Shown: in pieces, positions 1 to 64,000 of the stretch
Position numbering within the stretch: the stretch's first letter is position 1
How the letters are laid out: the number at the start of each line of letters is the position of its first letter
Made by a program: the position numbers and the translations under genes
The notes under the pieces: model-generated
Seen by the model: the letters and a program-made list of their open reading frames with translations, nothing else
The model's database searches: none
What the model was told of the DNA's origin: nothing
IMG/VR virus record: IMGVR_UViG_3300021066_000001
Direction: 5' to 3' (one strand)
Length of the DNA stretch: 64,000 nt
Source of the DNA: a virus
Lineage: Duplodnaviria; Heunggongvirae; Uroviricota; Caudoviricetes

Positions 1-7840: not shown

Positions 7841-10450
7841 ATGTCCCTGCTCCTTGCGAACCAGGGTGGGGGTGGAGTTGTACATGACGGAGCTGCTACC
7901 CTAAGCAGCTCCGGTTCTCTCTCCGCGGTAGCTAACAACGAAAACCGGTCAGCCGCAGTTCTTGCTGGCGCAGGTACCGTTTCGGCTGTCGCAAGAAACG
8001 AGAGCCGCGCCGCTGCCACGTTAGCTGGCGCAGGAACGGTCGCTCCAGCAGCTAGCAACGAGAGCCGAGCTGTCGCCACGTTGGCTGGCGCAGGGACGGT
8101 CACACCGACGGCTGTCAATGAAAACCGCGCAGCGACCGCTCTCAGCGGATCTAGCACCGTCGCCGCCGCGGCTAAGAACGAAAACCGAGCAACTTCAAGT
8201 CTAGCCGGCGCAGGCAGCGTCTCGGCGGTCGCTTCCGTCGTTCGGACACACGACGCAGCTAGCGCGCTAGCTGGAGCTGGAACTCTCTCAGCTTCGGCGC
8301 AGAGTGAAGCTCGATCCTCGGCGACGCTGACAGGTACCGGCACCGTTGCGGCTGTCGCTACAAACGAGAGCCGCGGGTCAACCTCTCTCGCCGGCAGCTC
8401 AACGCTATCTCCATCAGCTCAAAACGAAAATCGAGCCGCTACGACGTTAGCTGGAGCAGGCTCGATCGCTCTAGCAGGCACAGTCGAGAGTCGAGCTGCG
8501 GCTTCGCTATCAAGTTCTAGCGCTCTTAGCGCGTCAGGAAGCATCGAGACCCGCGCCGAAGCTACGTTAGCAGGGGCAAGCACCGTCACCGCCGCAGCTC
8601 GGAGCGAGAGCCGAGCAGCTGCGACTCTGAGCGGAGCAAGCGCTCTCTCGGCCGCAGCGACGAACGAGAGCCGCGGCTCTACTACGCTCGCTGGCGCAGG
8701 AACCCTGTCCGCGGCTTCCGTTCTGGTTCTAGCCTCCGCCGCGTCGCTAAGCGGGCAGGGCTCTCTAAGCAGCTCGGCGACCAACGAGAGCCGCGCAGCG
8801 GCTTCTCTAAACGGTGTCGGCGCGCTCGTCGCGGTCGCCCAGAGCGAGAGCCGCGCCGCCGCGACGTTAGCTTCTAGCTCGACGTTAGCAGCTTCAGCCC
8901 GGAAGGAGGTTAGAGCCGCGGCTTCGTTAACGGGCGAGGGAGCGGTCGTGCCTGTCGCGCGAAGCGAGGCTCGGGGAGCTGCAGCTCTTGACGGAGCAAG
9001 CACCCTATCTGCGACAGGCAAGATCGAGACTCGCGGCGAGGCGACGTTAGCAGGATCAAGCGCTCTGGCAGCCGCGGCTCAGAACGAAAATCAAGCTGCG
9101 GCGGTTCTCGAGTCTGCGAGCGCCGTCGTGGGCGCGGCTCAGAACGAAGCTAGGTCAGCGTCGTCGCTAGCAGGAGCTAGCTCGATCAACGCCCACGCTA
9201 GCAACGAAAATCGAGGAGCTTCTACTCTCGAGGGCGCGAGCGCTCTAGCTGCGACAGGCAAGATTGAAAAGCGTGCGGCTGCTGCTCTCGCGGCTGCAAG
9301 CACGCTAGAGGCCGCGGCGCGAAGCGAAGCTAACGCGACCGCTCAGCTTGCGAGCAGCAGCTCGATCATCGCCTCCGCCAGAAATGAAAATCGCGGAGCT
9401 TCATCGCTTAACGGGGCGGCCATCCTGGCCGCAACTGCTCAAAGTGAAAGCCGGGCAGCTGCTGGGCTTGAGGGGGCTGGCGCTCTGTCGGGGACCGCCA
9501 CCAATGAAAATCGGGCGAGCGCGTCCCTGACCGGTGACGGTACGGTTACGCCGACAGCTTCGAGCGAGAGCCGCGCCGGCGCGTCCCTCTCTGGCACCGG
9601 CGCGTTAACCGCTACAGCTTCGCGAATCAGAAACGTTGCGGCGCTGCTAGCTGGTCAGAGCTCCCTAGAAAGCGCCGCTGCAAGCGAGAGCCGGGGTGCG
9701 GCGGCGCTGTCTAGCAACAGCGCGCTCACCCCAGCGGCGACGATCGATAGCCGCGGCGCGGCTTCTCTCTCTGGGTCCGCGGCGATCATCGCGACGGCTC
9801 AGAACGAAGCTCGAGCCGCCGTCACTCTGCCAGGCATCGGCGCTCTGTCTGGGGTCGCTAGCAACGAGAGTCGAGCTGTCTCGACGCTCGAGAGCTCAAG
9901 CGCGCTGTCGGGGGCAGGTAAGCTCGAGAAGCGCGCGGCCGCGGCTCTGCCAGGCATCGGCGCGCTATCAGCAGCTGCGGTAAAGGAGATCAGGGCGACC
10001 GCGTCGCTCTCGAGCAACAGCACGGTCACGCCAGAAGCTTCAAACGAGAGCCGAGGGAGCACGACTCTCTCAAGCTCTAGCGCCGTCACTCCCTCAGCGA
10101 CGACGGAGAACAGAGCCCAAGGCGAGTTGGCTGGCGAGAGCGCCGTCTCAGCCTCCGCGTCCAAGATCGTCAGCGGCAAGTCGACGCTCCTCGGATCAGC
10201 TAGCCTCGTAGCCGTCGCGCGGGTTGACTCTAACACCCGCGCGTCACCAGCTAGCTTTAGAGGTGATGATGACAGGACAACCGAAAGGGACTATCTCACC
10301 TTCGAGATCCTCTTTGACGGAGAGACCTACCTCAAGAGGATCGAGATCGAGCCAGGCAATCCAAGGGTCTACGTCAAGCGGAGATCTGCGAGCAAGACGC
10401 CAGACGAAGAGATTAATGTGGCTATTAAGTTAAGGCTAAATAGTCAGTGA
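7841..10450 (+). CDS. Ala/Ser/Gly-rich repeat protein (about 40 x 20-aa repeats), probable fibre
   Basis: repeat consensus AAATLAGAGTVxAxAxNESR; 60-nt periodicity. Confidence 0.8.
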   Translation: MSLLLANQGGGGVVHDGAATLSSSGSLSAVANNENRSAAVLAGAGTVSAVARNESRAAATLAGAGTVAPAASNESRAVATLAGAGTVTPTAVNENRAATALSGSSTVAAAAKNENRATSSLAGAGSVSAVASVVRTHDAASALAGAGTLSASAQSEARSSATLTGTGTVAAVATNESRGSTSLAGSSTLSPSAQNENRAATTLAGAGSIALAGTVESRAAASLSSSSALSASGSIETRAEATLAGASTVTAAARSESRAAATLSGASALSAAATNESRGSTTLAGAGTLSAASVLVLASAASLSGQGSLSSSATNESRAAASLNGVGALVAVAQSESRAAATLASSSTLAASARKEVRAAASLTGEGAVVPVARSEARGAAALDGASTLSATGKIETRGEATLAGSSALAAAAQNENQAAAVLESASAVVGAAQNEARSASSLAGASSINAHASNENRGASTLEGASALAATGKIEKRAAAALAAASTLEAAARSEANATAQLASSSSIIASARNENRGASSLNGAAILAATAQSESRAAAGLEGAGALSGTATNENRASASLTGDGTVTPTASSESRAGASLSGTGALTATASRIRNVAALLAGQSSLESAAASESRGAAALSSNSALTPAATIDSRGAASLSGSAAIIATAQNEARAAVTLPGIGALSGVASNESRAVSTLESSSALSGAGKLEKRAAAALPGIGALSAAAVKEIRATASLSSNSTVTPEASNESRGSTTLSSSSAVTPSATTENRAQGELAGESAVSASASKIVSGKSTLLGSASLVAVARVDSNTRASPASFRGDDDRTTERDYLTFEILFDGETYLKRIEIEPGNPRVYVKRRSASKTPDEEINVAIKLRLNSQ

Positions 10451-11325
10451 TGATCTTCAAACTCGGCGAGCCAACCACGTTTGAATTTGAGATGCAGGTC
10501 ACGGGAACCGTGAGCGGGGTTCCCGTGGGGCACTTCACGATCAAAAACCCGGAGAGCGTCGCGATCTCGATCCCTGCGAACCAGAAGAGCGCAGGGGTCT
10601 GGGAGGTCACGGTTCCTCCGCTAGATCGTTACCTCGACGTCGGTACTTACCCTTGTGAGATCGCGATCGTCATCGGCGGTCATCACTTCGTTCCGATCGT
10701 CAACACGTGTGAGGTGCGAGAGAACGACAAACCAGTCGTTTCAGGGGCTAAGATTACCTCTGACTTCGACGATCTCGCGGCTCCGTCGGTGACCGTTCAG
10801 GTGATGGAGCCTGGAACCGAGAAGCCTCAGGAGAAGAAGGACGAGATGAGGGCCGAAGAAAAGGCTCCCACAATTAAAGCCCCGATCAACCTCCCTGAGG
10901 AGAAGCCTAAGGTCATCGAGGTGCAACCAGAGCCAGTGAAGTTTGAACCGTTAATTGAGACGTCCGTGGGGGCGAAGTCAGAAGAAAAATCCATTCCAGA
11001 AGCTCCCTTGAAGACTGAGGAGCCACCTCGAGAGACACCCGAAGAGAAGCTTAGAAGAATCTTTGGTTTACCAGAAGAAAAGCAGCACGAAACACGTAAG
11101 CTTGAGGAAAAGCGAAAGCTAGAAGCTAAGTTGCTCGAGGAAAAGAGAAAGTTAGAAGCTAAGTTAGCTGAGAGGAAGAAGCTAGAAGAGAAGCGACTTG
11201 AGGAGAAAAAGCCTGGGTCTTTCGCTGCTTATGTAGGTGCTAAGAGAGCTGTACGTCCGGTTGAAGAGAAGAAGAAGCAAGAGGTAGATGCTCTTCTAGG
11301 GCAAATGTTGAAGAAATTTCACTAG
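10447..11325 (+). CDS. hypothetical protein, paralog of 18708-19232, Glu/Lys-rich tail
   Basis: shared MIxFKxGExxTFEFEM N-terminus. Confidence 0.7.
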   Translation: MMIFKLGEPTTFEFEMQVTGTVSGVPVGHFTIKNPESVAISIPANQKSAGVWEVTVPPLDRYLDVGTYPCEIAIVIGGHHFVPIVNTCEVRENDKPVVSGAKITSDFDDLAAPSVTVQVMEPGTEKPQEKKDEMRAEEKAPTIKAPINLPEEKPKVIEVQPEPVKFEPLIETSVGAKSEEKSIPEAPLKTEEPPRETPEEKLRRIFGLPEEKQHETRKLEEKRKLEAKLLEEKRKLEAKLAERKKLEEKRLEEKKPGSFAAYVGAKRAVRPVEEKKKQEVDALLGQMLKKFH

Positions 11326-11371
11326 AAAAATGTTTGAAACAATGAGCTTGTATTCAAATAATCGATCGTAA

Positions 11372-11800
11372 ATGAAAACATTCGAGGTTAGATGTCTAGC
11401 AAATTGTACCGACCCTGCACATGAGTCGGTGCGGCTAGCTAATCGAATTTTGCACGTCTATAACTCAGACACTGATGCTCCAGTAGAGTGGCAAAGCCAA
11501 GAATTTGATACTCATGGACACACTGAAGTTATTGAACCGGAAGTAGTTGTAGCGCAAGAATATCGAGAATGGGATCCTTTCGTCTTCTTGAATAGGTTTA
11601 CCGTCCAAGAGCGAGTAACCATCAGAACGAGGGCAAAAACTGATCCCGTCGCGGAGGACATCATCCACCTTCTGGATATCGCAGCCGCCTCTGGGAGGAA
11701 GGTGACAAACACTAGCAGTGAGACTCTCCAGAGCATGGCCCATCTAGTTTCTGTTGGGATCCTAACGCAAGAAAGAGCAAATCAAATTCTCTATGTATAA
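11372..11800 (+). CDS. hypothetical, possible tail-fibre assembly protein
   Basis: position before fibre genes. Confidence 0.55.
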   Translation: MKTFEVRCLANCTDPAHESVRLANRILHVYNSDTDAPVEWQSQEFDTHGHTEVIEPEVVVAQEYREWDPFVFLNRFTVQERVTIRTRAKTDPVAEDIIHLLDIAAASGRKVTNTSSETLQSMAHLVSVGILTQERANQILYV

Positions 11801-12314
11801 GGTCTATTGCAAGGACACGTGTCGTAACTTAACACATCATGTTCGGGATGAAAATCGCCTCATTCACATGTACAACGGCGAAAAGACAGAATGGATAGGT
11901 TTTGATTTTCATGACCATGACCACGTTTATGAGCCAGACCCCAATTTGGATGATGGAATTCCGGCCAACGTGATATCGCTCTCTACGGCGGTCATAGGAG
12001 AGGTTGGAGTGTTCTTGATGCACTTCCCCAAGAAGGGAACGTTCTATCCTGAGCACAGGCACCCGTATGAACACGCCTTGATGCTGGTTGCTGGTTCATT
12101 TATGGTCAAGGTAGACGGCAAGGAAAATATCTTCAAGGCTCCAAAGATCTTATACATCGCCAAGGAGACCGAGCATGAAATTTACGCTCTCGAAGACAAG
12201 TCGGTGGCTTGCTGCTTGAGCAACGCTGTTGGCCAAGAAAGCGTCATTCCTGCGTCTTCAATTCCTCCCTCTGCTAAGCATCTTGTTCCAAGCCACCTAA
12301 TCGTAGACGGTTAA
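11793..12314 (+). CDS. cupin-domain protein
   Basis: PEHRHPYEH...GSFMVKVDG...EHEI cupin motifs. Confidence 0.65.
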   Translation: MYKVYCKDTCRNLTHHVRDENRLIHMYNGEKTEWIGFDFHDHDHVYEPDPNLDDGIPANVISLSTAVIGEVGVFLMHFPKKGTFYPEHRHPYEHALMLVAGSFMVKVDGKENIFKAPKILYIAKETEHEIYALEDKSVACCLSNAVGQESVIPASSIPPSAKHLVPSHLIVDG

Positions 12315-12320
12315 TAGCGC

Positions 12321-14555
12321 ATGCCTGACTTTTACTGTGATCATAACGCGGCTCAGTACCACTCTGGTGGATACCCTGCCTCGTCCCCAACGTGGAACAC
12401 CCCGGAGGACGGAGACGGCAAGGCCGCCACGGGCGGCACCGTAGCTACGGCCTCTGTCGACTTTGCGTCTCAGGGTTCTGCTCCGACTAGCGGCGGAGTT
12501 TCGATCTTTGGATCAACTGTGATCACGCCCACGTACAATGCTACTCCTGCGACCATGGCAACCAACATGGCTAGCGCCATCAACTCGTCCACGGCCGTGA
12601 TCACCTCGGCTTGGTTTGACGGCACTTATAGCGCGCCGCGGGTCAACACCACGGTATGGGCGAGAGCGACAGGCGCCGTGTGCGAGATCATGGCCAGGGT
12701 AGCCACCACGAAGTTAAATGATTCAGGAGCCAATACAAGCATCATCCCAAACTTCGCTGGGCACTCTGGAACTATCACGACGAACCAATTTACAGGCGGG
12801 GTCTCTGGCCCATGGCGCTATTTTTACAATGAAGCCTCCTTGCCTCAAACCATCAACGGCGGCGCGGTGACGGTCGCTACTTATGGAGCATGGATTTCGA
12901 CGGTGTGGGGGAACGGAACGGGGGCGGGTGATAAGATTCACGTCAGATCTGCTACGTCATCCACTGTAACGATAACAATTGCTTCTCCTGGGGTTATTTC
13001 TTGGACTAACCATAGATTAACCTCAGGAGCCCCAGTTGTATTCAGCACAACAGGTGCTTTACCCACTGGGATAACCGCTGGTACGACCTATTTTGTCATC
13101 TCTTCAGGTCTCACCGCGGATGCTTTTCAGATTTCAACGACGGTGGGTGGATCAGCGGTAAACACTTCAGGTTCTCAGTCAGGCACTCACACCGCGGTAG
13201 GTTCAAAGTGCTTCTCTCACACTTATTCATCGTCTACGCTAGGCCCAACTTCAAATCGAGAAGTCACTATCATCATCGATGATGGTTTAAAGTGGTCAGA
13301 AGCTGGGACATTTACCATCTACATAACGAACTCCTCTTTCGCTCACGGAACCCACTTTGCTGGTAGGAATCTAAAGTTTGTCGGCAATGGTAGATTCGTT
13401 ATTGATGTTAATGTACAAAGCACTAGTACAAAGATGTTTTCGTTAGGAAGTCATGGTACTGGTGGTAACACTTGGTACAATATAATGGAAGGTTTAGAAC
13501 TACGTATTAACAATAGCTCAACTTCAGGAGCGTTTGCGTGTATTCAACTTCCCGCTCATAGCTCTTCCACTACTTTCCATCAATACCGTTATTGCAAGCT
13601 TAGAAACCTAAAGTCTAATAACTTTGTTGGAAATACTATCCAACCCTACGGGCAGCATGCATCCCCGAGAATGGGAGATGTTCTGGAAGGCTGCGAGTTT
13701 ACATGGAAGGGGTTGTTGTCACAGCCCACCGCTGGCATAGTAAAGCCTAATGGCAATACTACGCCTAATGGAACTATATTGAGAATAAAAGATTGCGTCT
13801 TCTACGATGAAGACGATGCTACTAAGACATTCAAATTATTTGACGGAGGCTTTCAAGGCACCCAGGCGGCGACCGCTCTGAATCAAATTGTGTTCGAGAA
13901 CTGCGGTGGCTCACTAAAGACAGCTCCAGCTGATATCTCTTTCGGTATCCTAGGCAAGTACACCGGTACTAATCCAAGTCCTGAGTTGCTCAGCTACGGG
14001 TTGTTAACCACTAAAGATCGGAAGATATATCGATATGAAAATCCGGTCGGGTATACCGAGTGGATCGGCGCCGAGTCCCCGTGGCCATACTACAACGCGA
14101 TGCTAGATGACGGAACTCTATGGTCCTTGAGGTCATTGTGGTTCGGTCAATATCTAGGTCTTCACTGCACATATACCGCAGCTAGACTAAACATGTTTTA
14201 CACCGCGACCGCAGCTACAAAAACGGTGAACGTCTACATCCTATGCTCTGACGACATCGCCCAAGCAGATATCAATCCCTGCAATCTTCGGCTGTCGATC
14301 TGCTATATCGACAGCTCTGGTAACATCAGAAAGCAACAGACCAAGTATGGGTCCACCACGCAGTATGCAGCTGGCCCCGCTTGGACGCAGTCGTCACCTT
14401 ACAATAACTATTTCTCGAAAAAATTGACGTTGACAACTGAATTTGCTATCAAACAGAATACGGAGATAACAGCCACTTTGAGTTATCACGGCGTCTGTCC
14501 AGCTTCGACCAACGGTAAGTATATCTTCATCAATCCGGAATTAGATCTGACATAA
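12321..14555 (+). CDS. putative tail fibre/receptor-binding protein
   Basis: 744-aa Thr/Ser/Gly-rich ORF in late operon, lower GC. Confidence 0.6.
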   Translation: MPDFYCDHNAAQYHSGGYPASSPTWNTPEDGDGKAATGGTVATASVDFASQGSAPTSGGVSIFGSTVITPTYNATPATMATNMASAINSSTAVITSAWFDGTYSAPRVNTTVWARATGAVCEIMARVATTKLNDSGANTSIIPNFAGHSGTITTNQFTGGVSGPWRYFYNEASLPQTINGGAVTVATYGAWISTVWGNGTGAGDKIHVRSATSSTVTITIASPGVISWTNHRLTSGAPVVFSTTGALPTGITAGTTYFVISSGLTADAFQISTTVGGSAVNTSGSQSGTHTAVGSKCFSHTYSSSTLGPTSNREVTIIIDDGLKWSEAGTFTIYITNSSFAHGTHFAGRNLKFVGNGRFVIDVNVQSTSTKMFSLGSHGTGGNTWYNIMEGLELRINNSSTSGAFACIQLPAHSSSTTFHQYRYCKLRNLKSNNFVGNTIQPYGQHASPRMGDVLEGCEFTWKGLLSQPTAGIVKPNGNTTPNGTILRIKDCVFYDEDDATKTFKLFDGGFQGTQAATALNQIVFENCGGSLKTAPADISFGILGKYTGTNPSPELLSYGLLTTKDRKIYRYENPVGYTEWIGAESPWPYYNAMLDDGTLWSLRSLWFGQYLGLHCTYTAARLNMFYTATAATKTVNVYILCSDDIAQADINPCNLRLSICYIDSSGNIRKQQTKYGSTTQYAAGPAWTQSSPYNNYFSKKLTLTTEFAIKQNTEITATLSYHGVCPASTNGKYIFINPELDLT

Positions 14556-14977
14556 TGGCTTCACTGATAAGTCACTCTCCGTTCTTACCGGCCACTAACA
14601 CCGTAGATTCGGGATTCAAGGGGGCGTATCCACATAATAACGCGGTAATTTCTAGACCAAGAGATCCAGCCGCAGCTTGGCTTACGGTGGGCTTTGTATT
14701 GCAAAATGCGCAGATCGGATCCAGATACGCGATACTGCGGCAGTCTAACAACGAGGTGCTTGCTAGCGGTACCATATCGTCCGACCCTCAAACTATTCAA
14801 GTATCATGGTTTGGCCCGATCGGTGACAACACCGTTTTGGTCAAGCTGCGCAAGGGTAGCTCGTCACAAAAATATCAACCGTTCACGACGGTGGCGTCGG
14901 TGACGCCAACTGGATTCATCCAGATCTCTCCAGGAACTTCGGTATTCGTTGTCCAGATCCCAGATTCGATCGCTTAA
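14555..14977 (+). CDS. putative virion protein
   Basis: TAATG coupling. Confidence 0.6.
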   Translation: MASLISHSPFLPATNTVDSGFKGAYPHNNAVISRPRDPAAAWLTVGFVLQNAQIGSRYAILRQSNNEVLASGTISSDPQTIQVSWFGPIGDNTVLVKLRKGSSSQKYQPFTTVASVTPTGFIQISPGTSVFVVQIPDSIA

Positions 14978-15027
14978 GAGCCCGCTTACCGCGTAGGAGT
15001 AAATAGACCATCTTTGGAGATCATTGA

Positions 15028-17496
15028 ATGAGCGACACGATCCTAGGTGGCCGTTGGATAGTTTACTACGAAGCTGAGAATCGTCAGAAGCGGCTCGTTC
15101 GGGATACTTCTGTCTCTCCGACGACGATCGACACCGCCAACCAGGTTTACTCGGCTCTTCAAGACCTGTTCGACGAGCTCACTCAGATGGACGACGGCAT
15201 TCCGATGTCGGCTCAAACGCCGACCGAGTACACGATCGGCATCATCGAGTCAGGCGACAAGGATCCGTGGTTCATCGACCGCACCTCGGTCGAGTACCTC
15301 AAGGGTGGCTCGCTCAAGACCGCTTCGTGGGCTCGCTCCACTGGCACGAACACCGGCATCGTTCGCATCACCTACACGACGGGCACCGACTTCGTCGCGT
15401 CTGACATCGGCAAGACCGTCACGAACGCGACCGGCGGTGACTCTGGCACTCTCCTCGACTTCAACAACGTCGGCGCCACGAAGTACGCGTGGATCCGCCC
15501 GGCGTCTAACGCGGCCGCAAACGACTGGGACTCGACCTCTGGTACCGTCTCGGTCACGGGCGGCACTGGAAGCGTCACCCAAGCGTCGGCCGCTGTCTCA
15601 GGCGAGTCGCTCTGGGCGAACATCTACTCGATCGGCTCGCTGGTCGACTTCACTCACCTCTACGTCTACCAGGGGTCGCCCGCGGCGGTTCTCAGGAAGT
15701 ACAAGAGCACGACCGAAGATTGGTGGAGCGATGGCCACATCGACATCTTGGTCAACGTCAAGGAGACCGGCACGCTGGTCGACCAGGGTTACGTCACGGT
15801 GTTTGCCCGCGAGTACGGCAACACGCAAGACAACTACATCGTCGATCTATCTGCGGGTGGCCGCAACCCGATCCCGCTGTCGACCGGAGGGGATCTAAAC
15901 AATGACACCGGCTATCGCACCTTCACCGGATCCGCGGGCACGGGCACCTTCACGGTCGGTAATTACCTCTACGTCGGAGCGAACTGGGCAGCGGCGACCA
16001 CGAGCGGTAAGCGAGCCCGCATCACCGCGGCGACGACAGGCGCCACCCCGACGATCACGTATTACCTGATCGGCGGCACCGGGGGAGTCATCACTGACTT
16101 TTCGAACGGTGACGCGATCAAGGAGTACACAGGCATCGCAGACGGCGACGCGACCTGCACCGCAGGAACGCCGGCCAACGCGGGTCCCGCCACTTACTCG
16201 ACGGTCACGATCACCCACGCTCAAGACGAATCGGTCGACCTGAACGAGGACGGAACCAACGAGAACTACTCGATCGCGATCGACCTGGCGAGCACTTACA
16301 CGGTGAAGCAGGGTTATGAGCGGACGAAGTACCTCTTCCGCCGTGGCAACACCGACACGACTGACACCGACGGCATTCAGGGCGAACGGTACATCGGCAC
16401 CGAGTATCGCATCACCTACGGTACGCTCACCGGCACGATCGCTGAGGGGGCTACGGTCACTCAGCTTAACTCAAACGCGACCGGTGTGGTCGTCGCTCAT
16501 CACCTCGCCGGCGGCACTCTGCCTGACAAGATCCTCGTGCTACGCAACACGCGCGGCACCTTCAACAACACCGACGACATCAGGGTTGACGGCTCGAACT
16601 ACGTCTCAACCCCCGTCTGCACCTCGATCACTCCGATCAAGGCCGCTCCCTTCGGCACCTTCGCCGGTGGCAAGTGGTTCCTAGCACCTGGCGTCATCTT
16701 GAAGAACTACCTGGCAGCCGACGCTAACAACTTCCAGGCTCTAGATGACTTGGGTACCGTCGTTTCGGCTCCGACCAAGATCACCGTCTCGGTAACTAAC
16801 ACCCGCGCGGGCGACAAGGTGTCGGTCTTCAAGCTGACCGGCGCCGGCGGTTCGATCAAGAAGGACATGTTTACCGGAACCGCTCAGTCGCTGGGTGCGA
16901 CGTCGGTCGTCACCGGCGGAACTATCCCGGCTGACACCGTCGGTCGCTCTACCGGTGGCACGATCATCTTGGTCGACGTGTCGGCGAACGTCGAGTACCG
17001 CCTGCGATTTTCGTCGTGGGCGACCACCACGTTCGTTCTCGCATCCTCTGGCGCGCTGACCGCCGACGCTGGCACCGACACTGACACGATCGTGGATGCC
17101 GGAGCTTTTGCTGGCGCCAAGGTCGGTGACCTGATCAGAAACTCTACTCGTTCCGCGATCTCTTACATCACCACCGTCGTCAGCGACAACCAGGTCGAGA
17201 TCTTTCCGGCGATCGCAGGGCAAACTACAGGTGATTCTTACACGATCAACACTCTCCCCGTGGCTACCACGACGTCCGACACTTATTACGTTCCGCTCCT
17301 CAACTCTTACGAGACTACTGGGTCAGACGGAACGCCTGGCACCGAGTCGGCGGGCTTGACTTATCTGGCTGACATCCCTGTCCTGGTGCGCGCACGCCAA
17401 AAGGGCAGCATGCTCCCGTACTCGACCGAGGCTACGGTGGTAAACACAGGTCTGTCGAACAACATCATCCGCACGCCCGACACCATCGTAACCTAA
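15028..17496 (+). CDS. large putative virion structural protein
   Basis: 822-aa Thr/Gly-rich ORF after TAAATA. Confidence 0.7.
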   Translation: MSDTILGGRWIVYYEAENRQKRLVRDTSVSPTTIDTANQVYSALQDLFDELTQMDDGIPMSAQTPTEYTIGIIESGDKDPWFIDRTSVEYLKGGSLKTASWARSTGTNTGIVRITYTTGTDFVASDIGKTVTNATGGDSGTLLDFNNVGATKYAWIRPASNAAANDWDSTSGTVSVTGGTGSVTQASAAVSGESLWANIYSIGSLVDFTHLYVYQGSPAAVLRKYKSTTEDWWSDGHIDILVNVKETGTLVDQGYVTVFAREYGNTQDNYIVDLSAGGRNPIPLSTGGDLNNDTGYRTFTGSAGTGTFTVGNYLYVGANWAAATTSGKRARITAATTGATPTITYYLIGGTGGVITDFSNGDAIKEYTGIADGDATCTAGTPANAGPATYSTVTITHAQDESVDLNEDGTNENYSIAIDLASTYTVKQGYERTKYLFRRGNTDTTDTDGIQGERYIGTEYRITYGTLTGTIAEGATVTQLNSNATGVVVAHHLAGGTLPDKILVLRNTRGTFNNTDDIRVDGSNYVSTPVCTSITPIKAAPFGTFAGGKWFLAPGVILKNYLAADANNFQALDDLGTVVSAPTKITVSVTNTRAGDKVSVFKLTGAGGSIKKDMFTGTAQSLGATSVVTGGTIPADTVGRSTGGTIILVDVSANVEYRLRFSSWATTTFVLASSGALTADAGTDTDTIVDAGAFAGAKVGDLIRNSTRSAISYITTVVSDNQVEIFPAIAGQTTGDSYTINTLPVATTTSDTYYVPLLNSYETTGSDGTPGTESAGLTYLADIPVLVRARQKGSMLPYSTEATVVNTGLSNNIIRTPDTIVT

Positions 17497-17501
17497 CTCC
17501 C

Positions 17502-17681
17502 ATGGCTCTGACCAAGGAGGAGCTAGGATACGACATCGAGGCGCTCAAGCGGCAGATTGATCGCCGCAAGCAGAACATAGGCGTCTTTGAGTCCGCGATC
17601 ATCGACGAGAGGGTCGCGATCGAGCGAGAGACGCGCATATTATACGAGCTAGAGGCCATCCGAGATGTCGGTAAGAAATGA
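17502..17681 (+). CDS. 59-aa coiled-coil-like protein (below ORF-track cutoff)
   Basis: MALTKEELGYDIEALKRQIDRRKQ... fills the gap between two genes. Confidence 0.55.
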   Translation: MALTKEELGYDIEALKRQIDRRKQNIGVFESAIIDERVAIERETRILYELEAIRDVGKK

Positions 17682-18363
17682 TGTCGTCATCGACTGGAAC
17701 GTGAGCCCGCGGATCATCACCGTTCTCTCACCCTCGCTTGACATCTTGATCCAAGACCTCGTTGATACTTGCCGGTTCAACGAGGAAAAGCTGAGCAACA
17801 TTCAGTACCCCCACATCGTCAGCGCGTCTGGAAAGGACGACCTGGGCGACGGGGTCACTCTCGGGATCACGGCGACTCTCCTCAACGCCAAGCTATCCTT
17901 TCAAGCTAGGCCAGGCCCAACCTTCGTTACCGCCAAGATCAAGGGTGGAAATCTTGTCGCCGTCAACGCGTCCAACGAAACTATGGACGCCGTGCTTCCG
18001 ACTAGCTACGTCAATGTTTTCACGCTAGGCTCAGTCAACTCGACGATCACTAACGCCGCTGAGGGATCAACGGACTGGTCGTCAGATGAGCGCGCTCAGA
18101 TTCGTCACCGGCTCGGAATCGACGGTACGGTTTCTACTCCGTCTGCCACCCCATCTCTCGTCGCTCAAGTCTGGAACTACGTCTCTGAGGGACTCCCTGT
18201 CATCACCTACGTCAAGCGCATGGTCGCCGCGCTGTTCGGCCGGACGTCTGGGGTCGGTACGTCTACCGAGACCTTCAAGTCGATGGACGGCACCAAGGAC
18301 CGGATCCAGATGCAGTACGACGTCAACGGAAACAGGGTTAACCCGACGTTTGATGACTCATGA
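17665..18363 (+). CDS. putative virion protein
   Basis: ORF in late operon. Confidence 0.65.
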   Translation: MSVRNDVVIDWNVSPRIITVLSPSLDILIQDLVDTCRFNEEKLSNIQYPHIVSASGKDDLGDGVTLGITATLLNAKLSFQARPGPTFVTAKIKGGNLVAVNASNETMDAVLPTSYVNVFTLGSVNSTITNAAEGSTDWSSDERAQIRHRLGIDGTVSTPSATPSLVAQVWNYVSEGLPVITYVKRMVAALFGRTSGVGTSTETFKSMDGTKDRIQMQYDVNGNRVNPTFDDS

Positions 18364-18698
18364 AGCTGTTCGGAGCTAAGCTCTTCAACTCCAAGATGTT
18401 TCGCATGAAGCTGATCTTCGGAGTTGAGGTAGAGGTAGTAATTGAACAACCCCCAGTCAGTCCTGGCGGGTTTCCGCATCGAAGACCTGAAGAAGAACGC
18501 CAGACCGCTTATCTTCACTTTCACATGAGGGTAGGTAAAAAGTCGTTCAGAAATACCTTTGAGGTCACCCCTAAGACAGCTCACGTCGTTCAGATGAAGC
18601 TTACCTCTCTCAAGTCGGCTAACGAGAGAGTGTCGATCGCGGTTGATAAATTTGTCGTAACTCCAGTCAGGAACTTCATCAAGCTCTTCTGGAGATAA
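18360..18698 (+). CDS. hypothetical protein
   Basis: ATGA overlap. Confidence 0.6.
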   Translation: MKLFGAKLFNSKMFRMKLIFGVEVEVVIEQPPVSPGGFPHRRPEEERQTAYLHFHMRVGKKSFRNTFEVTPKTAHVVQMKLTSLKSANERVSIAVDKFVVTPVRNFIKLFWR

Positions 18699-18707
18699 AT
18701 AGCTGCT

Positions 18708-19232
18708 ATGATCGAGTTCAAGTGCGGCGAAGCTGCTACCTTCGAGTTTGAGATGCTGATCACTGGAGATCTCCAGGGATCCCTCCAGACCTGCTTCAAC
18801 ATCAACGCCGGTGACATGACCTTGTCCTTCCCGGCGGTGGAGAAGAGCTCTGGAGTCTACGAGGTGAAGGTGCCGGTGCTTGACAAGTTCCTAGCTCCTG
18901 GCAGTTACTCCTGCAACATCAGCGTCGTCATCGGTGACCACTATTATGTCCCGGCGAGCGACACGTGCGAGCTTAAGCTCGCACCTAAGCCGACGGTCTC
19001 TGGAATCTCCGTGAAGCCCTCGGGTTCGCAAGCTCCCGCGTTCAAGGTAACGATGGGCGCGCCGACACCTCCTCCGATCCAGACAGCACCCTCGGCGCCT
19101 CCTCCTCCGACCCCAGAGCCGATTAGAACAGAGTCAACGCTTGAGCCAAAGAAGCCAGAGCCTAAGCCTGAGCCTAAGAAGCGTACCGAGGCTCACGCCA
19201 TGTTCGATGAGCTGATTAAGCGGAAGAAGTAA
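18708..19232 (+). CDS. hypothetical protein, paralog of 10447-11325, Pro-rich tail
   Basis: shared N-terminal domain; TAAATA upstream. Confidence 0.7.
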   Translation: MIEFKCGEAATFEFEMLITGDLQGSLQTCFNINAGDMTLSFPAVEKSSGVYEVKVPVLDKFLAPGSYSCNISVVIGDHYYVPASDTCELKLAPKPTVSGISVKPSGSQAPAFKVTMGAPTPPPIQTAPSAPPPPTPEPIRTESTLEPKKPEPKPEPKKRTEAHAMFDELIKRKK

Positions 19233-19731
19233 AGATCCCGCTCTCAGCGAGCAGGTCTGCTCGCACCTCGTTCCACAGCTGTCCCGTCCACCGATGCTTC
19301 GGGGTGTGGACGATTCTCTCACTCATGACATAGTAGTGGTCAAACGGAAGCTTGCATCCCAGAAGGTCACTCTTCAGTCGCGGATAAGCGTCGATCTTGG
19401 CGTGGTATACCGCCTTGAGAACCTCGCGAGAGGGAGGCTGTGTACGCTCTGTTCCTAGCAAGAGGGAGTGCAATCCTCTGCCTAGGGTCTTTGCCGAGGC
19501 TCCGTGCATAAACTTGAGAGAGCTGACGGCCTCTCGCGTCTCCTCGTCAAAGACGCAACCCCAGAGCACGAGGCTGTTGACGTACCACCACGCCTCGACG
19601 CTAGCGTAGATCTGCTCCTCGAAGATGAACGGAAGGTTAGAAAAGTTACTGAGAAGCCTCCCGAGCTCGGTTCGACCTCGAGAGTAAACGTTGACGTGAG
19701 TGACGCCGTCGTCTTCGATTCTAATGTTCAT
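19216..19731 (-). CDS. NADAR-like (YbiA/T4 gp30.3-type) protein
   Basis: LSNF...F...YASVEAWW and AKTLGR motifs. Confidence 0.55.
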   Translation of the reverse strand: MNIRIEDDGVTHVNVYSRGRTELGRLLSNFSNLPFIFEEQIYASVEAWWYVNSLVLWGCVFDEETREAVSSLKFMHGASAKTLGRGLHSLLLGTERTQPPSREVLKAVYHAKIDAYPRLKSDLLGCKLPFDHYYVMSERIVHTPKHRWTGQLWNEVRADLLAESGIFTSSA

Positions 19732-19841
19732 AATAGTTCATTATATCAGGTCTTGAGTGAAGCAGGATAGCTTCCTCATAAATAGACCGACAAACTTCTG
19801 CGCTGAGCAGAGGAGTTTACCTTTACCCCAGGAGAATTTGA

Positions 19842-20426
19842 ATGGCTAAGACTAAGACGCAAGAAGTTCTGATCAGCGCACGTCTCTTCAACGTTGCCTC
19901 TGACGGCGGCGCTGCTAACGCAAGCGGTCACCAAACGATCAACTTCACCCCGAACATCACCGGCGGCGGTGCGACGGGTCTCGCGAACGACGCGACCACT
20001 TACACGCTCAAGGTATCGATCGACGGAGCTGCCGATACTGTCTGCACGGTGACTGGATCCGATGTTCAGACGTTCACCGCTCTCGCGTCCGAGCTCCAAA
20101 CTGATTTGAATGCAGCTGTCGGCGGCACGACCTGCGCGGTCGTCAGCGGCGACCTCAAGATCACTAGCGGCACCGTGGCCAAGACCACAGGTTTGGACTC
20201 GACGATCTCGATCTCGGACGGAACGACGGGCACGGGCGGCGGCTTGCTTGCAGCTCTGACCGCGGCAGGCAAGACCCACGCGATCGCGACCTCGGTCGAC
20301 GGTGAGCACGGCGTCATTGACGTCCTGACGATCAATGGGCGTGACGTGCGTAAGCTGACCAACACGGCCGAAGCGACCGCTGCTAAGGGCGCGATCCTTC
20401 AGGCGATCAAGGACTTCCTCGACTGA
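19842..20426 (+). CDS. putative virion protein
   Basis: late promoter upstream, terminator downstream. Confidence 0.65.
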   Translation: MAKTKTQEVLISARLFNVASDGGAANASGHQTINFTPNITGGGATGLANDATTYTLKVSIDGAADTVCTVTGSDVQTFTALASELQTDLNAAVGGTTCAVVSGDLKITSGTVAKTTGLDSTISISDGTTGTGGGLLAALTAAGKTHAIATSVDGEHGVIDVLTINGRDVRKLTNTAEATAAKGAILQAIKDFLD

Positions 20427-20444
20427 TAGTTGAGGTGCAGATTG

Positions 20445-20472
20445 AAAAAGGCCGCATTATGCGGCCTTTTTC
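20445..20472. terminator. bidirectional intrinsic terminator
   Basis: AAAAGGCCGCA-TTA-TGCGGCCTTTT between convergent genes. Confidence 0.85.
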
Positions 20473-20476
20473 ACGC

Positions 20477-20692
20477 CTACTTCAGATCATCCTTTAAGAT
20501 ATCTTCGATATCCTTGATAGGTGTCTCGTGAACCGTAAGTGGCTGGCAGTACGAGTAATACCGTGGATTTTTGATCATGTTAGTGATCGCGGCCCAGATC
20601 TTGCAACTTGTCTCATCAGCATAACCGACATAGTCAATCGCGTTAGGGTTAGCTAGCGGAAACGAGATCAAGAGCCAAACGATGAACTTCAC
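20477..20692 (-). CDS. hypothetical protein
   Basis: GTGA overlap suggests GTG start at 20692. Confidence 0.5.
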   Translation of the reverse strand: MKFIVWLLISFPLANPNAIDYVGYADETSCKIWAAITNMIKNPRYYSYCQPLTVHETPIKDIEDILKDDLK

Positions 20693-21183
20693 AGCGCTTT
20701 TACGAGTTGCTCGATGTAGTTCATCTCGAGAAACCAGGTGACGATCGCGTCCCAGTTCTCGTGGGGTTGCTGGCCGAAGTGAATCACCTTCCCGCGAAAC
20801 GTGTGAGCGTTCGCCCACTCTGGATGATCATCGACCAGGAAGTCGGTCGAGTAACCGACGCATCCCTTGTCAGGGGTGATGATGACGCGGTCGTAGTACT
20901 TGGGAAAGTGCCGCATCATCCACATGAGCTTTTCCGAGGCTGCGTAGGGATTCTTCGAGGGCGGCTTCGTGAGAAAGAAGATCTCAAACCCCGCCTGGTC
21001 AAGAGCTGTGATCGCGTCTTGAGCGCCAAGCATCACTGGAAGCTCAAGGTAAAAGCCAGGCACGAAGCGAGCCTCGCGATAGCTCAAGCCCTTCTCATCC
21101 GCCGACCTCTCATAGTCAGCGACGACCCCGTCCATGTCCGAGTAAATTCTGGGGCTAGTTGAAAAGGTTCGAGCTCCCATCAC
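20689..21183 (-). CDS. HAD-family 5'(3')-deoxyribonucleotidase
   Basis: DMDGVVAD, FLTK, K-kg...LVDD motifs. Confidence 0.8.
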   Translation of the reverse strand: MMGARTFSTSPRIYSDMDGVVADYERSADEKGLSYREARFVPGFYLELPVMLGAQDAITALDQAGFEIFFLTKPPSKNPYAASEKLMWMMRHFPKYYDRVIITPDKGCVGYSTDFLVDDHPEWANAHTFRGKVIHFGQQPHENWDAIVTWFLEMNYIEQLVKAL

Positions 21184-21389
21184 CAGTTCTTCTTGCGGTG
21201 AGCAGAAGCATACCGTCGTAGAACAGCTTCCTCACTCACCCAAACTCCACCGTCCTCGTTGATCATGAACCACCGCCCAGGCCCGATCGCGGCGAGGTCG
21301 GTCGCCTCGTCGATCACCTCGACTCTGCCGAAGTTCCACTTGACGGTGTCACCGACCTGGATGTCGCCAGGCTTTGGGGACCTCTTCAC
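21180..21389 (-). CDS. hypothetical protein
   Basis: coupled ORF. Confidence 0.5.
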   Translation of the reverse strand: MKRSPKPGDIQVGDTVKWNFGRVEVIDEATDLAAIGPGRWFMINEDGGVWVSEEAVLRRYASAHRKKNW

Positions 21390-21619
21390 TCGGGATCACC
21401 GATCACGACGTTTGCGACGTTCGTCGTGCTGCGGCGCTGCTTCGGCGTCGTTGAGTCGCTCACGACGTCAACCCACTTGCGCTTGAGCATCTCGCGGTGC
21501 TTGTTGGCGCGCGTCTGCTCGGCGAGCATCATCGTCTTCTTGGCCGCGGGGCTCATGTTCATCGTGATGATCATCGTCTTCAGCGCGCCCGGGCACTTAA
21601 AACCTTTTTCCAACTTCAT
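21386..21619 (-). CDS. hypothetical protein
   Basis: coupled ORF. Confidence 0.55.
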   Translation of the reverse strand: MKLEKGFKCPGALKTMIITMNMSPAAKKTMMLAEQTRANKHREMLKRKWVDVVSDSTTPKQRRSTTNVANVVIGDPE

Positions 21620-21965
21620 CGTTCTCCCTTAAGGTAGGCGTTGGTGCAATGACAGGCTGGAACACCTGTTGAGAGGTAAATGGTAACCTACCTATGGGCC
21701 TTGGTACATTTAGCTGGACCTCTGGTGGATCTTCGATCCTCATCGTATCTTCGATCTTCATCGATTTCGTCTTCCCGTCTAACCCTGCCTCGATGAGATC
21801 TAGAAAACTGTTTGCTAGCTCATCAGAGGTGCAAGAGCCGGCCCCCATGAGAGAGTTGACGGTCATGCTCACGCTCCTCACTCCAAGCTGATGCAAGCGT
21901 TCTTCGAGCTGTTTGATGCGCTCGAGCGTGGCGGAGGTGAACGCTAGACGAGGATTAGAAGTCAT
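21597..21965 (-). CDS. hypothetical protein
   Basis: ORF in operon. Confidence 0.5.
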   Translation of the reverse strand: MTSNPRLAFTSATLERIKQLEERLHQLGVRSVSMTVNSLMGAGSCTSDELANSFLDLIEAGLDGKTKSMKIEDTMRIEDPPEVQLNVPRPIGRLPFTSQQVFQPVIAPTPTLRENDEVGKRF

Positions 21966-22341
21966 AATTTGGAACGAGGCCTATGGTTGAGCCGCGGTGA
22001 AGGAGATCGACGTTCATGTACTCTGGCTTGAAGTAACGATCAAAGACAGGAATGCTGCGTCGAGGATTGCATGCTCCGCACGTGAACATGTCGAGCATAG
22101 CCTTACCTAGCTCTGGCCACGTGTGAATCGAGCAATGGCTCTCTGAGAGAATCGTCATCGCCGTGACTCCCAGTCCCTCGCCGAAGGATCTTCCCTCGCA
22201 GCTCAGAACTGTAGCTCCAGTAGCTCTCGAAGCTTCTACCAAGATCTTCTTGATCGACTCGAGGTCGATCAGAAGCTCAGGCTTGACGCCGTGTAGGTCT
22301 AACAGCAGGTGAAGCCCGACACCTCCAGAAATTTCTTGCAT
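21955..22341 (-). CDS. speD: S-adenosylmethionine decarboxylase proenzyme
   Basis: ILSESHCSIHTWPE...DMFTCG signature. Confidence 0.9.
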   Translation of the reverse strand: MQEISGGVGLHLLLDLHGVKPELLIDLESIKKILVEASRATGATVLSCEGRSFGEGLGVTAMTILSESHCSIHTWPELGKAMLDMFTCGACNPRRSIPVFDRYFKPEYMNVDLLHRGSTIGLVPNYDF

Positions 22342-22412
22342 CTCAAGCAGATCCTCTTTTCTAAGTTAGTTATCGGAGCAGCCGAGAGAGGCCACGCCAC
22401 AGCTGGGTGCGA

Positions 22413-22706
22413 TTATTTACTCAGAATTTCCTCGACTAGAGGCTCCGGGATGATCTCATCGACGAGATCGCCCAGCTTCTCTACGTCTGGATTGAAGGGA
22501 ATGAAGCGGCGCGCGTTGTACCACCCGTTGGGGGCATCTGGAGCCCTAGTCTGGCATCTCTTGCAAACGCAGGGCAAGGTCCGCCCCGTCGAGCGATCGA
22601 CGCTGATCAGCGGAAAGGGACTGATCCCGCAGCACGCGTGGTAGGCTAGCTGCTCGTATACGCTTCCGCTGAAGAGACCCCTCGACGGAATTCCGTCGAT
22701 GCACAT
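22413..22706 (-). CDS. Cys-containing hypothetical protein
   Basis: CC and CxCxxC motifs; start uncertain. Confidence 0.45.
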   Translation of the reverse strand: MCIDGIPSRGLFSGSVYEQLAYHACCGISPFPLISVDRSTGRTLPCVCKRCQTRAPDAPNGWYNARRFIPFNPDVEKLGDLVDEIIPEPLVEEILSK

Positions 22707-22711
22707 CAACT

Positions 22712-23392
22712 TCAAGATTTGTTCTTGGCCTTCTGGTGAGATAGAGCTCGCGCCGCGACGCGTGGCTGCAACGACGAGCGCAGGTAGCACTCGACGGTGT
22801 CGTTTCGTCCTGCGAAGGTACCTCGGCGAGCTAGCGGAAGCGCGCTTCCGCACGCGAGGCTGATCACCCTCTCCATCAGTCTCTCTCGCTCCGCGAGCTG
22901 CTCGGGGCGAAGCTCATTGTCTGAGAGGTAGGTCGAGACGTAGCGCTCGCCTGACCCCTCCTCGAAGCTCATGATGCATGCTCCGTGTACCGCTGGAAGC
23001 AAGACGTTCTGAGGTTTCTCTTCCTCGACGGTAGTACCGGCGATGACCGTGGGAGCAAACTCGTCGATCAGCGTCTCGAGATCTTGAAGGACCCCGGAGT
23101 GACGTTGTTGAAATCGATCGATCGCGTGGTGAGTAATTCTGAACTTCATCCACTTGCTTTGAAAGATCCCGTTACCTGCGACCGTCGAGCTCGCGTAGAG
23201 CTCGTCGAACTCACCTCTGCGCCGCGGCTCGAGAGAGACGATCTTGATCGAGGAGTGCTTCTTGGCGTACTCGACCCTCCCGATGATCGTTGTCTTGTCG
23301 AAGAACCGTCGGAGCACCGGATAGCTTCGGCGAGCGGTTCGCTCGTCGCGGACAGGCACCCACTCAGGGATCTTGCTGATCCGCTCCTCCAT
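22712..23392 (-). CDS. hypothetical protein
   Basis: SD-preceded ATG at 23392. Confidence 0.55.
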   Translation of the reverse strand: MEERISKIPEWVPVRDERTARRSYPVLRRFFDKTTIIGRVEYAKKHSSIKIVSLEPRRRGEFDELYASSTVAGNGIFQSKWMKFRITHHAIDRFQQRHSGVLQDLETLIDEFAPTVIAGTTVEEEKPQNVLLPAVHGACIMSFEEGSGERYVSTYLSDNELRPEQLAERERLMERVISLACGSALPLARRGTFAGRNDTVECYLRSSLQPRVAARALSHQKAKNKS

Positions 23393-23466
23393 GTCCCTCC
23401 GCCCCTCACGAAGCACCGTGCGTGTCGCGCCGCGAGCGAGAGAGGCGTGGACCTTCGGGATGAAGC

Positions 23467-23868
23467 TCACCTTTGAGCTCGCTTGGCCGCGGCAGCTTGA
23501 CGCCCCTTGAGCGAGCTGATCAGCCGCTTTCGATGCTGACGGAGTCGAGTCAAGTACTCCTCGTCGGTCTCGGGGGTGTCGACGCAGATCGTCAGCCAAG
23601 ACTCATCATAGTCGGAGTCGTGACCCATGATGACGTCGTCGATGAAGAGAGGAGAATCCGCCTTGGGATTGTTGTCACGGATGAGCTTCGATAAGAAGGC
23701 GTGGAGATCCTTGAGACGCACCCCGTTGAGCTCGTAGCACGAGATCTTCGGAACGATCGTGCGTCGGCTGACCTTTCGCTTGAAGACCTCAGGCTTCCAG
23801 GATGCCCCCTCTGGGAGAGCTAGGTCAGCTGGAAGCTCACTCGGATCGAATTCCCAATCGCGCCTCAC
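23467..23868 (-). CDS. hypothetical protein
   Basis: 133-aa ORF. Confidence 0.6.
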   Translation of the reverse strand: MRRDWEFDPSELPADLALPEGASWKPEVFKRKVSRRTIVPKISCYELNGVRLKDLHAFLSKLIRDNNPKADSPLFIDDVIMGHDSDYDESWLTICVDTPETDEEYLTRLRQHRKRLISSLKGRQAAAAKRAQR

Positions 23869-24072
23869 CCGGAGATTGTATCACCGCCAATCTCTTAAGT
23901 AAACCACGTCTTGCCGGTGCAAGCCTTTGCGGATCTTGTCATCTCGTTGTTTTTCACGAGATAGACGTGCTTTCCGACACACATTTCGAAGGGCGGCGGC
24001 GGAGGTTCGATGGCCGTGACGACGGTGATGAATCCGAGCAGCCAGAGCCCTACGAACACAACCGCGCGCATC

Positions 24073-24960
24073 TTAGCTCTGGGTGTAGCAGATCGGCATG
24101 TCGGAATCGCTTCCGCCTACTCGCTCAAGTCGCACCAGGTTGTACTGAAATGTCGGATAGGTGTGAAGCGCTGCCGCCCCAGAGGCCGCAACGATCTCGT
24201 GCCACCCCGCGTCAGGATGCAACTTTCCCATCACCTTCAACGTTCCGCCGCCAGTAGCAGCGGCGATCTGGATGGCCGTCGGCTTGAACATCAAGCGCGA
24301 GTACTTCTTGCAAGACACCCTAGTCCAGAGCAGATTGCCGCCCATCACGGTGATCGTGAAGACCGTAGCTCCACCTGTGTGGAACGCGGTCGTTCCAGCG
24401 GTCAAGAGGAAGGCGATGATCCCATTGTCATAGTCGACACCGACGGTGGCGTTTGCCTTTGAGCCCGACAGCGAGCCAACCACGGTGAACGTAGTGGCGT
24501 TGGTAGAGGTTAGCGTCCATGTTTCAGCGATCGCGCTCGCGCGATTCGCAACTACCTTCGTCAGCGTGCCGTTCGCGGTGCCACCGGTGGGTCCAGTCTG
24601 TCGCGTCCACGGCGGGGTTGGACTGACCGACCCGTTCGGAGTCACCGACGCGCGGTTTGGGAAGGCGATCACCGGATCACCGACGCGGGGGACGGTGAAG
24701 GTGTTCGCGTTCGTGACAGTTGCGGTGACGGCACCGATGTTCCACGCGTCGACGTTGCTCTCGACGATGACCGAGTCGGTTGAAATCAGGTTGTGGTTTT
24801 TAGCGGTGAACGTGATCACGTCCGCGGCCCAAACGCCAGCGGTCGGATACGTGAAGTAGTAGGTGTCGGCCTGATCCCAGACCTTTGAGAACGAGAGCGA
24901 CGGCGCCTTGTAGTCAGGCGTCATCGTGAACGACGAGAAGTAGTCCGAAAGCCCGGTCAT
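24073..24960 (-). CDS. putative virion protein (Thr/Gly-rich)
   Basis: TAAATA at 24986-24991; beta-rich composition. Confidence 0.65.
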   Translation of the reverse strand: MTGLSDYFSSFTMTPDYKAPSLSFSKVWDQADTYYFTYPTAGVWAADVITFTAKNHNLISTDSVIVESNVDAWNIGAVTATVTNANTFTVPRVGDPVIAFPNRASVTPNGSVSPTPPWTRQTGPTGGTANGTLTKVVANRASAIAETWTLTSTNATTFTVVGSLSGSKANATVGVDYDNGIIAFLLTAGTTAFHTGGATVFTITVMGGNLLWTRVSCKKYSRLMFKPTAIQIAAATGGGTLKVMGKLHPDAGWHEIVAASGAAALHTYPTFQYNLVRLERVGGSDSDMPICYTQS

Positions 24961-24988
24961 AGCAGTCTCCGTAGAGGTAGACTGCTAT

Positions 24989-25177
24989 TTATCCGATCTT
25001 GTGCTCCAGCTGGTAATACTCATCCTCGGAGATCGTGACGGCGTTCACGAGGAAGTACGGCCCTGACTGCGCACGTTCCTCGAGTCTGAGAGCATCAAGA
25101 CGCCACTTTCCTAGAGACCCTCTCCACACTTCCTCCCCGAGCTGTCCCTGGTGCTCGTACGTGACGAGCCAGTACAT
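24989..25177 (-). CDS. hypothetical protein
   Basis: TGATG coupling with infC. Confidence 0.55.
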   Translation of the reverse strand: MYWLVTYEHQGQLGEEVWRGSLGKWRLDALRLEERAQSGPYFLVNAVTISEDEYYQLEHKIG

Positions 25178-25680
25178 CAGTGTTTTTTCTGGGGTGAGAG
25201 GACCATGATCATCTGCTTGCCCTCGAGCTTGGGATAGCTCTCGACGTTGCCGTGGGCCTTGGTGTCATCTTGAAGCCGCGTGAGCAAAGCGTCGCCGATC
25301 TCTCGATGAGTGATCTCGCGCCCCTTGAACCTGAGAGCGACCTTTACCTTGTGACCGTCAGTGAGAAACTCGATGATCTTTCGCACCTTGATCTTGTAAT
25401 CTCCCTCGTCGACCGACGGACGTAGCTGAATCTCCTTCAGCTCAGGCGTCTTCTGACGTTGGGTGCTCTTTTGGAGCTGGTAAAGGAACTTCCCGTAGTC
25501 GATCATCTTGCAAACGGGCGGCACCGCGGTGGGGGCGAACTCGACTAGGTCAAGATTTTTCTCTTCAGCTAGAGTGAGAGCTTCGAAGACCGTCATGACG
25601 CCCATCTGGTCGCCAGAGGCGGAGACGACTCTAACTTGCGGTGCGGTGATCTCTCGATTGATGCGGTGTCTCTTGTCTAT
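25177..25680 (-). CDS. infC: translation initiation factor IF-3 with non-canonical ATA start
   Basis: RINREITAPQVRVV, LDLVE...PPVCKMIDYGKFLY, KEIQLRP motifs; SD GAGGT 5 nt before ATA, in-frame TAA just upstream. Confidence 0.9.
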   Translation of the reverse strand: MDKRHRINREITAPQVRVVSASGDQMGVMTVFEALTLAEEKNLDLVEFAPTAVPPVCKMIDYGKFLYQLQKSTQRQKTPELKEIQLRPSVDEGDYKIKVRKIIEFLTDGHKVKVALRFKGREITHREIGDALLTRLQDDTKAHGNVESYPKLEGKQMIMVLSPQKKH

Positions 25681-25815
25681 TGGTTACCTCGCAGGAAGGA
25701 TGAAAAAGAGCCCGATCGCGATCGGAATCGCCACCACCCCAACGGCGTGCCGAAGCCGAGCCCGACTCCGATTGAAAAGCAACCGAAGGCGAGCTCACCG
25801 ATCTTAGGAGAGGTG

Positions 25816-26469
25816 TCAATCATCCTTGCCGATGTTGAGCATGTGCAAGAAGATGTTCAGGACGTCTAGGTAGATGCCGATCGCGGCTGAGATGTAGTTG
25901 TCTTCGCCACCGTCGACGACTCGTTGCACGTCCCAGATCAGGTAGAACGAGAAGAGCGGAATCGCGAGGTAAGAGATCCACGTGCCATAGAAGCCAAAGA
26001 CTAGCGCGAGGACCATCAGGCCGAGAAGCGCTAACAAGCTTCCGAAGAGAAAGCCGCCGAAGACGCTGAAGTCGCGCTTGGTGACCATCGCGTAGATCGA
26101 ACAGCCGACGGTGACGAGCGCGGTGCCAGCGAACGCGTTCGCGATGATCATCGGGCCGCCTGGGTTGGTCCAGACCTGATTGATCAACCCGCAGATCGCG
26201 CCACCCTCAAAGAGAGAGAAGGCGAGGAAGAGAGGAACTCCCAACGCGTCGTCTCGAAACGCGTGGGTCAGGAAGATCAAGCCGATGGCGCCGACCAGGC
26301 TGATCACCGCGAAGGTGACGGGGTTCTCGCTACCCCAGGCTGGCAACCCTGCCATGATGCCGCCGATCGTCCCAGCGATCGTGGTGATGAAGCTGAGAGC
26401 GAGCAGAAAGAACGTGTTGCGTAAGACGCGGTTTTGAGCGAAAACGTTTGCAGCTGTCGCGAAGCTCAT
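25816..26469 (-). CDS. yccA: BAX inhibitor-1/YccA family membrane protein
   Basis: about 7 TM segments; VLRNT, WDVQRVV.GGEDNYISAA..IYLDVLNIF. Confidence 0.8.
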   Translation of the reverse strand: MSFATAANVFAQNRVLRNTFFLLALSFITTIAGTIGGIMAGLPAWGSENPVTFAVISLVGAIGLIFLTHAFRDDALGVPLFLAFSLFEGGAICGLINQVWTNPGGPMIIANAFAGTALVTVGCSIYAMVTKRDFSVFGGFLFGSLLALLGLMVLALVFGFYGTWISYLAIPLFSFYLIWDVQRVVDGGEDNYISAAIGIYLDVLNIFLHMLNIGKDD

Positions 26470-26534
26470 GAGATCTCCCTCTGACGTTGTTGACTCACGG
26501 TGCCGATCATATCATGTAAATTTAGCGATGTACA

Positions 26535-26945
26535 CTAAAAGAAGTACCGAATTCGTCCCGTTTGCTTCAAGATCTTTTGAACTCCAGCGTCATGAAAGAG
26601 CGGCCCCTTCATGGCTTTCGTGCCGTGGTCGACCGCGTGGTAGCTGTTGCCCCACTTATCGTAGGTGAATCTAGGATTGAAGCCGGGCGGAAGGATGACG
26701 ATCTCGATCTTCGAGTACTCACGAACTTGCTCGACAGTGATCACTCCCGTCTCAGCGTCCCAGTGGCACGCTCCACAGAGCGAGGCTCCGTTAGCAAGGT
26801 AGTATCCGCCGTCCTTAAAGAGCTTGCGGTCGAGGATGTGGTGAGCGTCAACCGCAGGACGCCCGCACTTAGGCACGACGCAGGTGTGCTTGTCTCGCTT
26901 GAAGACGAGCACCTTGAACTCTTCACGAGTTAAAAGACGTTCCAT
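26535..26945 (-). CDS. HNH endonuclease family protein
   Basis: RDKHTC...DAHHI...NGASLCGACH. Confidence 0.75.
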   Translation of the reverse strand: MERLLTREEFKVLVFKRDKHTCVVPKCGRPAVDAHHILDRKLFKDGGYYLANGASLCGACHWDAETGVITVEQVREYSKIEIVILPPGFNPRFTYDKWGNSYHAVDHGTKAMKGPLFHDAGVQKILKQTGRIRYFF

Positions 26946-28018
26946 TGGTTGTTGATGTCTGATCCGAAGATGACAGCGGTCAAGTCAAGGTCCTCTTGGA
27001 GAACCAACCCCTTCCTAGAGAAGCCGTTAACGTGAATGTTTTCGACCATCGCCGAGGCGCCGAGCGCCGTGGTCAACTGGAGAGCCGTCAACCCCCGCTT
27101 TCCAGTCACGGCGGTGCTCCACACCTCGTGCTTAGCTTGGCCGTTGACGACGCCCTTCCCGATGACGGAGATGTAAACGACGTCATCGCTCACCTGAGGG
27201 AGGGTGTTCCTCAGCAGGCCCTCGATCTTCTTTCTAGATAGAGCGAGCTCTTGGAGCATGAACTTGATCAAGTGGTGATGACCGGGATACCTGACCGACT
27301 TGTAATTGAGGTTGCGAACCTTACCCTTCAGAGATTGGGCGAGTGATCCCAGTCCACCTGAGGTTGAGAACGCCTCGAGGTGAACTCCAGCGATCATCAG
27401 CTCTTCTAGATCCTCGAGCGCTGGAACGCGTACTCGCTTCCACCCCTCGATCGCGTCACAGGGATTGATGTACTCGTTGATCAGTCCCTCCAAGCTCCAA
27501 GTGAGCCCGTACTTGAGCGAATTGGTCGGAAAGAGAGGCAGGGCACCTACCCTGAGAAAGAGGTCAAGACACCCGTTTTCCTCACCGTCGGCGAAGCGAC
27601 GATAGATCGAGCCAGCCGCGATGTTGATGATCCCTGGCGCTAATCCGCACTGGGGCATGAGAACGGAGCCGTTGCTCTCGGCGACCGCGCCGTACGTCCG
27701 ATGCATCAAGCTCAGATCGACATCCTCGGTGATGTCGATGTAATTGACTCCGTGGTTCGCACAGATCATGCCAGGCTTCACCGCCCTCATCACTGACACC
27801 GGGAGACAACAGATGACGGTTGTTGCGCTCTTGATCTCGTCAGTGATGACTTTGACGTCTCTTAGATCACGCACGAGACCTAAGTCGGGGTTGTTGTCAA
27901 CGAGTGAGATCCGCCATCCTAGATCTCGCCGCGCGTTAAGCTCCTCGAGCATCAGCGAGACTGCGATTCCAACTCGTCCAGCCCCTAAGATCTTGATGCT
28001 AACTTTTTCTTCGGTCAT
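26930..28018 (-). CDS. saccharopine dehydrogenase-family oxidoreductase
   Basis: GAGRVG Rossmann motif; CGLAPG, TWSLEGLINEY, YKSVRYPGH. Confidence 0.85.
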   Translation of the reverse strand: MTEEKVSIKILGAGRVGIAVSLMLEELNARRDLGWRISLVDNNPDLGLVRDLRDVKVITDEIKSATTVICCLPVSVMRAVKPGMICANHGVNYIDITEDVDLSLMHRTYGAVAESNGSVLMPQCGLAPGIINIAAGSIYRRFADGEENGCLDLFLRVGALPLFPTNSLKYGLTWSLEGLINEYINPCDAIEGWKRVRVPALEDLEELMIAGVHLEAFSTSGGLGSLAQSLKGKVRNLNYKSVRYPGHHHLIKFMLQELALSRKKIEGLLRNTLPQVSDDVVYISVIGKGVVNGQAKHEVWSTAVTGKRGLTALQLTTALGASAMVENIHVNGFSRKGLVLQEDLDLTAVIFGSDINNQWNVF

Positions 28019-28034
28019 CGTTCCCCCACAAAAC

Positions 28035-28299
28035 AGCTTCGGTCCCCGTAAGCGGGATTCTGTTTTATTCCGTCATTCGACTGGCGGTTACGGCCGCCCG
28101 ACGCTCTCGCGATCGTGCCCCAACCCGGAGACTCGTCGAGTAGAGTCATCATCTCCTGTTTAGGTTGCTGCGGGCCAAGTTACGGTTGCCGACCGTGAGG
28201 CCGGTTTACGGCTTTCGCCTGCCCTAGAGCTTGGACACCCACTCTGTGCAGTCCCGACTTTCCTCACCCTTGCGGGCGCGACGGATCGAGACCGAAGCT
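28035..28299 (-). ncRNA. rnpB: RNase P RNA (compact, reduced S-domain)
   Basis: CR-I GAGGAAAGUC, CR-V ACAGAAUCCCGCUUA, P4 AG(U)CGGGA/UCCCGCU with compensatory changes, P1, P3, P5 CUGC/GCAG-CAA, GAAUGAC; promoter -10 TACAAT just upstream. Confidence 0.88.
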
Positions 28300-28334
28300 A
28301 GTGCATTGTAACATGAGAAGGTGTACTTGTATAC

Positions 28335-28784
28335 CTAGAGCTGGTTCCAAACCGCTTCCCAGATCTTTCCCTGTCTCCTCGACAAGAGCATGTGAGCTTG
28401 ATCGAGGCGAATGTAGGTGAAGGCATCTACCTCGGGGTAGAAGATCATGTTCGAGATGAACATCGACTCACACTTCAAGCGCGCGAGAGGGACCTCGTCA
28501 GCGAGGTGAACCGAAAAGAGATGATAGTCCTTGTGGGGCTGGTACTTGAAGCGACCGTGATCTCGCAGCTTGCCTGCACGCTCTCTTAAGTCTAGACCAG
28601 TTTCTTCGAAGCACTCTCGAGCGGCGGCCTCAGCTTCGGTCTCGCTCGGCTCCTTGATTCCCTTCGGAAGGGTCCAGCCGTTGACGTAGTTGGCGCCTGT
28701 CGGGTGAGCGAGGAGAACCCGGCGCCCGGGAACGATCACCGCGAGCGCACAGGTTACGGGATTTTCAACTTGCTCTCTAGCCAT
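28335..28784 (-). CDS. NUDIX hydrolase
   Basis: Nudix box LPKGIKEPSETEAEAAARECFEETGL. Confidence 0.9.
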   Translation of the reverse strand: MAREQVENPVTCALAVIVPGRRVLLAHPTGANYVNGWTLPKGIKEPSETEAEAAARECFEETGLDLRERAGKLRDHGRFKYQPHKDYHLFSVHLADEVPLARLKCESMFISNMIFYPEVDAFTYIRLDQAHMLLSRRQGKIWEAVWNQL

Positions 28785-28822
28785 CGTGACTATCTTATCA
28801 CTTCAACGGCTCTAGAGAAAAT

Positions 28823-29146
28823 TTAGTTGCGAGCGATCGGTTGAAACTTGAATCCCTTGAACTCTGGGCCAGCGCGAAACCAGTCGCTCGCCATCTTGAA
28901 CGTGCCGTCGCGGAGAAGCACTACGCGAGCCCACTCGGTGATGTAGAACTTGCCATGCCAGCCGTAGTCGTTGACGTACTTGCGCTGGATGTACCGGCTT
29001 TGGGGATCGTCGATCTCGCCGTTCTCATTGACGAGCATGAAGAGCTGTGTCTCGCGCATGATCGCTCGAATGCCCCGGTTTAGCACCCACTTGAACGCGA
29101 GGTAGAGACAACTGAGCACGAAGAGCAACTTGAGGATCGAAATCAT
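28823..29146 (-). CDS. hypothetical membrane-anchored protein
   Basis: N-terminal hydrophobic segment. Confidence 0.55.
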   Translation of the reverse strand: MISILKLLFVLSCLYLAFKWVLNRGIRAIMRETQLFMLVNENGEIDDPQSRYIQRKYVNDYGWHGKFYITEWARVVLLRDGTFKMASDWFRAGPEFKGFKFQPIARN

Positions 29147-29394
29147 TGCTCGTTCTTGAGCGAGATGGTAACCTCGCCATCGTAATCGGTTAGCTCACCA
29201 GCGACTTCCCAGTCGTCGAAGCGCTTCCCGAGCGGCACTGTCGACTTCGATCCGGGCAGCTTGCCGACCAAAATTTCAGTCGACAGCAAGCCACGGTTTT
29301 CGATAACCAGAACGACCTCGCCGTGCTTGTTGACCTGGAGGCGCGGATAGCGCCCGTGTTGGGTGTTCAGCGGAACATGGATAGCGGCTTTCAC
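29143..29394 (-). CDS. hypothetical protein
   Basis: GTGA overlap start. Confidence 0.5.
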   Translation of the reverse strand: MKAAIHVPLNTQHGRYPRLQVNKHGEVVLVIENRGLLSTEILVGKLPGSKSTVPLGKRFDDWEVAGELTDYDGEVTISLKNEQ

Positions 29395-29939
29395 TTGGCG
29401 GTCTCCGGGATGAGGCTGGTTGAGTGGGTGCACTTCGGGTCGCGGAAGTAACCGAGACAACCGAAGAAGTAGCTCGCGGTGGTGCCGGCCTTCTTCGCCT
29501 TCTTGACCACCATCAACCTGTTGCACTTCGGGCAGCGGTGGTTCTTGTTGAGGACGTAGCCGTACACGTCACGAGCTCGTTGCCGAAGGTTCTCGAGCGC
29601 GCTCTTGGTGCGGAGAACCTTCTTCTCGACGGAGAGGATCCACTCTCCCTGCTCGAGGTCAACGAGGCAAACGCGGATAGCGTCTGCTCCGTTGTTGCGG
29701 CAAATTCCGTCCGGCTCCAAGGTAGAGTAGACACGAACGGCGTAGTGAGTCGGTACGTCCTTGACGGTGACGCGGCGTTGCCAGACGAGCTCGCGAGTCT
29801 TAGCGACCTGGACGCGCTCGAACCCCATCTCGTCCTCGAGAAGCTTGCGCACCTCGGCGAAAACGAGCGGAACGAAGCGGGCGCCTGCGGCGGGGTTGCT
29901 CCTGCCCTCGTATGGATCCCAGTTGGCGGTATCGGTCAT
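29391..29939 (-). CDS. protein with C-terminal topoisomerase-I-type C4 zinc ribbon
   Basis: CPKCNRLMVVK...FFGCLGYFRDPKC. Confidence 0.6.
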   Translation of the reverse strand: MTDTANWDPYEGRSNPAAGARFVPLVFAEVRKLLEDEMGFERVQVAKTRELVWQRRVTVKDVPTHYAVRVYSTLEPDGICRNNGADAIRVCLVDLEQGEWILSVEKKVLRTKSALENLRQRARDVYGYVLNKNHRCPKCNRLMVVKKAKKAGTTASYFFGCLGYFRDPKCTHSTSLIPETAK

Positions 29940-30130
29940 GCTTCGATCGCGACGACGGTGGTGCGGGGGAGCCACTGGTCTGTGCCGTCTGTGAAGACGA
30001 CGTGAGTGACGTCCATCTCGACTTGCTCCGCGGTGAGGACGGTGCGTGTCGCGTCGGCTTGAAGCTCGGGGTCGCCGACTAGCATGACGTCGCCGCACTT
30101 CAGCTCTCCTGCTTGAATCGCCTTGGCCAT
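29936..30130 (-). CDS. hypothetical protein
   Basis: first gene after a TGTGATATAAT promoter. Confidence 0.55.
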   Translation of the reverse strand: MAKAIQAGELKCGDVMLVGDPELQADATRTVLTAEQVEMDVTHVVFTDGTDQWLPRTTVVAIEA

Positions 30131-30375
30131 CCACGCCTCCGTGAGTGGTACAAGAGAATTATATCACAAATTCTCTCAAAATTTCTTCTTTTTGTGTGAA
30201 TTCTCGCGAATTCATCAAGTTTTTCGTTGGGAGATGTTAAAGGTGACGGCACGCTTGTTAGTGAACTTCAGCGTCACGTCGGTAATGGTATCGCCTTCGC
30301 GCCTGAGCGTGACGTCCTGCACGGTCTGGCCTTTCAGCTGCTGGAAGAACTCCCAAGTGACCATCGACTTTTCGC

Positions 30376-30864
30376 TCAGGGTCTCCACGGGTCCCTCGGC
30401 TCGTAGCAAGGCATGTTCATCGCGTCATCCGGGTGAAACTTAATGCTGAAGGGCCCCTGCCCGTCAAAGGTCACCGGGTAAGGGTGAGCAAGCGGCGTGC
30501 TCGTGCACAGCGCTGGGATGAATCCAGAGGTGACCCTGACATCCCTGAAACCTGCTGGCTTGCCGTCCTTCACCAGCGGAACGCGCACGATTCCGACAGG
30601 ATCAAACTTGATTCGCTTGAGATGCTTGCAAGTGTTGCAGTTCCGGTCCATCTCGTTGAAGGCCCGGTGAGAGTTGCGCCGAGCTTCATGCGAATCTGGG
30701 GCCGAGACATAGACCCCGTGAATTCCTGGGTAAAACGATCCCAAGAGGATCGCCTCATCCGCCCAAACGAGCTTTTTGGTCCAGTGACACACGTAGACCT
30801 CTGTACCGTAATCATCAACACAGATCGGACGGTTGAAGATCTTGGTGTCGCCTCTGTGGCTCAC
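30376..30864 (-). CDS. Cys-containing hypothetical protein
   Basis: CNTCKH and other Cys motifs. Confidence 0.55.
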   Translation of the reverse strand: MSHRGDTKIFNRPICVDDYGTEVYVCHWTKKLVWADEAILLGSFYPGIHGVYVSAPDSHEARRNSHRAFNEMDRNCNTCKHLKRIKFDPVGIVRVPLVKDGKPAGFRDVRVTSGFIPALCTSTPLAHPYPVTFDGQGPFSIKFHPDDAMNMPCYEPRDPWRP

Positions 30865-31015
30865 TTGCGCTCCACGAACTTGACGTCATCCTCGGGGTTG
30901 CGCTTCTTGATCTCGAGCTTCTTCGCTTCAGCCTGGTCCTCGGTGAGCGCGTACTCACCCACCTTTATCCAGCCGAGTGATTCGGTCCAGAGGTGGTGCT
31001 CGAGATAAACCTCTC

Positions 31016-31396
31016 TCACTTGAACCTCCCACCTGAAGTTTTGCGAGGATCGTAATCTGCTGGGCGGACCTCGCAAAATCGCATCTCGGCGTCTGGAAAG
31101 TGCTGGCGCACGAGCTTTTCGACATCATCCTCGCTCTCGGCGTCGATCACCGCGCACATCGAGCAGTCGTCTCGCGAGTGCTTGTTCAGGTACGCGTCGT
31201 ACTTACGCTGATTCGTGATCTTGCTCGCTTCCTCGAGCTGAGCCTTGTTAAGCCCGTCGCCCTGGCGGAAGCGCTGCCCGGTGACCCAGGTCTCGAAGGG
31301 TGGCTTCGTGCATCCCTCGTCAGCGTAATTACCAGACCACCAGCTTGCCCAGAATCTCATCGCTGGTTCTCTAGCTGCTTGCATCGGTCGCACCAC
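31016..31396 (-). CDS. hypothetical protein
   Basis: ORF; start uncertain. Confidence 0.55.
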   Translation of the reverse strand: MVRPMQAAREPAMRFWASWWSGNYADEGCTKPPFETWVTGQRFRQGDGLNKAQLEEASKITNQRKYDAYLNKHSRDDCSMCAVIDAESEDDVEKLVRQHFPDAEMRFCEVRPADYDPRKTSGGRFK

Positions 31397-31614
31397 TTCT
31401 CACCGAGGTGAGTACGGGTGCCCCACGCACGAACTGGCACGCTGGTGTTCATCACGCGCTTGCCACAGAGCGAGAGGTACTTGCTCTGCTCCGCGAGGTG
31501 ATAGCGGTAGTAGCCCTCGACCCCCTCCTTGACGACGAGGGCTGGCTTCGGGTCCTCGCGGTAGAGATCCAGTGGGTTGCCGGTGCGCATGAAGCGCTTG
31601 AAGTTAGGTCTCAT
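31357..31614 (-). CDS. hypothetical zinc-binding protein
   Basis: H...LCG...WCDRC. Confidence 0.5.
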   Translation of the reverse strand: MRPNFKRFMRTGNPLDLYREDPKPALVVKEGVEGYYRYHLAEQSKYLSLCGKRVMNTSVPVRAWGTRTHLGEKWCDRCKQLENQR

Positions 31615-31822
31615 TGTCGGTCATCCCTAAAACCACGGCGACGTCGGCGTTGTAAGCGACCCACGAGGCGGACAGAAAGGCGATCGCGAGAGCCGCCAGA
31701 AACCCGTCCATTTGGCCTGTGAACACTAAAGTCATCGATCCCAGGGCGAGCAGCACAGCGTTCGTTCCCATCGCCTCGCGGTTGAACTTTCGCATGATTT
31801 CAAGTCTTTCGTAGTCTAGCAC
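31604..31822 (-). CDS. small membrane protein
   Basis: two hydrophobic segments. Confidence 0.5.
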   Translation of the reverse strand: MLDYERLEIMRKFNREAMGTNAVLLALGSMTLVFTGQMDGFLAALAIAFLSASWVAYNADVAVVLGMTDNET

Positions 31823-33321
31823 AGAACGAGCTCCTTTTTAGCGCGGGTCGCTGCGACGTACATCAGGTTGGTCTCTTGCTGCATCTCCCAGTCCTGCTTG
31901 GCGAACGGGGAGGGCGGCATCTGGAGCCAGCACACCTTGTTCCACTCACGGCCCTTGGCCTTGTGGATCGTCGAGAACGTCACGACCTTCCCGCCGTGGA
32001 CGTTATCGGCGAAGATCGCGTCGATCTCGGCGTTGACGTCCTCGACCGGGGTGGACGTGCTCGGCTTCTTGGCCATGGCCCGACCGATGATCACCTTCAG
32101 GCACTCGACGCGGTCGAGGACACCCTCGAGCTTGGTCAGCTGGTCGCGCTCGGTCAGCTTCTTGGTCTCGCGCTCGACGAAGGCGTCGAGGCGGGAGAGG
32201 AGCGCGTCGTACGACTTGACCTTCCAGCGCCCGGCCAGTTGCTTGAGGCCGTTGCCGATCTCACGGCCCTCCACCTTGGCCGGGACGCCGGCGGCGATGA
32301 AGGCGTAGACGTTCTCGATGAGCGGCTTGTTGAAGCGGCAGAGGACGACGTCGCCCGGTTTGGCCTCGGTGATGAGGTCGGTCTTGAGCTCACGAACCAC
32401 ACCCATCGGAGCGGTCGGAGCGGCTTGGATGTGCGACACGTACCGCTGGGCAACCTTGACGACCTCTTGCGGGCAGCGGAAGGTCACGGTGAGGGGCATG
32501 CGCTGGGCGTTGACGGCGGCGCCGATCAGGTCGAGCGCGTCGTGGTCAGCGCCGGTGAAGCCGTAGATCGCCTGGTGACGATCACCGACGGCGACGAGGC
32601 GGCCGTTCGGCTTGAGCATGGCGAGCGCGAGGAGACGACGAGCCGCGTTGGTGTCTTGCGCCTCGTCGATGAGCACCCAGTCGTGCTTCCACATCTTGAC
32701 GCGGTGCACCAGCGGCGCGTACACCATGTCGTCGTAGTCGAGCGACTCGGCGCAGGCGGCGTTCGAGGCGACCAGGAGGCGCTGAGCGAGCTTGATGATC
32801 GTGTCGAGGTGCTCGTTGCTCTCGCCGCACTCGACGTCGAAGTGCTCGGCGAGACGAACCCACGCGGAGGTGTTCTCGATCGCTGGCTGCCCGGTGACAC
32901 CGAAGGCGGCTTGCTTGGCGTAGGACACGAGGGAGAGAACTTGACCCTCGAACTGGCGTCGCGGGTCGCCCTCGGGGATGCGGCGGAAGATCTTGGTGCA
33001 CTTGGAGTTGTCGACCTCGGTCTTATTCCACTTGCTGCGGCAGCCCTTCAGGCCGGCGGCGTGCATGGTGCTGATGAAGAGGCCAGGGCGCATGATCGAG
33101 GCGGCCTTGGCCTTGATCTCGACCGCGATGCCCTTGTTGTAAGCGCCGAAGAAGATGGTACCGACCATCATCGCGAGCGCCTTGAGGAGGGTGGAGGTCT
33201 TGCCGGCGCCGGCGACCGCTTCGAGGATGCAGGAGCCGAAGCCGTCTCTGACCCAGGCGAAGAACGCAGCTTGTTGTTCGGAATCTTCGAAAGCTTGCTG
33301 AACCGCCTGGGCTACCGTCAT
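31816..33321 (-). CDS. UvrD/Rep-like SF1 helicase
   Basis: AVAGAGKT, LIDEAQD, AVGDRHQAIYGF, TFRCP, STIHKAKGRE, YVAATRAK. Confidence 0.9.
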   Translation of the reverse strand: MTVAQAVQQAFEDSEQQAAFFAWVRDGFGSCILEAVAGAGKTSTLLKALAMMVGTIFFGAYNKGIAVEIKAKAASIMRPGLFISTMHAAGLKGCRSKWNKTEVDNSKCTKIFRRIPEGDPRRQFEGQVLSLVSYAKQAAFGVTGQPAIENTSAWVRLAEHFDVECGESNEHLDTIIKLAQRLLVASNAACAESLDYDDMVYAPLVHRVKMWKHDWVLIDEAQDTNAARRLLALAMLKPNGRLVAVGDRHQAIYGFTGADHDALDLIGAAVNAQRMPLTVTFRCPQEVVKVAQRYVSHIQAAPTAPMGVVRELKTDLITEAKPGDVVLCRFNKPLIENVYAFIAAGVPAKVEGREIGNGLKQLAGRWKVKSYDALLSRLDAFVERETKKLTERDQLTKLEGVLDRVECLKVIIGRAMAKKPSTSTPVEDVNAEIDAIFADNVHGGKVVTFSTIHKAKGREWNKVCWLQMPPSPFAKQDWEMQQETNLMYVAATRAKKELVLC

Positions 33322-33365
33322 ATTCCTAGAGCTCCGGAACGTTTATGATAGGAGAATTGTATCAA

Positions 33366-33389
33366 AATGCTGACAAAAAGTAAACAAGC
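33366..33389 (-). promoter_or_regulatory. sigma70-like early promoter TTTACT-N17-TACAAT, representative of a family (also near 1540, 5790, 30160, 44236, 44665, 45405, 49950, 53175, 56790, 59276, 60265, 62660)
   Basis: recurring TTTAC(T/C/A), 17-nt spacer, TGn extension and TAnnnT; coordinates approximate. Confidence 0.7.
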
Positions 33390-33403
33390 ATGTTGCATAA
33401 ATG

Positions 33404-33432
33404 AAGAAGGCTCTCAATAAAGAGAGCCTTCT
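33404..33432. terminator. intrinsic terminator-like hairpin
   Basis: AGAAGGCTCTC-loop-GAGAGCCTTCT. Confidence 0.7.
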
Positions 33433-33446
33433 CGTAAATTTAGCGA

Positions 33447-33650
33447 TTATCGCGGCTTGGTGACTGGTTCTACGGTGGTCTTGTATTTGACGTCCCTGCC
33501 GTGAAACTCGTTCATCTTGTCAACGTGGGCTTGCGCCTCCGCCACGCTGCTAAAGACCCCGTCGACGCTCAAGATCTTGTGTGTCTCAACGTTTACGGTT
33601 ACCGTCACGTACTTTGTAGCAGCTTCTGTGAGCATGGCCTTGAACCTCAT
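33447..33650 (-). CDS. small protein with CTS-like N-terminus (MRFKAMLTE)
   Basis: late operon from TAAATA at 34491. Confidence 0.6.
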   Translation of the reverse strand: MRFKAMLTEAATKYVTVTVNVETHKILSVDGVFSSVAEAQAHVDKMNEFHGRDVKYKTTVEPVTKPR

Positions 33651-33868
33651 ACGAAGAGCATGTACTTCTTGACGAAGTACTTCGCCACCTCGGCTGGATC
33701 GCCGCCGTTGTCCTTGGTGAGCTTCGCGAGCTCCCTCGCGAGCGCTTCGATCTTTCCGTCTAGCTTGTCAAAGCCGTGCTGGATCTGGCTATCGGTCGCC
33801 ACGCTCGGGGTCTCGTTGAGATAGCTCTTGAGGGAGGGTTTCACTCTGGATCCGTTTGAAAGTCGCAA
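33647..33868 (-). CDS. small hypothetical protein
   Basis: late operon; start uncertain. Confidence 0.5.
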   Translation of the reverse strand: MRLSNGSRVKPSLKSYLNETPSVATDSQIQHGFDKLDGKIEALARELAKLTKDNGGDPAEVAKYFVKKYMLFV

Positions 33869-34485
33869 TCAGAGCACTGGAGCCAATCGGCGTCTGGCAT
33901 GCTCGAGTCTCGTACTCGACCTGCCTCTAGAACGCCCTTCTTGCAGCTCGGACAAGTGTCATCTTCCTTGAGGTTGCCGCGCGGATTCAGCGCTTCTCTC
34001 ACCGCCTTGTTGCGCACCTTCTTCTTCGCTAGCTCCTCCATCGCGGTCTCGTACGTGCGCACGAGCGACTTAACCGCGTTGCCCGGCACGACGCGAGTCT
34101 TCGGCGACTTCATCGGGCCGCGACCCTTGAGAACGCCCTTGGTCTCATCCTCTTGCCTGATCAGGCCGTTCGCCATGATCTGATACCAACGTTCTCCAGT
34201 ACGCTTGCGGTGCCCAGCAGGCACGTCGAGGAAAATTGGAAGCGCGAAGCGAAGCGTGCCGTTCTTTTCGGTGCGCTTGGTGCCGTCATACTTGAAGCCA
34301 GCTTCTATGAGATCCTTGAAGGCCTTGGTCTGCTTGGCCTTTACGATCGCTTGATCGATGTCAGCTTGGGTCACGCCGAGCTGGTCAAGCCAGTCCTTCG
34401 TGTAACCGACCTGGCGCTTGTCCTCGTCATTGTAGTGCGGTGCGTAGTAGCCGCGACGCTCAAGGAGAATTTCGGTGAGTTTCAT
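33841..34485 (-). CDS. protein with CTS-like N-terminus (MKLTEILLE) and C-terminal zinc ribbon
   Basis: late promoter; CPSC...CSDC. Confidence 0.7.
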   Translation of the reverse strand: MKLTEILLERRGYYAPHYNDEDKRQVGYTKDWLDQLGVTQADIDQAIVKAKQTKAFKDLIEAGFKYDGTKRTEKNGTLRFALPIFLDVPAGHRKRTGERWYQIMANGLIRQEDETKGVLKGRGPMKSPKTRVVPGNAVKSLVRTYETAMEELAKKKVRNKAVREALNPRGNLKEDDTCPSCKKGVLEAGRVRDSSMPDADWLQCSDCDFQTDPE

Positions 34486-34594
34486 GCGAGTATTTACTTT
34501 GGACTCTCAGAACGAGACTCCAGAAATGACAAAGGGCCCTAGGCATCTCTGCCTAAGGCCCTCCGATGCTCCTCCTACACGTGGCAGGTGAGAC

Positions 34595-34668
34595 TGGTGC
34601 CTCTGTCTGGAATCGAACCAGAGTTCCCGCTGTGTGGGAGCGGTGGTCTGCCATTGACGTACAGAGGC
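34595..34668 (-). tRNA. tRNA-Val(CAC), C33 variant
   Basis: cloverleaf, loop CC-CAC-AC, CCA. Confidence 0.75.
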
Positions 34669-34677
34669 GGTTACTTC

Positions 34678-35343
34678 TTAGACGTCTAGCTGGAGGAACT
34701 TGTTCTCCGTGAAGTCTAGACAGTCGATGCAATAAGACCCACCCTTGACTGGATCTTCCGCGAAGCGGATGTCACGCCCGCGGGTGTGACCGAACACTTG
34801 AGTCAACCCAGATACTGGTTGAAATTCCCGGCGAAAGTCGCACCAGAACATCCCGCCGACGAATTGTTTTCCGCCACGCACGACACCGATCCAGTGCATA
34901 GGTGACTTAAGATCATGCCACCACATCGTGAGGCGAGCTTGCAAGTCATCGGCTTGATCGAGATATCCAGCTTCCCAGATCTCATTGCTGAGCCCGGCGT
35001 GTGACACCAGAAATCGCGAGTTAAGCAGAATAAACGGCTCGAACTTCTGCATGAGCTTGGCCTCGTACTCCTTCATCATGTCGATCGACGCGTCTGTCTT
35101 CCCTGACGCCGCATGTGTATACGGCATGTAGTACGAGAGCTCGTGGTTACCGAAGATCGCGCGAGCCTTACCCTTCTCGATCGCGGCGAGGATGAGATCG
35201 TAACAGCGGCGATAATCTTCTACTCCTCGATCTCCGTACGAGTCGACGATGTCACCCACGAAGATCACCTGGCCGTCGTTGGCCAGGGCCGCTTCGACGG
35301 CCTCCCACTTTCCGTGGACATCTCCGACAAACGTGTACAGCAC
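34678..35343 (-). CDS. calcineurin-like metallophosphoesterase
   Basis: GDVHG, GDIVD, GNHE, SHAG, GHT; GTG start. Confidence 0.85.
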   Translation of the reverse strand: MLYTFVGDVHGKWEAVEAALANDGQVIFVGDIVDSYGDRGVEDYRRCYDLILAAIEKGKARAIFGNHELSYYMPYTHAASGKTDASIDMMKEYEAKLMQKFEPFILLNSRFLVSHAGLSNEIWEAGYLDQADDLQARLTMWWHDLKSPMHWIGVVRGGKQFVGGMFWCDFRREFQPVSGLTQVFGHTRGRDIRFAEDPVKGGSYCIDCLDFTENKFLQLDV

Positions 35344-35554
35344 GATCTGCTCCCTAGAAAAATGCAAGCTACCTGATACGCCCCAACTGGGTCCGGCGTG
35401 CGGCATCACGCGAGGCTTCAGGAGTAACTCCTTAGCTTGCGCGCGTCAACGTGACGCTCGACGCTAATTCCAGAGACGGCCGAAGCTAGATCAGGTCATC
35501 TAGCTCCGCTTGCGCTCCCGGTTACCCGGGAGGCATCATTCGATTTATGCGATT

Positions 35555-35953
35555 CTATTGGTTCAGGATCGCGTCGTATATTTCGCTGAAGCAACGGCCC
35601 TTGAACTTCCGGACGCCGTCGACACCGTCAACACGCACCAGAAAATTGCTGCCGCGTAGTCCGACGACCACCATCTTGCGGCCGTTGTAGGTGATCTGCT
35701 TGAGGAGGGCCTTGTCACCGCACTTCTTTTTGAGGTGGATGATCGATTCTGGCGCCACGCTCTCGAGCCGGGGATCTGCGACCGCGGATTCAACGATCAC
35801 CGCTAGCGGGCAAGAGAATGCCGACTCGCTGTACTTGATGTTACCGATGTTTGCCTTGATGCCGTACTTCGCCCCGACTGTGGCTAGCGCGGCGTTCATC
35901 TCTTGGCGAAGGAGTTGAAGATTGTGTTTGTCGAACTTGGTGATCTTTTCCAC
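35555..35953 (-). CDS. hypothetical protein
   Basis: GTG start after early promoter. Confidence 0.6.
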   Translation of the reverse strand: MEKITKFDKHNLQLLRQEMNAALATVGAKYGIKANIGNIKYSESAFSCPLAVIVESAVADPRLESVAPESIIHLKKKCGDKALLKQITYNGRKMVVVGLRGSNFLVRVDGVDGVRKFKGRCFSEIYDAILNQ

Positions 35954-36027
35954 GTTTCCCGCCTCCAGGACCGTTGAATATGAGACATTATATCTCAAAA
36001 TCACTCAAAAGAACACACACAATTACG

Positions 36028-36733
36028 TGGTAGGAGAACTCGGATTCGAACCGAGACCTGTCGGATTAACCTGTCGTCAGGCTTTCAACGAGATTCGTGA
36101 CGAACTTTTCGCGATCATCTCCAGAAAGCTGCTGGTACTTAGACCAGCGCACTCGAACAATCTTCCATCCTCGTCCCTCAAGAAAAGCATTTCGGCGCTG
36201 ATCAGAGGAAACAATCCTAGGATCGACGTAGTGTTGTTCTCCGTCAATCTCGAGGTCGATCTTGCGATCAAGGAATGCGAAGTCAAGCGTGTAGGTAGAT
36301 TCCTGAAACTGCTCGACGAACTCTAGACCGTATTTCTTCAGGAGCTCTCCCCAGTATCTCTCCGGGAAAGATCTACCCTTAGATTTATGATTGAGTTTGT
36401 ATGGCACCATCTCAGGATGGTCACGCAGATACCTGATCCGCCCCTCAGAGATCTTCCTGCGCACTCTAGAGACATGCTTCGATTTCTTCGGATCGTGCTC
36501 TCACGAAGCTTCTGCCTAGTCTCTTCCGACATTTTGTAGGTTGGATTGGACCAGGAATTCTTCCCGGGCACTCTATTAGGATTCTGCTTACACGACCGCT
36601 CATGCATGATGAGCGCTTGACGTTGCGATGTGGATCTATTGCAGTGCTGACACATGAGCATGACGTCTATTTTACATAGCGCATCAAGCTCATGAATAAG
36701 TCCGCTGTGCTCAACCGTTAACACCACTCTCCC
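36028..36733 (-). tRNA. split tRNA, probably Lys(UUU): 5' half 36698-36733, 3' half 36028-36069, 628-nt insert
   Basis: halves pair (GGGAGAG/UUCUCCU; CGGA/UCCG); joining CUU+UUAA gives CU-UUU-AA. Confidence 0.75.
36066..36661 (-). pseudogene. Zn-finger/NUMOD3/DUF559(Vsr-like) homing-type endonuclease, frameshifted near 36465
   Basis: CQHC..HERSC, MSEETRQKLRES, LDFAFLDRKIDLEIDGEQHY in two consecutive frames. Confidence 0.7.
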
Positions 36734-36848
36734 GTCGAGGTGTAGCGGGATGTTTTCGGAGGTGCGTCATGTTTGACTCCTAAGTGAGTAGCTGGCGTTC
36801 TAGGTTTAAACTACGTGCCGCGGTAACTCACGCGCGCCCGGCCGGGTC

Positions 36849-37088
36849 TTAACCGGCATCTCCAGCTTGTTCTTGCTTGGCCTTGTTGAGATAGTCGAGG
36901 TGCTTCCTGATGTACCGCATGAAGAGCAGCGCCTTGTCCTCCGCGAGGAAGACGGCGGTGCCGATCTCGTTGGGATCGGTGGGCACGGGAAACTCGAAGC
37001 CGCACTCCGTCTTGTACCAGAGCTGGCCCTCACGGTAAAAGGAGAACCGCACGAGCTTGTTGCCTGAGACCATGTCCTTGAGATTCAT
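36849..37088 (-). CDS. hypothetical protein
   Basis: ATG at 37088, between tRNAs. Confidence 0.65.
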   Translation of the reverse strand: MNLKDMVSGNKLVRFSFYREGQLWYKTECGFEFPVPTDPNEIGTAVFLAEDKALLFMRYIRKHLDYLNKAKQEQAGDAG

Positions 37089-37104
37089 TTGATGACTTTC
37101 TACG

Positions 37105-37178
37105 TGGTGCTCCAGCAGGGAATCGAACCCTGTTCTCATCCTTACCAAGGATGCATCTTACCAATGGACTACAAGAGC
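37105..37178 (-). tRNA. tRNA-Thr(GGT)
   Basis: cloverleaf, CCA. Confidence 0.9.
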
Positions 37179-37189
37179 GTTGTTGAGTT

Positions 37190-37264
37190 TGGTGCCCGAT
37201 GCCGGATTCGAACCGACTTCCGCTTCTTTACAAGAGAAGGCTTCACCGTCAAAGTTTATCGGGC
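37190..37264 (-). tRNA. tRNA-Thr(TGT)
   Basis: cloverleaf, CCA. Confidence 0.9.
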
Positions 37265-37581
37265 GGAGTCTTGACAACCTTTTGCATGAACCGCTGAAAG
37301 GCGCTTGGGTTCTTGACGTAGTCCAAGAGCATCTGGTGCATCGCGGTGTAGAGCGTCATCATCGGGCCGTTCTTGCCGCGGCTCCGCTGGTAGTCGTCGA
37401 TCTCGTCGACGAGCTCAGCGAGTGCCGCCTTCGGGTTGCCGTCATGCTTGTCGAGCAACTTGGCGACGAAGGTGTTGGCCTTGCTGGGATGTAGTGGAGC
37501 ACCGTACGTGTCGCGCTTGCGACGAGCTTGAATGCGACGCTCCTCGTCGTCCTCGTAGGAGAAGATCTCGTTGAGTCTCAC
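37249..37581 (-). CDS. protein with CTS-like N-terminus (MRLNEIF)
   Basis: late operon; 3' end overlaps tRNA-Thr. Confidence 0.6.
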   Translation of the reverse strand: MRLNEIFSYEDDEERRIQARRKRDTYGAPLHPSKANTFVAKLLDKHDGNPKAALAELVDEIDDYQRSRGKNGPMMTLYTAMHQMLLDYVKNPSAFQRFMQKVVKTPPDKL

Positions 37582-43674: not shown

Positions 43675-43878
43675 ATCTTGTCACCGCTCCGATCGAGGGG
43701 GAGTCGACTTCGACACCCATGCTAGACCGGCTACAGCGCCCTTTCTCAGTCATCCACCGCGCTTAAGGGTAAAACCGCGGCTTCATTTCAGCATCCAACC
43801 AGTACTTGGTTCCCCACGCCCTGATTCACCGGCGTTGTCGACTTCTAGGTGTTACATCGAGGTCATCGACTTAACCTC

Positions 43879-43954
43879 TGGCACGCCTGGAGGGGATCGA
43901 ACCCCCGACCTCCGCGTTCGTAGCGCGGCACTCTCTCCACTGAGCTACAGGCGC
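43879..43954 (-). tRNA. tRNA-Arg(ACG)
   Basis: canonical cloverleaf. Confidence 0.9.
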
Positions 43955-44235
43955 ATCGTGCTACAACTTCAACCGCTTGACTCCAAAACGAATGAGGGGT
44001 CCATCTCTGGACCCCTCGACCGGGTGCTGCCTTAGCGGAAGATCTCGTTAGTTTGAGCTTCCGCCTCCGATCGAGGAGCGCGTATCAGGATTGACGCACG
44101 GCTGCATCGTCTCTCGATGCTCGCCGGCGGCGGTCCTAATTTGCGCTGGTTTTGTAAAGGAGGTTCTCATTGTGCTGGTATTTATACCGGTGCTCAATTT
44201 TCCGAAAAGGTTAATCATGTGCAACTCGAAGAGCG

Positions 44236-44264
44236 ATGGTATCACAGTCTCCCTCGCTTGTAAA
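44236..44264 (-). promoter_or_regulatory. sigma70-like promoter TTTACA-N17-TACCAT for the tRNA array
   Basis: consensus spacing and TG extension. Confidence 0.75.
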
Positions 44265-44271
44265 CAACTTT

Positions 44272-44658
44272 GTGCAATTTGTTTTGGACCCTATCCGCTC
44301 CAGCTAGACGGCCGTCTATCTGGAGCCTCTTCACCTCGGTACCTCAGCGCGTAGTGGCGAACTGCGTACTGCACCAGCCGCGGATCCAAAACGAATTCCA
44401 CAGAGCGTTACGATCGGCCGCTATACCCAGTCCGCCCTGCGGGGTTCCCGGACTTGACCTCTGCCTCTCGGCGTCCACGGTCTCACCGGTTGGTCCCTGG
44501 CTCTTAACCGACAGGGTCTGGCGTTATACTGCGATCTCTTCCCCGGAGTCCACCCGGAGAACCTTCGTAACTGGGTTGCGTGGGAGGCTCGAACTGCTGT
44601 TCGACCCTTGTGGGGCCTGCCTAGTCCGACTTGAGCCTTGCGGACCTCCGTGCAACTT
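44272..44658 (-). ncRNA. candidate large structured ncRNA (about 390 nt)
   Basis: no credible ORF, own promoter, many helices. Confidence 0.5.
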
Positions 44659-44664
44659 GGAGTA

Positions 44665-44693
44665 ATTGTAATCGGAATCTAGTAGCTTGTAAA
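44665..44693 (-). promoter_or_regulatory. sigma70-like promoter TTTACA-N17-TACAAT
   Basis: near-consensus. Confidence 0.8.
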
Positions 44694-44715
44694 CACTGCC
44701 GTTAGTTCTTGTGAA

Positions 44716-44916
44716 CTACTCGACCGGGCGGCAGACGCTGACGGTGACTGGAATTTCCGCGTAGACCGGTACCGGCATTCGGCTGACATAAGGTACCGAG
44801 TACTGGGTGAGCCCGCCGACCGTCTTCGCGATGACGTGGCGCTGGGTGTCTTCAGGGCAGACCGAGGCGCATCCTGTGAGGCAGAGAGCGACGAGACTCA
44901 GCGCGACTCGTTGCAC
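44716..44916 (-). CDS. putative lipoprotein
   Basis: lipobox LTGC after hydrophobic stretch. Confidence 0.6.
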   Translation of the reverse strand: MQRVALSLVALCLTGCASVCPEDTQRHVIAKTVGGLTQYSVPYVSRMPVPVYAEIPVTVSVCRPVE

Positions 44917-45377
44917 GCGTCGAGAAACTTGAGGAAGTTCAGGTAGAGCGTCTCGTTGTCGATACCGAATCGACCGAAGGGTTTGTGAGCTTCGCTGTGT
45001 CGACGAACGATCGTGAAGGTGATCATCGAGGTCAGGACACGGCGGGCGAGCGCTCTGTCGGTGCTCTTGTAATTGCGATAGACGTACTCCATCGCCTCGA
45101 TGATCGCGTGGCCCTTGAGAATCTTCAGGGCGCCGCTAGAGTCATTGTTGGCGAGGATGAAACGGGGAATCGGCTGACGCAGGAGAAACGCTTGAAGCAC
45201 GCGCTTGTGCTGCGAGCCCGGGTAGTCGATCGGGGTGAAGTTGACCAGGTCGCGAGCGTAGTTGCGTGAGAAGAAGTCCCCGACCGTCATCTGAAGCTCG
45301 TCGATGTCGAGATACGCGAAGCTACAAGGCAGCGCGTCCTCGTGAAGAAGCTCATTCAGGTCAAAGACTTGCGCCAC
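44898..45377 (-). CDS. degenerate DUF262/ParB-like domain protein
   Basis: VLQAFLLRQPIPRFIL resembles the DUF262 PIP motif; DGQQR absent. Confidence 0.4.
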   Translation of the reverse strand: MAQVFDLNELLHEDALPCSFAYLDIDELQMTVGDFFSRNYARDLVNFTPIDYPGSQHKRVLQAFLLRQPIPRFILANNDSSGALKILKGHAIIEAMEYVYRNYKSTDRALARRVLTSMITFTIVRRHSEAHKPFGRFGIDNETLYLNFLKFLDACNESR

Positions 45378-45439
45378 GTTCGCCTCCGAAGTAGCAATAG
45401 AGGCATTTTAACTCAAAATCACTCAAAAGTAAATGAAAT

Positions 45440-46009
45440 TTAGAGCTTTAACGCTTTCTTGAACTGCTTGAGGGACTCCAGGTCACGCTTGTACTGATGA
45501 AGGTCGTACCCGTACATCGAGTAGCGCTCCCACGGCGCGTACCACTTCAGCTTGCGAGCTTCCTCGGCGAGCTTTCGCAGCTCGTCGATCTGCTTCTGAA
45601 GAACTTGAATGAGCTTCTCGTGGTTCTCACTGAAGTACCTCTTGGCGAGCTCAAACTCTTCCTTGGTCTCGCCGGTCGCCGAGTTATCGTACTCCTCGCC
45701 GTCTCTGATCCACTCGAGGCGATGCATGTTGCTGACGATCGCGTCGGTGATCTGGAAGCCACCGACGCGATCTTTGAAGAGCGGACGCACCTTCATGAGC
45801 TCGGCCTTTCCGAACTCCTTGTTCGGAATCTCCTTGATTCGCTTGAGCTCGTCTGAGAGCCAGTTCTCCTGGTCCTTTTGCTGCTTGAAAGCGCGAGGCA
45901 AGTCGTCGGCAATCTTGCTGAGCTTGTCACGAAATTCTGACCTGACCTTCTTGGTAAGCTTGTCCTCGATGTTGATGACCTCGCCCTCGACGAGCTCGAT
46001 GATCTTCAT
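45440..46009 (-). CDS. protein with CTS-like N-terminus (MKIIELVE)
   Basis: late operon. Confidence 0.7.
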   Translation of the reverse strand: MKIIELVEGEVINIEDKLTKKVRSEFRDKLSKIADDLPRAFKQQKDQENWLSDELKRIKEIPNKEFGKAELMKVRPLFKDRVGGFQITDAIVSNMHRLEWIRDGEEYDNSATGETKEEFELAKRYFSENHEKLIQVLQKQIDELRKLAEEARKLKWYAPWERYSMYGYDLHQYKRDLESLKQFKKALKL

Positions 46010-46563
46010 GCCCAGCTCACTCCTGCGTCGTGCTTCTGAGCGAAGTCGATGAGCTTGAGCAAGTCGTCGATCAGCTCGCCGTACTGTGCGGCGGTTCGTC
46101 CGTAACTGATCATGCGAGGGCCGCGCTCGATCGTCGCTACGTTTCCGTCATGCTTGACCCCGCGGACGCGCTGCTCATCGCTCGGTGGCGTCTCATGGTG
46201 CTTTAGGTCGCCGTTCTTCATCCGAATGAGCCTCCGTCGGAGCTCAGGGAGCTCCGAGTTATCCCACCCGCCGACTAAGCTCTCGTCGCCGTTGACCTTC
46301 TCACCGATCGCGCTCAAGAAGGCGAGCGCGCCCGAGTTTGAGAGCTGAATCTTGTCGTAGTCGGTCACCCAAACCTTCTCCTTTCCCGTTCCCTTGCACA
46401 TCCAGCAGTGCTCGGACTTGCCGTGGTAGTGGCACTCACGACAGTCGATCTCCTTCTCCTTCTCGAACGGAGTGAAGTCATGCGAGCGCTGCCCGTCCTT
46501 CTCTACGCGATGGATCGTCGCGCCGAAGGTGACCGACTCAGCGAGAAAAGCTTTGAACTTCAA
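46006..46563 (-). CDS. protein with CTS-like N-terminus (MKFKAFLAE) and CxxCxGxG zinc motif
   Basis: late operon. Confidence 0.7.
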   Translation of the reverse strand: MKFKAFLAESVTFGATIHRVEKDGQRSHDFTPFEKEKEIDCRECHYHGKSEHCWMCKGTGKEKVWVTDYDKIQLSNSGALAFLSAIGEKVNGDESLVGGWDNSELPELRRRLIRMKNGDLKHHETPPSDEQRVRGVKHDGNVATIERGPRMISYGRTAAQYGELIDDLLKLIDFAQKHDAGVSWA

Positions 46564-46564
46564 C

Positions 46565-47071
46565 TTAGTACGTTCCGATCAAGCGCTTCGGGTTAATCGG
46601 ATCACGATAGATGATGATCTTCACCATCTCTTCGACGTGATCGGCGTCGGTCTCGATCCCAGCTTCCTTCGCGTCGTAGTAGACGAAGAGGTCATACTTG
46701 ACGGCTGCGACCTTGCGCTTCGGCATGTCGCTGTCACTCTTGAACTTATACTTCCGCTTCGCTTCAGGGACCCCGATGTGCTCAGGATCGTACGTGACCT
46801 CCTTGACGAAGGATTGCCCTCGCGTGGCCTCCTCGATCTCGGCGCCGATGTCATTACCTCCGTTCTTGCACGCCTTCTTGATCTCCGAGACGTCCAGCTC
46901 AGGAATCGGTTGGAGCCACTTCTGCTCGTTGCTCGCGCTCTTCTTGGGAGCAGATTCCTTTTCCTCCTCACGCTTCCGCTCTTCAGGTGAGATCGTGCGA
47001 GTCAGTACCCCCTTGCGAGTCGGGTGCTTTGTCCACTTCGGGGCTTCGGTCAAGACAGTCTTAAGCTTCAT
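46565..47071 (-). CDS. protein with CTS-like N-terminus (MKLKTVLTE)
   Basis: late operon. Confidence 0.7.
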   Translation of the reverse strand: MKLKTVLTEAPKWTKHPTRKGVLTRTISPEERKREEEKESAPKKSASNEQKWLQPIPELDVSEIKKACKNGGNDIGAEIEEATRGQSFVKEVTYDPEHIGVPEAKRKYKFKSDSDMPKRKVAAVKYDLFVYYDAKEAGIETDADHVEEMVKIIIYRDPINPKRLIGTY

Positions 47072-48498
47072 GAGGTCCTCTTCATCATCGAGCGTACGGT
47101 GCGGTAGATCTCCTCCATCCCCTCGTTGCCGTGCTTCAGGAGAAGCTCGCGTTTTCTGAGCATGCTGACGAAATCGGTGTAGGAGGAGGCTTGCGTCGCC
47201 GCGTTCATGACGGCGTTCATGTGAAAGCTAGGTACCTTCAGTCTAGTGAGCTCTGCCTGAAGATCTCCCAACCTTCCCTCTGAGAACATGTCTGGCTGCG
47301 GGCCCTCGCCGCCCATCTTGTGCTTCACCGCGTGACGCTTTGGCTTCTCCTCGACGGTGTAGTAGACGAGGTCAGGCTCACCGTCCGCGATGAACTGCTT
47401 GACGATGACGATCGACTTGTCAAGCTGCCCCATCTTGCGGAAGCTGTGAGAGGATGACTCAAAGTTCTTGTCGTCCTTCTTCTTGACCCACTCGACGTAC
47501 TCAGGCTCCTTGCGGTCCGAGAACTTCGCGACCTCGTACTCCTCATAGCCTCCTGCACGTCGCACCGTGTAGTAGCTGTCGAAGCCGGGATGACCCTCGT
47601 TGAGAAGATAAGGCCGTCCGTCGATGCGAAGCCCCAAGATCTTCTTGTCGTAAGTTTGATTCAAAGTCGCAGGTACTAGGTCGTTAGGTGCGATTCCTGC
47701 TTCGCGAGCTTCTTTGTTCGTGATGTTGTTCCACTTTAAGAAGCCACCCTTCTTAAAGAGCTTCTTGATCTCAGTCTTACTCTCTGTCACGGTAGAGAGC
47801 GGCACGAATGACTTAGCCTTCATGCTGATCGTGTCAACGGCGTTCCGGATCGAGTAGAAGGTGACACGCTCGTCGCCCTTGTGCTTTTCGTGCTCCTGCG
47901 CAGGCTCCTTCTTGGCTAGCACGAGGTCCCCCCTCTCGGCGGCTGGGTAACCCTTCGTCTTGACGCGGTGGTTGCACCGCATCACGCGCCAGTCCTTGCC
48001 CTTCCACTTGCCGTGAAACTGGGGGTAGGCCTTGTTATCGTCCTCGGCGATCTTGATGATCGCCTCCTTGATGTTGAGCTCGGAGGTGCCTTGCTTGCTC
48101 AGCTCGTTGATCTCTGCCTGGCGAGCGGAGCGTCGCTGGTACTCTTGAGCAAAGTTGGTGCGCGCCGACCCCGTTCGCTTAGTAACCTCAGCTTTGATCT
48201 CCTGCTTGACTGGATCTTCCGGCTTGGGTGAAGGTGGGGTGTCGGCTTCAGCTAGTCCCTTGCTCTTTGAATGCTCTCTCACGCGCTCAACGAACTTGTC
48301 CTTGTCGTCGGGGTGGATCGACCAGCTGTGATAGTCGGCGGGGTCGCCGTTCACCCGCAGGTCCTTGACGATCTCGGGCATCTCGAAGTATCGAGCGAAG
48401 TACTGATTTTGTTGACCAAAGATCGTCCGGCCGATCTCGCCGATCTCGATCCACCCCTCGGGGGTAGTCTTGCGCCGGTAAACCTCGGTGATCCTCAT
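47068..48498 (-). CDS. multi-domain protein with CTS-like N-terminus (MRITEV)
   Basis: 476-aa ORF with internal xxE motifs (LAE, VTE, FSE). Confidence 0.7.
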   Translation of the reverse strand: MRITEVYRRKTTPEGWIEIGEIGRTIFGQQNQYFARYFEMPEIVKDLRVNGDPADYHSWSIHPDDKDKFVERVREHSKSKGLAEADTPPSPKPEDPVKQEIKAEVTKRTGSARTNFAQEYQRRSARQAEINELSKQGTSELNIKEAIIKIAEDDNKAYPQFHGKWKGKDWRVMRCNHRVKTKGYPAAERGDLVLAKKEPAQEHEKHKGDERVTFYSIRNAVDTISMKAKSFVPLSTVTESKTEIKKLFKKGGFLKWNNITNKEAREAGIAPNDLVPATLNQTYDKKILGLRIDGRPYLLNEGHPGFDSYYTVRRAGGYEEYEVAKFSDRKEPEYVEWVKKKDDKNFESSSHSFRKMGQLDKSIVIVKQFIADGEPDLVYYTVEEKPKRHAVKHKMGGEGPQPDMFSEGRLGDLQAELTRLKVPSFHMNAVMNAATQASSYTDFVSMLRKRELLLKHGNEGMEEIYRTVRSMMKRTS

Positions 48499-48902
48499 CC
48501 CTCGACCGCGATCTCAAAGAAGATGTCGTCGTTGAGCGCTTGAGCTTGCTTGAGAGCTTCCTTGATCTGCGCGAAGGTACCTAGCTCAACCTTGATCTCA
48601 CCGTCCGACAGGTCGACGTAGGAGATCTTCTTTCCTGACCTGAGCGCCGCGAAGAAGATCTTGTTCTTGTGGCCCTCCTCCTCGCAGACGGTGAGGAAGG
48701 CCCGGTCACCCGAGATGAATCGACTGAAGGCTTTGCTAGCCTCATGCGACTCGGAGCTTCCAACGGTCAAGAAGCTGTCGATCTCCTCTGTGATCGCGGT
48801 CCCTAGAGACCCTAGGATCTCGTCGAGACGATCGTCACCTAGACCGTTGGTGCTCTTAAAGAACCGCTGGATCATCGCGGCCTTAAGTTCGTTTAGCTTC
48901 AA
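48495..48902 (-). CDS. protein with CTS-like N-terminus (MKLNEL)
   Basis: TAAATA at 48933. Confidence 0.65.
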   Translation of the reverse strand: MKLNELKAAMIQRFFKSTNGLGDDRLDEILGSLGTAITEEIDSFLTVGSSESHEASKAFSRFISGDRAFLTVCEEEGHKNKIFFAALRSGKKISYVDLSDGEIKVELGTFAQIKEALKQAQALNDDIFFEIAVEG

Positions 48903-48994
48903 TTCACATCTCCGAGCTTTAGTTGGCCCTCTTATTTAACCTGGCCGCCGCTGGGAGATAGGAAAGTTAGGTCTGGTTGATGTCTCCGCTCACC

Positions 48995-49945
48995 TTATCG
49001 TCGCGAAATTGGATCATCTCGAGCTCGGAGATGCCCAGCTCGCGCATGACGCCATGCAAGACGCTGTAAGACGCTGTCATGCTTGTCACCTGTCACGCGG
49101 TTCTCGAGAAGCGCTTTAGCAACGGCACGAATCAGCGCGCGGTTTATTTCCGTCACCCCTTTGGCGGCAATCTCTGCGAGTCCTCGATTTTTCTCTTGAA
49201 GAGTTTCTGTGAAGTGACGCAAATCAGCGTTCGTCTTTAGCGCCGCGTTTCGCTCTACGATCGTTGCCTCGTGCTCCATCTCGACATGATCGATGTGAGC
49301 TTCGAGGCGCTGGTGCAAGTCGATGTAAGCGCGAATCCACTTGAGCTGGCGCTTCATCGTTTGCTGCACGGCCTGATACGCGTGATGTTGTTCGGGGAAG
49401 TGCTTCGACGCCTTCTTCAGCATCGGGAGGAAGATCGTCTCCGCCTCGTCGGCGTAGCTCTGCATCTTCTCGACGGTGAAGACGCCGATCATCGTCTGAA
49501 GATTGTTGACTCGGTCAAGCCCCTTGACGATCGAACCAGTCGCGTCAAGTGAGAGATCGATGATGTAAGCTTCTCTGTCCTTGACCGTGAGCGTGCCGTC
49601 GGTCTCGACAAACTTCTTGGTCATCTTCCAGTTGACGGAGGCGACATCGTCGCCAAACTCGCGGCGGATCGCCTCGGTCGGAACGCGGTGATCCTCCTGA
49701 ACGTCATGGAGGAGAGCGATGACGATCGCGAGCTCCTCGTTGATGAGCCCCTTGAGATCGAGAACCGAGAGAGCGATCTGAACCTGGTGATGAAACTCCG
49801 GGGTCTGCTTGTCCTTCCTGAGTCCGGTGTGGTGTCGCTCTGAGAAGCCGAGAGCCTTGAGCCCGAGGGAGTATCCTCTCCCCAACATGTAGGCCTTGAG
49901 AAAGGTCCGATCCTTCTGAAATTGAAGGTTGTAGGAATTGCTCAT
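48995..49945 (-). CDS. RelA/SpoT-type HD hydrolase (Mesh1-like) with coiled-coil tail
   Basis: H.G..RK...PEFHH, ALLHDVQED, VKGLDRVNNL. Confidence 0.75.
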   Translation of the reverse strand: MSNSYNLQFQKDRTFLKAYMLGRGYSLGLKALGFSERHHTGLRKDKQTPEFHHQVQIALSVLDLKGLINEELAIVIALLHDVQEDHRVPTEAIRREFGDDVASVNWKMTKKFVETDGTLTVKDREAYIIDLSLDATGSIVKGLDRVNNLQTMIGVFTVEKMQSYADEAETIFLPMLKKASKHFPEQHHAYQAVQQTMKRQLKWIRAYIDLHQRLEAHIDHVEMEHEATIVERNAALKTNADLRHFTETLQEKNRGLAEIAAKGVTEINRALIRAVAKALLENRVTGDKHDSVLQRLAWRHARAGHLRARDDPISRR

Positions 49946-50023
49946 GAGAAATTATATCATGAGAGACGCGAGAGGTAAACCGCGGGCTTCGGGGAGGCTC
50001 GCGAGCCTCCCCGAAAGCTTTCG

Positions 50024-50767
50024 TTACTTGTCGGCCTTCTTCGTCGTTACGGTTGTGGTCGTGATCTCCTTCTTGATCGTCTCGTACATCGCTTGGGTGT
50101 CTACCGCGCCGGCGGCGTAGAAGACTCCACCGATGTTCTGGTCGATTCCGCGGTAGGACGAGGCCGTCGCCGACATCGTCTTGATCGCGTCGGACATGCC
50201 CTTGGCGCCGACGTCGAACGCGGCGACGTTCTGGAGCTTGATGCCCATGTCGATCGCGGTTTGGCGCGCACCCATCTGTGACCCGAGGTAGAGCACCTCC
50301 CAGTCATCTGCGCAGGGCTCGCTCGGGTTGCCCTGGCACTCCTTGAGCATCGCCGTGATGCGCTCGAACGAGAAGCGATAGCTCTTGTTCTCCTCGCCGT
50401 CGGTCAGGATCGCGAGGATCGTCTTGACGCCCTTCGGCTTGAGGTCACCGCAGCTCGTGATCGCATCGCCGACCGCGTCGTAGAGCGCCGTCCATCCGTT
50501 TGGGGTGAACGTCGTGTGATCGAGCGGTTGGACGTGCTCGATCGGAACGTTCGAGAAGACCATCTTTGGGGCCGAGCTGAACTTGACTAGGGTCATCGTC
50601 GCCTTCCCCTTGATCTTCTTTTGCTCCTCGAGGAAGGTGTTGAAACCTGCGATCGTCTCGTTGCGAACCGATCCCATCGAGGTCGACTCGTCGAGAACGA
50701 AGAGGATGCGAGTGAGCTTAGGAGTTTTGGTCTTCTTGACCGGCTTGATGTTTATGCGCTTTGGCAT
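50024..50767 (-). CDS. von Willebrand factor A domain protein
   Basis: MIDAS LDESTSM, TALYDA, ILTDGEEN. Confidence 0.85.
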   Translation of the reverse strand: MPKRINIKPVKKTKTPKLTRILFVLDESTSMGSVRNETIAGFNTFLEEQKKIKGKATMTLVKFSSAPKMVFSNVPIEHVQPLDHTTFTPNGWTALYDAVGDAITSCGDLKPKGVKTILAILTDGEENKSYRFSFERITAMLKECQGNPSEPCADDWEVLYLGSQMGARQTAIDMGIKLQNVAAFDVGAKGMSDAIKTMSATASSYRGIDQNIGGVFYAAGAVDTQAMYETIKKEITTTTVTTKKADK

Positions 50768-51116
50768 GGAATTTTTCACTTTCTTGTGTCTCGGCGTAGA
50801 GCTTTACGACGAGTAACTTCAACCTGCTCAAGATCTCGTCACGCGAGATCTTGTTGTACGAGCTGTCGATCAGAGCTTCCTCAACCCGTGAGGTGAGACC
50901 CTTGATCGTCCAACCTGCTTCTAGAGCGTCTTGCACGAAGTCTTGCCAGTCTAGAACGCAACCGCTCTCGTCAAGCTTGAAGAGCAGGATCGAGAGCGGC
51001 ACGCCGTGCTCGTTGACGAGCTTGAACATCCCGCCCATGACCTGCTTTCCCTCAGGAGTGTGTCCGGTCGCCCGGATTCCGAGGCGATCGCGTCGCCGCT
51101 GGCTTCGGCTTCCCAC
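50718..51116 (-). CDS. small protein resembling an AlaRS helical segment
   Basis: MFKLVNEHGVPL...LDWQDF resembles AFKLYDTYGFPL...VDxxGF. Confidence 0.4.
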   Translation of the reverse strand: MGSRSQRRRDRLGIRATGHTPEGKQVMGGMFKLVNEHGVPLSILLFKLDESGCVLDWQDFVQDALEAGWTIKGLTSRVEEALIDSSYNKISRDEILSRLKLLVVKLYAETQESEKFHAKAHKHQAGQEDQNS

Positions 51117-51943
51117 TAGACGATCTCGAGGCTAGTGCTGCATCGCGGACAAGATCTCCAGGACGACTTGCACTTCAAGCCGCACGAGGAGCACTTGGGC
51201 TTCGACTTGACCGTCAGCGGCTTCGTCACCTTGATCTTCGTCTCGGCGGACTCTCCGAGCAAGCGGAGCACCATGACGTGCTCTTGAGGATCGAGATTGA
51301 GAGAGCTGACGACTTGAAACTGCTGGTCAGAGACGCTTCCAGCCGCTGTGACTCCGACCGGATCTGGTTCTAGCGAGCACTGCGCGTCACCGTCGTAGAC
51401 AGTTGATGACTTCGACCGAAGCACGGAGTTAGAGGCGCTAGCGCTGTAAGAGCTCCCGCTTGATCCGAGACCTCCTGCGGTCCAAGAGCTTCTCCCGTTG
51501 TCGGTGGAGCGCCTGCCGTAGGGAGTGCCGCCGAGAGTCCAGCTGCTGCGTCGACGTTCAACCCATGGCCACGTGCTCGGGCGCACGTAGGGACGCTCGA
51601 ACTGGAACGTGACGCGGATCAGCCCGTCGTCGATGCTGACGCCGCGATGCCTCGCGACTGCCGCGGTGCGCTGGATGAACTTGAAGCGGTTTCCCTGGTT
51701 GAGGTTGCCGTTCTTGATGAAGCGCTCGAGGTCGAAGCTCTCGTTAGGGTCGATGATGAGCGCTACTCCCTCGGTCGCCTCCTTGCCGTCGATCTCAACC
51801 TTGACCGATGCCTTGGTCGTGTTGAGGTTCTTGACGCGGATGGCGTACTCTGAACCAAAGGGGAGGTAGACGGTGTCGCCGCGTTCGCGCAACACCTGGC
51901 CGTTATTGAGGATCGCCACGGCGAGCTTGTTGTTGTACATCAT
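51116..51943 (-). CDS. hypothetical protein with C-terminal double zinc ribbon
   Basis: CSSCG...CPRC. Confidence 0.7.
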   Translation of the reverse strand: MMYNNKLAVAILNNGQVLRERGDTVYLPFGSEYAIRVKNLNTTKASVKVEIDGKEATEGVALIIDPNESFDLERFIKNGNLNQGNRFKFIQRTAAVARHRGVSIDDGLIRVTFQFERPYVRPSTWPWVERRRSSWTLGGTPYGRRSTDNGRSSWTAGGLGSSGSSYSASASNSVLRSKSSTVYDGDAQCSLEPDPVGVTAAGSVSDQQFQVVSSLNLDPQEHVMVLRLLGESAETKIKVTKPLTVKSKPKCSSCGLKCKSSWRSCPRCSTSLEIV

Positions 51944-52019
51944 ACTGCTCCTTGAGGCTGACCGGCTAACAGCCTTTCTTCTTAAAGCCGGTTGGCGTAG
52001 ACCCGTTGCGGGCTTCTAC

Positions 52020-52122
52020 TGGTTGCGGGGGCAGGATTTGAACGCTGCCTTGTCTGGCTTATGAGGCCAGTGAGATGCGAACCTCAGAATTTCTTCCTAG
52101 TTCTCCACTTCTCGACCCCGCT
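52020..52122 (-). tRNA. initiator-like tRNA-Met(CAT) with helix inserted in the D loop
   Basis: 1:72 mismatch, loop CU-CAU-AA, about 27-nt GAAA-capped insert. Confidence 0.65.
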
Positions 52123-52196
52123 GGAGCGGAATGCGGGAATCGGACCCGCGTCTTGAGCTTGGGAAGCTCTCGTTCTAGCCACTGAACTAATTCCGC
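52122..52196 (-). tRNA. tRNA-Gly(CCC)
   Basis: cloverleaf, CCA. Confidence 0.9.
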
Positions 52197-52197
52197 T

Positions 52198-52254
52198 TGG
52201 TGCTAACGCAATCAAAGCGAGCATCATCCTGAGGTTCTCGGGTTGGGCGTTAGC
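52198..52254 (-). ncRNA. 57-nt CCA-ending minihelix
   Basis: 8-bp GCUAACGC/GCGUUAGC-A-CCA. Confidence 0.45.
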
Positions 52255-52324
52255 TCTTACCCCGACTTCTCAGCACCAGCTTTGAACCCTCTTTCGCCCC
52301 AAGCGTCTCCGCTCAGTGCGCGAT

Positions 52325-52400
52325 TGGTGGAGCCTAAGGGGATCGAACCCTTGACCTTATGCATGCCATGCATACGCTCTCCCAGCTGAGCTAAGGCCCC
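52325..52400 (-). tRNA. tRNA-Ala(GGC)
   Basis: canonical cloverleaf. Confidence 0.92.
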
Positions 52401-52455
52401 AACTTGATCGGAGTCTCACCGATCACTGTCCCGAGTACTAGTTACGGGACTAACG

Positions 52456-52531
52456 TGGTGGAGAAGAAGGGGATCGAACCCTCGACCTCAACGTTGCGAA
52501 CGTTGCGCTCTCCCAGCTGAGCTACTTCCCC
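52456..52531 (-). tRNA. tRNA-Ala(CGC)
   Basis: canonical cloverleaf. Confidence 0.92.
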
Positions 52532-52654
52532 AGACGCATCAGCAAAGCTCTTGAAACACAGAGGTCCGCGAAACCCCCAACCCTGTGATGCTTCTGCTGC
52601 GAGTTCAGGTTGAGCTAGCTCCGGAAACCGGCTTCGCGTTTGAACTCCAGCATC

Positions 52655-52730
52655 GGCGAGGTCGGATGGGTTTGAACCACCGTTTCTGGAGATTTTGGGG
52701 CCCCAGCGTCTTCACTTAGACGACAACCTC
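52655..52730 (-). tRNA. Trp-like tRNA with expanded anticodon arm
   Basis: CUGGGG-CCCCAAAAU-CUCCAG, G73. Confidence 0.55.
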
Positions 52731-52803
52731 GGAGCGGGTGAGGGGAATCGGACCCCCGTCTTCTGCTTGGAAGGCAGTTGCTCTACCATTGAGCTACACC
52801 CGC
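52731..52803 (-). tRNA. tRNA-Gly(TCC)
   Basis: cloverleaf. Confidence 0.9.
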
Positions 52804-52866
52804 ACTGCGTAGGTACCTTCAAATCCGCCGCCCCATGTGGGCGGTCGACCTTTTACAACTACCTAC

Positions 52867-52940
52867 TGGAGCGGGTGAAGGGAATCGAACCCTCGTCTCA
52901 ACCTTGGCAAGGTTGCATGCTACCATTGTACCACACCCGC
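52867..52940 (-). tRNA. tRNA-Gly(GCC)
   Basis: canonical cloverleaf. Confidence 0.92.
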
Positions 52941-53059
52941 AAAATGTCGGTTACAGCGTCCGACGGTCGTTTGTGCTTAGGTGGAGAAACGACTGATTTT
53001 TCAGATTGTGCTAGCGATCCACCGCTAGTTAGCTTTGCACCTCGGGGAAGGTGCTGAGC

Positions 53060-53137
53060 TGGTTGCGTGAGGTTGGATTCGAACCAACGACCTTTGGCTT
53101 ATGAGGCCAACGAGCTACCGGGCTGCTCCACTCCGCT
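53060..53137 (-). tRNA. initiator-like tRNA-Met(CAT)
   Basis: A1:A72 mismatch, A11-U24, loop CU-CAU-AA. Confidence 0.85.
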
Positions 53138-53231
53138 ATCGCTTGAGGCTATTTATAAGCCGCAATGGAAGCATCATAACACGGTCCAGTCAGAAAGTAA
53201 ACACCTTTTGCGGACGTGTAGTCCAGAAGAA

Positions 53232-53654
53232 CTAGTCGACGAGCCGCAGGTCGAAGTTAACGAAGTCCTTACCTTGCATGCCCGACTCGGAGTAGCTGAT
53301 CTTGGTGATCAGCTTGATCGGCTTGAGGAGCTTGCGGATCTCGTTCTCGAGGCCTTCGTCGGTGTACAGGTCACCGATGAAATCTAGCCTGTAGATGTGA
53401 TTCTTAGCCTCAAGCGCGAGGTAGACGTTCAGCGAGGCGAAGTGAGCCAGGCTGTCGTGGTCGTACGTGATCGTTCGCGTGTTCGTGATCACAAACTTAA
53501 CTGGCCCGTCGTGCTTGGCGTAGAGACCTGGCTTGCCACCGAAGGCCTTGACGGTCTTCCCGACTAGCGCGGCCTTGACCTTCTTGGCGAGGTCTGAGTC
53601 GTCAGATGAGGTCTTAGCTTCAACGACGCTAAGCAGGGTTTCAAGAATCTTCAT
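53232..53654 (-). CDS. protein with CTS-like N-terminus (MKILETLL..VE)
   Basis: TAAATA at 53660. Confidence 0.65.
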   Translation of the reverse strand: MKILETLLSVVEAKTSSDDSDLAKKVKAALVGKTVKAFGGKPGLYAKHDGPVKFVITNTRTITYDHDSLAHFASLNVYLALEAKNHIYRLDFIGDLYTDEGLENEIRKLLKPIKLITKISYSESGMQGKDFVNFDLRLVD

Positions 53655-53791
53655 GAGGCTATTTACCTAGCCGAGTCGGGCGTTCATGTATTCTAGCATC
53701 TTGATCGCTAGCTCGTGTGGCACCTTGCAATGCTTGATCATGTTAGTGACGAGGTCGATCTTATCCTTCTTATGAATGTCGACGTACTACG

Positions 53792-54382
53792 CTAGATCGG
53801 GTGCACGTTCTTCTCAATCCACGTCATCGCGTTCCGCCACCCGTGAGCGTTCGCCTTAGCATCGTTGAGAGCGTGGTGGATCGGAAGCTTGTTCTCGACG
53901 AAGTAGCTCATTAGGCCCTGGCCGAAGGCCTCGGCCGCACCCTCGCACTTCTGATTCATGTTCGGCACCGCGAGCTGACTGCACCGGATCACGACGCGAT
54001 GGAGCAGATCATTGTTGATCAGAGTGAACGCCTTGTTAACCTTGGGCAGGAGGCTCAGGTCAGTTTGAAGCAGGTCGAGCATCAGCTCCCAGTCGGTCGC
54101 ATAGTCAACCGTGACGTAGAGCTTCTCGTCCCCAGGCAATCCTTGAGCGAGCTCACCCAGCCAGAGGCCGAACTCGAGCGAGGCTTGCATGTACGTCTTG
54201 CCGTGCTTTGGGAGATCGAGGAGGGGCTCGACGACCTCTCTGACGAAGCTCGATGAGAGCCGGCGATCGTAGTCGCTGATCTCAACGTAGTACTCGTTCA
54301 TGAGGTCCTCGGTCACCGCTCCGAGCGAGATGAGATGGGGATCTAGAAAATCTGAGAACTCCGTGTCTATGAAAAGTTTCAC
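53792..54382 (-). CDS. DEDDh 3'-5' exo(ribo)nuclease (Rv2179c-like)
   Basis: FIDTEF, LISLGAV, DW, HHALNDA. Confidence 0.8.
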   Translation of the reverse strand: MKLFIDTEFSDFLDPHLISLGAVTEDLMNEYYVEISDYDRRLSSSFVREVVEPLLDLPKHGKTYMQASLEFGLWLGELAQGLPGDEKLYVTVDYATDWELMLDLLQTDLSLLPKVNKAFTLINNDLLHRVVIRCSQLAVPNMNQKCEGAAEAFGQGLMSYFVENKLPIHHALNDAKANAHGWRNAMTWIEKNVHPI

Positions 54383-54424
54383 CTCGTGATCATAACACAA
54401 GATCTGACACGCTTAAATATTGTC

Positions 54425-55207
54425 ATGCTTCTCAATGAGCTCATCGGCGTCAAGCGCTTCCACGGAAAGAGCACGGGCGATCTCATCAAGATGGCGAGAC
54501 GCTTCGGGATCAAGTTCGTCGGGAGCGGAGAGTATGGACAGGTCTTCACTCACGACAGGTGGCCTTACGTGATCAAGATCATCGAGAACGATCCGGCCTA
54601 TCTTGACTTTATTGATTTCGTCATCAAGCATCCTAGCAAGCACTACCCGAAAATTGTCAAGCGGCCGTTGAAGCTTCACAAGTTTCACACTCGCGAGGAC
54701 TCAGGCAAGGACTTTCTATGGGTAATCAAGGTCGAGAAGCTCAAAGAGCTTCACGCCGAGATCGCTCGCTTCATCGCGGACTATCTCGAGAACGCGTCTA
54801 GCTTGCTCAACCGCATGGAGCACGGCAAAGATGAGCTAGATCGTGAAGCTCCGAAGATCGAGTACCGCATGCCTGACGGATCTGTCATGAAGATCCAGCA
54901 GCGAGAGCTGTTCGACCGGGTACCTTGGTTTAAGTCGCTCTGCAAGGCGTACATGGAGATCAGCCTCCACGTCGATTGGTCGCCTGACATCAAGGAGGAT
55001 AACTTCATGATGCGAGATGACGGCACGATCGTGATCATCGACCCGGTCTGGGTCGGCGAAACTCCGCAGCAAGTACATGACCGCTTCATGCGCGCGGAGC
55101 TTGATCTTGATGACTTTCCTGAGTTTACCTCTGGTCCCAGCTACAAGAGAAAGCAACGTCAGGCTCCTCGGCGTGAGGAGCCTGAACTTGAGGACATTCC
55201 GTTCTGA
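54425..55207 (+). CDS. protein kinase-like enzyme with CTS-like N-terminus (MLLNEL)
   Basis: GSGEYGQVF, VIK, DIKEDNFM, IIDP; TAAATA at 54414. Confidence 0.75.
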   Translation: MLLNELIGVKRFHGKSTGDLIKMARRFGIKFVGSGEYGQVFTHDRWPYVIKIIENDPAYLDFIDFVIKHPSKHYPKIVKRPLKLHKFHTREDSGKDFLWVIKVEKLKELHAEIARFIADYLENASSLLNRMEHGKDELDREAPKIEYRMPDGSVMKIQQRELFDRVPWFKSLCKAYMEISLHVDWSPDIKEDNFMMRDDGTIVIIDPVWVGETPQQVHDRFMRAELDLDDFPEFTSGPSYKRKQRQAPRREEPELEDIPF

Positions 55208-55220
55208 GGTAGGTGGTTAC

Positions 55221-55964
55221 CTATTTCGGTAGCTCTAATTGCTCGCACAGGTAAGCGTGCAATCGCCTGGTGACCTTGGCCAGGTGTTTCCTCTTGATCT
55301 TGAACGAGGTGGACTCGAAGCCACCGAACATCTCGGCGTTCGCGTGGATCTCGGCCCAAGCCGTCAGGAGGAGCGTCGGCGCCAGCGGATGCTTGCAAAA
55401 CTCGGTGATCTCCTCGCCGCGACAAGTGTGCGCCCACATGTCGAGCTTGATGAGCTGCTCGGTCATGAGCAGCAATCCAGAGTCCTTAGTCGCGTCGAAC
55501 TCCCGATTCTCGATAAACAGCTCTCGGAACACCCGAGCCGATTCGGCGGCGTGGTTCGGAAAGTGCTTCTTCCCATCAGCGTCGATCGTTAGACAGTAGG
55601 GCTTGCCGCAATCATGGAAGATGTGGTACGTGCGCACGTCCTTGGGCGGGAGGGCCACCCGGTAGAGAACGGGAGTCTCGAGAAGTGACTCCTCGGGAAT
55701 GTCCCACTTGTAGACGGTCTTTCCTGTCTCGAGGTACTCGTAGAGGTCACGATAGCGGTTGGCCACGTCGAGGCCGTGCTGGTAGATCGAGAGGCCGCGG
55801 GCCTGCTCGCACGTCTTCATCTGCTCGATCAGCTGATCGAGGGAAACCTACGGCGGAACTTCACACTCACACGGTTGCATGTAGCACTCCTGGCAAAGGT
55901 TAGGGTTGCACTGCTTGCAGTAACCTAGAAAGTCGTCGTGAGGACAACGCGAGAAGTCACCCAT
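55221..55964 (-). CDS. Cys-rich leader fused through an in-frame TAG (55848-55850) to an HD-like domain
   Basis: 38 codons, TAG, then 9 open codons in frame with the 55221-55820 ORF; HDCGKP, HFPNHA, DMWAH. Confidence 0.65.
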
Positions 55965-56220
55965 GGCTCCCCCAGAAGTACCACTCGATGATGTCATCGA
56001 CGCCGTACGAGCACTCCTGGTGCTCGTACTCGTTGCAGCCCATGATGTAGCGGCTGAACTTAACGTTGACTAGCCCTCCGTCAAAGTCGACCTGTGAGGG
56101 CTCGCCCTCGAAGGGGCGATGCCAGACGTCAGCCGGCTTGTGCTCTCTCGCGTACGCCTTCACGATCTCCTTGAGCTCGCATGCGAGCTCAAAGCCGAAC
56201 TTGAGCTCCAGCTCGGTCAT
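55957..56220 (-). CDS. hypothetical protein
   Basis: SD AAGGAG before ATG 56220. Confidence 0.6.
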   Translation of the reverse strand: MTELELKFGFELACELKEIVKAYAREHKPADVWHRPFEGEPSQVDFDGGLVNVKFSRYIMGCNEYEHQECSYGVDDIIEWYFWGSHG

Positions 56221-56224
56221 CTCC

Positions 56225-56371
56225 TTACGCATCGAGCTTCTCCCTCTTGACCTCGTCGGCGAGCTCTCGCGCCCACTTGACGTAGTGATCACTGGTTTGG
56301 TCCGAGTCCTCCTCTCGCTGAGCTGCGTACTCGAGAAACTCGACGAGCTTATCCTTGAGCTGCTGGTTCAT
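56225..56371 (-). CDS. 48-aa hypothetical protein
   Basis: ATGA coupling with pth2-like gene. Confidence 0.5.
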   Translation of the reverse strand: MNQQLKDKLVEFLEYAAQREEDSDQTSDHYVKWARELADEVKREKLDA

Positions 56372-56706
56372 GACTTCCTCCAGAGGTTGAACTGCTTGAA
56401 GAGGTGACGCTGATCTTCCGGAATCGGTTGCGTCGCGAACGACGTGAGGCCCCAGTTCTTGTACGGCTCGTGGAACTCGTACGTCTTGAGCCCGTGAGAG
56501 CGCGTCAAGTCGAGAGCAGCTTCGAGCTCTTGCTTGTCCTTTGTGTCCAGGAAGATGATGCTGGGATGACCGTCGGGCGACGGGCCGTGCTTGATGCCGA
56601 GCTCGAGGAGAGCATGTCCGGCTTGGAGCGCCTGCTGGGCGATCGGGAGATCACCGCGGAGGAAGCAGTACGTCCAGTGCTTTTGTTCGGAAACCTAGGA
56701 CTTCAT
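56368..56706 (-). CDS. peptidyl-tRNA hydrolase 2-like protein with in-frame TAG at codon 4
   Basis: YCFLRGDLP..QQALQAGHA, IIFL, YEFHEP...GLTSFATQP; ATG AAG TCC TAG GTT TCC. Confidence 0.75.
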
Positions 56707-56826
56707 AACGTTCTCCACTTGGTTCGTTGAAAAATCGTCTCGATGGCTGGCGATCCCACCCGGGACCCCAGGATTCGCACTACGGTAGAAGATATTTAAT
56801 CACAGATCGCGCGAAAAGTAAACTAC

Positions 56827-59040
56827 TTACGCGGCGATCTTCACTCGCTTAGACGCCGGCGCCTTCTTGGCCGGCGCGTCGAGGGACATCAGCCCCGCGA
56901 TCGTGACGTAATCCGTCGTCAGGTCCTCGGCCTTGAACTTCGTGTCTGCGCGAGCCTCGTCTTGCACCACCTCGCCGCGCACCTCGGCGTGCATGCGCAG
57001 CAGGTCGGCGACCGAGATCGCAGGACGACCCACCAGCTTGCGGATCGCCTCCGCGGCCTTGCTCGCGGTGTTCTCAACGACCGCCAGGTAGCGATCCGCC
57101 TCCATGTCCGCCCAGATCATGCAGCGCTCCTGGAGATCGAGAATGCACGCCAGGACCGTGGTGCCCTGGTTGATCAGGGGCATCGCGTTGGTCACGGTGC
57201 GCGCCTCGAAGATCTCGTTCGAGCGCTGGTGCTCGCGCTCCATCATCCCGAAGCGGCACTCTGGCACCGTGTGCATCGGACGACCGTTGAAGTTGTAGCA
57301 GTGCACCATCACGTAGCGGACGCCGCGCTGGCGAGCCTTCTCGATGTTGACGTCGATGTACTCCGCGCACGAGCCGACCCGGTGACGGATGTCGCCCGAG
57401 TGCACCGCCCACGCCCCCTCGCGCAGGTTCGTGAAGCTGACGTGCCCCATCGCCTCCAGGCTGTGGCCGTGGAACGAGAAGCTCAGGTCGATGTCTTGAG
57501 TCCCGTCCTCGTCGTACCAGTGCACGAACGCGCGAACCACCTTCGCGTCCCCGCGGAACGGCAGACGGGTGCCGCGAACGTACGTCTTGAGACCGGTGTT
57601 CATGTCACGCATCGACGCTGGCAGCGGCAGGGTCGCCAGCTGCGGGTCGATCCAAACGTTACCCAGGCTCGGCAGCTTCGCGTCCTTGATCTTGCCCTTG
57701 AGGGCCTTAGCGATCGTCCGCGTCGCGAGCTGCACGACGTCGGTCGGGAGCGCCGGGAGGGTCGGAAGGGTCTTAAACTTCGCGCCGCGACCCTTGAGCA
57801 TGACCGTCCGCGCCGCGCCCGGAGTCTCACGATTGACCAGGTGAGTCCACAGCTCGAACAGCACCTTCGAGCTGATTCGCGGCGCGATCTCGGTGAAAAC
57901 GTCCATGACCGCTTCGGCGTCATGGGTGCGGAGCAGCCAATCCAGGCGGCGAGCGAACTCGCCCGGCCGGGTCGTCAAAACCTTCAAACCAGCCCTCGCG
58001 CTCGCGGCGAAAGCGAGGTTGACCTGCGCGTCGAACGTGCGGACTCGAGTGTCTGGTCCCTCCTGGTTACGAAGGGTCTTGAACGCCGCGTGGGCGCGTG
58101 GGAACTTTCCGGCAAACTCGCCCGGGTGGAGGATCTCACCCAGACGGAGCCAGCGGCCGAGGTAGCGTTGCATCTCGGCGACGTCGGCGACGCGGTCAAG
58201 CATCTCGAGCAGCAGGCGTCGCTGCGGTCGCTTGAACTTCCTGAACTTGAACGCTTCGCGCGCGGCGGCCGCGGCTCTCTCGGCGCTCTCTCGATAGTAG
58301 GTCTCCCAATAGCGAGCGGAGGAGTAGCGGCCACCGGTCGGCGCCTTCACCTTCGCCGACGGGATGCCCGGCAGCGAGATGTCACCGCCAGACAGGTGAA
58401 CCGCGATGCGGAGCACGTCGGTCGGAGTCTTCACCGGAACGTTGAGACCCTTCGCAGCGAGCAGGCACAGGGTCTCCTTGAACGGGATCGTCTCTGGCAG
58501 GGTGAGCTTCAGCCCCGAGTCGATGAACCACTCGACGATCTTGCGGTCTTGAGGAGTGAGCGCTTGGCCGATCGCCACCATCTGGGTGAAGAGGTTGAGA
58601 AAACCGGCCTCGTCGATCGGCTTCAGCAGCTTGAACTCGGTGCTCTCGAACTTGACGCCGCGCTCAGCTAGCTCGTGCGGCGGCTCCCACTGGCCGTTTG
58701 ACCAATAGTGAGTGATCGCGTTGATGAACAGATCGACGTGTGACAGGTCCATGACCTGCTGGGGGAAGTTGCGATACATCGCACGGTAGTCGCGCTTCGC
58801 CCCGACCGCCTCCTTGAGGTACGGGATCGCCTCGTCGTAGAACTCCTTGACCCACTCGGCCGGCGCCGAGAGGGCGAGGGCGTACGCCTCGCGGCTCAGC
58901 ATGTAGCCGAGCTGCATCAGCGACGCTTGGAGGGAGGCCGCGTATACGTCCTCGCGCAACTGCATCTTGAGGCCAGATCCCCGCGGGATCACGACCAGGC
59001 CCTTGGACAGGGCGACGATGTTCTTCGAGAGCTGTGTCAC
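56827..59040 (-). CDS. large helical protein with C-terminal TerD-like domain
   Basis: DIDLS...HSGDI...AEYIDV; SD GGAGG before GTG 59040. Confidence 0.6.
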   Translation of the reverse strand: MTQLSKNIVALSKGLVVIPRGSGLKMQLREDVYAASLQASLMQLGYMLSREAYALALSAPAEWVKEFYDEAIPYLKEAVGAKRDYRAMYRNFPQQVMDLSHVDLFINAITHYWSNGQWEPPHELAERGVKFESTEFKLLKPIDEAGFLNLFTQMVAIGQALTPQDRKIVEWFIDSGLKLTLPETIPFKETLCLLAAKGLNVPVKTPTDVLRIAVHLSGGDISLPGIPSAKVKAPTGGRYSSARYWETYYRESAERAAAAAREAFKFRKFKRPQRRLLLEMLDRVADVAEMQRYLGRWLRLGEILHPGEFAGKFPRAHAAFKTLRNQEGPDTRVRTFDAQVNLAFAASARAGLKVLTTRPGEFARRLDWLLRTHDAEAVMDVFTEIAPRISSKVLFELWTHLVNRETPGAARTVMLKGRGAKFKTLPTLPALPTDVVQLATRTIAKALKGKIKDAKLPSLGNVWIDPQLATLPLPASMRDMNTGLKTYVRGTRLPFRGDAKVVRAFVHWYDEDGTQDIDLSFSFHGHSLEAMGHVSFTNLREGAWAVHSGDIRHRVGSCAEYIDVNIEKARQRGVRYVMVHCYNFNGRPMHTVPECRFGMMEREHQRSNEIFEARTVTNAMPLINQGTTVLACILDLQERCMIWADMEADRYLAVVENTASKAAEAIRKLVGRPAISVADLLRMHAEVRGEVVQDEARADTKFKAEDLTTDYVTIAGLMSLDAPAKKAPASKRVKIAA

Positions 59041-59099
59041 GGTGCCTCCGTGGAGAATTGTTTGCAACGGAAGATTAGGCCAAGTGTTCGCATGAAGGA

Positions 59100-59263
59100 T
59101 GGGAGTAACCCGACCTATAGCCGTTGCAGGAGCGCCGCGAGGGAGTCGAACCCTCGATCACCGGGCGACGCTAAAGCGATGGAGATCTGACCAAGTGATT
59201 GGTAGCGGCTAGCCCCGAGGGGCGTCGCCGCTGGCATGTGTGGGAGTAACCCGACCAATAGCC
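59100..59263 (-). repeat. 23-nt direct repeats (59100-59122, 59241-59263) flanking hairpins and a tRNA minihelix
   Basis: GGCTAT(A/T)GGTCGGGTTACTCCCA twice. Confidence 0.8.
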
Positions 59264-59363
59264 ACCGCGAGGAAGAATATATCACAGCTCTTTTCAAAGG
59301 TAAACTACTTTTTGAAGAGCTAGTTCGGAATTCCTAACGCGCTACGGAGAGCGTTCTCACCAC

Positions 59364-59993
59364 TCATCTCCAAGCCCCTCTCAATCCAGCGACGATCGTG
59401 TGTAACATCTGAGGCGTCACTCCGAGAGGCGGGACAGGCTCGCCGACAACTACGCGCACGCGCGGCCAGATTCGCGTCCACCACCGGTACTTCTCGGGAT
59501 TGCGCGCGAACAGGCTGCGCCACAGACCCGAGAGCGCCATCGGCACGACGTAGACCGGGTAGCGCTCGAGAATTCTCATCACCCCGCCACGAAACTCGAG
59601 GATGTCACCGGTGTTGGTCAAGCGCCCCTCTGGGAAGATCCCGACTAGCTCTCCCTTGTCCAAGGCTCTAGCGATGCGGTCGTAAGCTCTCTCTAGGGTC
59701 TCTCGGTCCTCGCGCTCAGGCGCGATCGGGATCGCACGCAACAGCTTGAAGAGCCAGCTCATCACTGGGGTGCGGTAGATGCGATGGTCCATCACCCAGC
59801 GGATCGGACGCGGACAAGCGGCCGTGATCACGAGAGCATCGAGAAACGAGACGTGGTTGCAAACGATGACCCCCGGGCCACGCTTCGGGATGTTCTCAAC
59901 TCCAACCTTGGTAAGACGATAGACGACGTGCATCAACACCCAGACGACGCATCTCAGGAGAAACCCGACGAGGTACTCGCGCCCGTATCTCAC
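59364..59993 (-). CDS. lysophospholipid acyltransferase (PlsC-like)
   Basis: NHVSFLD, FPEGRLT motifs. Confidence 0.85.
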   Translation of the reverse strand: MRYGREYLVGFLLRCVVWVLMHVVYRLTKVGVENIPKRGPGVIVCNHVSFLDALVITAACPRPIRWVMDHRIYRTPVMSWLFKLLRAIPIAPEREDRETLERAYDRIARALDKGELVGIFPEGRLTNTGDILEFRGGVMRILERYPVYVVPMALSGLWRSLFARNPEKYRWWTRIWPRVRVVVGEPVPPLGVTPQMLHTIVAGLRGAWR

Positions 59994-60265
59994 CGCCGGA
60001 TGATGATCCCCTCGAGCGGACGATACAGCGCGTTCTTAGCTACGAGATATCGGCGCCAAGGAAAGATGTGTTGGTTGGCGCACTTGATGAGGGGCTCGCT
60101 CGTCTTGCCAGCGCGATACCACGCCTCACCGTCCCAATAATCGACGGTGACTCCCAGCTTCGTTCGGCGCTCGTAGAGCCCGGCCGCGCTTGGGAGAGTC
60201 GACGGATCTCTCCAGTCGAAGACGGTGAGAATCTTTTCCTCGGCGAGAGTCTTCATATCGTGCAC
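59990..60265 (-). CDS. hypothetical protein
   Basis: ORF after early promoter. Confidence 0.55.
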   Translation of the reverse strand: MHDMKTLAEEKILTVFDWRDPSTLPSAAGLYERRTKLGVTVDYWDGEAWYRAGKTSEPLIKCANQHIFPWRRYLVAKNALYRPLEGIIIRR

Positions 60266-60292
60266 TATATCATCTAATCGTCGTGAAGTAAA

Positions 60293-60517
60293 TCAGGGAG
60301 CCTTTGGAGTCTCGGGGCTCTTCTCTTTGTCTCGTTGGCGCTCTAGCACCTTTGCTTCGACCTTGTCGACGAGCTTGCGCAGGATCACGTTGATCTGGCG
60401 ATCGATGCTGAGATCCCTCTGAAACTTCGCGCTGAGCTCCTGGTTCGTCGAGCGCGCGAGAGCGTTCTTGTCGTCCTCCGAGAGGACTAACGGCGGCTTG
60501 AGGACAGAGAACGGCAT
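60293..60517 (-). CDS. hypothetical protein
   Basis: ORF. Confidence 0.5.
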   Translation of the reverse strand: MPFSVLKPPLVLSEDDKNALARSTNQELSAKFQRDLSIDRQINVILRKLVDKVEAKVLERQRDKEKSPETPKAP

Positions 60518-61155
60518 GATTGGTTAAACTCCTGAGTGAGCTCTTGCAGTTGGCCATGAAAGCGTGCGCCGACTTGACTCCACTCCACGCACGGGGGTTG
60601 GTGAACAGCGGCTAGCACGTGATTCATGCGCCGCCAGTTGGTGATCCGTCCTTGCTTTGCGATCTGAACCCCAAACTCGAGAGTGCGTAGCGCGTGAAAG
60701 ACGCACTTCAACGAGCTACGGCGATCGATCCAGAATCGCTTCTCAGCCTTCTTCCACGTGCTCTGGACGTTCTTCGTGAACGCGTGATGAAACTTGTGAA
60801 AATTTCCTGCCCCTCCGTGGTCGATCTGCCACCAGCAGATCTTGTCCGGGTGCGGTCCCTGGAGAACGAACTCGCTCGGGAGCATCCAGAGCTCGACCGC
60901 GATCGGCTCATGCGAGTAGAGAGCAGCTTGAAACTGAGCCGCGGCGTAGACATGGAGGTTGATCGTGCGCTGGTTGAGCTGCGCGGCTCGCTTGTTCAAG
61001 CTCTTGCCGAAGTTACGAGAGCCCTTGTAGAGGATCATGAAGTCATGATCCGAGAAGCGATCGTCGGTGCCGTAGACGCGCGACCCGAACAGAGCGACGG
61101 TACACTCATCTCCGAACGCCGTGCGCACTCGCTTGACGAGGTCGTGGTCGATCAA
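60487..61155 (-). CDS. Pol-beta-like nucleotidyltransferase
   Basis: LFGSRVYGT....SDHDF. Confidence 0.75.
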   Translation of the reverse strand: MIDHDLVKRVRTAFGDECTVALFGSRVYGTDDRFSDHDFMILYKGSRNFGKSLNKRAAQLNQRTINLHVYAAAQFQAALYSHEPIAVELWMLPSEFVLQGPHPDKICWWQIDHGGAGNFHKFHHAFTKNVQSTWKKAEKRFWIDRRSSLKCVFHALRTLEFGVQIAKQGRITNWRRMNHVLAAVHQPPCVEWSQVGARFHGQLQELTQEFNQSCRSLSSSRR

Positions 61156-61189
61156 TCTTCCTCCGAGCGCCCCTCATCGATCGGCCAGC

Positions 61190-61492
61190 TCATCCGCGCT
61201 TTCCCCAGTCGAAGTCGCGCACGTAGACCCGTCCCGGCCCGTTGGCGTACCAGACAACGTAGGCCGCCCGCTCCTCCATGTCGCCCTCGTCCAGAATCCC
61301 GAGCAGCTTGAGCTGTTGATACTGGTTCGTCAGGTCGGCCAAGCTCGCGAACTCTTGAGAGTAGCCATTCATCGAGTCTTGATAGCAACCCTTGAGCATG
61401 ATCTCGTGAAGCTTGTTGAAGACGTCTCCGCGGTCATGAGGGATGTACTTGAAGCCGATAAAACCTTTCTTCTTCCAGGGCCACTCTCTCAC
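61190..61492 (-). CDS. hypothetical protein
   Basis: coupled ORF. Confidence 0.55.
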   Translation of the reverse strand: MREWPWKKKGFIGFKYIPHDRGDVFNKLHEIMLKGCYQDSMNGYSQEFASLADLTNQYQQLKLLGILDEGDMEERAAYVVWYANGPGRVYVRDFDWGKRG

Positions 61493-61752
61493 CTTAACTC
61501 CTTTCGAGCGTCAATCCACGCTTGAAGCTCACGCTTGGCGATCTCCAGGTCGAAGTAATAGCGCGGAAATCCCTCTTGCGCGTCGAGCGGGGCGTCTGTC
61601 TTGGCGAGATAACGTCCACGGTCACAATAGACTGGGCGAGTCTCGATCCAGAGGTTCCAGTTGATCTTGAGTTGGCCGTGAAGATTCCACTGCGGAAGGT
61701 TTTCCGCGTTGTAGACCCCCGAAAATTTCCTGTCTTCAACCCAAACGATCAT
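61489..61752 (-). CDS. hypothetical protein
   Basis: coupled ORF. Confidence 0.55.
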   Translation of the reverse strand: MIVWVEDRKFSGVYNAENLPQWNLHGQLKINWNLWIETRPVYCDRGRYLAKTDAPLDAQEGFPRYYFDLEIAKRELQAWIDARKELR

Positions 61753-62123
61753 TTGGCCTCCGACGCGTAGCGCATGATGACCTCGCTGCTCAGCTTGTAG
61801 CAGAGAACGGCGAGCTGGTCGTAGTGCTTGAGGGTGAGGTCGACGATCTGATCGATCTGCTCTCGCGTCGCCATGACCTGCACCGGAATCATCCGCTCCT
61901 TGAAGAGCTCACCGTTCGGAGCGACCCACTGCCCCCTCGCGGGTGACATGATCGTCAAGCCCCCGGTGATCTCACGCACCTTCGCGTCCCACGTGCGATG
62001 ATACCGCACGGAGTAGTGCTGACGCTTGCCCACCGGGCGTCGGATCTCGGTCGGCACCAGGACCACCCACATCGCGACGGTCGGAGTCACCGAACCACCA
62101 GCTTCAGCCTCGGGGTCCACCAC
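61749..62123 (-). CDS. hypothetical protein
   Basis: coupled ORF. Confidence 0.6.
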   Translation of the reverse strand: MVDPEAEAGGSVTPTVAMWVVLVPTEIRRPVGKRQHYSVRYHRTWDAKVREITGGLTIMSPARGQWVAPNGELFKERMIPVQVMATREQIDQIVDLTLKHYDQLAVLCYKLSSEVIMRYASEAK

Positions 62124-62169
62124 TCACCGCGGCCCCATCGATAGCTGTAGAGCAGCTTGTAACGTGGCT

Positions 62170-64000: not shown

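What the first reader, a model, noticed from the sequence alone, without database searches (positions are those of the whole stretch)
28035..28299. Phage-encoded compact RNase P RNA
Seen: CR-I and CR-V, a P4 with compensatory changes relative to E. coli, P1/P3/P5/P15-like elements and a promoter directly upstream. At 265 nt it is short and has no recognisable CR-II, so the S-domain is reduced. With the CCA enzyme, the phage carries its own 5' and 3' tRNA maturation machinery. Inference: a reduced S-domain may relax T/D-loop recognition and allow processing of the aberrant tRNA-like RNAs in this window.
Basis: partly seen in the sequence, partly recalled or inferred. Interest (0 to 1): 0.85.

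Follow-up and report, generated by a model that had tools for sequence, protein, structure and literature searches.

The report
Phage-encoded shrunken RNase P ribozyme gene
A 389-kb phage carries its own 265-base copy of RNase P RNA, the ribozyme that trims new tRNAs; the copy keeps the whole catalytic half, has lost most of the half that reads the tRNA elbow, and I found no published report of a virus encoding this ribozyme.

Summary
Window 28035-28299, on the minus strand, encodes a bacterial type-A-derived RNase P RNA. Rfam RF00010 aligns it full length at 71.7 bits, E about 1e-22. That is below the 100-bit gathering score, so routine annotation misses it.

- **Catalytic domain:** P1, P2, P3, P4 (8/8 pairs), P5, the P6 pseudoknot, P15-P17 with the CCA-binding GGU, P18, and CR-I, CR-IV and CR-V are all intact. 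They covary with about 20 related RNAs from other large phage contigs.
- **Specificity domain:** it is cut to 76 nt, against about 150-210 nt in full-size forms. CR-II and P10-P14 are gone.
- **Transcription:** a TG-extended sigma70-like promoter places the start at the first base of P1.
- **Genome context:** the genome has myovirus structural genes, 48 tRNA-type genes on the same strand (32 of 36 checked encode CCA), a CCA-adding enzyme and no RnpA.

Most likely it is a working ribozyme that borrows the host protein subunit to process the phage tRNA transcripts. No expression or activity data could be obtained.

The idea that S-domain loss lets it process the odd tRNA-like RNAs is untested. 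The flipped P4 pair is not phage-specific: it is native in many Acidimicrobiia and some Proteobacteria.

This scan has already found the same class on other phage DNA. I found no paper describing it.

The parts
28035..28299 (-). RNase P RNA gene, 265 nt; the P1 helix closes the molecule
   Evidence: RF00010 hit at 28033-28297, 71.7 bits, E 7.9e-22 and E 1.3e-22. P1 pairing extends to 28299/28035.
28305..28333 (-). Sigma70-like promoter: -35 TATACA, 17-nt spacer, TG-extended -10 TACAAT. The predicted start is at about 28299.
   Evidence: 1 site found against 0.3 expected in shuffles. Sequence read.
28287..28299 (-). P1 5' strand. It pairs with 28035-28048.
   Evidence: Duplex of 12 bp, dG -22.5 kcal/mol; map.
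28279..28285 (-). P2 5' strand (UCCGUCG). It pairs with 28069-28075 (UGACGGA).
   Evidence: 7/7 pairs. In alignment A1, 7 pairs have 0 broken in 12 sequences and 6 show double compensatory changes.
28265..28278 (-). P3 hairpin, 5 bp with a GCAA tetraloop (shortened)
28251..28265 (-). CR-I with the P4 5' strand (AAG[U]CGGGA; bulged U retained)
   Evidence: P4 is 8/8 paired with 28050-28057.
28240..28251 (-). P5 5' strand (CUGC) and J5/7 (ACAGAGUG), which holds the P6 5' strand GAGU
   Evidence: P6 GAGU pairs with ACUC in L17. The P6 pair set covaries in relatives: GAGC/GCUC, GAAC/GUUC, CGAA/UUCG, GGAC/GUCC, ACAC/GUGU.
28172..28239 (-). S-domain remnant (68 nt). It has a P7-like helix, a P9-like GGC-GAAA-GCC hairpin (28210-28219) and a stub hairpin CCGGCC-UCAC-GGUCGG (28189-28204). 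There is no P10-P14 and no CR-II.
   Evidence: WIN/L032 consensus with two compensatory pairs. The P7/P8 register is uncertain.
28165..28171 (-). P5 3' strand (GCAG) and J5/15 (CAA)
28118..28164 (-). P15-P16-P17 arm. The L17 loop holds the P6 3' strand at 28135-28142. The L15 GGGUU (CCA-binding GGU) is at 28122-28126.
   Evidence: P16 GGAGAU/GUCUCC is 6/6 paired, and P15 is CCU/GGG.
28099..28115 (-). P18 hairpin with a GAGA (GNRA) loop
28083..28098 (-). Extra hairpin GGCGG-CCGUAA-CCGCC between P18 and J18/2 (P19-like position)
   Evidence: It is absent in the closest relative L032.
28049..28082 (-). J18/2 (CR-IV, AGUCGAAU), P2 3' strand, J2/4 and CR-V with the P4 3' strand
28335..28784 (-). 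Upstream gene, a NUDIX hydrolase. Its stop codon abuts the promoter.
26930..28018 (-). Downstream gene, saccharopine-dehydrogenase-like. Its start lies 16 nt after P1 (15 nt after the model hit). No terminator separates it from the RNA, so read-through is possible.
4668..5774 (-). CCA-adding/repair tRNA nucleotidyltransferase gene (368 aa)
   Evidence: PF01743 at 73.8 bits. NCBIfam PRK10885 at E 1.7e-94, below its cut-off. ORF.

Best explanation
**Proposed mechanism**
1. This is a functional gene for the catalytic RNA subunit of RNase P, carried by a huge myovirus-type phage.
2. It is transcribed from its own promoter, starting at the first base of P1.
3. It folds into a complete bacterial type-A catalytic domain.
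4. Because the phage has no rnpA, it most likely assembles with the host RnpA (C5) protein.
5. It then cuts the 5' leaders from the phage's polycistronic tRNA transcripts. There are 48 tRNA-type genes, all on the same strand, with spacers as short as 1-4 nt.
6. The P10-P14 module that docks the tRNA T/D-loop elbow is deleted. Substrate positioning must therefore rest on the acceptor stem, the 3' RCCA-L15 (GGU) pairing and the leader-protein contact. [quoted passage not shown]

**Shown:** homology, intact core structure, covariation, promoter, CCA-encoding tRNA genes, absence of phage RnpA.

**Inferred:** expression, catalysis, use of host RnpA, phage tRNAs as the substrates.
For: - **Homology:** full-length RF00010 alignment, E about 1e-22.
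- **Core structure in WIN:** P1 12 bp, P2 7/7, P3, P4 8/8 with the bulged U, P5 4/4, P6 4/4, P16 6/6, plus L15 GGU, P18 GNRA, CR-I, CR-IV and CR-V.
- **Covariation across relatives:**
  - P2 has 0 broken pairs in 12 sequences, and 6 of its 7 pairs show double changes.
  - All 19 phage RNAs audited keep P2 7/7.
  - 17 of the 19 keep P4 8/8 and the other two 7/8.
  - P6 and P16 covary.
  - WIN versus its closest relative L032 shows compensatory changes in P2, P3, P15, P16, P6 and the P7-like helix.
- **Promoter:** its -10 ends 5 nt before P1.
- **Substrate match:** 32 of 36 tRNA genes encode CCA, which matches the retained CCA-binding loop.
- **Genome context:**
  - The 48 tRNA-type genes lie on the same strand as the RNA.
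  - The genome is a phage, with baseplate and virion proteins and IMG/VR/CheckV completeness of 98%.
  - About 25 other large viral contigs carry RF00010-type RNAs of 200-408 nt, nearly all inside tRNA arrays on the tRNA strand.
- **Precedent:** the C-domain alone is catalytically active with and without C5, and depends on a P6-type interaction (PMC5839562). Natural type T RNAs lack most of the S-domain (PMC3579882).
Against: - **No direct data:** there is no expression or cleavage evidence.
- **Score and protein partner:** the score is below the Rfam gathering threshold (71.7 against 100 bits). The phage has no protein subunit, and compatibility with the unknown host's RnpA is assumed.
- **Efficiency:** C-domain-only ribozymes are less efficient than full-size ones in vitro (PMC5839562).
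- **Location:** unlike most relatives, this copy is not inside the tRNA array. The nearest tRNA is 6.3 kb away. It also lies directly in front of a protein gene with no terminator between them.
- **S-domain remnant:** its fold rests on only two sequences, WIN and L032.
Confidence: 0.75

Rival explanations
1. The RNA folds like RNase P RNA but acts mainly as a decoy or sponge. It would titrate the host RnpA protein, or pre-tRNAs, to shut down or redirect host tRNA maturation rather than serve as the phage's own processing enzyme.
For: The phage has no RnpA, so any function must go through the host protein. The protein-binding regions (P3, CR-I, CR-IV, CR-V) are conserved, while the substrate-docking S-domain is lost.
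Against: - The elements needed only for catalysis and substrate binding are kept and covary across the phage family. These are the P4 bulged U, J5/15 CAA, the L15 GGU and P6.
- Relatives sit inside tRNA arrays, where processing is needed.
- A pure decoy would not need these features.
Confidence: 0.1
2. It is a decaying relic, a pseudogene of an rnpB captured from a host. The S-domain deletion has already inactivated it.
For: The score is below the gathering threshold. The P10-P14 module is lost. The CM alignment has mismatches in the P7/P8 region.
Against: - No core helix carries a disruptive change.
- Differences from relatives are compensatory.
- The deletion is cleanly capped by hairpins.
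- The gene has a well-placed promoter.
- Similar and even smaller forms (200-250 nt) recur in many unrelated phage contigs. That argues for selection.
Confidence: 0.07
3. It is bacterial DNA rather than phage DNA: a host rnpB within a mis-delimited 'provirus' or a chimeric assembly.
For: IMG/VR classes the record ends as 'provirus'. The region also holds host-like genes: IF3, Bax1-I, NUDIX and a saccharopine-dehydrogenase-like gene.
Against: - The gene lies about 96 kb into a 389-kb record, with phage structural genes further on and 48 same-strand tRNA genes around it.
- Genes at the two ends of the record are adjacent in a related viral contig, L008. That fits a complete, permuted phage genome.
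- The nearest RNAs are in viral and metagenome contigs, not cellular genomes.
- Cellular rnpB genes with the same P4 variant span about 240-340 nt from CR-I to CR-V, which is close to or at full size, and are not near tRNA arrays.
Confidence: 0.03

Closest known systems
Bacterial type A RNase P RNA (E. coli M1 RNA / rnpB; Rfam RF00010)
   Same: - The catalytic-domain architecture and order of elements match: P1-P2-P3-P4-P5-(S)-P15-P16-P17/P6-P18-P2'-P4'-P1'.
- CR-I, CR-IV and CR-V are present, as are the bulged U in P4 and the 7-bp P2.
- J5/15 is the 3-nt CAA, the L15 GGU for the RCCA contact is present, and P18 has a GNRA loop.
   Different: - It is 265 nt, against about 340-400 nt.
- P10-P14 with CR-II/CR-III are deleted, and the region between the P5 strands is 76 nt.
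- P3 is shortened, and an extra hairpin follows P18.
- It scores 71.7 bits, below the 100-bit gathering score.
- It is encoded by a phage with no rnpA.
- The flipped P4 pair differs from E. coli but is native in Acidimicrobiia and some Proteobacteria.
Archaeal type T RNase P RNA (Thermoproteaceae: Pyrobaculum, Caldivirga, Vulcanisaeta; PMC3579882)
   Same: It is a natural RNase P RNA that keeps the catalytic domain and has lost most of the specificity domain. P10 is capped by a small loop or missing.
   Different: Type T has an archaeal-type core with a 3-bp P2, a 2-nt P5/P15 linker and a shorter P15, and it works with archaeal proteins (PMC3579882). This RNA has a 7-bp P2 and a 3-nt linker, keeps P16/P17/P6 and P18, and is bacterial in type. 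It is an analogue by convergence, not a member.
Engineered E. coli C-domain ribozyme (Eco CP RPR; PMC5839562)
   Same: Both are a catalytic domain without the S-domain. The engineered form is active with and without C5 protein and depends on a P6-type interaction. This RNA keeps a covarying P6.
   Different: The engineered form is a laboratory deletion with reduced efficiency. The phage RNA is a natural gene. It keeps a P7/P9-like rod with a GAAA loop and a P18 hairpin.
Other RF00010-type RNAs in large phage contigs
   Same: They share the core. Many share the flipped P4, which was part of the search patterns. All lie in genomes rich in tRNA genes. Sizes run from 200 to 408 nt.
   Different: - Most sit inside tRNA arrays flanked by tRNAs. 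This one is stand-alone, with its own promoter, 6.3 kb from the nearest tRNA, like L032.
- Several mid-size forms (L003, L005, L023, L026, L027) keep a CR-II-like GUGAAA motif. This one does not.

Membership tests
Bacterial RNase P RNA class A (Rfam RF00010) | Covariance-model score at or above the curated gathering score (100 bits) | tested here: not met
   71.7 bits. No hit in the gathering-threshold scan.
Bacterial RNase P RNA class A (Rfam RF00010) | Statistically significant, end-to-end alignment to the model | tested here: met
   Model positions 1-367, E 7.9e-22 and 1.3e-22.
Bacterial RNase P RNA class A (Rfam RF00010) | Conserved regions of the catalytic core: CR-I, CR-IV (J18/2) and CR-V | tested here: met
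   GAGGAAAGUC..., AGUCGAAU and ACAGAAUCCCGCUUA.
Bacterial RNase P RNA class A (Rfam RF00010) | P4 long-range helix with a bulged U | tested here: met
   8/8 pairs.
Bacterial RNase P RNA class A (Rfam RF00010) | P1, P2 (7 bp), P3 and P5 helices | tested here: met
   P2 covaries with 0 broken pairs in 12 sequences.
Bacterial RNase P RNA class A (Rfam RF00010) | P15-P16-P17 arm with the P6 pseudoknot, and L15 GGU for the tRNA 3' RCCA | tested here: met
   P16 6/6, P6 GAGU/ACUC, GGGUU present. 32 of 36 tRNA genes encode CCA.
Bacterial RNase P RNA class A (Rfam RF00010) | Specificity domain P7-P14 with CR-II/CR-III (T-loop docking module) | tested here: not met
   Model positions 107-211 are replaced by 25 nt. 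The region between the P5 strands is 76 nt, and no CR-II motif is present.
Bacterial RNase P RNA class A (Rfam RF00010) | Endonucleolytic 5' maturation of pre-tRNA; association with RnpA | not testable with these tools
   No biochemical or transcript data. No RnpA in the phage genome.
Archaeal type T RNase P RNA (Rfam RNaseP-T; PMC3579882) | Most of the S-domain absent; P10 capped or missing | tested here: met
Archaeal type T RNase P RNA (Rfam RNaseP-T; PMC3579882) | 3-bp P2, 2-nt P5/P15 linker, archaeal-type core | tested here: not met
   P2 is 7 bp and the linker is CAA (3 nt). The best clan member is the bacterial class A model.

The most novel reading that the evidence does not exclude
Loss of the T-loop-reading S-domain is adaptive rather than mere streamlining. 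The phage makes a hybrid holoenzyme of phage RNA plus host RnpA that no longer measures the tRNA elbow. It could therefore process substrates the host enzyme handles poorly, such as the phage's D-arm-aberrant tRNA-like RNAs, tightly packed array junctions and possibly non-tRNA phage transcripts. It would also keep tRNA supply going if the host rnpB RNA is depleted or attacked during infection.
Probability: 0.2. Interest if true: 0.85.

Novelty: new variant of a known kind. Interest (0 to 1): 0.75.

Why it matters
RNase P RNA is one of the few universal ribozymes and has been regarded as a cellular and organellar gene. I found no published report of a viral copy.

- **Phage biology:** a phage-borne copy means that large phages bring the catalyst for the first step of tRNA maturation as well as the tRNAs.
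- **Ribozyme structure:** the graded series of natural bacterial-type miniatures, from 408 down to 200 nt with this one at 265 nt, is a natural deletion experiment. It shows how much of the specificity domain a type A ribozyme can lose.
- **Annotation:** these genes fall below Rfam's gathering score, so they are invisible to standard annotation.
- **Practical use:** they offer compact ribozymes for structural work and engineering. They also give a handle on how phages take over or protect translation during infection.

Tried and rejected
1. The whole-window Rfam scan at gathering thresholds gave no RNase P hit. Only the permissive scan shows it.
2. I looked for synteny through the downstream saccharopine-dehydrogenase-like gene. 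No related viral loci were found. tblastx shows shared genes with L031 and L008 elsewhere in the genome, but no local synteny.
3. I tried extra patterns to find close relatives of the S-domain remnant. AACTTGGCCNGCAGCAAC gave 21 viral hits, none near a CR-I or CR-V, so all are unrelated. CTGCACAGAGNGNGTGTCCA gave none.
4. Deposited phage genomes (INPHARED) gave no blastn match to the locus or the RNA. A full-size phage relative, L011, hit 'Microcystis phage MaAM05'. That region carries fabI, engB and mtgA and looks bacterial, so I do not count it as a cultured-phage example.
5. I tested whether the flipped P4 pair marks a phage-only lineage and rejected the idea. At least 120 cellular genome contigs carry it, mostly Acidimicrobiia, plus Usitatibacter, Burkholderiales, Lysobacter and Bdellovibrionota. 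None of the 120 loci holds four or more tRNA genes.
6. MAFFT plus RNAalifold on 12 sequences recovered only P2 and parts of P8 and P18. I used an anchor-based helix audit instead.
8. I did not build a covariance model of the phage family, because the length is beyond the stated calibration limit. I sent no complex-prediction job, because that tool handles protein partners only.
9. RtcB is absent from the genome. A weak RNase_T/DEDD exonuclease domain is present at G000:C1:129086-129589, outside the window (24 bits). It is not evidence for a dedicated tRNA 3' trimming enzyme.

Full report
**What is there.** The stretch 28035-28299 lies between two minus-strand genes. Upstream is a NUDIX hydrolase (28335-28784). 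Downstream is a saccharopine-dehydrogenase-like gene (26930-28018). The whole-window Rfam scan at gathering thresholds found 35 tRNAs and an abiF motif but no RNase P. A permissive scan of 27900-28450 found bacterial RNase P class A (RF00010) on the minus strand at 28033-28297. It scores 71.7 bits against a gathering score of 100, with E 7.9e-22, and is aligned from model position 1 to 367. A search of the whole 389,331-bp genome gave this as the only real hit, E 1.3e-22. The strand is the one that carries every tRNA gene.

**Anatomy.** I mapped the helices from the CM alignment, an anchor-based audit and a constrained fold.
- P1 has 12-14 bp and closes the molecule exactly at 28299/28035.
- P2 is 7/7 paired.
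- P3 is a 5-bp hairpin with a GCAA loop.
- P5 (CUGC/GCAG) and the 3-nt J5/15 (CAA) are present.
- The P6 pseudoknot pairs GAGU in J5/7 with ACUC in L17.
- P15 is CCU/GGG and P16 is 6/6 paired.
- The L15 loop carries the GGU that pairs with the tRNA 3' RCCA in type A enzymes (established knowledge of the family).
- P18 has a GAGA loop, and an extra hairpin follows it.
- J18/2 (CR-IV) is intact.

**The S-domain.** The segment between the two P5 strands is 76 nt, against about 150-210 nt in full-size relatives. Model positions 107-211 (P10-P14, with CR-II and CR-III) are replaced by 25 nt, and no CR-II motif is present. Three things remain:
- a P7-like helix;
- a small hairpin with a GAAA loop in the position of P9;
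- a stub hairpin.

The register of P7/P8 is uncertain. Comparison with the only close relative of this sub-architecture, L032, gives two compensatory pairs.

**Is it more than a look-alike?** I searched public viral contigs with two conserved motifs. These returned 27 loci, and RF00010-type RNAs of 200-408 nt were recovered in about 25 of them. Nearly all lie inside tRNA arrays, on the tRNA strand, on contigs of up to 488 kb. A metagenome scan added L031 and L032.
- All 19 of these RNAs that could be anchored keep P2 7/7. Seventeen keep P4 8/8 and two have 7/8. Their sequences are otherwise very different.
- In a 12-sequence alignment, P2 has no broken pair, and six of its seven pairs show double compensatory changes.
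- P6 covaries: GAGU/ACUC, GAGC/GCUC, GAAC/GUUC, CGAA/UUCG, GGAC/GUCC, ACAC/GUGU. P16 is 6/6 in nearly all.
- The window's RNA conforms at every one of these helices.

This is the signature of a structure kept by selection, not of a decaying copy.

**Transcription.** A sigma70-like promoter lies directly upstream on the minus strand: -35 TATACA, a 17-nt spacer and a TG-extended -10 TACAAT ending at 28305. That is five bases before the first base of P1. One site was found against 0.3 expected in shuffles. No minus-strand terminator follows. A short U-run and then the ribosome-binding site of the next gene come 16 nt after P1, so read-through is possible.

**Is it phage DNA?** The record is an IMG/VR virus with a CheckV completeness estimate of 98%.
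- ORFs at 159-215 kb match PHROGs baseplate wedge, baseplate hub and virion structural families.
- Genes at the two ends of the record are neighbours in a related viral contig. That fits a complete, permuted genome better than the 'provirus' label.
- The genome has 48 tRNA-type genes, all on the strand of this RNA. There is a main array of 33, and some spacers are as short as 1-4 nt.
- Unlike most relatives, this RNase P RNA is not inside an array. The nearest tRNA is 6.3 kb away. L032 is likewise stand-alone.

**Partners and substrates.**
- No RnpA (PF00825) is encoded, so any holoenzyme must use the host protein. This step is an inference.
- A CCA-adding/repair nucleotidyltransferase is encoded at 4668-5774. 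Its best NCBIfam match is the proteobacterial multifunctional Cca, which is a weak hint about the host.
- 32 of 36 tRNA genes already encode CCA. This makes sense of the retained CCA-binding loop and suggests the CCA enzyme serves repair.
- The five tRNA-like genes that ARAGORN calls but Rfam does not pass keep canonical GGTTCRA T-arms and have odd D-arms.

**Mechanism proposed.** The RNA is a working catalytic subunit. It pairs with host RnpA and processes the phage's polycistronic tRNA transcripts. It positions substrates by the acceptor stem, the RCCA-L15 pairing and the leader-protein contact, without the T-loop 'ruler'. Two precedents support this.
- The E. coli C-domain alone cleaves substrates with and without C5 and depends on a P6-type interaction (PMC5839562).
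- The archaeal type T RNAs naturally lack most of the S-domain, with P10 capped by a small loop (PMC3579882).

This RNA works like those but belongs to neither. It has a bacterial 7-bp P2, a 3-nt J5/15 and P16/P17/P6/P18.

**What I corrected.** The flipped P4 pair is not a phage hallmark. The same CR-I variant occurs in at least 120 cellular genome contigs, some of them megabase-size. They are chiefly Acidimicrobiia, with some Usitatibacter, Burkholderiales, Lysobacter and Bdellovibrionota. None of the 120 loci holds four or more tRNA genes. The nearest RNAs to the window's are nevertheless the viral and metagenomic ones (L031, L032, L016), at only about 70-75% identity over conserved blocks.

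**Known or new.** Eight full-text searches found no paper describing an RNase P RNA gene in a phage. Earlier agents of this scan reached the same class on other phage genomes. One of those reports later had 'part of it' fall, and I could not learn which part. I treat those notes as leads only. On my own evidence this is a new variant of a known kind: a phage-borne, S-domain-truncated, bacterial-type RNase P RNA.

**Limits.** The host is unknown. The fold of the S-domain remnant rests on two sequences.

Noticed in passing
window 40527-40563 (-): An abiF RNA motif (RF03085) scores 48 bits, above its gathering score of 37. It sits inside the tRNA array, between a tRNA-Phe-like gene and tRNA-Gln.
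   Followed up: no
window 39662-39737, 39893-39965, 40448-40522, 41030-41102, 42936-43008 (-): ARAGORN calls five tRNA-like genes here, but they fall below the Rfam tRNA gathering score. All keep a canonical GGTTCRA T-arm and have irregular D-arms. The 'Ser' lacks a long variable arm.
   Followed up: partly
window 1448-1522 (-): A tRNA with a CUA anticodon, which ARAGORN labels 'Pyl'. It is a likely amber suppressor and a well-formed tRNA at 65.4 bits.
   Followed up: no
window 43417-43509 (-): A 93-nt tRNA-Asn(GUU) lies next to a normal 75-nt tRNA-Asn(GUU). The extra ~18 nt suggest an insertion or intron.
   Followed up: no
window 25177-25605 and 25816-26469 (-): The phage encodes a translation initiation factor IF3 homologue (IF3_N plus IF3_C) and a Bax1-I family membrane protein just downstream of the RNase P RNA region.
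   Followed up: no
L016:5070-5488 (-): A GOLLD RNA (RF02032, 212 bits) lies about 2 kb from the RNase P RNA, within the tRNA array of a 385-kb viral contig.
   Followed up: no
L013:3525-3543 (-), L013:2370-2619 (-), L013:1890-1932 (-): The 488-kb viral contig has a 250-nt RF00010 hit with a variant CR-I (GAGGAAGUUC). It also has a second canonical CR-I motif about 950 nt upstream with no CR-V within reach, and a CR-V-like block about 440 nt downstream of the hit. This could be a second, split or interrupted RNase P-like gene.
   Followed up: partly
L025:12072-12271 (-), L028:6801-7033 (-): These are even smaller RF00010-type RNAs (200 and 233 nt), with only about 43 nt between the P5 strands. 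They lie in tRNA arrays of 184-kb and 225-kb viral contigs. L028 has an A-C mismatch at the flipped P4 position.
   Followed up: partly
L177 (MW495066.1 112820-117972): The GenBank record 'Microcystis phage MaAM05' carries fabI, engB and mtgA around an unannotated RNase P RNA-like match. This part of the record looks like bacterial DNA.
   Followed up: partly
G000:C1 ends (1823-2614 and 388058-388888) versus L008:6985-11464: Genes from the two ends of the 389-kb record are neighbours in a related viral contig. This suggests the record is a complete, circularly permuted genome, and the 'provirus' end class may be wrong.
   Followed up: partly

What the first reader, a model, noticed from the sequence alone, without database searches (positions are those of the whole stretch)
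36028..36733. tRNA split at the anticodon by an ORF-filled insert with no room for a ribozyme core
Seen: intact halves around a 628-nt insert whose endonuclease ORF starts 36 nt in and whose TAA stop is the tRNA's own loop nucleotides. Joining after U and after the insert's last G restores Lys(UUU); another register gives Ile(UAU). No group I core fits, no canonical bulge-helix-bulge is seen, the ORF has a 1-nt frameshift, and no intact Lys(UUU) gene is in the window. Known: tRNA-Lys(UUU) is the target of PrrC and PARIS AriB. Inference: protein-dependent tRNA splicing or a homing element that inactivated the gene.
Basis: partly seen in the sequence, partly recalled or inferred. Interest (0 to 1): 0.7.

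Follow-up and report, generated by a model that had tools for sequence, protein, structure and literature searches.

The report
Endonuclease gene splitting phage tRNA-Lys
A selfish DNA-cutting-enzyme gene has inserted, with no self-splicing intron, into the anticodon loop of a giant phage's only lysine tRNA(UUU) gene and has most likely killed it; related phages carry the same element at the same spot in several stages, so this illustrates how mobile introns arise, not a new kind of tRNA splicing.

Summary
On the minus strand lie a tRNA-Lys(UUU) 5' half (36733-36698), a 628-nt insert (36697-36070) and the 3' half (36069-36028).

Eighty metagenomic loci carry the same tRNA uninterrupted. The insert is therefore a clean insertion between U34 and U35, and the Ile(UAU) reading is wrong.

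The insert is only a homing-endonuclease cassette: a hairpin burying the ATG, a zinc finger, NUMOD3-like helices and a Vsr/DUF559 (EDxHD-type) nuclease. Its stop codon is borrowed from U36-A37-A38. One base is missing near 36486-36490.

There is no ribozyme (a relative gave a real group I hit as positive control), no bulge-helix-bulge, and no EndA or RtcB.

Relatives sit at tRNA-Lys genes in about 45 phage contigs, in four states:
- bare inside the loop (the window and its sister L070)
- inside the loop, but followed by a complete tRNA that strands the old 5' half
- beside an intact gene
- beside a tRNA-Lys with a group I intron one base away

L070's split tRNA has a broken acceptor stem. Most likely the window's only tRNA-Lys(UUU) gene is dead, which is tolerable because AAA is 7% of Lys codons. 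Protein-dependent splicing is unsupported but not excluded. This scan has met related replacement-half cassettes on other DNA.

The parts
36698..36733 (-). 5' half of tRNA-Lys(UUU), positions 1-34: acceptor GGGAGAG, D arm, anticodon stem GCGGA, then C32 U33 U34
   Evidence: Sequence. ARAGORN cloverleaf. Matches the 5' halves of intact alleles such as L081 and L162.
36070..36697 (-). 628-nt insert: an intron-less homing-endonuclease cassette, GC 48.7% against 57.3% for the window
   Evidence: No Rfam family at E<=10. Homologous throughout to free-standing endonuclease genes.
36653..36694 (-). Leader hairpin: arms CATGAGC (36694-36688) and GCTCATG (36659-36653) bury the start codon. The loop holds a degenerate T4-late-promoter-like box, tatgtaaaata (36678-36668).
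   Evidence: Fold dG -24.7, z -4.7. An equivalent hairpin with a different sequence occurs in L070 (z -3.2). The box [TG]ATAAATA is found in 17 of 40 related loci against 0.02 expected.
36486..36661 (-). Endonuclease ORF, first frame: ATG at 36661, CxxC...HxxxC zinc finger, first NUMOD3-like helix (SEETRQKLRES)
36481..36490 (-). Frameshift site: one base missing in cgaagaaatc, in the linker between the two NUMOD3-like helices
   Evidence: Alignment of both frames to 25 homologs and to L070. Reads could not be checked.
36066..36485 (-). Endonuclease ORF, second frame: second NUMOD3-like helix and a Vsr/DUF559 (EDxHD-type) nuclease domain with all invariant residues. The last sense codon GG|U spans the junction and the stop TAA is U36-A37-A38.
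   Evidence: Pfam MTES_1575 and DUF559. Invariant E72, D74, H78, D81. Profile hits to 3hrl (7e-6) and 3r3p/I-Bth0305I (1e-4).
36028..36069 (-). 3' half of tRNA-Lys(UUU), positions 35-76: U35 U36 A37 A38, stem TCCGA, variable loop CAGGT, T arm CTCGG/CCGAG, acceptor TTCTCCT, A73, CCA
   Evidence: Half-specific profile match to model positions 1-42 of the 3'-half model.

Best explanation
The insert is a ribozyme-less homing-endonuclease gene cassette sitting in its own probable target site, the anticodon loop of the phage's tRNA-Lys(UUU) gene, between U34 and U35.

The cassette has three parts:
- a short leader whose hairpin buries the start codon, with the remains of a T4-type late-promoter box
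- an ORF for a zinc-finger / NUMOD3-like / Vsr-like (EDxHD-type) endonuclease
- no stop codon of its own, because translation ends on the tRNA's U36-A37-A38

Inferred mechanism: an active ancestor of the enzyme cut insert-free tRNA-Lys(UUU) genes of co-infecting phages at or near the anticodon loop. Recombinational repair then copied the cassette in (intron-less homing), and the insertion protects the carrier by splitting the site.

Inferred consequence: nothing removes the 628 nt from the transcript, so this tRNA gene is dead. The phage tolerates the loss because AAA is only 7% of its lysine codons, its tRNA-Lys(CUU) is intact, and hosts supply tRNA-Lys(UUU).

The element itself now looks to be decaying (one-base frameshift, degenerate promoter box).

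Shown: the anatomy, the clean insertion, the absence of ribozyme and BHB motifs, the family's tie to tRNA-Lys, and the existence of empty alleles. Inferred: the cleavage site, the homing, and the lack of splicing.
For: 1. Clean insertion: 80 loci carry the same tRNA intact across the 34|35 junction.

2. The whole insert is endonuclease gene. It aligns end to end with free-standing homologs of 195-230 aa, leaving only a 36-nt leader. No tRNA half is hidden in it. Its GC is 48.7% against 57.3% for the window.

3. No RNA family matches at E<=10, while the same Rfam library (E<=0.1) finds a true group I intron in L007 at 57.9 bits.

4. No bulge-helix-bulge, no EndA, no RtcB.

5. In most of the 44 IMG/VR loci, and in 7 further contigs, the homologous ORF touches a tRNA-Lys gene.

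6. Five loci (L005, L033, L037, L166, L168) keep a complete orphan 5' half ending CTT or CTTT upstream of the ORF, plus a separate complete tRNA-Lys(UUU) just behind it. This shows that stranded halves can look perfect without having a partner.

7. Sister copy L070 (100/98 support, 55% identity) has the same junctions and the same stop-in-loop geometry, but its acceptor stem pairs at 4 of 7 positions and an intact Lys(UUU) gene lies 4 nt downstream.

8. L007/L010 have the endonuclease gene directly in front of a tRNA-Lys(UUU) with a group I intron at 35|36, one base from the window's site. This is the layout of collaborative homing (PMC3984707).

9. The hairpin-plus-late-promoter leader is the known expression control of I-TevI, segB and mobE (PMC2988022).

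10. AAA is 7.3% of Lys codons.
Against: - The window's two halves are still fully compatible (17 WC, 3 GU, 1 mismatch), within the range of intact alleles.
- This is the only Lys(UUU) gene in a genome that otherwise carries some 50 tRNAs.
- The genome encodes two RNA-ligase-family proteins and a P-loop kinase, so sealing activities may exist.
- The junction geometry is conserved between two endonucleases only 55% identical, which could also reflect a functional constraint.
- No RNA or read data could be examined.
- Endonuclease activity and the target site are untested.
Confidence: 0.75

Rival explanations
1. Protein-dependent tRNA splicing: the 628-nt insert is cut out of the pre-tRNA by a protein endonuclease and the halves are joined by a phage RNA ligase, giving a working tRNA-Lys(UUU). 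Candidate endonucleases are the cassette's own Vsr/RAP-like nuclease or a host RNase.
For: - The halves are intact, and this is the only Lys(UUU) gene in the genome.
- Two RNA-ligase-family ORFs and an AAA_33 kinase are present.
- The nuclease domain also scores weakly against RAP domains, which occur in RNA-processing proteins.
- Identical junctions occur in a 55%-identical sister.
Against: - No BHB motif, and no common junction structure between the window and L070.
- No EndA and no RtcB.
- L070's acceptor stem is broken.
- Many relatives keep or rebuild a complete tRNA-Lys next to the ORF, which would be needless if the split form were spliced.
- The window's endonuclease is frameshifted, and the genome has no intact paralog of the nuclease domain.
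- I found no report of a protein-spliced tRNA intron in bacteria or phages.
Confidence: 0.07
2. The split gene is not a tRNA any more but has another use. The halves or the tRNA-like precursor might stabilise or process the endonuclease mRNA (RNase P / RNase Z cuts), or act as a decoy for anticodon nucleases that target tRNA-Lys(UUU).
For: - The stop codon and 3' end of the ORF are welded to the 3' half in both the window and L070.
- Orphan 5' halves upstream of the cassette are kept well preserved in five relatives.
Against: - Other family members do without flanking halves.
- Preservation can be explained by youth, or by the halves serving as homology arms for homing.
- There is no direct evidence of processing.
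Confidence: 0.1
3. A cryptic self-splicing ribozyme (group I or an unknown class) overlaps the coding sequence. The U before the 5' junction and the G at the insert's end are its splice-site marks.
For: U34 precedes the insert and G ends it. [quoted passage not shown] A true group I intron sits one base away in L007.
Against: - No Rfam match at E<=10 with lax filters on 1 kb, although the same Rfam library scores L007's intron at 57.9 bits.
- Only 36 non-coding nt, and they form an expression hairpin.
- The rest aligns codon for codon with free-standing homologs that have no exons to splice.
- U and G at the two ends have a 1 in 16 chance.
- P1 could be at most 3 bp (read from the sequence).
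Confidence: 0.02
4. Assembly artefact: the metagenomic contig wrongly joins an endonuclease gene into a tRNA gene.
For: The window comes from an uncultivated IMG/VR record, and its reads could not be inspected.
Against: An independent contig from another sample (L070 = L139) has the same junctions to the base with a 55%-identical endonuclease. The junctions are exact, and the reading frame runs across the 3' junction.
Confidence: 0.02

Closest known systems
Phage T4 SegB (free-standing GIY-YIG homing endonuclease in the tRNA gene cluster; PMC2330249)
   Same: A free-standing endonuclease gene living among phage tRNA genes. It recognises a conserved tRNA-gene motif, spreads by intron-less homing, and has a hairpin and late-promoter control of translation (PMC2988022).
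   Different: SegB is GIY-YIG, lies between tRNA genes and recognises the T-psi-C stem-loop motif. The window's gene is Vsr/DUF559-type and lies inside an anticodon loop, splitting the tRNA.
I-Ssp6803I (PD-(D/E)XK homing endonuclease of the group I intron in cyanobacterial tRNA-fMet; PMC3384342, and reference B105 in PMC3984707)
   Same: A restriction-fold endonuclease whose home and target is the anticodon region of a tRNA gene. Its target is pseudo-palindromic, as an anticodon stem-loop is.
   Different: I-Ssp6803I is carried by a self-splicing intron, so the tRNA survives. Here there is no intron. The nuclease is also the Vsr-like branch, with added zinc-finger and NUMOD3-like modules.
EDxHD / Vsr-like homing endonucleases (I-Bth0305I, PDB 3r3p; PMC3384342, PMC2677866)
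   Same: Profile match of the nuclease domain (E 1e-4). The invariant residues E, D, H, D fit the family signature. The family is known from phages in introns, in inteins and as free-standing genes.
   Different: In the papers I read, I found no member of this family reported at a tRNA gene or inserted naked in an RNA gene.
mobE in Aeromonas phage Aeh1 nrdA and mobA in T4 gene 39/60 (endonuclease genes that split a host gene without an intron; PMC2988022, PMC3045599)
   Same: An intron-less endonuclease gene inserted inside a conserved gene, leaving two pieces.
   Different: Split proteins can reassemble and stay functional. A tRNA cut in its anticodon loop with 628 nt between the halves has no known way to work.
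[quoted passage not shown]
   Same: Relatives L007 and L010 show this layout at tRNA-Lys(UUU), with the intron at 35|36.
   Different: The window has the endonuclease gene itself, not an intron, at the site (34|35).
Fungal mitochondrial mobile endonuclease ORFs (mORFs) that bring a duplicate gene end (Allomyces atp6, Glomus atp6/atp9/cox2/nad3; PMC3630166)
   Same: Relatives L005, L033, L037, L166 and L168 resemble this: an old gene part is stranded, with an endonuclease ORF and a complete working copy next to it.
   Different: The window and L070 carry no replacement half, so the gene is simply broken. The fungal cases concern protein genes.

Membership tests
Group I self-splicing intron | Conserved catalytic core (P3-P9) detectable by covariance model RF00028 | tested here: not met
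   No hit at E<=10 on 35900-36900 with lax filters. Positive control: L007 scores 57.9 bits, E 9e-13.
Group I self-splicing intron | U at the end of the 5' exon, G as the last intron base | tested here: met
   CTT|A...G|TTAA. This is a weak criterion, with a 1 in 16 chance.
Group I self-splicing intron | Room for a non-coding ribozyme of about 200 nt or more | tested here: not met
   36-nt leader. The remaining 592 nt align with free-standing endonuclease genes.
Archaeal/eukaryal protein-spliced tRNA intron | Bulge-helix-bulge motif at the two splice sites | tested here: not met
   The best register has 3 of 4 central pairs with 1-2 outer pairs, and the registers differ between the window and L070.
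Archaeal/eukaryal protein-spliced tRNA intron | Splicing endonuclease (EndA, PF01974) and RtcB ligase available | tested here: not met
   Neither is in the 389-kb genome. The host is unknown, so host enzymes could not be tested.
Vsr-like (EDxHD / DUF559) homing endonuclease | Vsr/DUF559 nuclease fold by sequence profile | tested here: met
   Pfam MTES_1575 39.3 bits and DUF559 35.5 bits. Profile against PDB: 3hrl 7e-6, 3r3p 1e-4.
Vsr-like (EDxHD / DUF559) homing endonuclease | Conserved acidic and histidine catalytic residues | tested here: met
   E72, D74, H78 and D81 are invariant in 26 sequences and present in the window copy. Their catalytic role is inferred from the family name and description in PMC3384342.
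Vsr-like (EDxHD / DUF559) homing endonuclease | Site-specific DNA cleavage of the insert-free allele | not testable with these tools
   Needs enzyme assays. The window copy is frameshifted.
Free-standing (intron-less) homing endonuclease gene | Recurrent linkage to one conserved target gene across unrelated genomes | tested here: met
   Touches tRNA-Lys genes in most of 44 IMG/VR loci and 7 other contigs, in loci whose GC I measured at 35-49% and in the 57% GC window.
Free-standing (intron-less) homing endonuclease gene | Insert-free alleles of the same site exist in the population | tested here: met
   80 intact alleles. Only 2 of the 92 loci with this tRNA family carry the endonuclease.
Endonuclease cassette with replacement gene part (mORF-like) | A duplicate of the displaced gene part that restores the gene | tested here: not met
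   No tRNA half inside the window insert. The half-specific profiles find only a 5' half upstream and only a 3' half downstream. The feature is met in relatives L005, L033, L166 and L168.

The most novel reading that the evidence does not exclude
The 628-nt, ribozyme-free insert is a true tRNA intron removed by proteins alone in a bacterial virus. The pre-tRNA would be cut at 34|35 on both sides of the insert, by the cassette's Vsr/RAP-like nuclease or by a host RNase, and sealed by one of the phage's RNA ligases. This would restore the phage's only tRNA-Lys(UUU).
Probability: 0.06. Interest if true: 0.9.

Novelty: new variant of a known kind. Interest (0 to 1): 0.45.

Why it matters
1. **Annotation.** tRNA finders run in intron mode report this as an intron-containing tRNA-Lys. 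In phages such calls should not be counted as working tRNAs without evidence of splicing.

2. **Evolution of mobile introns.** One endonuclease family shows four arrangements at one site (the tRNA-Lys anticodon loop):
- naked insertion
- insertion followed by a complete tRNA, with a stranded old half
- residence beside the intact gene
- partnership with a group I intron one base away

This is a natural series for the 'free-standing endonuclease first, mobile intron later' model. It also shows two intron-free ways of coping with insertion into an RNA gene.

3. **The link to tRNA-Lys.** It explains why these Vsr-like endonuclease genes are so regularly found welded to tRNA-Lys genes in phage tRNA arrays, often borrowing their stop codon from conserved tRNA nucleotides.

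4. **Phage biology.** A giant phage can lose a tRNA to a selfish element when its codon usage makes that tRNA nearly dispensable.

Tried and rejected
- **Megablast of the region against 50,697 phage records:** no match.
- **Exact searches for either half in IMG/VR:** none. A degenerate 3'-half pattern then worked.
- **Synteny through the flanking proteins:** the 149-aa neighbour has no relatives. The 83-aa neighbour has relatives, but their tRNA arrays are rearranged, so there is no syntenic empty site.
- **Read or RNA evidence:** The frameshift, population variants and spliced junctions therefore stay unchecked.
- **Halves from two different tRNA genes:** I considered this because of the G.U pairs and the G.A mismatch. 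I rejected it because intact alleles show the same features and match both halves. The phage's own tRNA-Lys(CUU) is unrelated in sequence.
- **A degenerate replacement 5' half in the ORF tail:** rejected, since the alignment score is below that of shuffles.
- **Ile(UAU) register:** rejected.
- **Programmed frameshift:** there is no slippery heptamer at the site (read from the sequence), and the sister copy is in one frame.
- **Group I, BHB, EndA, RtcB:** all negative.
- **The leader hairpin as a splicing element:** rejected in favour of translational control, because some free-standing copies have it too and it encloses a late-promoter box.
- **Intact paralog of the endonuclease in the genome:** only a faint NUMOD-like hit in another ORF.
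- **Further group I introns among 37 related loci:** none beyond L007/L010.
- **Origin of the orphan-5'-half loci:** I could not decide between a cassette that carries a replacement half and deletion of the orphan 3' half next to a tandem tRNA-Lys. The acceptor comparisons are ambiguous (read from the sequences).

Full report
**1. What is in the sequence**

The window is part of a 389-kb, 57.8% GC phage record. It carries a long minus-strand array of about 40 tRNA genes.

At the finding, the minus strand reads as follows:
- the first 34 positions of a tRNA, 36733-36698: acceptor GGGAGAG, D arm, anticodon stem GCGGA, then C32 U33 U34
- 628 nt of insert, 36697-36070
- the remaining tRNA, 36069-36028: U35 U36 A37 A38, stem TCCGA, CAGGT, T arm CTCGG/CCGAG, acceptor TTCTCCT, A, CCA

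It finds no other Lys(UUU) gene in the whole genome, although tRNA-Lys(CUU) is present and intact.

**2. It is one tRNA, cleanly interrupted**

A degenerate pattern for the 3' half found 92 loci in IMG/VR and JGI metagenomes.
- In 80 of the 93 matches (38 distinct alleles) the same tRNA is uninterrupted and reads ...GCGGACTT|TTAATCCG....
- Nothing was lost or duplicated at the insertion. Its position is unambiguous because the insert starts with A and ends with G, and the anticodon is UUU, not UAU.
- The features that made the cloverleaf look weak are native. G1.U72 occurs in L081, L084, L087 and L092. G27.A43 occurs in L127 and L114.
- The joined window tRNA has 17 Watson-Crick pairs, 3 G.U pairs and 1 mismatch. 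Intact alleles have 16-19, 2-5 and 0-2. The phage's other tRNAs fall in the same range.

**3. What the insert is**

It is 48.7% GC in a 57.3% GC window, and it consists of a gene and a 36-nt leader.

The gene encodes:
- a CxxC...HxxxC zinc finger
- two NUMOD3-like helices
- a Vsr/DUF559-type nuclease (Pfam MTES_1575 and DUF559)

A 26-sequence profile hits the DUF559 structure 3hrl (7e-6) and I-Bth0305I, 3r3p (1e-4), the type member of the Vsr-like 'EDxHD' homing endonucleases (PMC3384342). The invariant residues E72, D74, H78 and D81 are all present.

By alignment to homologs, the single defect is one missing base in cgaagaaatc (about 36486-36490), in the linker between the two helices. The last sense codon spans the 3' junction (GG|U), and the stop codon is the tRNA's U36-A37-A38.

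The leader folds into a hairpin that buries the ATG (dG -24.7, z -4.7).

**4. No splicing machinery is visible**
- A permissive Rfam scan of 1 kb finds no ribozyme. The same Rfam library scores a genuine group I intron in a related locus at 57.9 bits.
- An explicit search for a bulge-helix-bulge finds at best 3 of 4 central pairs with 1-2 outer pairs, in different registers in the two available examples.
- The genome has no EndA and no RtcB.
- It does have two RNA-ligase-family ORFs, a DNA ligase and an AAA_33 kinase, so sealing enzymes cannot be ruled out.
- It has no second copy of the nuclease domain.

**5. The relatives tell the story**

The closest homolog anywhere is 60% identical. In named phages, homologs are free-standing genes abutting a tRNA gene: tRNA-Arg(UCU) in T4-like coliphages and tRNA-Met in Rhizobium phages.

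In 44 IMG/VR loci and 7 further contigs, the ORF nearly always touches a tRNA-Lys gene. It often reads into the tRNA and takes its stop codon from conserved tRNA nucleotides:
- U8-A9-G10 in L014, L020 and L034
- the end of the anticodon stem in L005 and L037
- U36-A37-A38 in L028

Profiles for each tRNA half, together with inspection of the sequences, sort the loci into states.

(a) Bare split, 5' half - cassette - 3' half: only the window and L070.

(b) A complete orphan 5' half ending CTT or CTTT, then leader and ORF, then a different complete tRNA-Lys(UUU): L005, L033, L037, L166, L168. In L005, L033, L037 and L166 this tRNA's own 5' half lies in the ORF's last codons. In L168 it starts 10 nt after the stop. 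These tRNAs score 39-62 bits as tRNA. L030 and L071 have short remnants of this kind.

(c) An intact tRNA-Lys directly upstream or downstream with no visible scar (many loci). L023 has an orphan 3' fragment.

(d) L007/L010: the ORF runs into exon 1 of a tRNA-Lys(UUU) that carries a true group I intron between U35 and U36.

The 5' junction ...CTT|A is shared by the window, L070, L071, L005, L166 and L168.

On a tree of the endonucleases the window and L070 are sisters (100/98) at 55% identity. They sit in a weakly supported group with L005, L007, L071, L072 and L073. A second, well supported clade (L030, L033, L037) also has orphan halves.

**6. The sister copy**

L070 has an intact 183-aa ORF, a 576-nt insert, the same junctions, the same frame across the 3' junction and a hairpin of different sequence over its ATG.

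Its acceptor stem, however, pairs at only 4 of 7 positions (16 WC, 1 GU, 4 mismatches overall, an outlier). An intact tRNA-Lys(UUU) follows 4 nt downstream.

Among the 92 loci that carry this tRNA family, only L070/L139 and L123 contain the endonuclease at all. Empty sites are therefore plentiful.

**7. The leader is an expression module**

The box [TG]ATAAATA, the T4 late-promoter consensus, lies within 60 nt of the start codon in 17 of 40 loci, against 0.02 expected per 60-nt window. Strong ATG-burying hairpins occur in several free-standing copies too.

This is the arrangement described for I-TevI, segB and mobE, where read-through transcripts are silent and late transcripts are translated (PMC2988022).

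In the window the box is degenerate (tgtaaaata). The motif is rare in this genome (8 copies).

**8. Interpretation**

The most economical reading is intron-less homing into the anticodon loop.

An anticodon stem-loop is a natural pseudo-palindrome. That is the type of site used by I-Ssp6803I at tRNA-fMet (PMC3384342). A tRNA stem-loop motif is also what SegB reads (PMC2330249).

The endonuclease gene, sitting in the site, protects its carrier. In L007 a ribozyme does that job instead, which is the layout called collaborative homing (PMC3984707).

Where a complete tRNA-Lys follows the ORF, there are two possibilities, and I could not decide between them:
- the cassette brought a replacement 5' half, as fungal mitochondrial mORFs bring a replacement gene end (PMC3630166)
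- a neighbouring tandem copy was retained and the orphan 3' half deleted, for which L070 would be the precursor state

Either way, lineages keep a whole tRNA-Lys next to the element, and stranded halves persist in good shape without partners. Intact-looking halves are therefore no evidence of function. Where the split copy is redundant (L070), it is already broken.

In the window there is no backup gene. But AAA is only 7.3% of lysine codons (4.2 per 1000 codons, against 53.5 for AAG), so the loss should be cheap.

The frameshift and the decayed promoter box suggest that the element is past its active phase in this genome.

**9. What remains open**

No RNA or read data could be used, close relatives of this genome are withheld or absent, and the enzyme's cleavage site is inferred.

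The window's intact halves, its lack of another Lys(UUU) gene, the phage's RNA ligases and the conserved junction geometry keep a small probability (about 6%) that the insert is removed by proteins. That would be a first for bacterial viruses.

I found no paper describing an intron-less endonuclease gene inside a phage tRNA anticodon loop. Earlier notes of this scan, however, report related cassettes, mostly with replacement halves, at other tRNA genes in phages, CPR bacteria and archaea. The general phenomenon is therefore not unique to this window. What is particular here is the bare split state, the tRNA-Lys(UUU) specificity of a Vsr-like family, and the co-occurrence with a group I intron at the neighbouring position.

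Noticed in passing
L007:3375-3722 (and the same position in L010): A tRNA-Lys(UUU) with a genuine group I intron (RF00028, 57.9 bits) between U35 and U36. The upstream endonuclease ORF reads through exon 1 and stops 22 nt inside the intron. I did not search the literature specifically for group I introns in tRNA-Lys.
   Followed up: partly
window 40527-40563 (-): An abiF RNA motif (RF03085, 48 bits against a gathering score of 37) sits between tRNA-Phe and tRNA-Gln inside the phage tRNA array.
   Followed up: no
genome C1:375016-375234 (outside the window, next to the second tRNA cluster): A 219-nt stretch with perfect tRNA-like ends (GGGGCAG ... T arm GCGGG/CCCGC ... CTGCCCT ACCA) and about 127 nt in between. 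ARAGORN in intron mode calls it tRNA-Ala(tgc) i(31,127). It could be a tmRNA-like or other tRNA-shaped RNA.
   Followed up: no
window 43417-43509 (-): A 93-nt tRNA-Asn(GUU) with a long extra arm (Rfam tRNA 51.6 bits), next to a normal 75-nt tRNA-Asn(GUU).
   Followed up: no
L002/L003 (Escherichia phages F2 and vB_EcoM_WFL6982), locus 1219-1884: T4-like coliphages carry a 221-aa homolog of this endonuclease between tRNA-Asn and tRNA-Arg(UCU), overlapping the start of tRNA-Arg by 15 nt. In several GenBank records the ORF is not annotated at all.
   Followed up: partly
L014, L020, L034, L005, L037, L028 (ORF 3' ends): Endonuclease ORFs of this family routinely have no stop codon of their own. They terminate on conserved tRNA nucleotides of the downstream tRNA-Lys: U8-A9-G10, the end of the anticodon stem, or U36-A37-A38.
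   Followed up: yes
genome C1:335291-335962, C1:246562-247824 and C1:26927-27358 (outside the window): Two RNA-ligase-family ORFs (224 aa at 97 bits, 421 aa at 39 bits) and an AAA_33 P-loop kinase (the coordinates given are its Pfam match). This may be an RNA-repair set, of the kind phages use against anticodon nucleases.
   Followed up: partly
window 1448-1522 (-): A tRNA with anticodon CUA (ARAGORN labels it Pyl), i.e. an amber-reading tRNA. Earlier notes of the scan link it to UAG-gated genes in this window.
   Followed up: no

What the first reader, a model, noticed from the sequence alone, without database searches (positions are those of the whole stretch)
55221..55964. Second programmed-looking UAG: Cys-rich 38-mer fused to an HD-like domain, same UAG-GUU-UCC context
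Seen: a 38-aa peptide with seven Cys ends at CCG-TAG-GTT-TCC, followed in frame by VSLDQLIEQ-MKTCEQ...; the downstream ATG has only a weak SD. The identical 9-mer TAGGTTTCC occurs at the Pth2 stop 850 nt upstream in the same operon. Inference: a shared readthrough signal producing either a free metal-binding peptide or the fusion enzyme.
Basis: partly seen in the sequence, partly recalled or inferred. Interest (0 to 1): 0.85.

Follow-up and report, generated by a model that had tools for sequence, protein, structure and literature searches.

The report
Amber-gated phage HD hydrolase gene
A giant phage with the normal genetic code keeps a UAG stop codon directly in front of the conserved start of an HD-type, tRNA-end-enzyme-like gene and carries its own UAG-reading tRNA, so the full enzyme is probably made only when that tRNA overrides the stop; dozens of distant giant phages share this layout, and I found no paper describing it.

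Summary
A 38-codon ORF with seven Cys ends at CCG-TAG (55850-55848). It is followed in frame by nine codons (VSLDQLIEQ) and then ATG 55820 of a 199-aa HD-fold gene. The 9-mer TAGGTTTCC occurs only twice in the 389-kb genome. The second copy is at codon 4 of the Pth2-like gene, not at its stop.

Readthrough is well supported, but by the phage's own tRNA(CUA) (1448-1522), not by a shared 9-mer signal.
- The nine post-TAG codons have no start codon of their own. They are conserved in relatives and form most of helix 1 of a confident model.
- All six sequenced closest relatives (53-61% identity) have leader-TAG at the same position.
- 42 of 48 IMG/VR loci carry a start codon (ATG, twice GTG) plus 0-4 codons plus TAG before the Pth2-like domain, usually beside a tRNA(CUA).
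- Three loci use TGA instead, and two of them carry tRNA(UCA).

This window differs in two ways. The nearest in-frame ATG is 10 codons upstream (55880, good SD), and the tRNA lies 54 kb away. The Cys-rich ORF has weak coding signal and no homologs, so a functional metal-binding peptide is unsupported. Nothing here is experimental.

This scan has already found the same gated Pth2/HD module on many other genomes. I found no publication describing it.

The parts
55848..55850 (-). In-frame UAG, the programmed stop of this finding. It is followed by G (purine at +4).
   Evidence: The same position carries TAG in the closest relatives L132-L138. +4 purine statistics are.
55821..55847 (-). Nine codons (VSLDQLIEQ) between the UAG and the first ATG. 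They encode most of helix 1 of the HD-fold protein and contain no ATG, GTG or TTG.
   Evidence: Coding score 0.34 per codon and GC3 0.78, which is gene-like. L6 is at least 90% conserved and M10 invariant in alignment A3. Helix 3-12 has pLDDT about 94. L137 has VSLDDLIEQ, differing by three synonymous codons and one replaced codon.
55221..55820 (-). HD-fold phosphohydrolase-like gene from the conserved internal Met (M10 of the full protein) to its TAG stop at 55223-55221.
   Evidence: phrog_14850, E 2e-53. Invariant H, HD, H, D, H columns. Model pLDDT 94. Best PDB matches are 3wfo-3wfs ('tRNA processing enzyme' chains), TM 0.53-0.63. AFDB hits are HD-domain and CCA-nucleotidyltransferase entries.
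55851..55880 (-). Shortest possible leader: ATG 55880 plus nine codons (MQPCECEVPP) running into the UAG. AGGAG lies at 55891-55887 with a 6-nt spacer.
   Evidence: Read from the sequence. The spacing matches the GGAG before the Pth2-like ATG. A 9-codon leader exists in relative L137. Start usage is inferred, not shown.
55851..55964 (-). Cys-rich 38-codon ORF, the alternative and longer leader. ATG 55964 overlaps the TGA of the upstream 111-aa ORF.
   Evidence: Weak coding score (0.065 per codon, though the best of six frames). No homologs.
56368..56706 (-). Partner gene: PTH2-fold gene with ATG 56706, two sense codons, UAG at 56697-56695, then 108 codons.
   Evidence: Model pLDDT 93, PTH2 structures at TM about 0.75. 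25 of 34 relatives touch PF01981 weakly.
1448..1522 (-). Phage tRNA with anticodon CUA (amber suppressor). Canonical cloverleaf, A73, encoded CCA.
   Evidence: ARAGORN. Rfam RF00005 at 65.4 bits. Sequence.
55159..55185 (-). Terminator-like hairpin just after the HD-like stop; likely end of the operon.
   Evidence: This is a consensus scan only.

Best explanation
The UAG at 55850-55848 is decoded as a sense codon by the phage's own tRNA(CUA). Ribosomes start upstream, most likely at ATG 55880 behind an AGGAG or at ATG 55964. They run through a non-conserved leader and reach Pro-Pro-UAG. Either RF1 releases a short leader peptide, or the suppressor tRNA inserts an amino acid of unknown identity.

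Only after suppression do ribosomes translate the nine codons that build helix 1, and then the rest of an HD-fold phosphohydrolase resembling the HD domain of CCA-adding enzymes. The neighbouring PTH2-fold gene is gated the same way at its codon 4. Together the two genes and the tRNA form a translational AND-gate: the two tRNA-3'-end-type enzymes appear at full length only when the suppressor tRNA is expressed, processed and charged.

Shown: the stop, the conserved start-less codons behind it, its conservation in relatives, and its match to the suppressor anticodon.

Inferred: that suppression actually happens, which start codon is used, which residue is inserted, and the purpose of the gate (timing or lock).
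For: 1. The post-UAG codons are coding and have no start codon. Their score is gene-like. L6 is at least 90% conserved and M10 invariant. They form helix 3-12 at pLDDT about 94. Against L137 they differ by three synonymous codons and one replaced codon, although overall identity is only 55%.
2. All six closest relatives whose DNA was read (53-61% identity) have SD-ATG, then 1-3 codons (9 in L137), then TAG at the same position.
3. The same holds in more distant phages. RsoM2USA has ATG AAA TCG TAG, XacN1 has ATG AAG TAG, and 11 IMG/VR loci have it too. GAP32-like phages instead conserve TAG at codon 47.
4. In the Pth2-like gene, 42 of 48 IMG/VR loci have a TAG leader, 3 have a TGA leader and 2 have none. 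All 7 isolate or own genomes examined have TAG at codon 3-4.
5. Co-variation with the tRNA. tRNA(CUA) lies within 4 kb in 32 of 42 TAG loci and tRNA(UCA) in none. tRNA(UCA) is present in 2 of 3 TGA loci and tRNA(CUA) in none. L069 has TGA in both genes plus two tRNA(UCA) genes. tRNA(CUA) is present in RsoM2USA, GAP32, fHe-Yen9-04, XbC2, ME3 and this genome.
6. The base after the stop is a purine in 36/38 and 19/19 sites. From memory, this is the classical context favouring amber suppression (Bossi 1983).
7. ATG 55820 has no real SD.
Against: - There is no experimental evidence of any kind: no proteomics, no ribosome profiling, and no data on whether or with what the tRNA is charged.
- TAG terminates about 15% of ordinary genes here (75 of 493). 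Those genes show no depletion of +4 purines and no nearer backup stops than TGA or TAA genes. A strong constitutive suppressor should therefore be costly, so suppression must be weak, timed or position-dependent.
- Unlike almost all relatives, this gene has no ATG within 3 codons of the UAG. The upstream start is therefore unresolved, and the ancestral short leader may have been lost.
- M10 is an ATG and could give an N-truncated protein, directly or by reinitiation 27 nt after termination.
- Some relatives (ME3, Arash-like, L053, L061) have no stop in the HD-like gene. The gate is therefore not needed for the enzyme as such.
- The tRNA is 54 kb away rather than adjacent.
Confidence: 0.78

Rival explanations
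1. Dual products with a functional Cys-rich module. Termination at UAG yields a free 38-aa metal-binding peptide. Suppression yields a Zn-finger-HD fusion, and both are selected functions.
For: Seven Cys include two CxxC pairs, in frame with the HD gene. ATG 55964 is coupled to the upstream stop. In RsoM2USA and in L134-L136 the upstream ORF is also in frame with the HD-like gene through the TAG. This frame is the best of six for coding score.
Against: - The coding score is 0.065 per codon against a gene mean of 0.34 (10th percentile 0.17), and GC3 is 0.63 against about 0.8.
- No match in phage genomes, Pfam or the ESM Atlas, and no similarity to RsoM2USA gp92.
- In L073, L075, L077, L082 and L133 an in-frame stop lies 1-8 codons before the leader ATG, so no fusion is possible there.
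Confidence: 0.12
2. The TAG is simply the stop of an upstream small ORF or a relic of a lost leader. The HD protein starts at ATG 55820, by direct initiation or by reinitiation after termination 27 nt upstream, independently of the suppressor tRNA.
For: An ATG is present. GenBank and most gene callers start homologs at this Met. This phage lacks the short ATG leader seen in relatives.
Against: - The nine codons upstream are conserved at protein level, with mostly synonymous differences to L137, and form most of helix 1.
- There is no SD before ATG 55820 here.
- The Met is an internal invariant residue in homologs that have ordinary starts 8-16 residues upstream (34 of 120).
Confidence: 0.08
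3. Context-driven readthrough by a near-cognate host tRNA, signalled by the shared TAGGTTTCC 9-mer, with no need for the phage tRNA.
For: The identical 9-mer occurs at both sites and nowhere else in the genome.
Against: The 9-mer is not conserved in any relative; only the +4 purine is. The stop identity follows the suppressor anticodon across phages, which a context signal would not explain.
Confidence: 0.02

Closest known systems
Stop-codon-recoded phages with their own suppressor tRNAs (TAG read as Gln 'code 15', TGA read as Trp 'code 4': crAss-like, Lak and others; bioRxiv 10.1101/2021.08.26.457843; PMC9523058)
   Same: A phage-encoded suppressor tRNA decodes in-frame stops in phage genes while the host uses the standard code. 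A regulatory or timing role has been proposed.
   Different: Here the code is otherwise standard. TAG ends about 15% of genes, and I found only two genes needing TAG decoding. The stop sits in a short, non-conserved N-terminal leader of tRNA-end enzyme genes, not scattered through late structural or lysis genes. The papers I read do not mention these targets.
'Orphan' suppressor tRNAs of standard-code jumbo phages (XacN1, PMC5852040; RsoM2USA, PMC8504454)
   Same: The same kind of phage and the same tRNA(CUA). The XacN1 authors read through 18 amber stops in silico and could not identify targets.
   Different: XacN1's HD-like ORF364 is preceded by SD-ATG-AAG-TAG in frame. RsoM2USA has ATG-x-(x)-TAG leaders on both genes. 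The targets are 5' leaders, and the Pth2-like ones are often unannotated, which is why read-through of annotated gene ends missed them.
prfB (RF2) autoregulation through an early in-frame UGA (from memory)
   Same: An early in-frame stop makes expression depend on the balance between termination and an alternative decoding event.
   Different: prfB uses a +1 frameshift and senses its own product. Here a cognate suppressor tRNA is the likely decoder, and no feedback has been shown.
Lambda bar minigenes and peptidyl-tRNA drop-off (from memory)
   Same: Two- to four-codon ORFs ended by a stop, with a functional link to peptidyl-tRNA hydrolase.
   Different: In this system the reading frame continues into a conserved enzyme. 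In this window's HD gene the leader is at least 10 codons long, so minigene kinetics may not apply.
Synthetic suppressor-tRNA feed-forward 'leak dampener' (PMC7969014; seen, abstract only)
   Same: An amber codon in the target gene plus a co-expressed suppressor tRNA gives an AND-gate.
   Different: That system is engineered. This would be a natural, conserved counterpart, and it is untested.
HD domain of bacterial class II CCA-adding enzymes (PDB 3wfo-3wfs)
   Same: These are the best structural matches, TM 0.53-0.63 with probability 1.0. AFDB hits include CCA tRNA nucleotidyltransferase HD regions. The H/HD/H/D/H columns are conserved.
   Different: This is a stand-alone 208-aa protein without the nucleotidyltransferase head, at 14-18% identity. 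Its activity and substrate are untested.

Membership tests
HD-domain metal-dependent phosphohydrolase superfamily | Conserved H...HD...D metal-ligand motif | tested here: met
   H24, H78-D79, H99, D136 and H140 are invariant in the 19-sequence alignment A3.
HD-domain metal-dependent phosphohydrolase superfamily | Pfam PF01966 match above the gathering score | tested here: not met
   15.3 bits against a cut-off of 22, E 0.025. No hit at E 0.01.
HD-domain metal-dependent phosphohydrolase superfamily | All-helical HD fold | tested here: met
   Model pLDDT 94. Foldseek hits are HD domains only: 3wfo-3wfs, 1xx7, YfbR, PgpH, and AFDB 'HD domain-containing protein' entries.
phrog_14850 (phage protein family of unknown function) | Significant profile match | tested here: met
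   E 2.1e-53, residues 40-240 of the read-through product matching profile positions 81-267.
Suppressor-tRNA-gated Pth2-like/HD-like module of jumbo phages (defined here from the IMG/VR and GenBank loci) | In-frame stop directly before the conserved N-terminus, with no start codon between them | tested here: met
Suppressor-tRNA-gated Pth2-like/HD-like module of jumbo phages (defined here from the IMG/VR and GenBank loci) | Short leader: SD, start codon, 0-4 codons, then the stop | tested here: not met
   For this HD-like gene the nearest in-frame ATG is 10 codons upstream (55880). The feature is met for the window's Pth2-like gene. L137 has a 9-codon leader and L083 and L087 have 6- and 9-codon leaders, so longer leaders do occur.
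Suppressor-tRNA-gated Pth2-like/HD-like module of jumbo phages (defined here from the IMG/VR and GenBank loci) | Suppressor tRNA in the same genome whose anticodon matches the stop | tested here: met
   tRNA(CUA) at 1448-1522. It is 54 kb away, whereas 32 of 42 TAG loci have one within 4 kb.
Suppressor-tRNA-gated Pth2-like/HD-like module of jumbo phages (defined here from the IMG/VR and GenBank loci) | Actual suppression of the stop during infection | not testable with these tools
   Needs proteomics, reporters or ribosome profiling.
Globally recoded phage (genetic code 15) | TAG abandoned as a stop and present in frame in many genes | tested here: not met
   75 of 493 predicted genes end in TAG. 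The Pth2-like stretch is the only strong start-less coding stretch after a TAG.
Context-signalled programmed readthrough (Q-beta, TMV or MuLV type) | Conserved 3' sequence or structure that stimulates near-cognate decoding | tested here: not met
   No conserved 3' context beyond a purine at +4 across 57 distinct sites. RNA structure downstream was not examined.
PTH2 peptidyl-tRNA hydrolase (partner gene) | PTH2 fold | tested here: met
   Matches 1q7s, 1wn2, 2zv3, 3erj and 1xty at TM 0.69-0.76 with probability 1.0.
PTH2 peptidyl-tRNA hydrolase (partner gene) | PF01981 above threshold and catalytic residues present | tested here: inconclusive
   The window protein has no Pfam hit. 25 of 34 relatives hit weakly, best E 1.2e-6. 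Catalytic residues were not mapped. The genome also has a canonical PTH2 at 76.9 bits.

The most novel reading that the evidence does not exclude
The suppressor tRNA and the two stop-gated tRNA-3'-end enzyme genes form a self-contained translational checkpoint. The leader-stop measures how well a phage tRNA is being made, repaired and charged, relative to release-factor activity. It sets the output of tRNA-end repair and deacylation enzymes accordingly, for example as a counter-measure to host tRNA-targeting defences. In this phage the Pro-Pro-UAG end of a longer leader would replace the codon-3/4 position as the device that slows release and favours suppression.
Probability: 0.2. Interest if true: 0.88.

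Novelty: new variant of a known kind. Interest (0 to 1): 0.7.

Why it matters
Many cultured jumbo phages with the standard genetic code carry an amber suppressor tRNA whose targets have been an open question. The XacN1 paper states that none could be found (PMC5852040).

The comparative data here point to specific, conserved targets: a PTH2-fold gene and an HD-fold gene next to the tRNA arrays. Each is locked by a stop codon that matches the phage's suppressor anticodon. This makes the question directly testable in lab phages such as GAP32, CBB, RsoM2USA, XacN1, ME3 and fHe-Yen9-04.

It also exposes systematic mis-annotation. The Pth2-like gene is unannotated or truncated in many GenBank records, and the HD gene is split or N-truncated.

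It would be a natural example of the suppressor-tRNA AND-gate that synthetic biologists build. For this window, it means the 199-aa gene call is probably 10 or more residues too short at its N-terminus.

Tried and rejected
- Megablast of the locus against phage records found nothing. A single-protein scan of IMG/VR also found nothing; an alignment query was needed.
- Pfam at E 0.01 gave no hits for any of six local proteins.
- I thought the Cys-rich ORF resembled the Cys-rich C-terminus of RsoM2USA gp92. BLASTP found no alignment, so I dropped the idea.
- The Cys-rich ORF has no match in phage genomes, Pfam or the ESM Atlas (best 0.87, below the useful range).
- Unique shared promoter. GATCTGTGAT followed by an A/T-rich -10-like element precedes both the tRNA(CUA) and the Pth2-like leader, and that extended pattern occurs only there. 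However, BLAST of the tRNA upstream region finds other partial copies of similar length elsewhere. I treat this as a weak hint only.
- A genome-wide regex scan for further start-plus-1-4-codons-plus-stop leaders found only ordinary genes with a nearby canonical start. The scan also failed to list the known Pth2-like site, so its thresholds were too strict and it is not evidence of absence.
- Same-frame neighbouring genes separated by one stop are common for all three stop codons, so that statistic does not discriminate.
- I tried to infer the amino-acid identity of the tRNA(CUA) by similarity to the phage's other 47 tRNAs. There is no close relative (best is Val-UAC, with a low score), and suppressor sequences differ widely between phages. 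Identity remains unknown.
- In one database entry the 'Q' at the stop position is only that caller's TAG=Q code. It is not evidence for Gln.

Full report
**What the window is.** The window is part of a single-contig 389,331-bp phage genome with 57.8% GC and 48 tRNA genes, one of which has anticodon CUA. The finding lies on the minus strand, near the phage's main tRNA gene arrays.

**The observation.**
- ATG 55964 opens a 38-codon ORF with seven Cys that ends CCG CCG TAG (55850-55848).
- The frame continues with nine sense codons (VSLDQLIEQ) and then ATG 55820. This ATG heads a 199-codon ORF ending at 55221.
- TAGGTTTCC occurs twice in the window (0.17 expected) and only twice in the whole genome.
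- The other copy is at 56697-56689. There it is not a gene's stop but codon 4 of a PTH2-fold gene (ATG AAG TCC TAG GTT TCC ...).
- The 62 codons behind that TAG hold no ATG, GTG or TTG. They are the top-scoring start-less coding stretch in the genome.

**What the two proteins are.**
- The product from the UAG onward matches phrog_14850 at E 2e-53.
- A 19-sequence alignment has invariant H, HD, H, D and H columns.
- Its AlphaFold model (pLDDT 94) matches HD domains. The best PDB matches are chains titled 'tRNA processing enzyme' (3wfo-3wfs, TM 0.53-0.63). From memory these are a class II CCA-adding enzyme with an HD domain. AFDB hits likewise include CCA tRNA nucleotidyltransferase HD regions.
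- Pfam HD itself stays below threshold.
- The partner protein folds as PTH2 (pLDDT 93; 1q7s, 1wn2, 2zv3, 3erj, 1xty at TM about 0.75).
- The genome also has a canonical, ungated PTH2 elsewhere.

**Are the nine codons after the UAG translated?**
- They score like a gene (0.34 per codon, GC3 0.78).
- Position L6 is at least 90% conserved and M10 is invariant in the family.
- Residues 3-12 form helix 1 at high confidence.
- The relative L137 (55% identity overall) has VSLDDLIEQ there, differing by three synonymous codons and one replaced codon. That is the signature of protein-level selection.
- No canonical start codon lies between the UAG and these codons, and ATG 55820 has no real SD.
- Of the 120 best database homologs, 34 have an ordinary start 8-16 residues before the conserved Met. 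69 'start' exactly at that Met. Every such case whose DNA I read is a call cut short by an upstream in-frame stop.

**Relatives.**
- All six closest relatives whose DNA I read (53-61% identity) carry SD, ATG, 1-3 codons and TAG at the same position. L137 has a 9-codon leader and TAG GTG TCC CTG GAT, nearly the window's context.
- RsoM2USA has ATG AAA TCG TAG.
- XacN1 ORF364 is preceded by ATG AAG TAG.
- Eleven IMG/VR loci have ATG plus 1-2 codons plus TAG.
- GAP32, XbC2, fHe-Yen9-04 and six more conserve a TAG at codon 47 instead. There GenBank annotates the gene as two CDS.
- ME3, Arash-like phages, L053 and L061 have no stop in this gene.

**The Pth2-like gene.** It is gated even more consistently. 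All seven isolate or own genomes have ATG, 1-2 codons, then TAG. In 48 IMG/VR loci, 42 have a TAG leader, 3 a TGA leader, 2 none and 1 is odd. In many GenBank records this gene is unannotated.

**Link to the suppressor tRNA.**
- tRNA(CUA) is present in RsoM2USA, GAP32, fHe-Yen9-04, XbC2, ME3 and this genome (65.4 bits to Rfam tRNA).
- Within 4 kb of the Pth2-like gene, 32 of 42 TAG-leader loci have tRNA(CUA) and none has tRNA(UCA).
- Of the three TGA-leader loci, two have tRNA(UCA) and none has tRNA(CUA).
- L069 has TGA in both genes and two tRNA(UCA) genes 1.1 kb upstream.
- Among loci with a suppressor, this 32/0/0/2 split has a Fisher probability of about 0.002. The loci are not phylogenetically independent.
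- The suppressor tRNAs differ widely in sequence. Since the stop sits in a non-conserved leader, any inserted residue would do.

**Context.** The only conserved 3' feature is a purine after the stop (36/38 and 19/19). The 9-mer is not general. In the HD lineage, GTT TCC encodes Val-Ser. Its nearest relatives L137 and L138 have Val-Ser and Ile-Ser at that position.

**What is unusual here.**
- The HD gene has no ATG within three codons of the UAG. The nearest in-frame starts are ATG 55880 (AGGAG with a 6-nt spacer, giving a 10-codon leader), ATG 55964 (coupled to the upstream TGA, giving a 38-codon leader) and ATG 55997.
- The Cys-rich ORF scores poorly (0.065 per codon) and has no homologs.
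- The leader ends Pro-Pro-UAG. From memory (Hayes, Bose and Sauer 2002; Björnsson et al. 1996), C-terminal Pro slows release, which could favour suppression. This is inference only.
- The tRNA lies 54 kb away rather than adjacent.

**Caveats.**
- Nothing here is experimental.
- TAG ends about 15% of genes. Those genes show no avoidance of +4 purines and no nearer backup stops. Suppression is therefore probably weak, timed or position-dependent.

**Literature.** Papers on XacN1, RsoM2USA, jumbo-phage comparative genomics and phage recoding do not describe these targets. The XacN1 authors explicitly found none.

**Earlier notes of this scan.** The same Pth2/HD amber-gated module was reported on many other genomes. 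My conclusions rest on the tests above.

Noticed in passing
window 56368-56706 (-): The Pth2-like gene's UAG at codon 4 is the stronger case of the two. The 62 codons behind it have no start codon, and the layout is conserved in 42 of 48 IMG/VR loci and all 7 isolate or own genomes examined. It is a separate first-stage finding on this window.
   Followed up: yes
window 1530-1552 (-) and 56785-56808 (-): A similar extended -10-like element (GATCTGTGAT followed by A/T-rich TATAAT-like bases and TCTnCTAC) precedes both the tRNA(CUA) gene and the Pth2-like leader. The extended pattern occurs only at these two places in the genome. Other partial copies of the tRNA upstream sequence exist elsewhere, so co-regulation is only a hint.
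   Followed up: partly
window 56651-56803 (-): Upstream of and overlapping the Pth2-like start, in another frame, a GTG-started ORF reads MIKYLLP-UAG-... and ends ...LLPPR. Other agents of this scan describe UAG-containing arrest-type leaders before such operons. I did not test whether this one is real.
   Followed up: no
window 53655-53794 (-): A 24-codon ORF (MIKHCKV...) ends TAG GTA AAT. It is in frame, four codons before the ATG, with the 140-aa gene at 53232-53654. Here an ordinary ATG follows at once and nothing indicates gating.
   Followed up: partly
G000:C1:380467-380898 (outside the window): A second, canonical PTH2 gene (PF01981, 76.9 bits) with no in-frame stop. The gated Pth2-like protein is therefore a distinct paralogue and not the phage's only PTH2.
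   Followed up: partly
L050:1990-2012 (XacN1, AP018399.1 about 243736-243758): XacN1 ORF364 (HD-like) is preceded in frame by SD-ATG-AAG-TAG. The XacN1 paper reported that no target of its two tRNA(CUA) genes could be found.
   Followed up: yes
L069 and L105 (IMGVR_UViG_3300036781_000418, about 199.8-203 kb): A 342.6-kb phage uses TGA instead of TAG in both gated genes. It carries two tRNA(UCA) genes and a tmRNA gene just upstream.
   Followed up: yes
L003, L005, L006 and L055-L064 (GAP32-like phages): The HD-like gene has a normal start but a conserved GGA TAG GGC at codon 47. GenBank annotates it as two CDS. The Pth2-like gene upstream is unannotated or N-truncated in several records.
   Followed up: yes
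L134:174-593: A 139-aa RF-1-domain gene lies 2.4 kb upstream of the gated HD-like gene in a metagenomic relative. By size and domain it could be ArfB-like, which is my reading only.
   Followed up: no
It is irrelevant to the finding.
   Followed up: no

What the first reader, a model, noticed from the sequence alone, without database searches (positions are those of the whole stretch)
56368..56720. Pth2-like gene gated by an amber codon at position 4 (minigene or readthrough switch)
Seen: SD GGAG, ATG AAG TCC TAG GTT TCC, then 108 open codons with Pth2-like motifs and no other ATG/GTG/TTG before the first conserved strand. Known: very short ORFs (lambda bar minigenes) cause peptidyl-tRNA drop-off that Pth must clear, and prfB uses an internal stop for feedback. 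Inference: termination yields an MKS minigene, while suppression by the phage CUA tRNA or low RF1 yields the hydrolase. This would be a translation-stress circuit coupling suppressor tRNA, RF1 status and tRNA recycling.
Basis: partly seen in the sequence, partly recalled or inferred. Interest (0 to 1): 0.9.

Follow-up and report, generated by a model that had tools for sequence, protein, structure and literature searches.

The report
Stop-codon-gated phage tRNA hydrolase module
A giant phage carries a tRNA-hydrolase-like gene whose fourth codon is the stop codon UAG, so it can be made only if the phage's own UAG-reading tRNA overrides that stop. Dozens of other phages keep the same arrangement, which gives these puzzling phage tRNAs a first conserved target.

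Summary
On the minus strand there is GGAG, six bases, ATG AAG TCC TAG GTT, then 107 more open codons. The next in-frame start is 62 codons after the TAG.

The early stop is conserved. 46 of the homologous phage loci classified (cultured jumbo phages and IMG/VR contigs), plus four close metagenomic relatives, have a ribosome-binding site, a start codon, 0-5 sense codons and then a stop, which lies 5-9 codons before the first conserved strand.

The stop type matches the neighbouring suppressor tRNA wherever one was seen: 27 TAG with CUA, 2 TGA with UCA, no mismatch. The base after the stop is a purine in 44 of 46.

The protein has a confident Pth2 fold but lacks the Gly-Lys insertion and DAGxT motif of canonical Pth2.

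The phage (389 kb, 48 tRNAs, one tRNA-CUA) otherwise uses TAG as an ordinary stop.

I also found a second gated gene two genes downstream (window 55847-55221). It is an HD-motif protein resembling part of tRNA nucleotidyltransferase. It is gated by the same stop type in most lineages and fused to the Pth2-like gene in two.

Best reading: a suppressor-tRNA-gated two-enzyme module. Its purpose is unknown.

No paper describing this was found. Earlier agents in this scan reported the same module on other DNA.

The parts
56794..56808 (-). Promoter-like box: GATCTGTGAT overlapping an extended -10-like TTAAAT. It lies about 90 nt upstream of the ATG.
   Evidence: sequence; the pattern TCTGTGAT[AT][AT]A[AT] occurs only twice in the 389-kb genome, here and just upstream of the tRNA-CUA gene. 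The consensus promoter scan did not list this site.
56713..56716 (-). Shine-Dalgarno GGAG, 6 nt before the ATG
   Evidence: Homologs have equivalent purine-rich boxes before their leader start codons.
56695..56706 (-). Leader mini-ORF ATG AAG TCC TAG. The gating amber codon is at 56697-56695 and is followed by G (+4 purine).
   Evidence: Conserved architecture in 46 loci, with +4 base counts A 33, G 11, C 2, T 0.
56368..56694 (-). Body of the Pth2-fold protein (108 codons, protein P0001) plus the TGA stop. It has no start codon of its own before codon 62.
   Evidence: AF2 model pLDDT 95.9. Foldseek against Pth2/Bit1 gives TM 0.72-0.75, probability 1.0. 43 of 87 relatives hit PF01981.
1448..1522 (-). 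Phage tRNA with anticodon CUA (amber suppressor). It is the only suppressor among the genome's 48 tRNAs.
   Evidence: Rfam tRNA score 65.4 bits.
1538..1566 (-). Sigma-70-like promoter of the tRNA-CUA (TAGAAA, 17-nt spacer, TATAAT with TG). It contains the same GATCTGTGA spacer box.
55848..55997 (-). 49-codon Cys-rich ORF ending in TAG (55850-55848, followed by GTT TCC as at the first gate). It acts as the leader of the second gated gene.
   Evidence: Relatives instead have an SD followed by ATG AAC TCG TAG (L101) or ATG TTG TAG (L103) at the homologous position.
55221..55847 (-). Second gated gene: a 208-codon HD-motif protein (phrog_14850). It is in frame behind the TAG. Its first helix begins before the first ATG, which is codon 10.
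   Evidence: phrog_14850 at 1.9e-53. AF2 pLDDT 95.5 with helix 3-12. Resembles 3wfo-3wfs tRNA nucleotidyltransferase, with a weak HD hit.

Best explanation
The gene encodes a divergent Pth2-fold protein. Ribosomes load at the GGAG/ATG and translate Met-Lys-Ser. At UAG codon 4 they either terminate (RF1), releasing a tripeptide, or insert an amino acid from the phage's own tRNA-CUA and go on to make the 112-residue protein.

The body has no start codon of its own, so read-through is the only route to a folded product. The amount made should therefore follow how much active suppressor tRNA the infected cell holds relative to RF1.

The gate sits in an unstructured N-terminal tail. Any inserted residue should therefore be tolerated.

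The gene belongs to a conserved three-part module:
- the suppressor tRNA;
- this Pth2-like gene;
- a second gene gated in the same way, for an HD-motif protein resembling the C-terminal half of a tRNA nucleotidyltransferase (here two genes downstream).

Shown by comparison: the conserved gate, the stop/anticodon covariation, the co-occurrence and the fold.

Inferred: that read-through really happens, and that the two proteins act on tRNA 3' ends. Their targets may be the suppressor itself or the tRNA pool under suppression.
For: 1. Architecture conserved. 46 loci have a start codon, 0-5 sense codons and then a stop that lies 5-9 codons before the conserved Tyr of strand 1, with no start codon in between. 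Four close metagenomic relatives show the same.

2. Covariation. Among gated loci with a suppressor tRNA in the DNA held, 27 pair TAG with CUA and 2 pair TGA with UCA, with no mismatch. My arithmetic gives 1 chance in 406 of a perfect match. L126 uses TGA in both gated genes and has two tRNA-UCA genes 1.1-1.3 kb upstream. TGA gates arose at three separate places inside TAG clades.

3. Co-occurrence. All six complete cultured phage genomes checked with a TAG gate (ME3, RsoM2USA, fHe-Yen9-03, Arash, CBB, CM1) have a tRNA-CUA, as does this genome. All 48 neighbouring suppressor tRNAs lie on the gene's strand, from -2.7 to +4.1 kb.

4. Context. The +4 base is a purine in 44 of 46 gates, against 41 of 74 ordinary terminal TAGs in this genome. 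Purines at +4 favour amber suppression (PMC6266110).

5. Position of the gate. Residues 1-5 of the body are coil before strand 6-13. Ungated homologs start only 3-5 codons before the conserved Tyr.

6. Not genome-wide recoding. TAG ends 74 of 422 long ORFs.

7. Second gene. It shows the same gate, and it is fused in frame to the Pth2-like gene in phage CM1 and in L160.

8. Shared promoter-like box. It is found only at this gene and at the tRNA-CUA gene.
Against: Nothing here is experimental. Whether the tRNA is charged, with which amino acid, and how well it competes with RF1 are all unknown.

TAG is an ordinary terminator for about 17% of this phage's long ORFs. A strong suppressor should therefore be costly.

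In this genome the tRNA lies 55 kb from the gene rather than next to it.

16 TAG-gated loci had no suppressor in the DNA held. For nine of them (the cultured-phage loci L002-L010) only 1.5 kb of flank was held.

One relative (L104) has a TAA gate, and no ochre suppressor was found in its 33-kb fragment.

Some lineages (L127-129) lost the gate yet keep two tRNA-CUA genes.

The suppressor tRNAs are diverse, with different discriminator bases, so no single inserted amino acid can be inferred.

The canonical Pth2 Gly-Lys insertion and DAGxT motif are absent, so esterase activity is itself an inference.
Confidence: 0.8

Rival explanations
1. Termination followed by re-initiation. The three-codon leader is an ordinary upstream mini-ORF. 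After release at UAG the ribosome restarts at or near the next codon without any suppressor, so the stop only tunes translation.
For: In the window the codon after the stop is GTT, and in many relatives it is ATT. ATT is a rare start codon; that is my own knowledge. In L138 and L100 the TGA is followed by GTG. In the second gene a nearly invariant Met lies about 9 codons after the stop.
Against: In many homologs the codon after the stop is AAT, AAC, ACA, ACC or CAC, none of which is a start codon. Re-initiation does not explain why the stop is nearly always TAG, why it switches to TGA exactly where the neighbouring tRNA is UCA, or the +4 purine bias. Family members of gene 2 with normal starts translate the segment upstream of the conserved Met.
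Confidence: 0.07
2. Bar-like minigene. The leader's main function is to be translated and to shed short peptidyl-tRNA, or to titrate RF1. The downstream frame would then be made rarely or be incidental.
For: The leader is very short and has a good SD. Minigene toxicity in Pth-limited cells is established for lambda bar; that is my own knowledge. The downstream protein has a peptidyl-tRNA-hydrolase fold.
Against: Leader length varies from 0 to 5 sense codons, including start-stop forms (L111, L133, L134). The last sense codon is not conserved. The downstream frame is under clear protein-level conservation, with an invariant Q and H.
Confidence: 0.05
3. General recoding. The phage reads TAG as a sense codon in many (for example late) genes, as code-15 phages do, and this gene is just one of them.
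For: The phage encodes a tRNA-CUA. In-frame ORF junctions across a single stop are somewhat enriched for TAG: 10 of 28, against 74 of 422 terminal stops.
Against: TAG terminates 74 of 422 long ORFs, and ORFs are not fragmented under the standard code. Apart from the two module genes, no TAG junction had family evidence of continuity. The XacN1 authors found no downstream read-through targets in their phage (PMC5852040).
Confidence: 0.04
4. The gene is a pseudogene, or the TAG is a sequencing error.
For: Public annotations skip or truncate the gene.
Against: The early stop is conserved across deeply diverged homologs (30-50% identity) while the body stays intact and conserved.
Confidence: 0.01

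Closest known systems
prfB (release factor 2) autoregulation through an early in-frame UGA
   Same: An early in-frame stop in a translation-factor gene makes the gene's output depend on the competition between termination and an alternative decoding event at that stop.
   Different: prfB escapes by +1 frameshifting and senses its own product. Here escape is by a dedicated suppressor tRNA in the same frame. Whether the product feeds back on suppression is unknown.
Stop-codon recoding in phages with their own suppressor tRNAs (code 15 TAG to Gln, code 4 TGA to Trp; Borges et al., bioRxiv 10.1101/2021.08.26.457843)
   Same: A phage-encoded suppressor tRNA is needed to translate phage genes that contain in-frame stops, which has been proposed as a timing device.
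   Different: Those phages recode many genes, often late and lysis genes. This phage keeps TAG as a normal terminator and gates only a small module right at the start of the ORFs. That preprint does not mention any hydrolase or Pth.
Archaeal/eukaryotic peptidyl-tRNA hydrolase Pth2 (PF01981; 1q7s Bit1, 2zv3, 3erj, 1xty)
   Same: Same alpha/beta fold (TM 0.72-0.75) and the same N-terminal R-x-D-L...Q-x-x-H-A block.
   Different: This protein gives no Pfam hit itself. It lacks the Gly-Lys insertion, and DAGxT is replaced by E-P-(D/Y)...G-x-T. It forms a separate phage subfamily tied to suppressor tRNAs.
Orphan suppressor tRNAs of jumbo phages (XacN1, RsoM2USA, Atu_ph07)
   Same: Standard-code jumbo phages with one or two tRNA-CUA or tRNA-UCA genes. 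RsoM2USA is one of the phages that carries the gated gene.
   Different: The XacN1 authors reported that they could not identify target genes, and the RsoM2USA and Atu_ph07 authors named none (PMC5852040, PMC8504454, PMC6102473). The XacN1 authors looked downstream of annotated stops, not at a stop placed just after a start.
Synthetic amber-suppressor gates (for example PMC7969014, a suppressor-tRNA feed-forward loop)
   Same: An early amber codon makes a gene's expression conditional on a co-expressed suppressor tRNA.
   Different: Those are engineered. This would be a natural, widely conserved counterpart.
Lambda bar minigenes
   Same: A very short ORF with a good ribosome-binding site, linked in subject to peptidyl-tRNA hydrolase.
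   Different: bar acts by peptidyl-tRNA drop-off and has no downstream in-frame gene. Here leader length and codons are not conserved, while the downstream frame is.

Membership tests
Pth2 peptidyl-tRNA hydrolase (PF01981) | Pth2 alpha/beta fold | tested here: met
   AF2 model pLDDT 95.9. The top 13 Foldseek PDB hits are all Pth2/Bit1 family structures, with TM 0.6-0.75 and probability 1.0.
Pth2 peptidyl-tRNA hydrolase (PF01981) | Match to the Pfam model at its threshold | tested here: not met
   No Pfam family for P0001 even at E up to 1. 43 of 87 relatives hit PF01981 at E up to 0.01, best 6.2e-8. The family profile hits PDB Pth2 chains at 7.6e-6.
Pth2 peptidyl-tRNA hydrolase (PF01981) | Gly-Lys insertion before the Q-x-x-H-A helix, and the DAGxT motif. 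I recall from the S. solfataricus Pth2 literature that these hold the catalytic residues; I did not re-read that work here. | tested here: not met
   In the HMMER alignments to 24bt_A and 2zv3_A, the 'tg'/'kg' residues are insertions relative to this family, the following Lys aligns with Gln, and DAGH-tqle aligns with E-P-d-l plus a gap. Position 20 varies (Q/H/W/E) across the family.
Pth2 peptidyl-tRNA hydrolase (PF01981) | Hydrolysis of peptidyl-tRNA | not testable with these tools
   Needs an enzyme assay.
Nonsense suppressor tRNA | Canonical cloverleaf, 7-nt anticodon loop with U33, anticodon CUA, purine at 37, and a 3' CCA | tested here: met
   ARAGORN. Loop CUCUAAA and an encoded CCA. 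Rfam tRNA score 65.4 bits against a threshold of 29.
Nonsense suppressor tRNA | Aminoacylated, and decodes UAG on the ribosome | not testable with these tools
   The only support is indirect: the stop/anticodon covariation.
Programmed stop-codon read-through gene | In-frame stop conserved among homologs, with a conserved coding sequence that lacks a start codon downstream | tested here: met
   46 loci. Invariant Q24 and H27 downstream.
Programmed stop-codon read-through gene | Read-through product detected | not testable with these tools
   Needs proteomics or reporters.
Stop-codon-recoded (code 15) phage | TAG avoided as a terminator and frequent inside many genes | tested here: not met
   TAG ends 74 of 422 long ORFs. 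Only the module genes show supported in-frame TAGs.
prfB-type autoregulation | The gene product acts on the very decoding event that limits its own synthesis | not tested
   The substrate of the Pth2-like protein is unknown.
HD-domain phosphohydrolase (second gene) | H...HD...D metal-binding motifs and the HD fold | tested here: inconclusive
   Invariant H24, H78-D79 and D136. PF01966 scores 15.3 bits, below its cut-off of 22. HD structures appear only as weak Foldseek rows. The best rows are tRNA nucleotidyltransferase 3wfo-3wfs, with TMq up to 0.61.

The most novel reading that the evidence does not exclude
The module is a self-contained homeostat for stop-codon suppression. The Pth2-like esterase and its HD-motif partner are made only by read-through. 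They then act on the suppressor tRNA's own 3' end by deacylating or otherwise inactivating it. This would hold genome-wide read-through at a set level, as a tRNA-based analogue of prfB feedback. It would also explain why standard-code jumbo phages can afford a suppressor tRNA at all.
Probability: 0.2. Interest if true: 0.9.

Novelty: new variant of a known kind. Interest (0 to 1): 0.8.

Why it matters
Suppressor tRNAs turn up again and again in jumbo phages that otherwise use the standard code, and at least one published analysis stated that no target gene could be found (XacN1). This finding supplies a conserved target. That target is invisible to standard annotation: the gene is missing or truncated in the GenBank records examined.

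It is a natural version of the amber-suppressor gate used in synthetic biology. The stop/anticodon covariation is genetic-style evidence that the tRNA decodes this codon.

It links two enzymes with tRNA-related folds to suppression. It can be tested directly in cultured phages of laboratory hosts.

Tried and rejected
**RNA structure.** The 121-nt leader region folds no better than shuffled sequence (z = 0.23). This gives no sign of an RNA read-through signal.

**Consensus promoter scan.** It found no promoter upstream of the gene. The shared box came from direct comparison.

**Amino-acid identity of the tRNA-CUA.**
- It is not clearly derived from any of the phage's other tRNAs (best 73% identity).
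- Suppressors from different phages have different acceptor stems and discriminator bases.
- No residue could be assigned.

**Ochre case L104 (TAA gate).**
- No tRNA-UUA was found in the 33-kb fragment.
- There is only a sub-threshold tRNA-like element with loop CUAAUAA.
- This is left open.

**Atu_ph07 (tRNA-UCA).** tblastn found no homolog of this subfamily in it.

**Complex prediction.** Pth2-like protein with the second protein: no answer, score 0.00. The first two attempts failed because the machine was busy.

**Other TAG junctions in the genome.**
- Head protease plus a downstream ORF at genome 237312, and the 285+509-codon pair at genome 148990.
- Neither had family evidence of continuity.

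**Searches that failed or gave too little.**
- The search for related loci with the broad alignment failed for lack of a conserved stretch.
- The first word-index protein search gave only 6 hits.

**Literature.**
- Searches combining suppressor tRNA with PTH2, hydrolase or phage returned no paper describing the gate.
- The Pth2 structure paper PMC2253226 is not held.

Full report
**1. The observation**

The gene lies on the minus strand. Reading 5' to 3':
- GGAG (window 56716-56713), then six bases;
- ATG AAG TCC TAG (56706-56695);
- GTT TCC GAA and the rest of a 108-codon frame, ending in TGA at 56370-56368.

The next in-frame ATG/GTG/TTG is 62 codons after the TAG. It would give only a 46-residue C-terminal piece.

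The window holds 41 tRNA genes, including one with anticodon CUA at 1448-1522. That tRNA scores 65.4 bits against Rfam tRNA, encodes its CCA end and has a sigma-70-like promoter.

The whole genome is a 389,331-bp virus record. It has 57.8% G+C, 48 tRNAs and a single suppressor.

**2. It is not recoding, error or chance**

TAG ends 74 of 422 long ORFs in this genome, so TAG is an ordinary terminator here.

I scanned the genome for a start codon within 8 codons upstream of a stop, followed by an ORF of 60 or more codons with no early start. Among the TAG cases, this gene has the top coding score.

**3. The early stop is conserved**

tblastn found homologs in 25 cultured or assembled jumbo-phage records. 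In most GenBank records the gene is either not annotated or is called from an internal ATG.

Reading the DNA shows the same design in 11 of 12 loci:
- ME3: ATG ACT TAG ATT
- RsoM2USA: ATG TTG TAG ATT
- fHe-Yen9-03: ATG TCT CAC TAG ATT
- Serratia BF: ATG ACG CAC TAG AAT
- Arash: ATG CTG TAG AAC
- CBB and GAP32: ATG GCA CAA TAG AAT
- a 595-kb uncultured phage: ATG ACT CAC TAG GTT

The twelfth locus, CM1, is the fused form described in section 6.

Close metagenomic relatives (62-82% identity) have:
- ATG TTG TAG GTT;
- ATG AAG TCG TAG ATT;
- ATG CAG ACG CAA TCG TAG ATT;
- in one case, a seven-codon leader ending in TGA GTG.

An IMG/VR scan gave 69 more loci. Classifying these 69 together with ten cultured-phage loci (L002-L011):
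- 46 are gated: 43 by TAG, 2 by TGA and 1 by TAA.
- The leader has 0-5 sense codons between start and stop, most often 2.
- The stop lies 5-9 codons before the conserved Tyr of strand 1, with no start codon between.
- Three loci have the start codon directly followed by TAG.

**4. The stop matches the tRNA**

Suppressor tRNAs in complete genomes:
- ARAGORN on ME3, RsoM2USA, fHe-Yen9-03, Arash and CBB finds exactly one tRNA-CUA in each.
- CM1 has a tRNA-CUA plus one predicted tRNA-UUA.

Suppressor tRNAs in the flanks I hold:
- 27 TAG-gated loci have a tRNA-CUA within about 3 kb.
- Both TGA-gated loci have tRNA-UCA and no CUA. L126 has two of them 1.1-1.3 kb upstream; L138 has one 3.8 kb downstream.
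- There is no mismatch. By my arithmetic a perfect match has 1 chance in 406.
- All 48 neighbouring suppressors are on the gene's strand.

A maximum-likelihood tree places the three TGA forms at three separate positions inside TAG-gated clades, and starred branches force three changes.

The base after the stop is A in 33 loci, G in 11, C in 2 and T in none. At ordinary terminal TAGs of this genome it is a purine in 41 of 74. Purines at +4 favour amber suppression (PMC6266110, citing Bossi 1983).

The codon after the stop is often AAT, AAC, ACA or ACC. That rules out simple initiation there.

**5. What the protein is**

- Pfam gives nothing for this protein. PHROGs gives only families of unknown function.
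- An exhaustive HMMER search found 663 cluster representatives.
- 43 of 87 aligned relatives hit PF01981 (PTH2) weakly.
- The family profile hits solved Pth2 chains at 7.6e-6.
- The AlphaFold model is confident (pLDDT 95.9).
- Its best PDB matches are Bit1/Pth2 structures 1q7s, 1wn2, 2zv3, 3erj and 1xty, with TM 0.72-0.75 and probability 1.0.

The family keeps R13, D15, Q24, H27 and E76. It lacks the Gly-Lys insertion, and the DAGxT motif is replaced by E-P-(D/Y)...G-x-T. It is therefore a distinct Pth2-fold subfamily, and its esterase activity is inferred.

Even ungated, more distant members (L149-L172) have a tRNA-CUA at most about 100 nt downstream. The whole subfamily is thus tied to suppressor tRNAs.

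The gate sits in an N-terminal coil (residues 1-5 of the model). Ungated homologs start only 3-5 codons before the conserved Tyr. The inserted residue should therefore not matter.

**6. A second gated gene**

Two genes downstream, a 49-codon Cys-rich ORF (55997-55851) ends in TAG (55850-55848), again followed by GTT TCC. It is in frame with a 208-codon body (55847-55224).

That body matches phrog_14850 at 1.9e-53.

Its homologs lie 0-1.7 kb downstream of the Pth2-like gene in 42 loci. Most carry their own gate of SD, ATG, 1-3 codons and TAG:
- L101: ATG AAC TCG TAG ATT
- L103: ATG TTG TAG ATT
- RsoM2USA: M-K-S-stop
- L126 again uses TGA.

The Rak2-like phages instead have a normal start and an internal TAG near codon 47.

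In phage CM1 and in L160 this gene is fused in frame to the Pth2-like gene behind one early TAG.

The first helix of the model (residues 3-12, pLDDT about 95) begins before the first Met. Members with normal starts translate that segment.

The fold resembles the C-terminal half of a class II tRNA nucleotidyltransferase:
- 3wfo-3wfs, TMq up to 0.61, probability 1.0;
- profile E-value 2.7e-4;
- H...HD...D motifs and a sub-threshold HD-domain hit.

**7. Regulation in this genome**

The tRNA-CUA lies 55 kb from the gene. The pattern TCTGTGAT[AT][AT]A[AT] occurs only twice in the genome. One copy is about 90 nt upstream of the Pth2-like ATG. The other is inside the tRNA-CUA promoter, abutting the -10 element in both. 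This hints at co-regulation but is only suggestive.

**8. Literature and earlier notes**

- The XacN1 paper states that targets of its tRNA-CUA genes could not be identified (PMC5852040).
- The RsoM2USA and Atu_ph07 papers only speculate.
- The recoding preprint of Borges et al. does not mention a hydrolase.
- No held paper contains both 'suppressor tRNA' and 'PTH2'.
- Earlier agents in this scan reported the same pairing on other genomes. They agree with what I tested here but are not independent evidence.

**9. Verdict**

The read-through-gate reading is strongly supported by comparison, and I put it at 0.8. The purpose of the gate is open. It could be feedback on the suppressor, tRNA servicing under suppression, timing, or a counter-measure to host attacks on tRNA ends.

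Noticed in passing
window 55221-55997 (-): A second TAG-gated gene. A 49-codon Cys-rich ORF ends in TAG GTT TCC and is in frame with a 208-codon HD-motif protein (phrog_14850). Homologs in 42 loci follow the Pth2-like gene and mostly carry their own early stop. The two genes are fused in phage CM1 and in L160.
   Followed up: yes
window 56794-56808 (-) and 1538-1566 (-): A shared promoter-like box, GATCTGTGAT plus a -10 element. In this form it occurs only twice in the 389-kb genome: upstream of the Pth2-like gene and upstream of the tRNA-CUA.
   Followed up: partly
own genome, position 237312 (locus L194, outside the window): A head maturation protease ORF (phrog_207) ends in TAG-A and is in frame with a 136-codon ORF. 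A GTG two codons after the stop could be an ordinary start, so read-through is only a possibility.
   Followed up: partly
own genome, position 148990 (locus L193, outside the window): ORFs of 285 and 509 codons are in frame across a single TAG-G. No family evidence shows that they belong together.
   Followed up: partly
L104 (IMG/VR contig fragment, 33 kb): This relative has a TAA gate (ATG TTG CCA CAC ACG TAA GTA). No tRNA-UUA was found. The only candidate is a sub-threshold tRNA-like element with loop CUAAUAA, 1.3 kb upstream.
   Followed up: partly
L001-L009, L012 (GenBank records of cultured jumbo phages): The Pth2-like gene is unannotated or called from an internal ATG. In the Rak2-like records examined in detail (for example CBB) the partner gene is annotated as two separate CDS. 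In Arash the tRNA-CUA is labelled tRNA-Phe.
   Followed up: yes
window 34595-53133 (-): Forty tRNA genes lie on one strand in two blocks. The lone tRNA-CUA sits apart at 1448-1522 with its own promoter.
   Followed up: no
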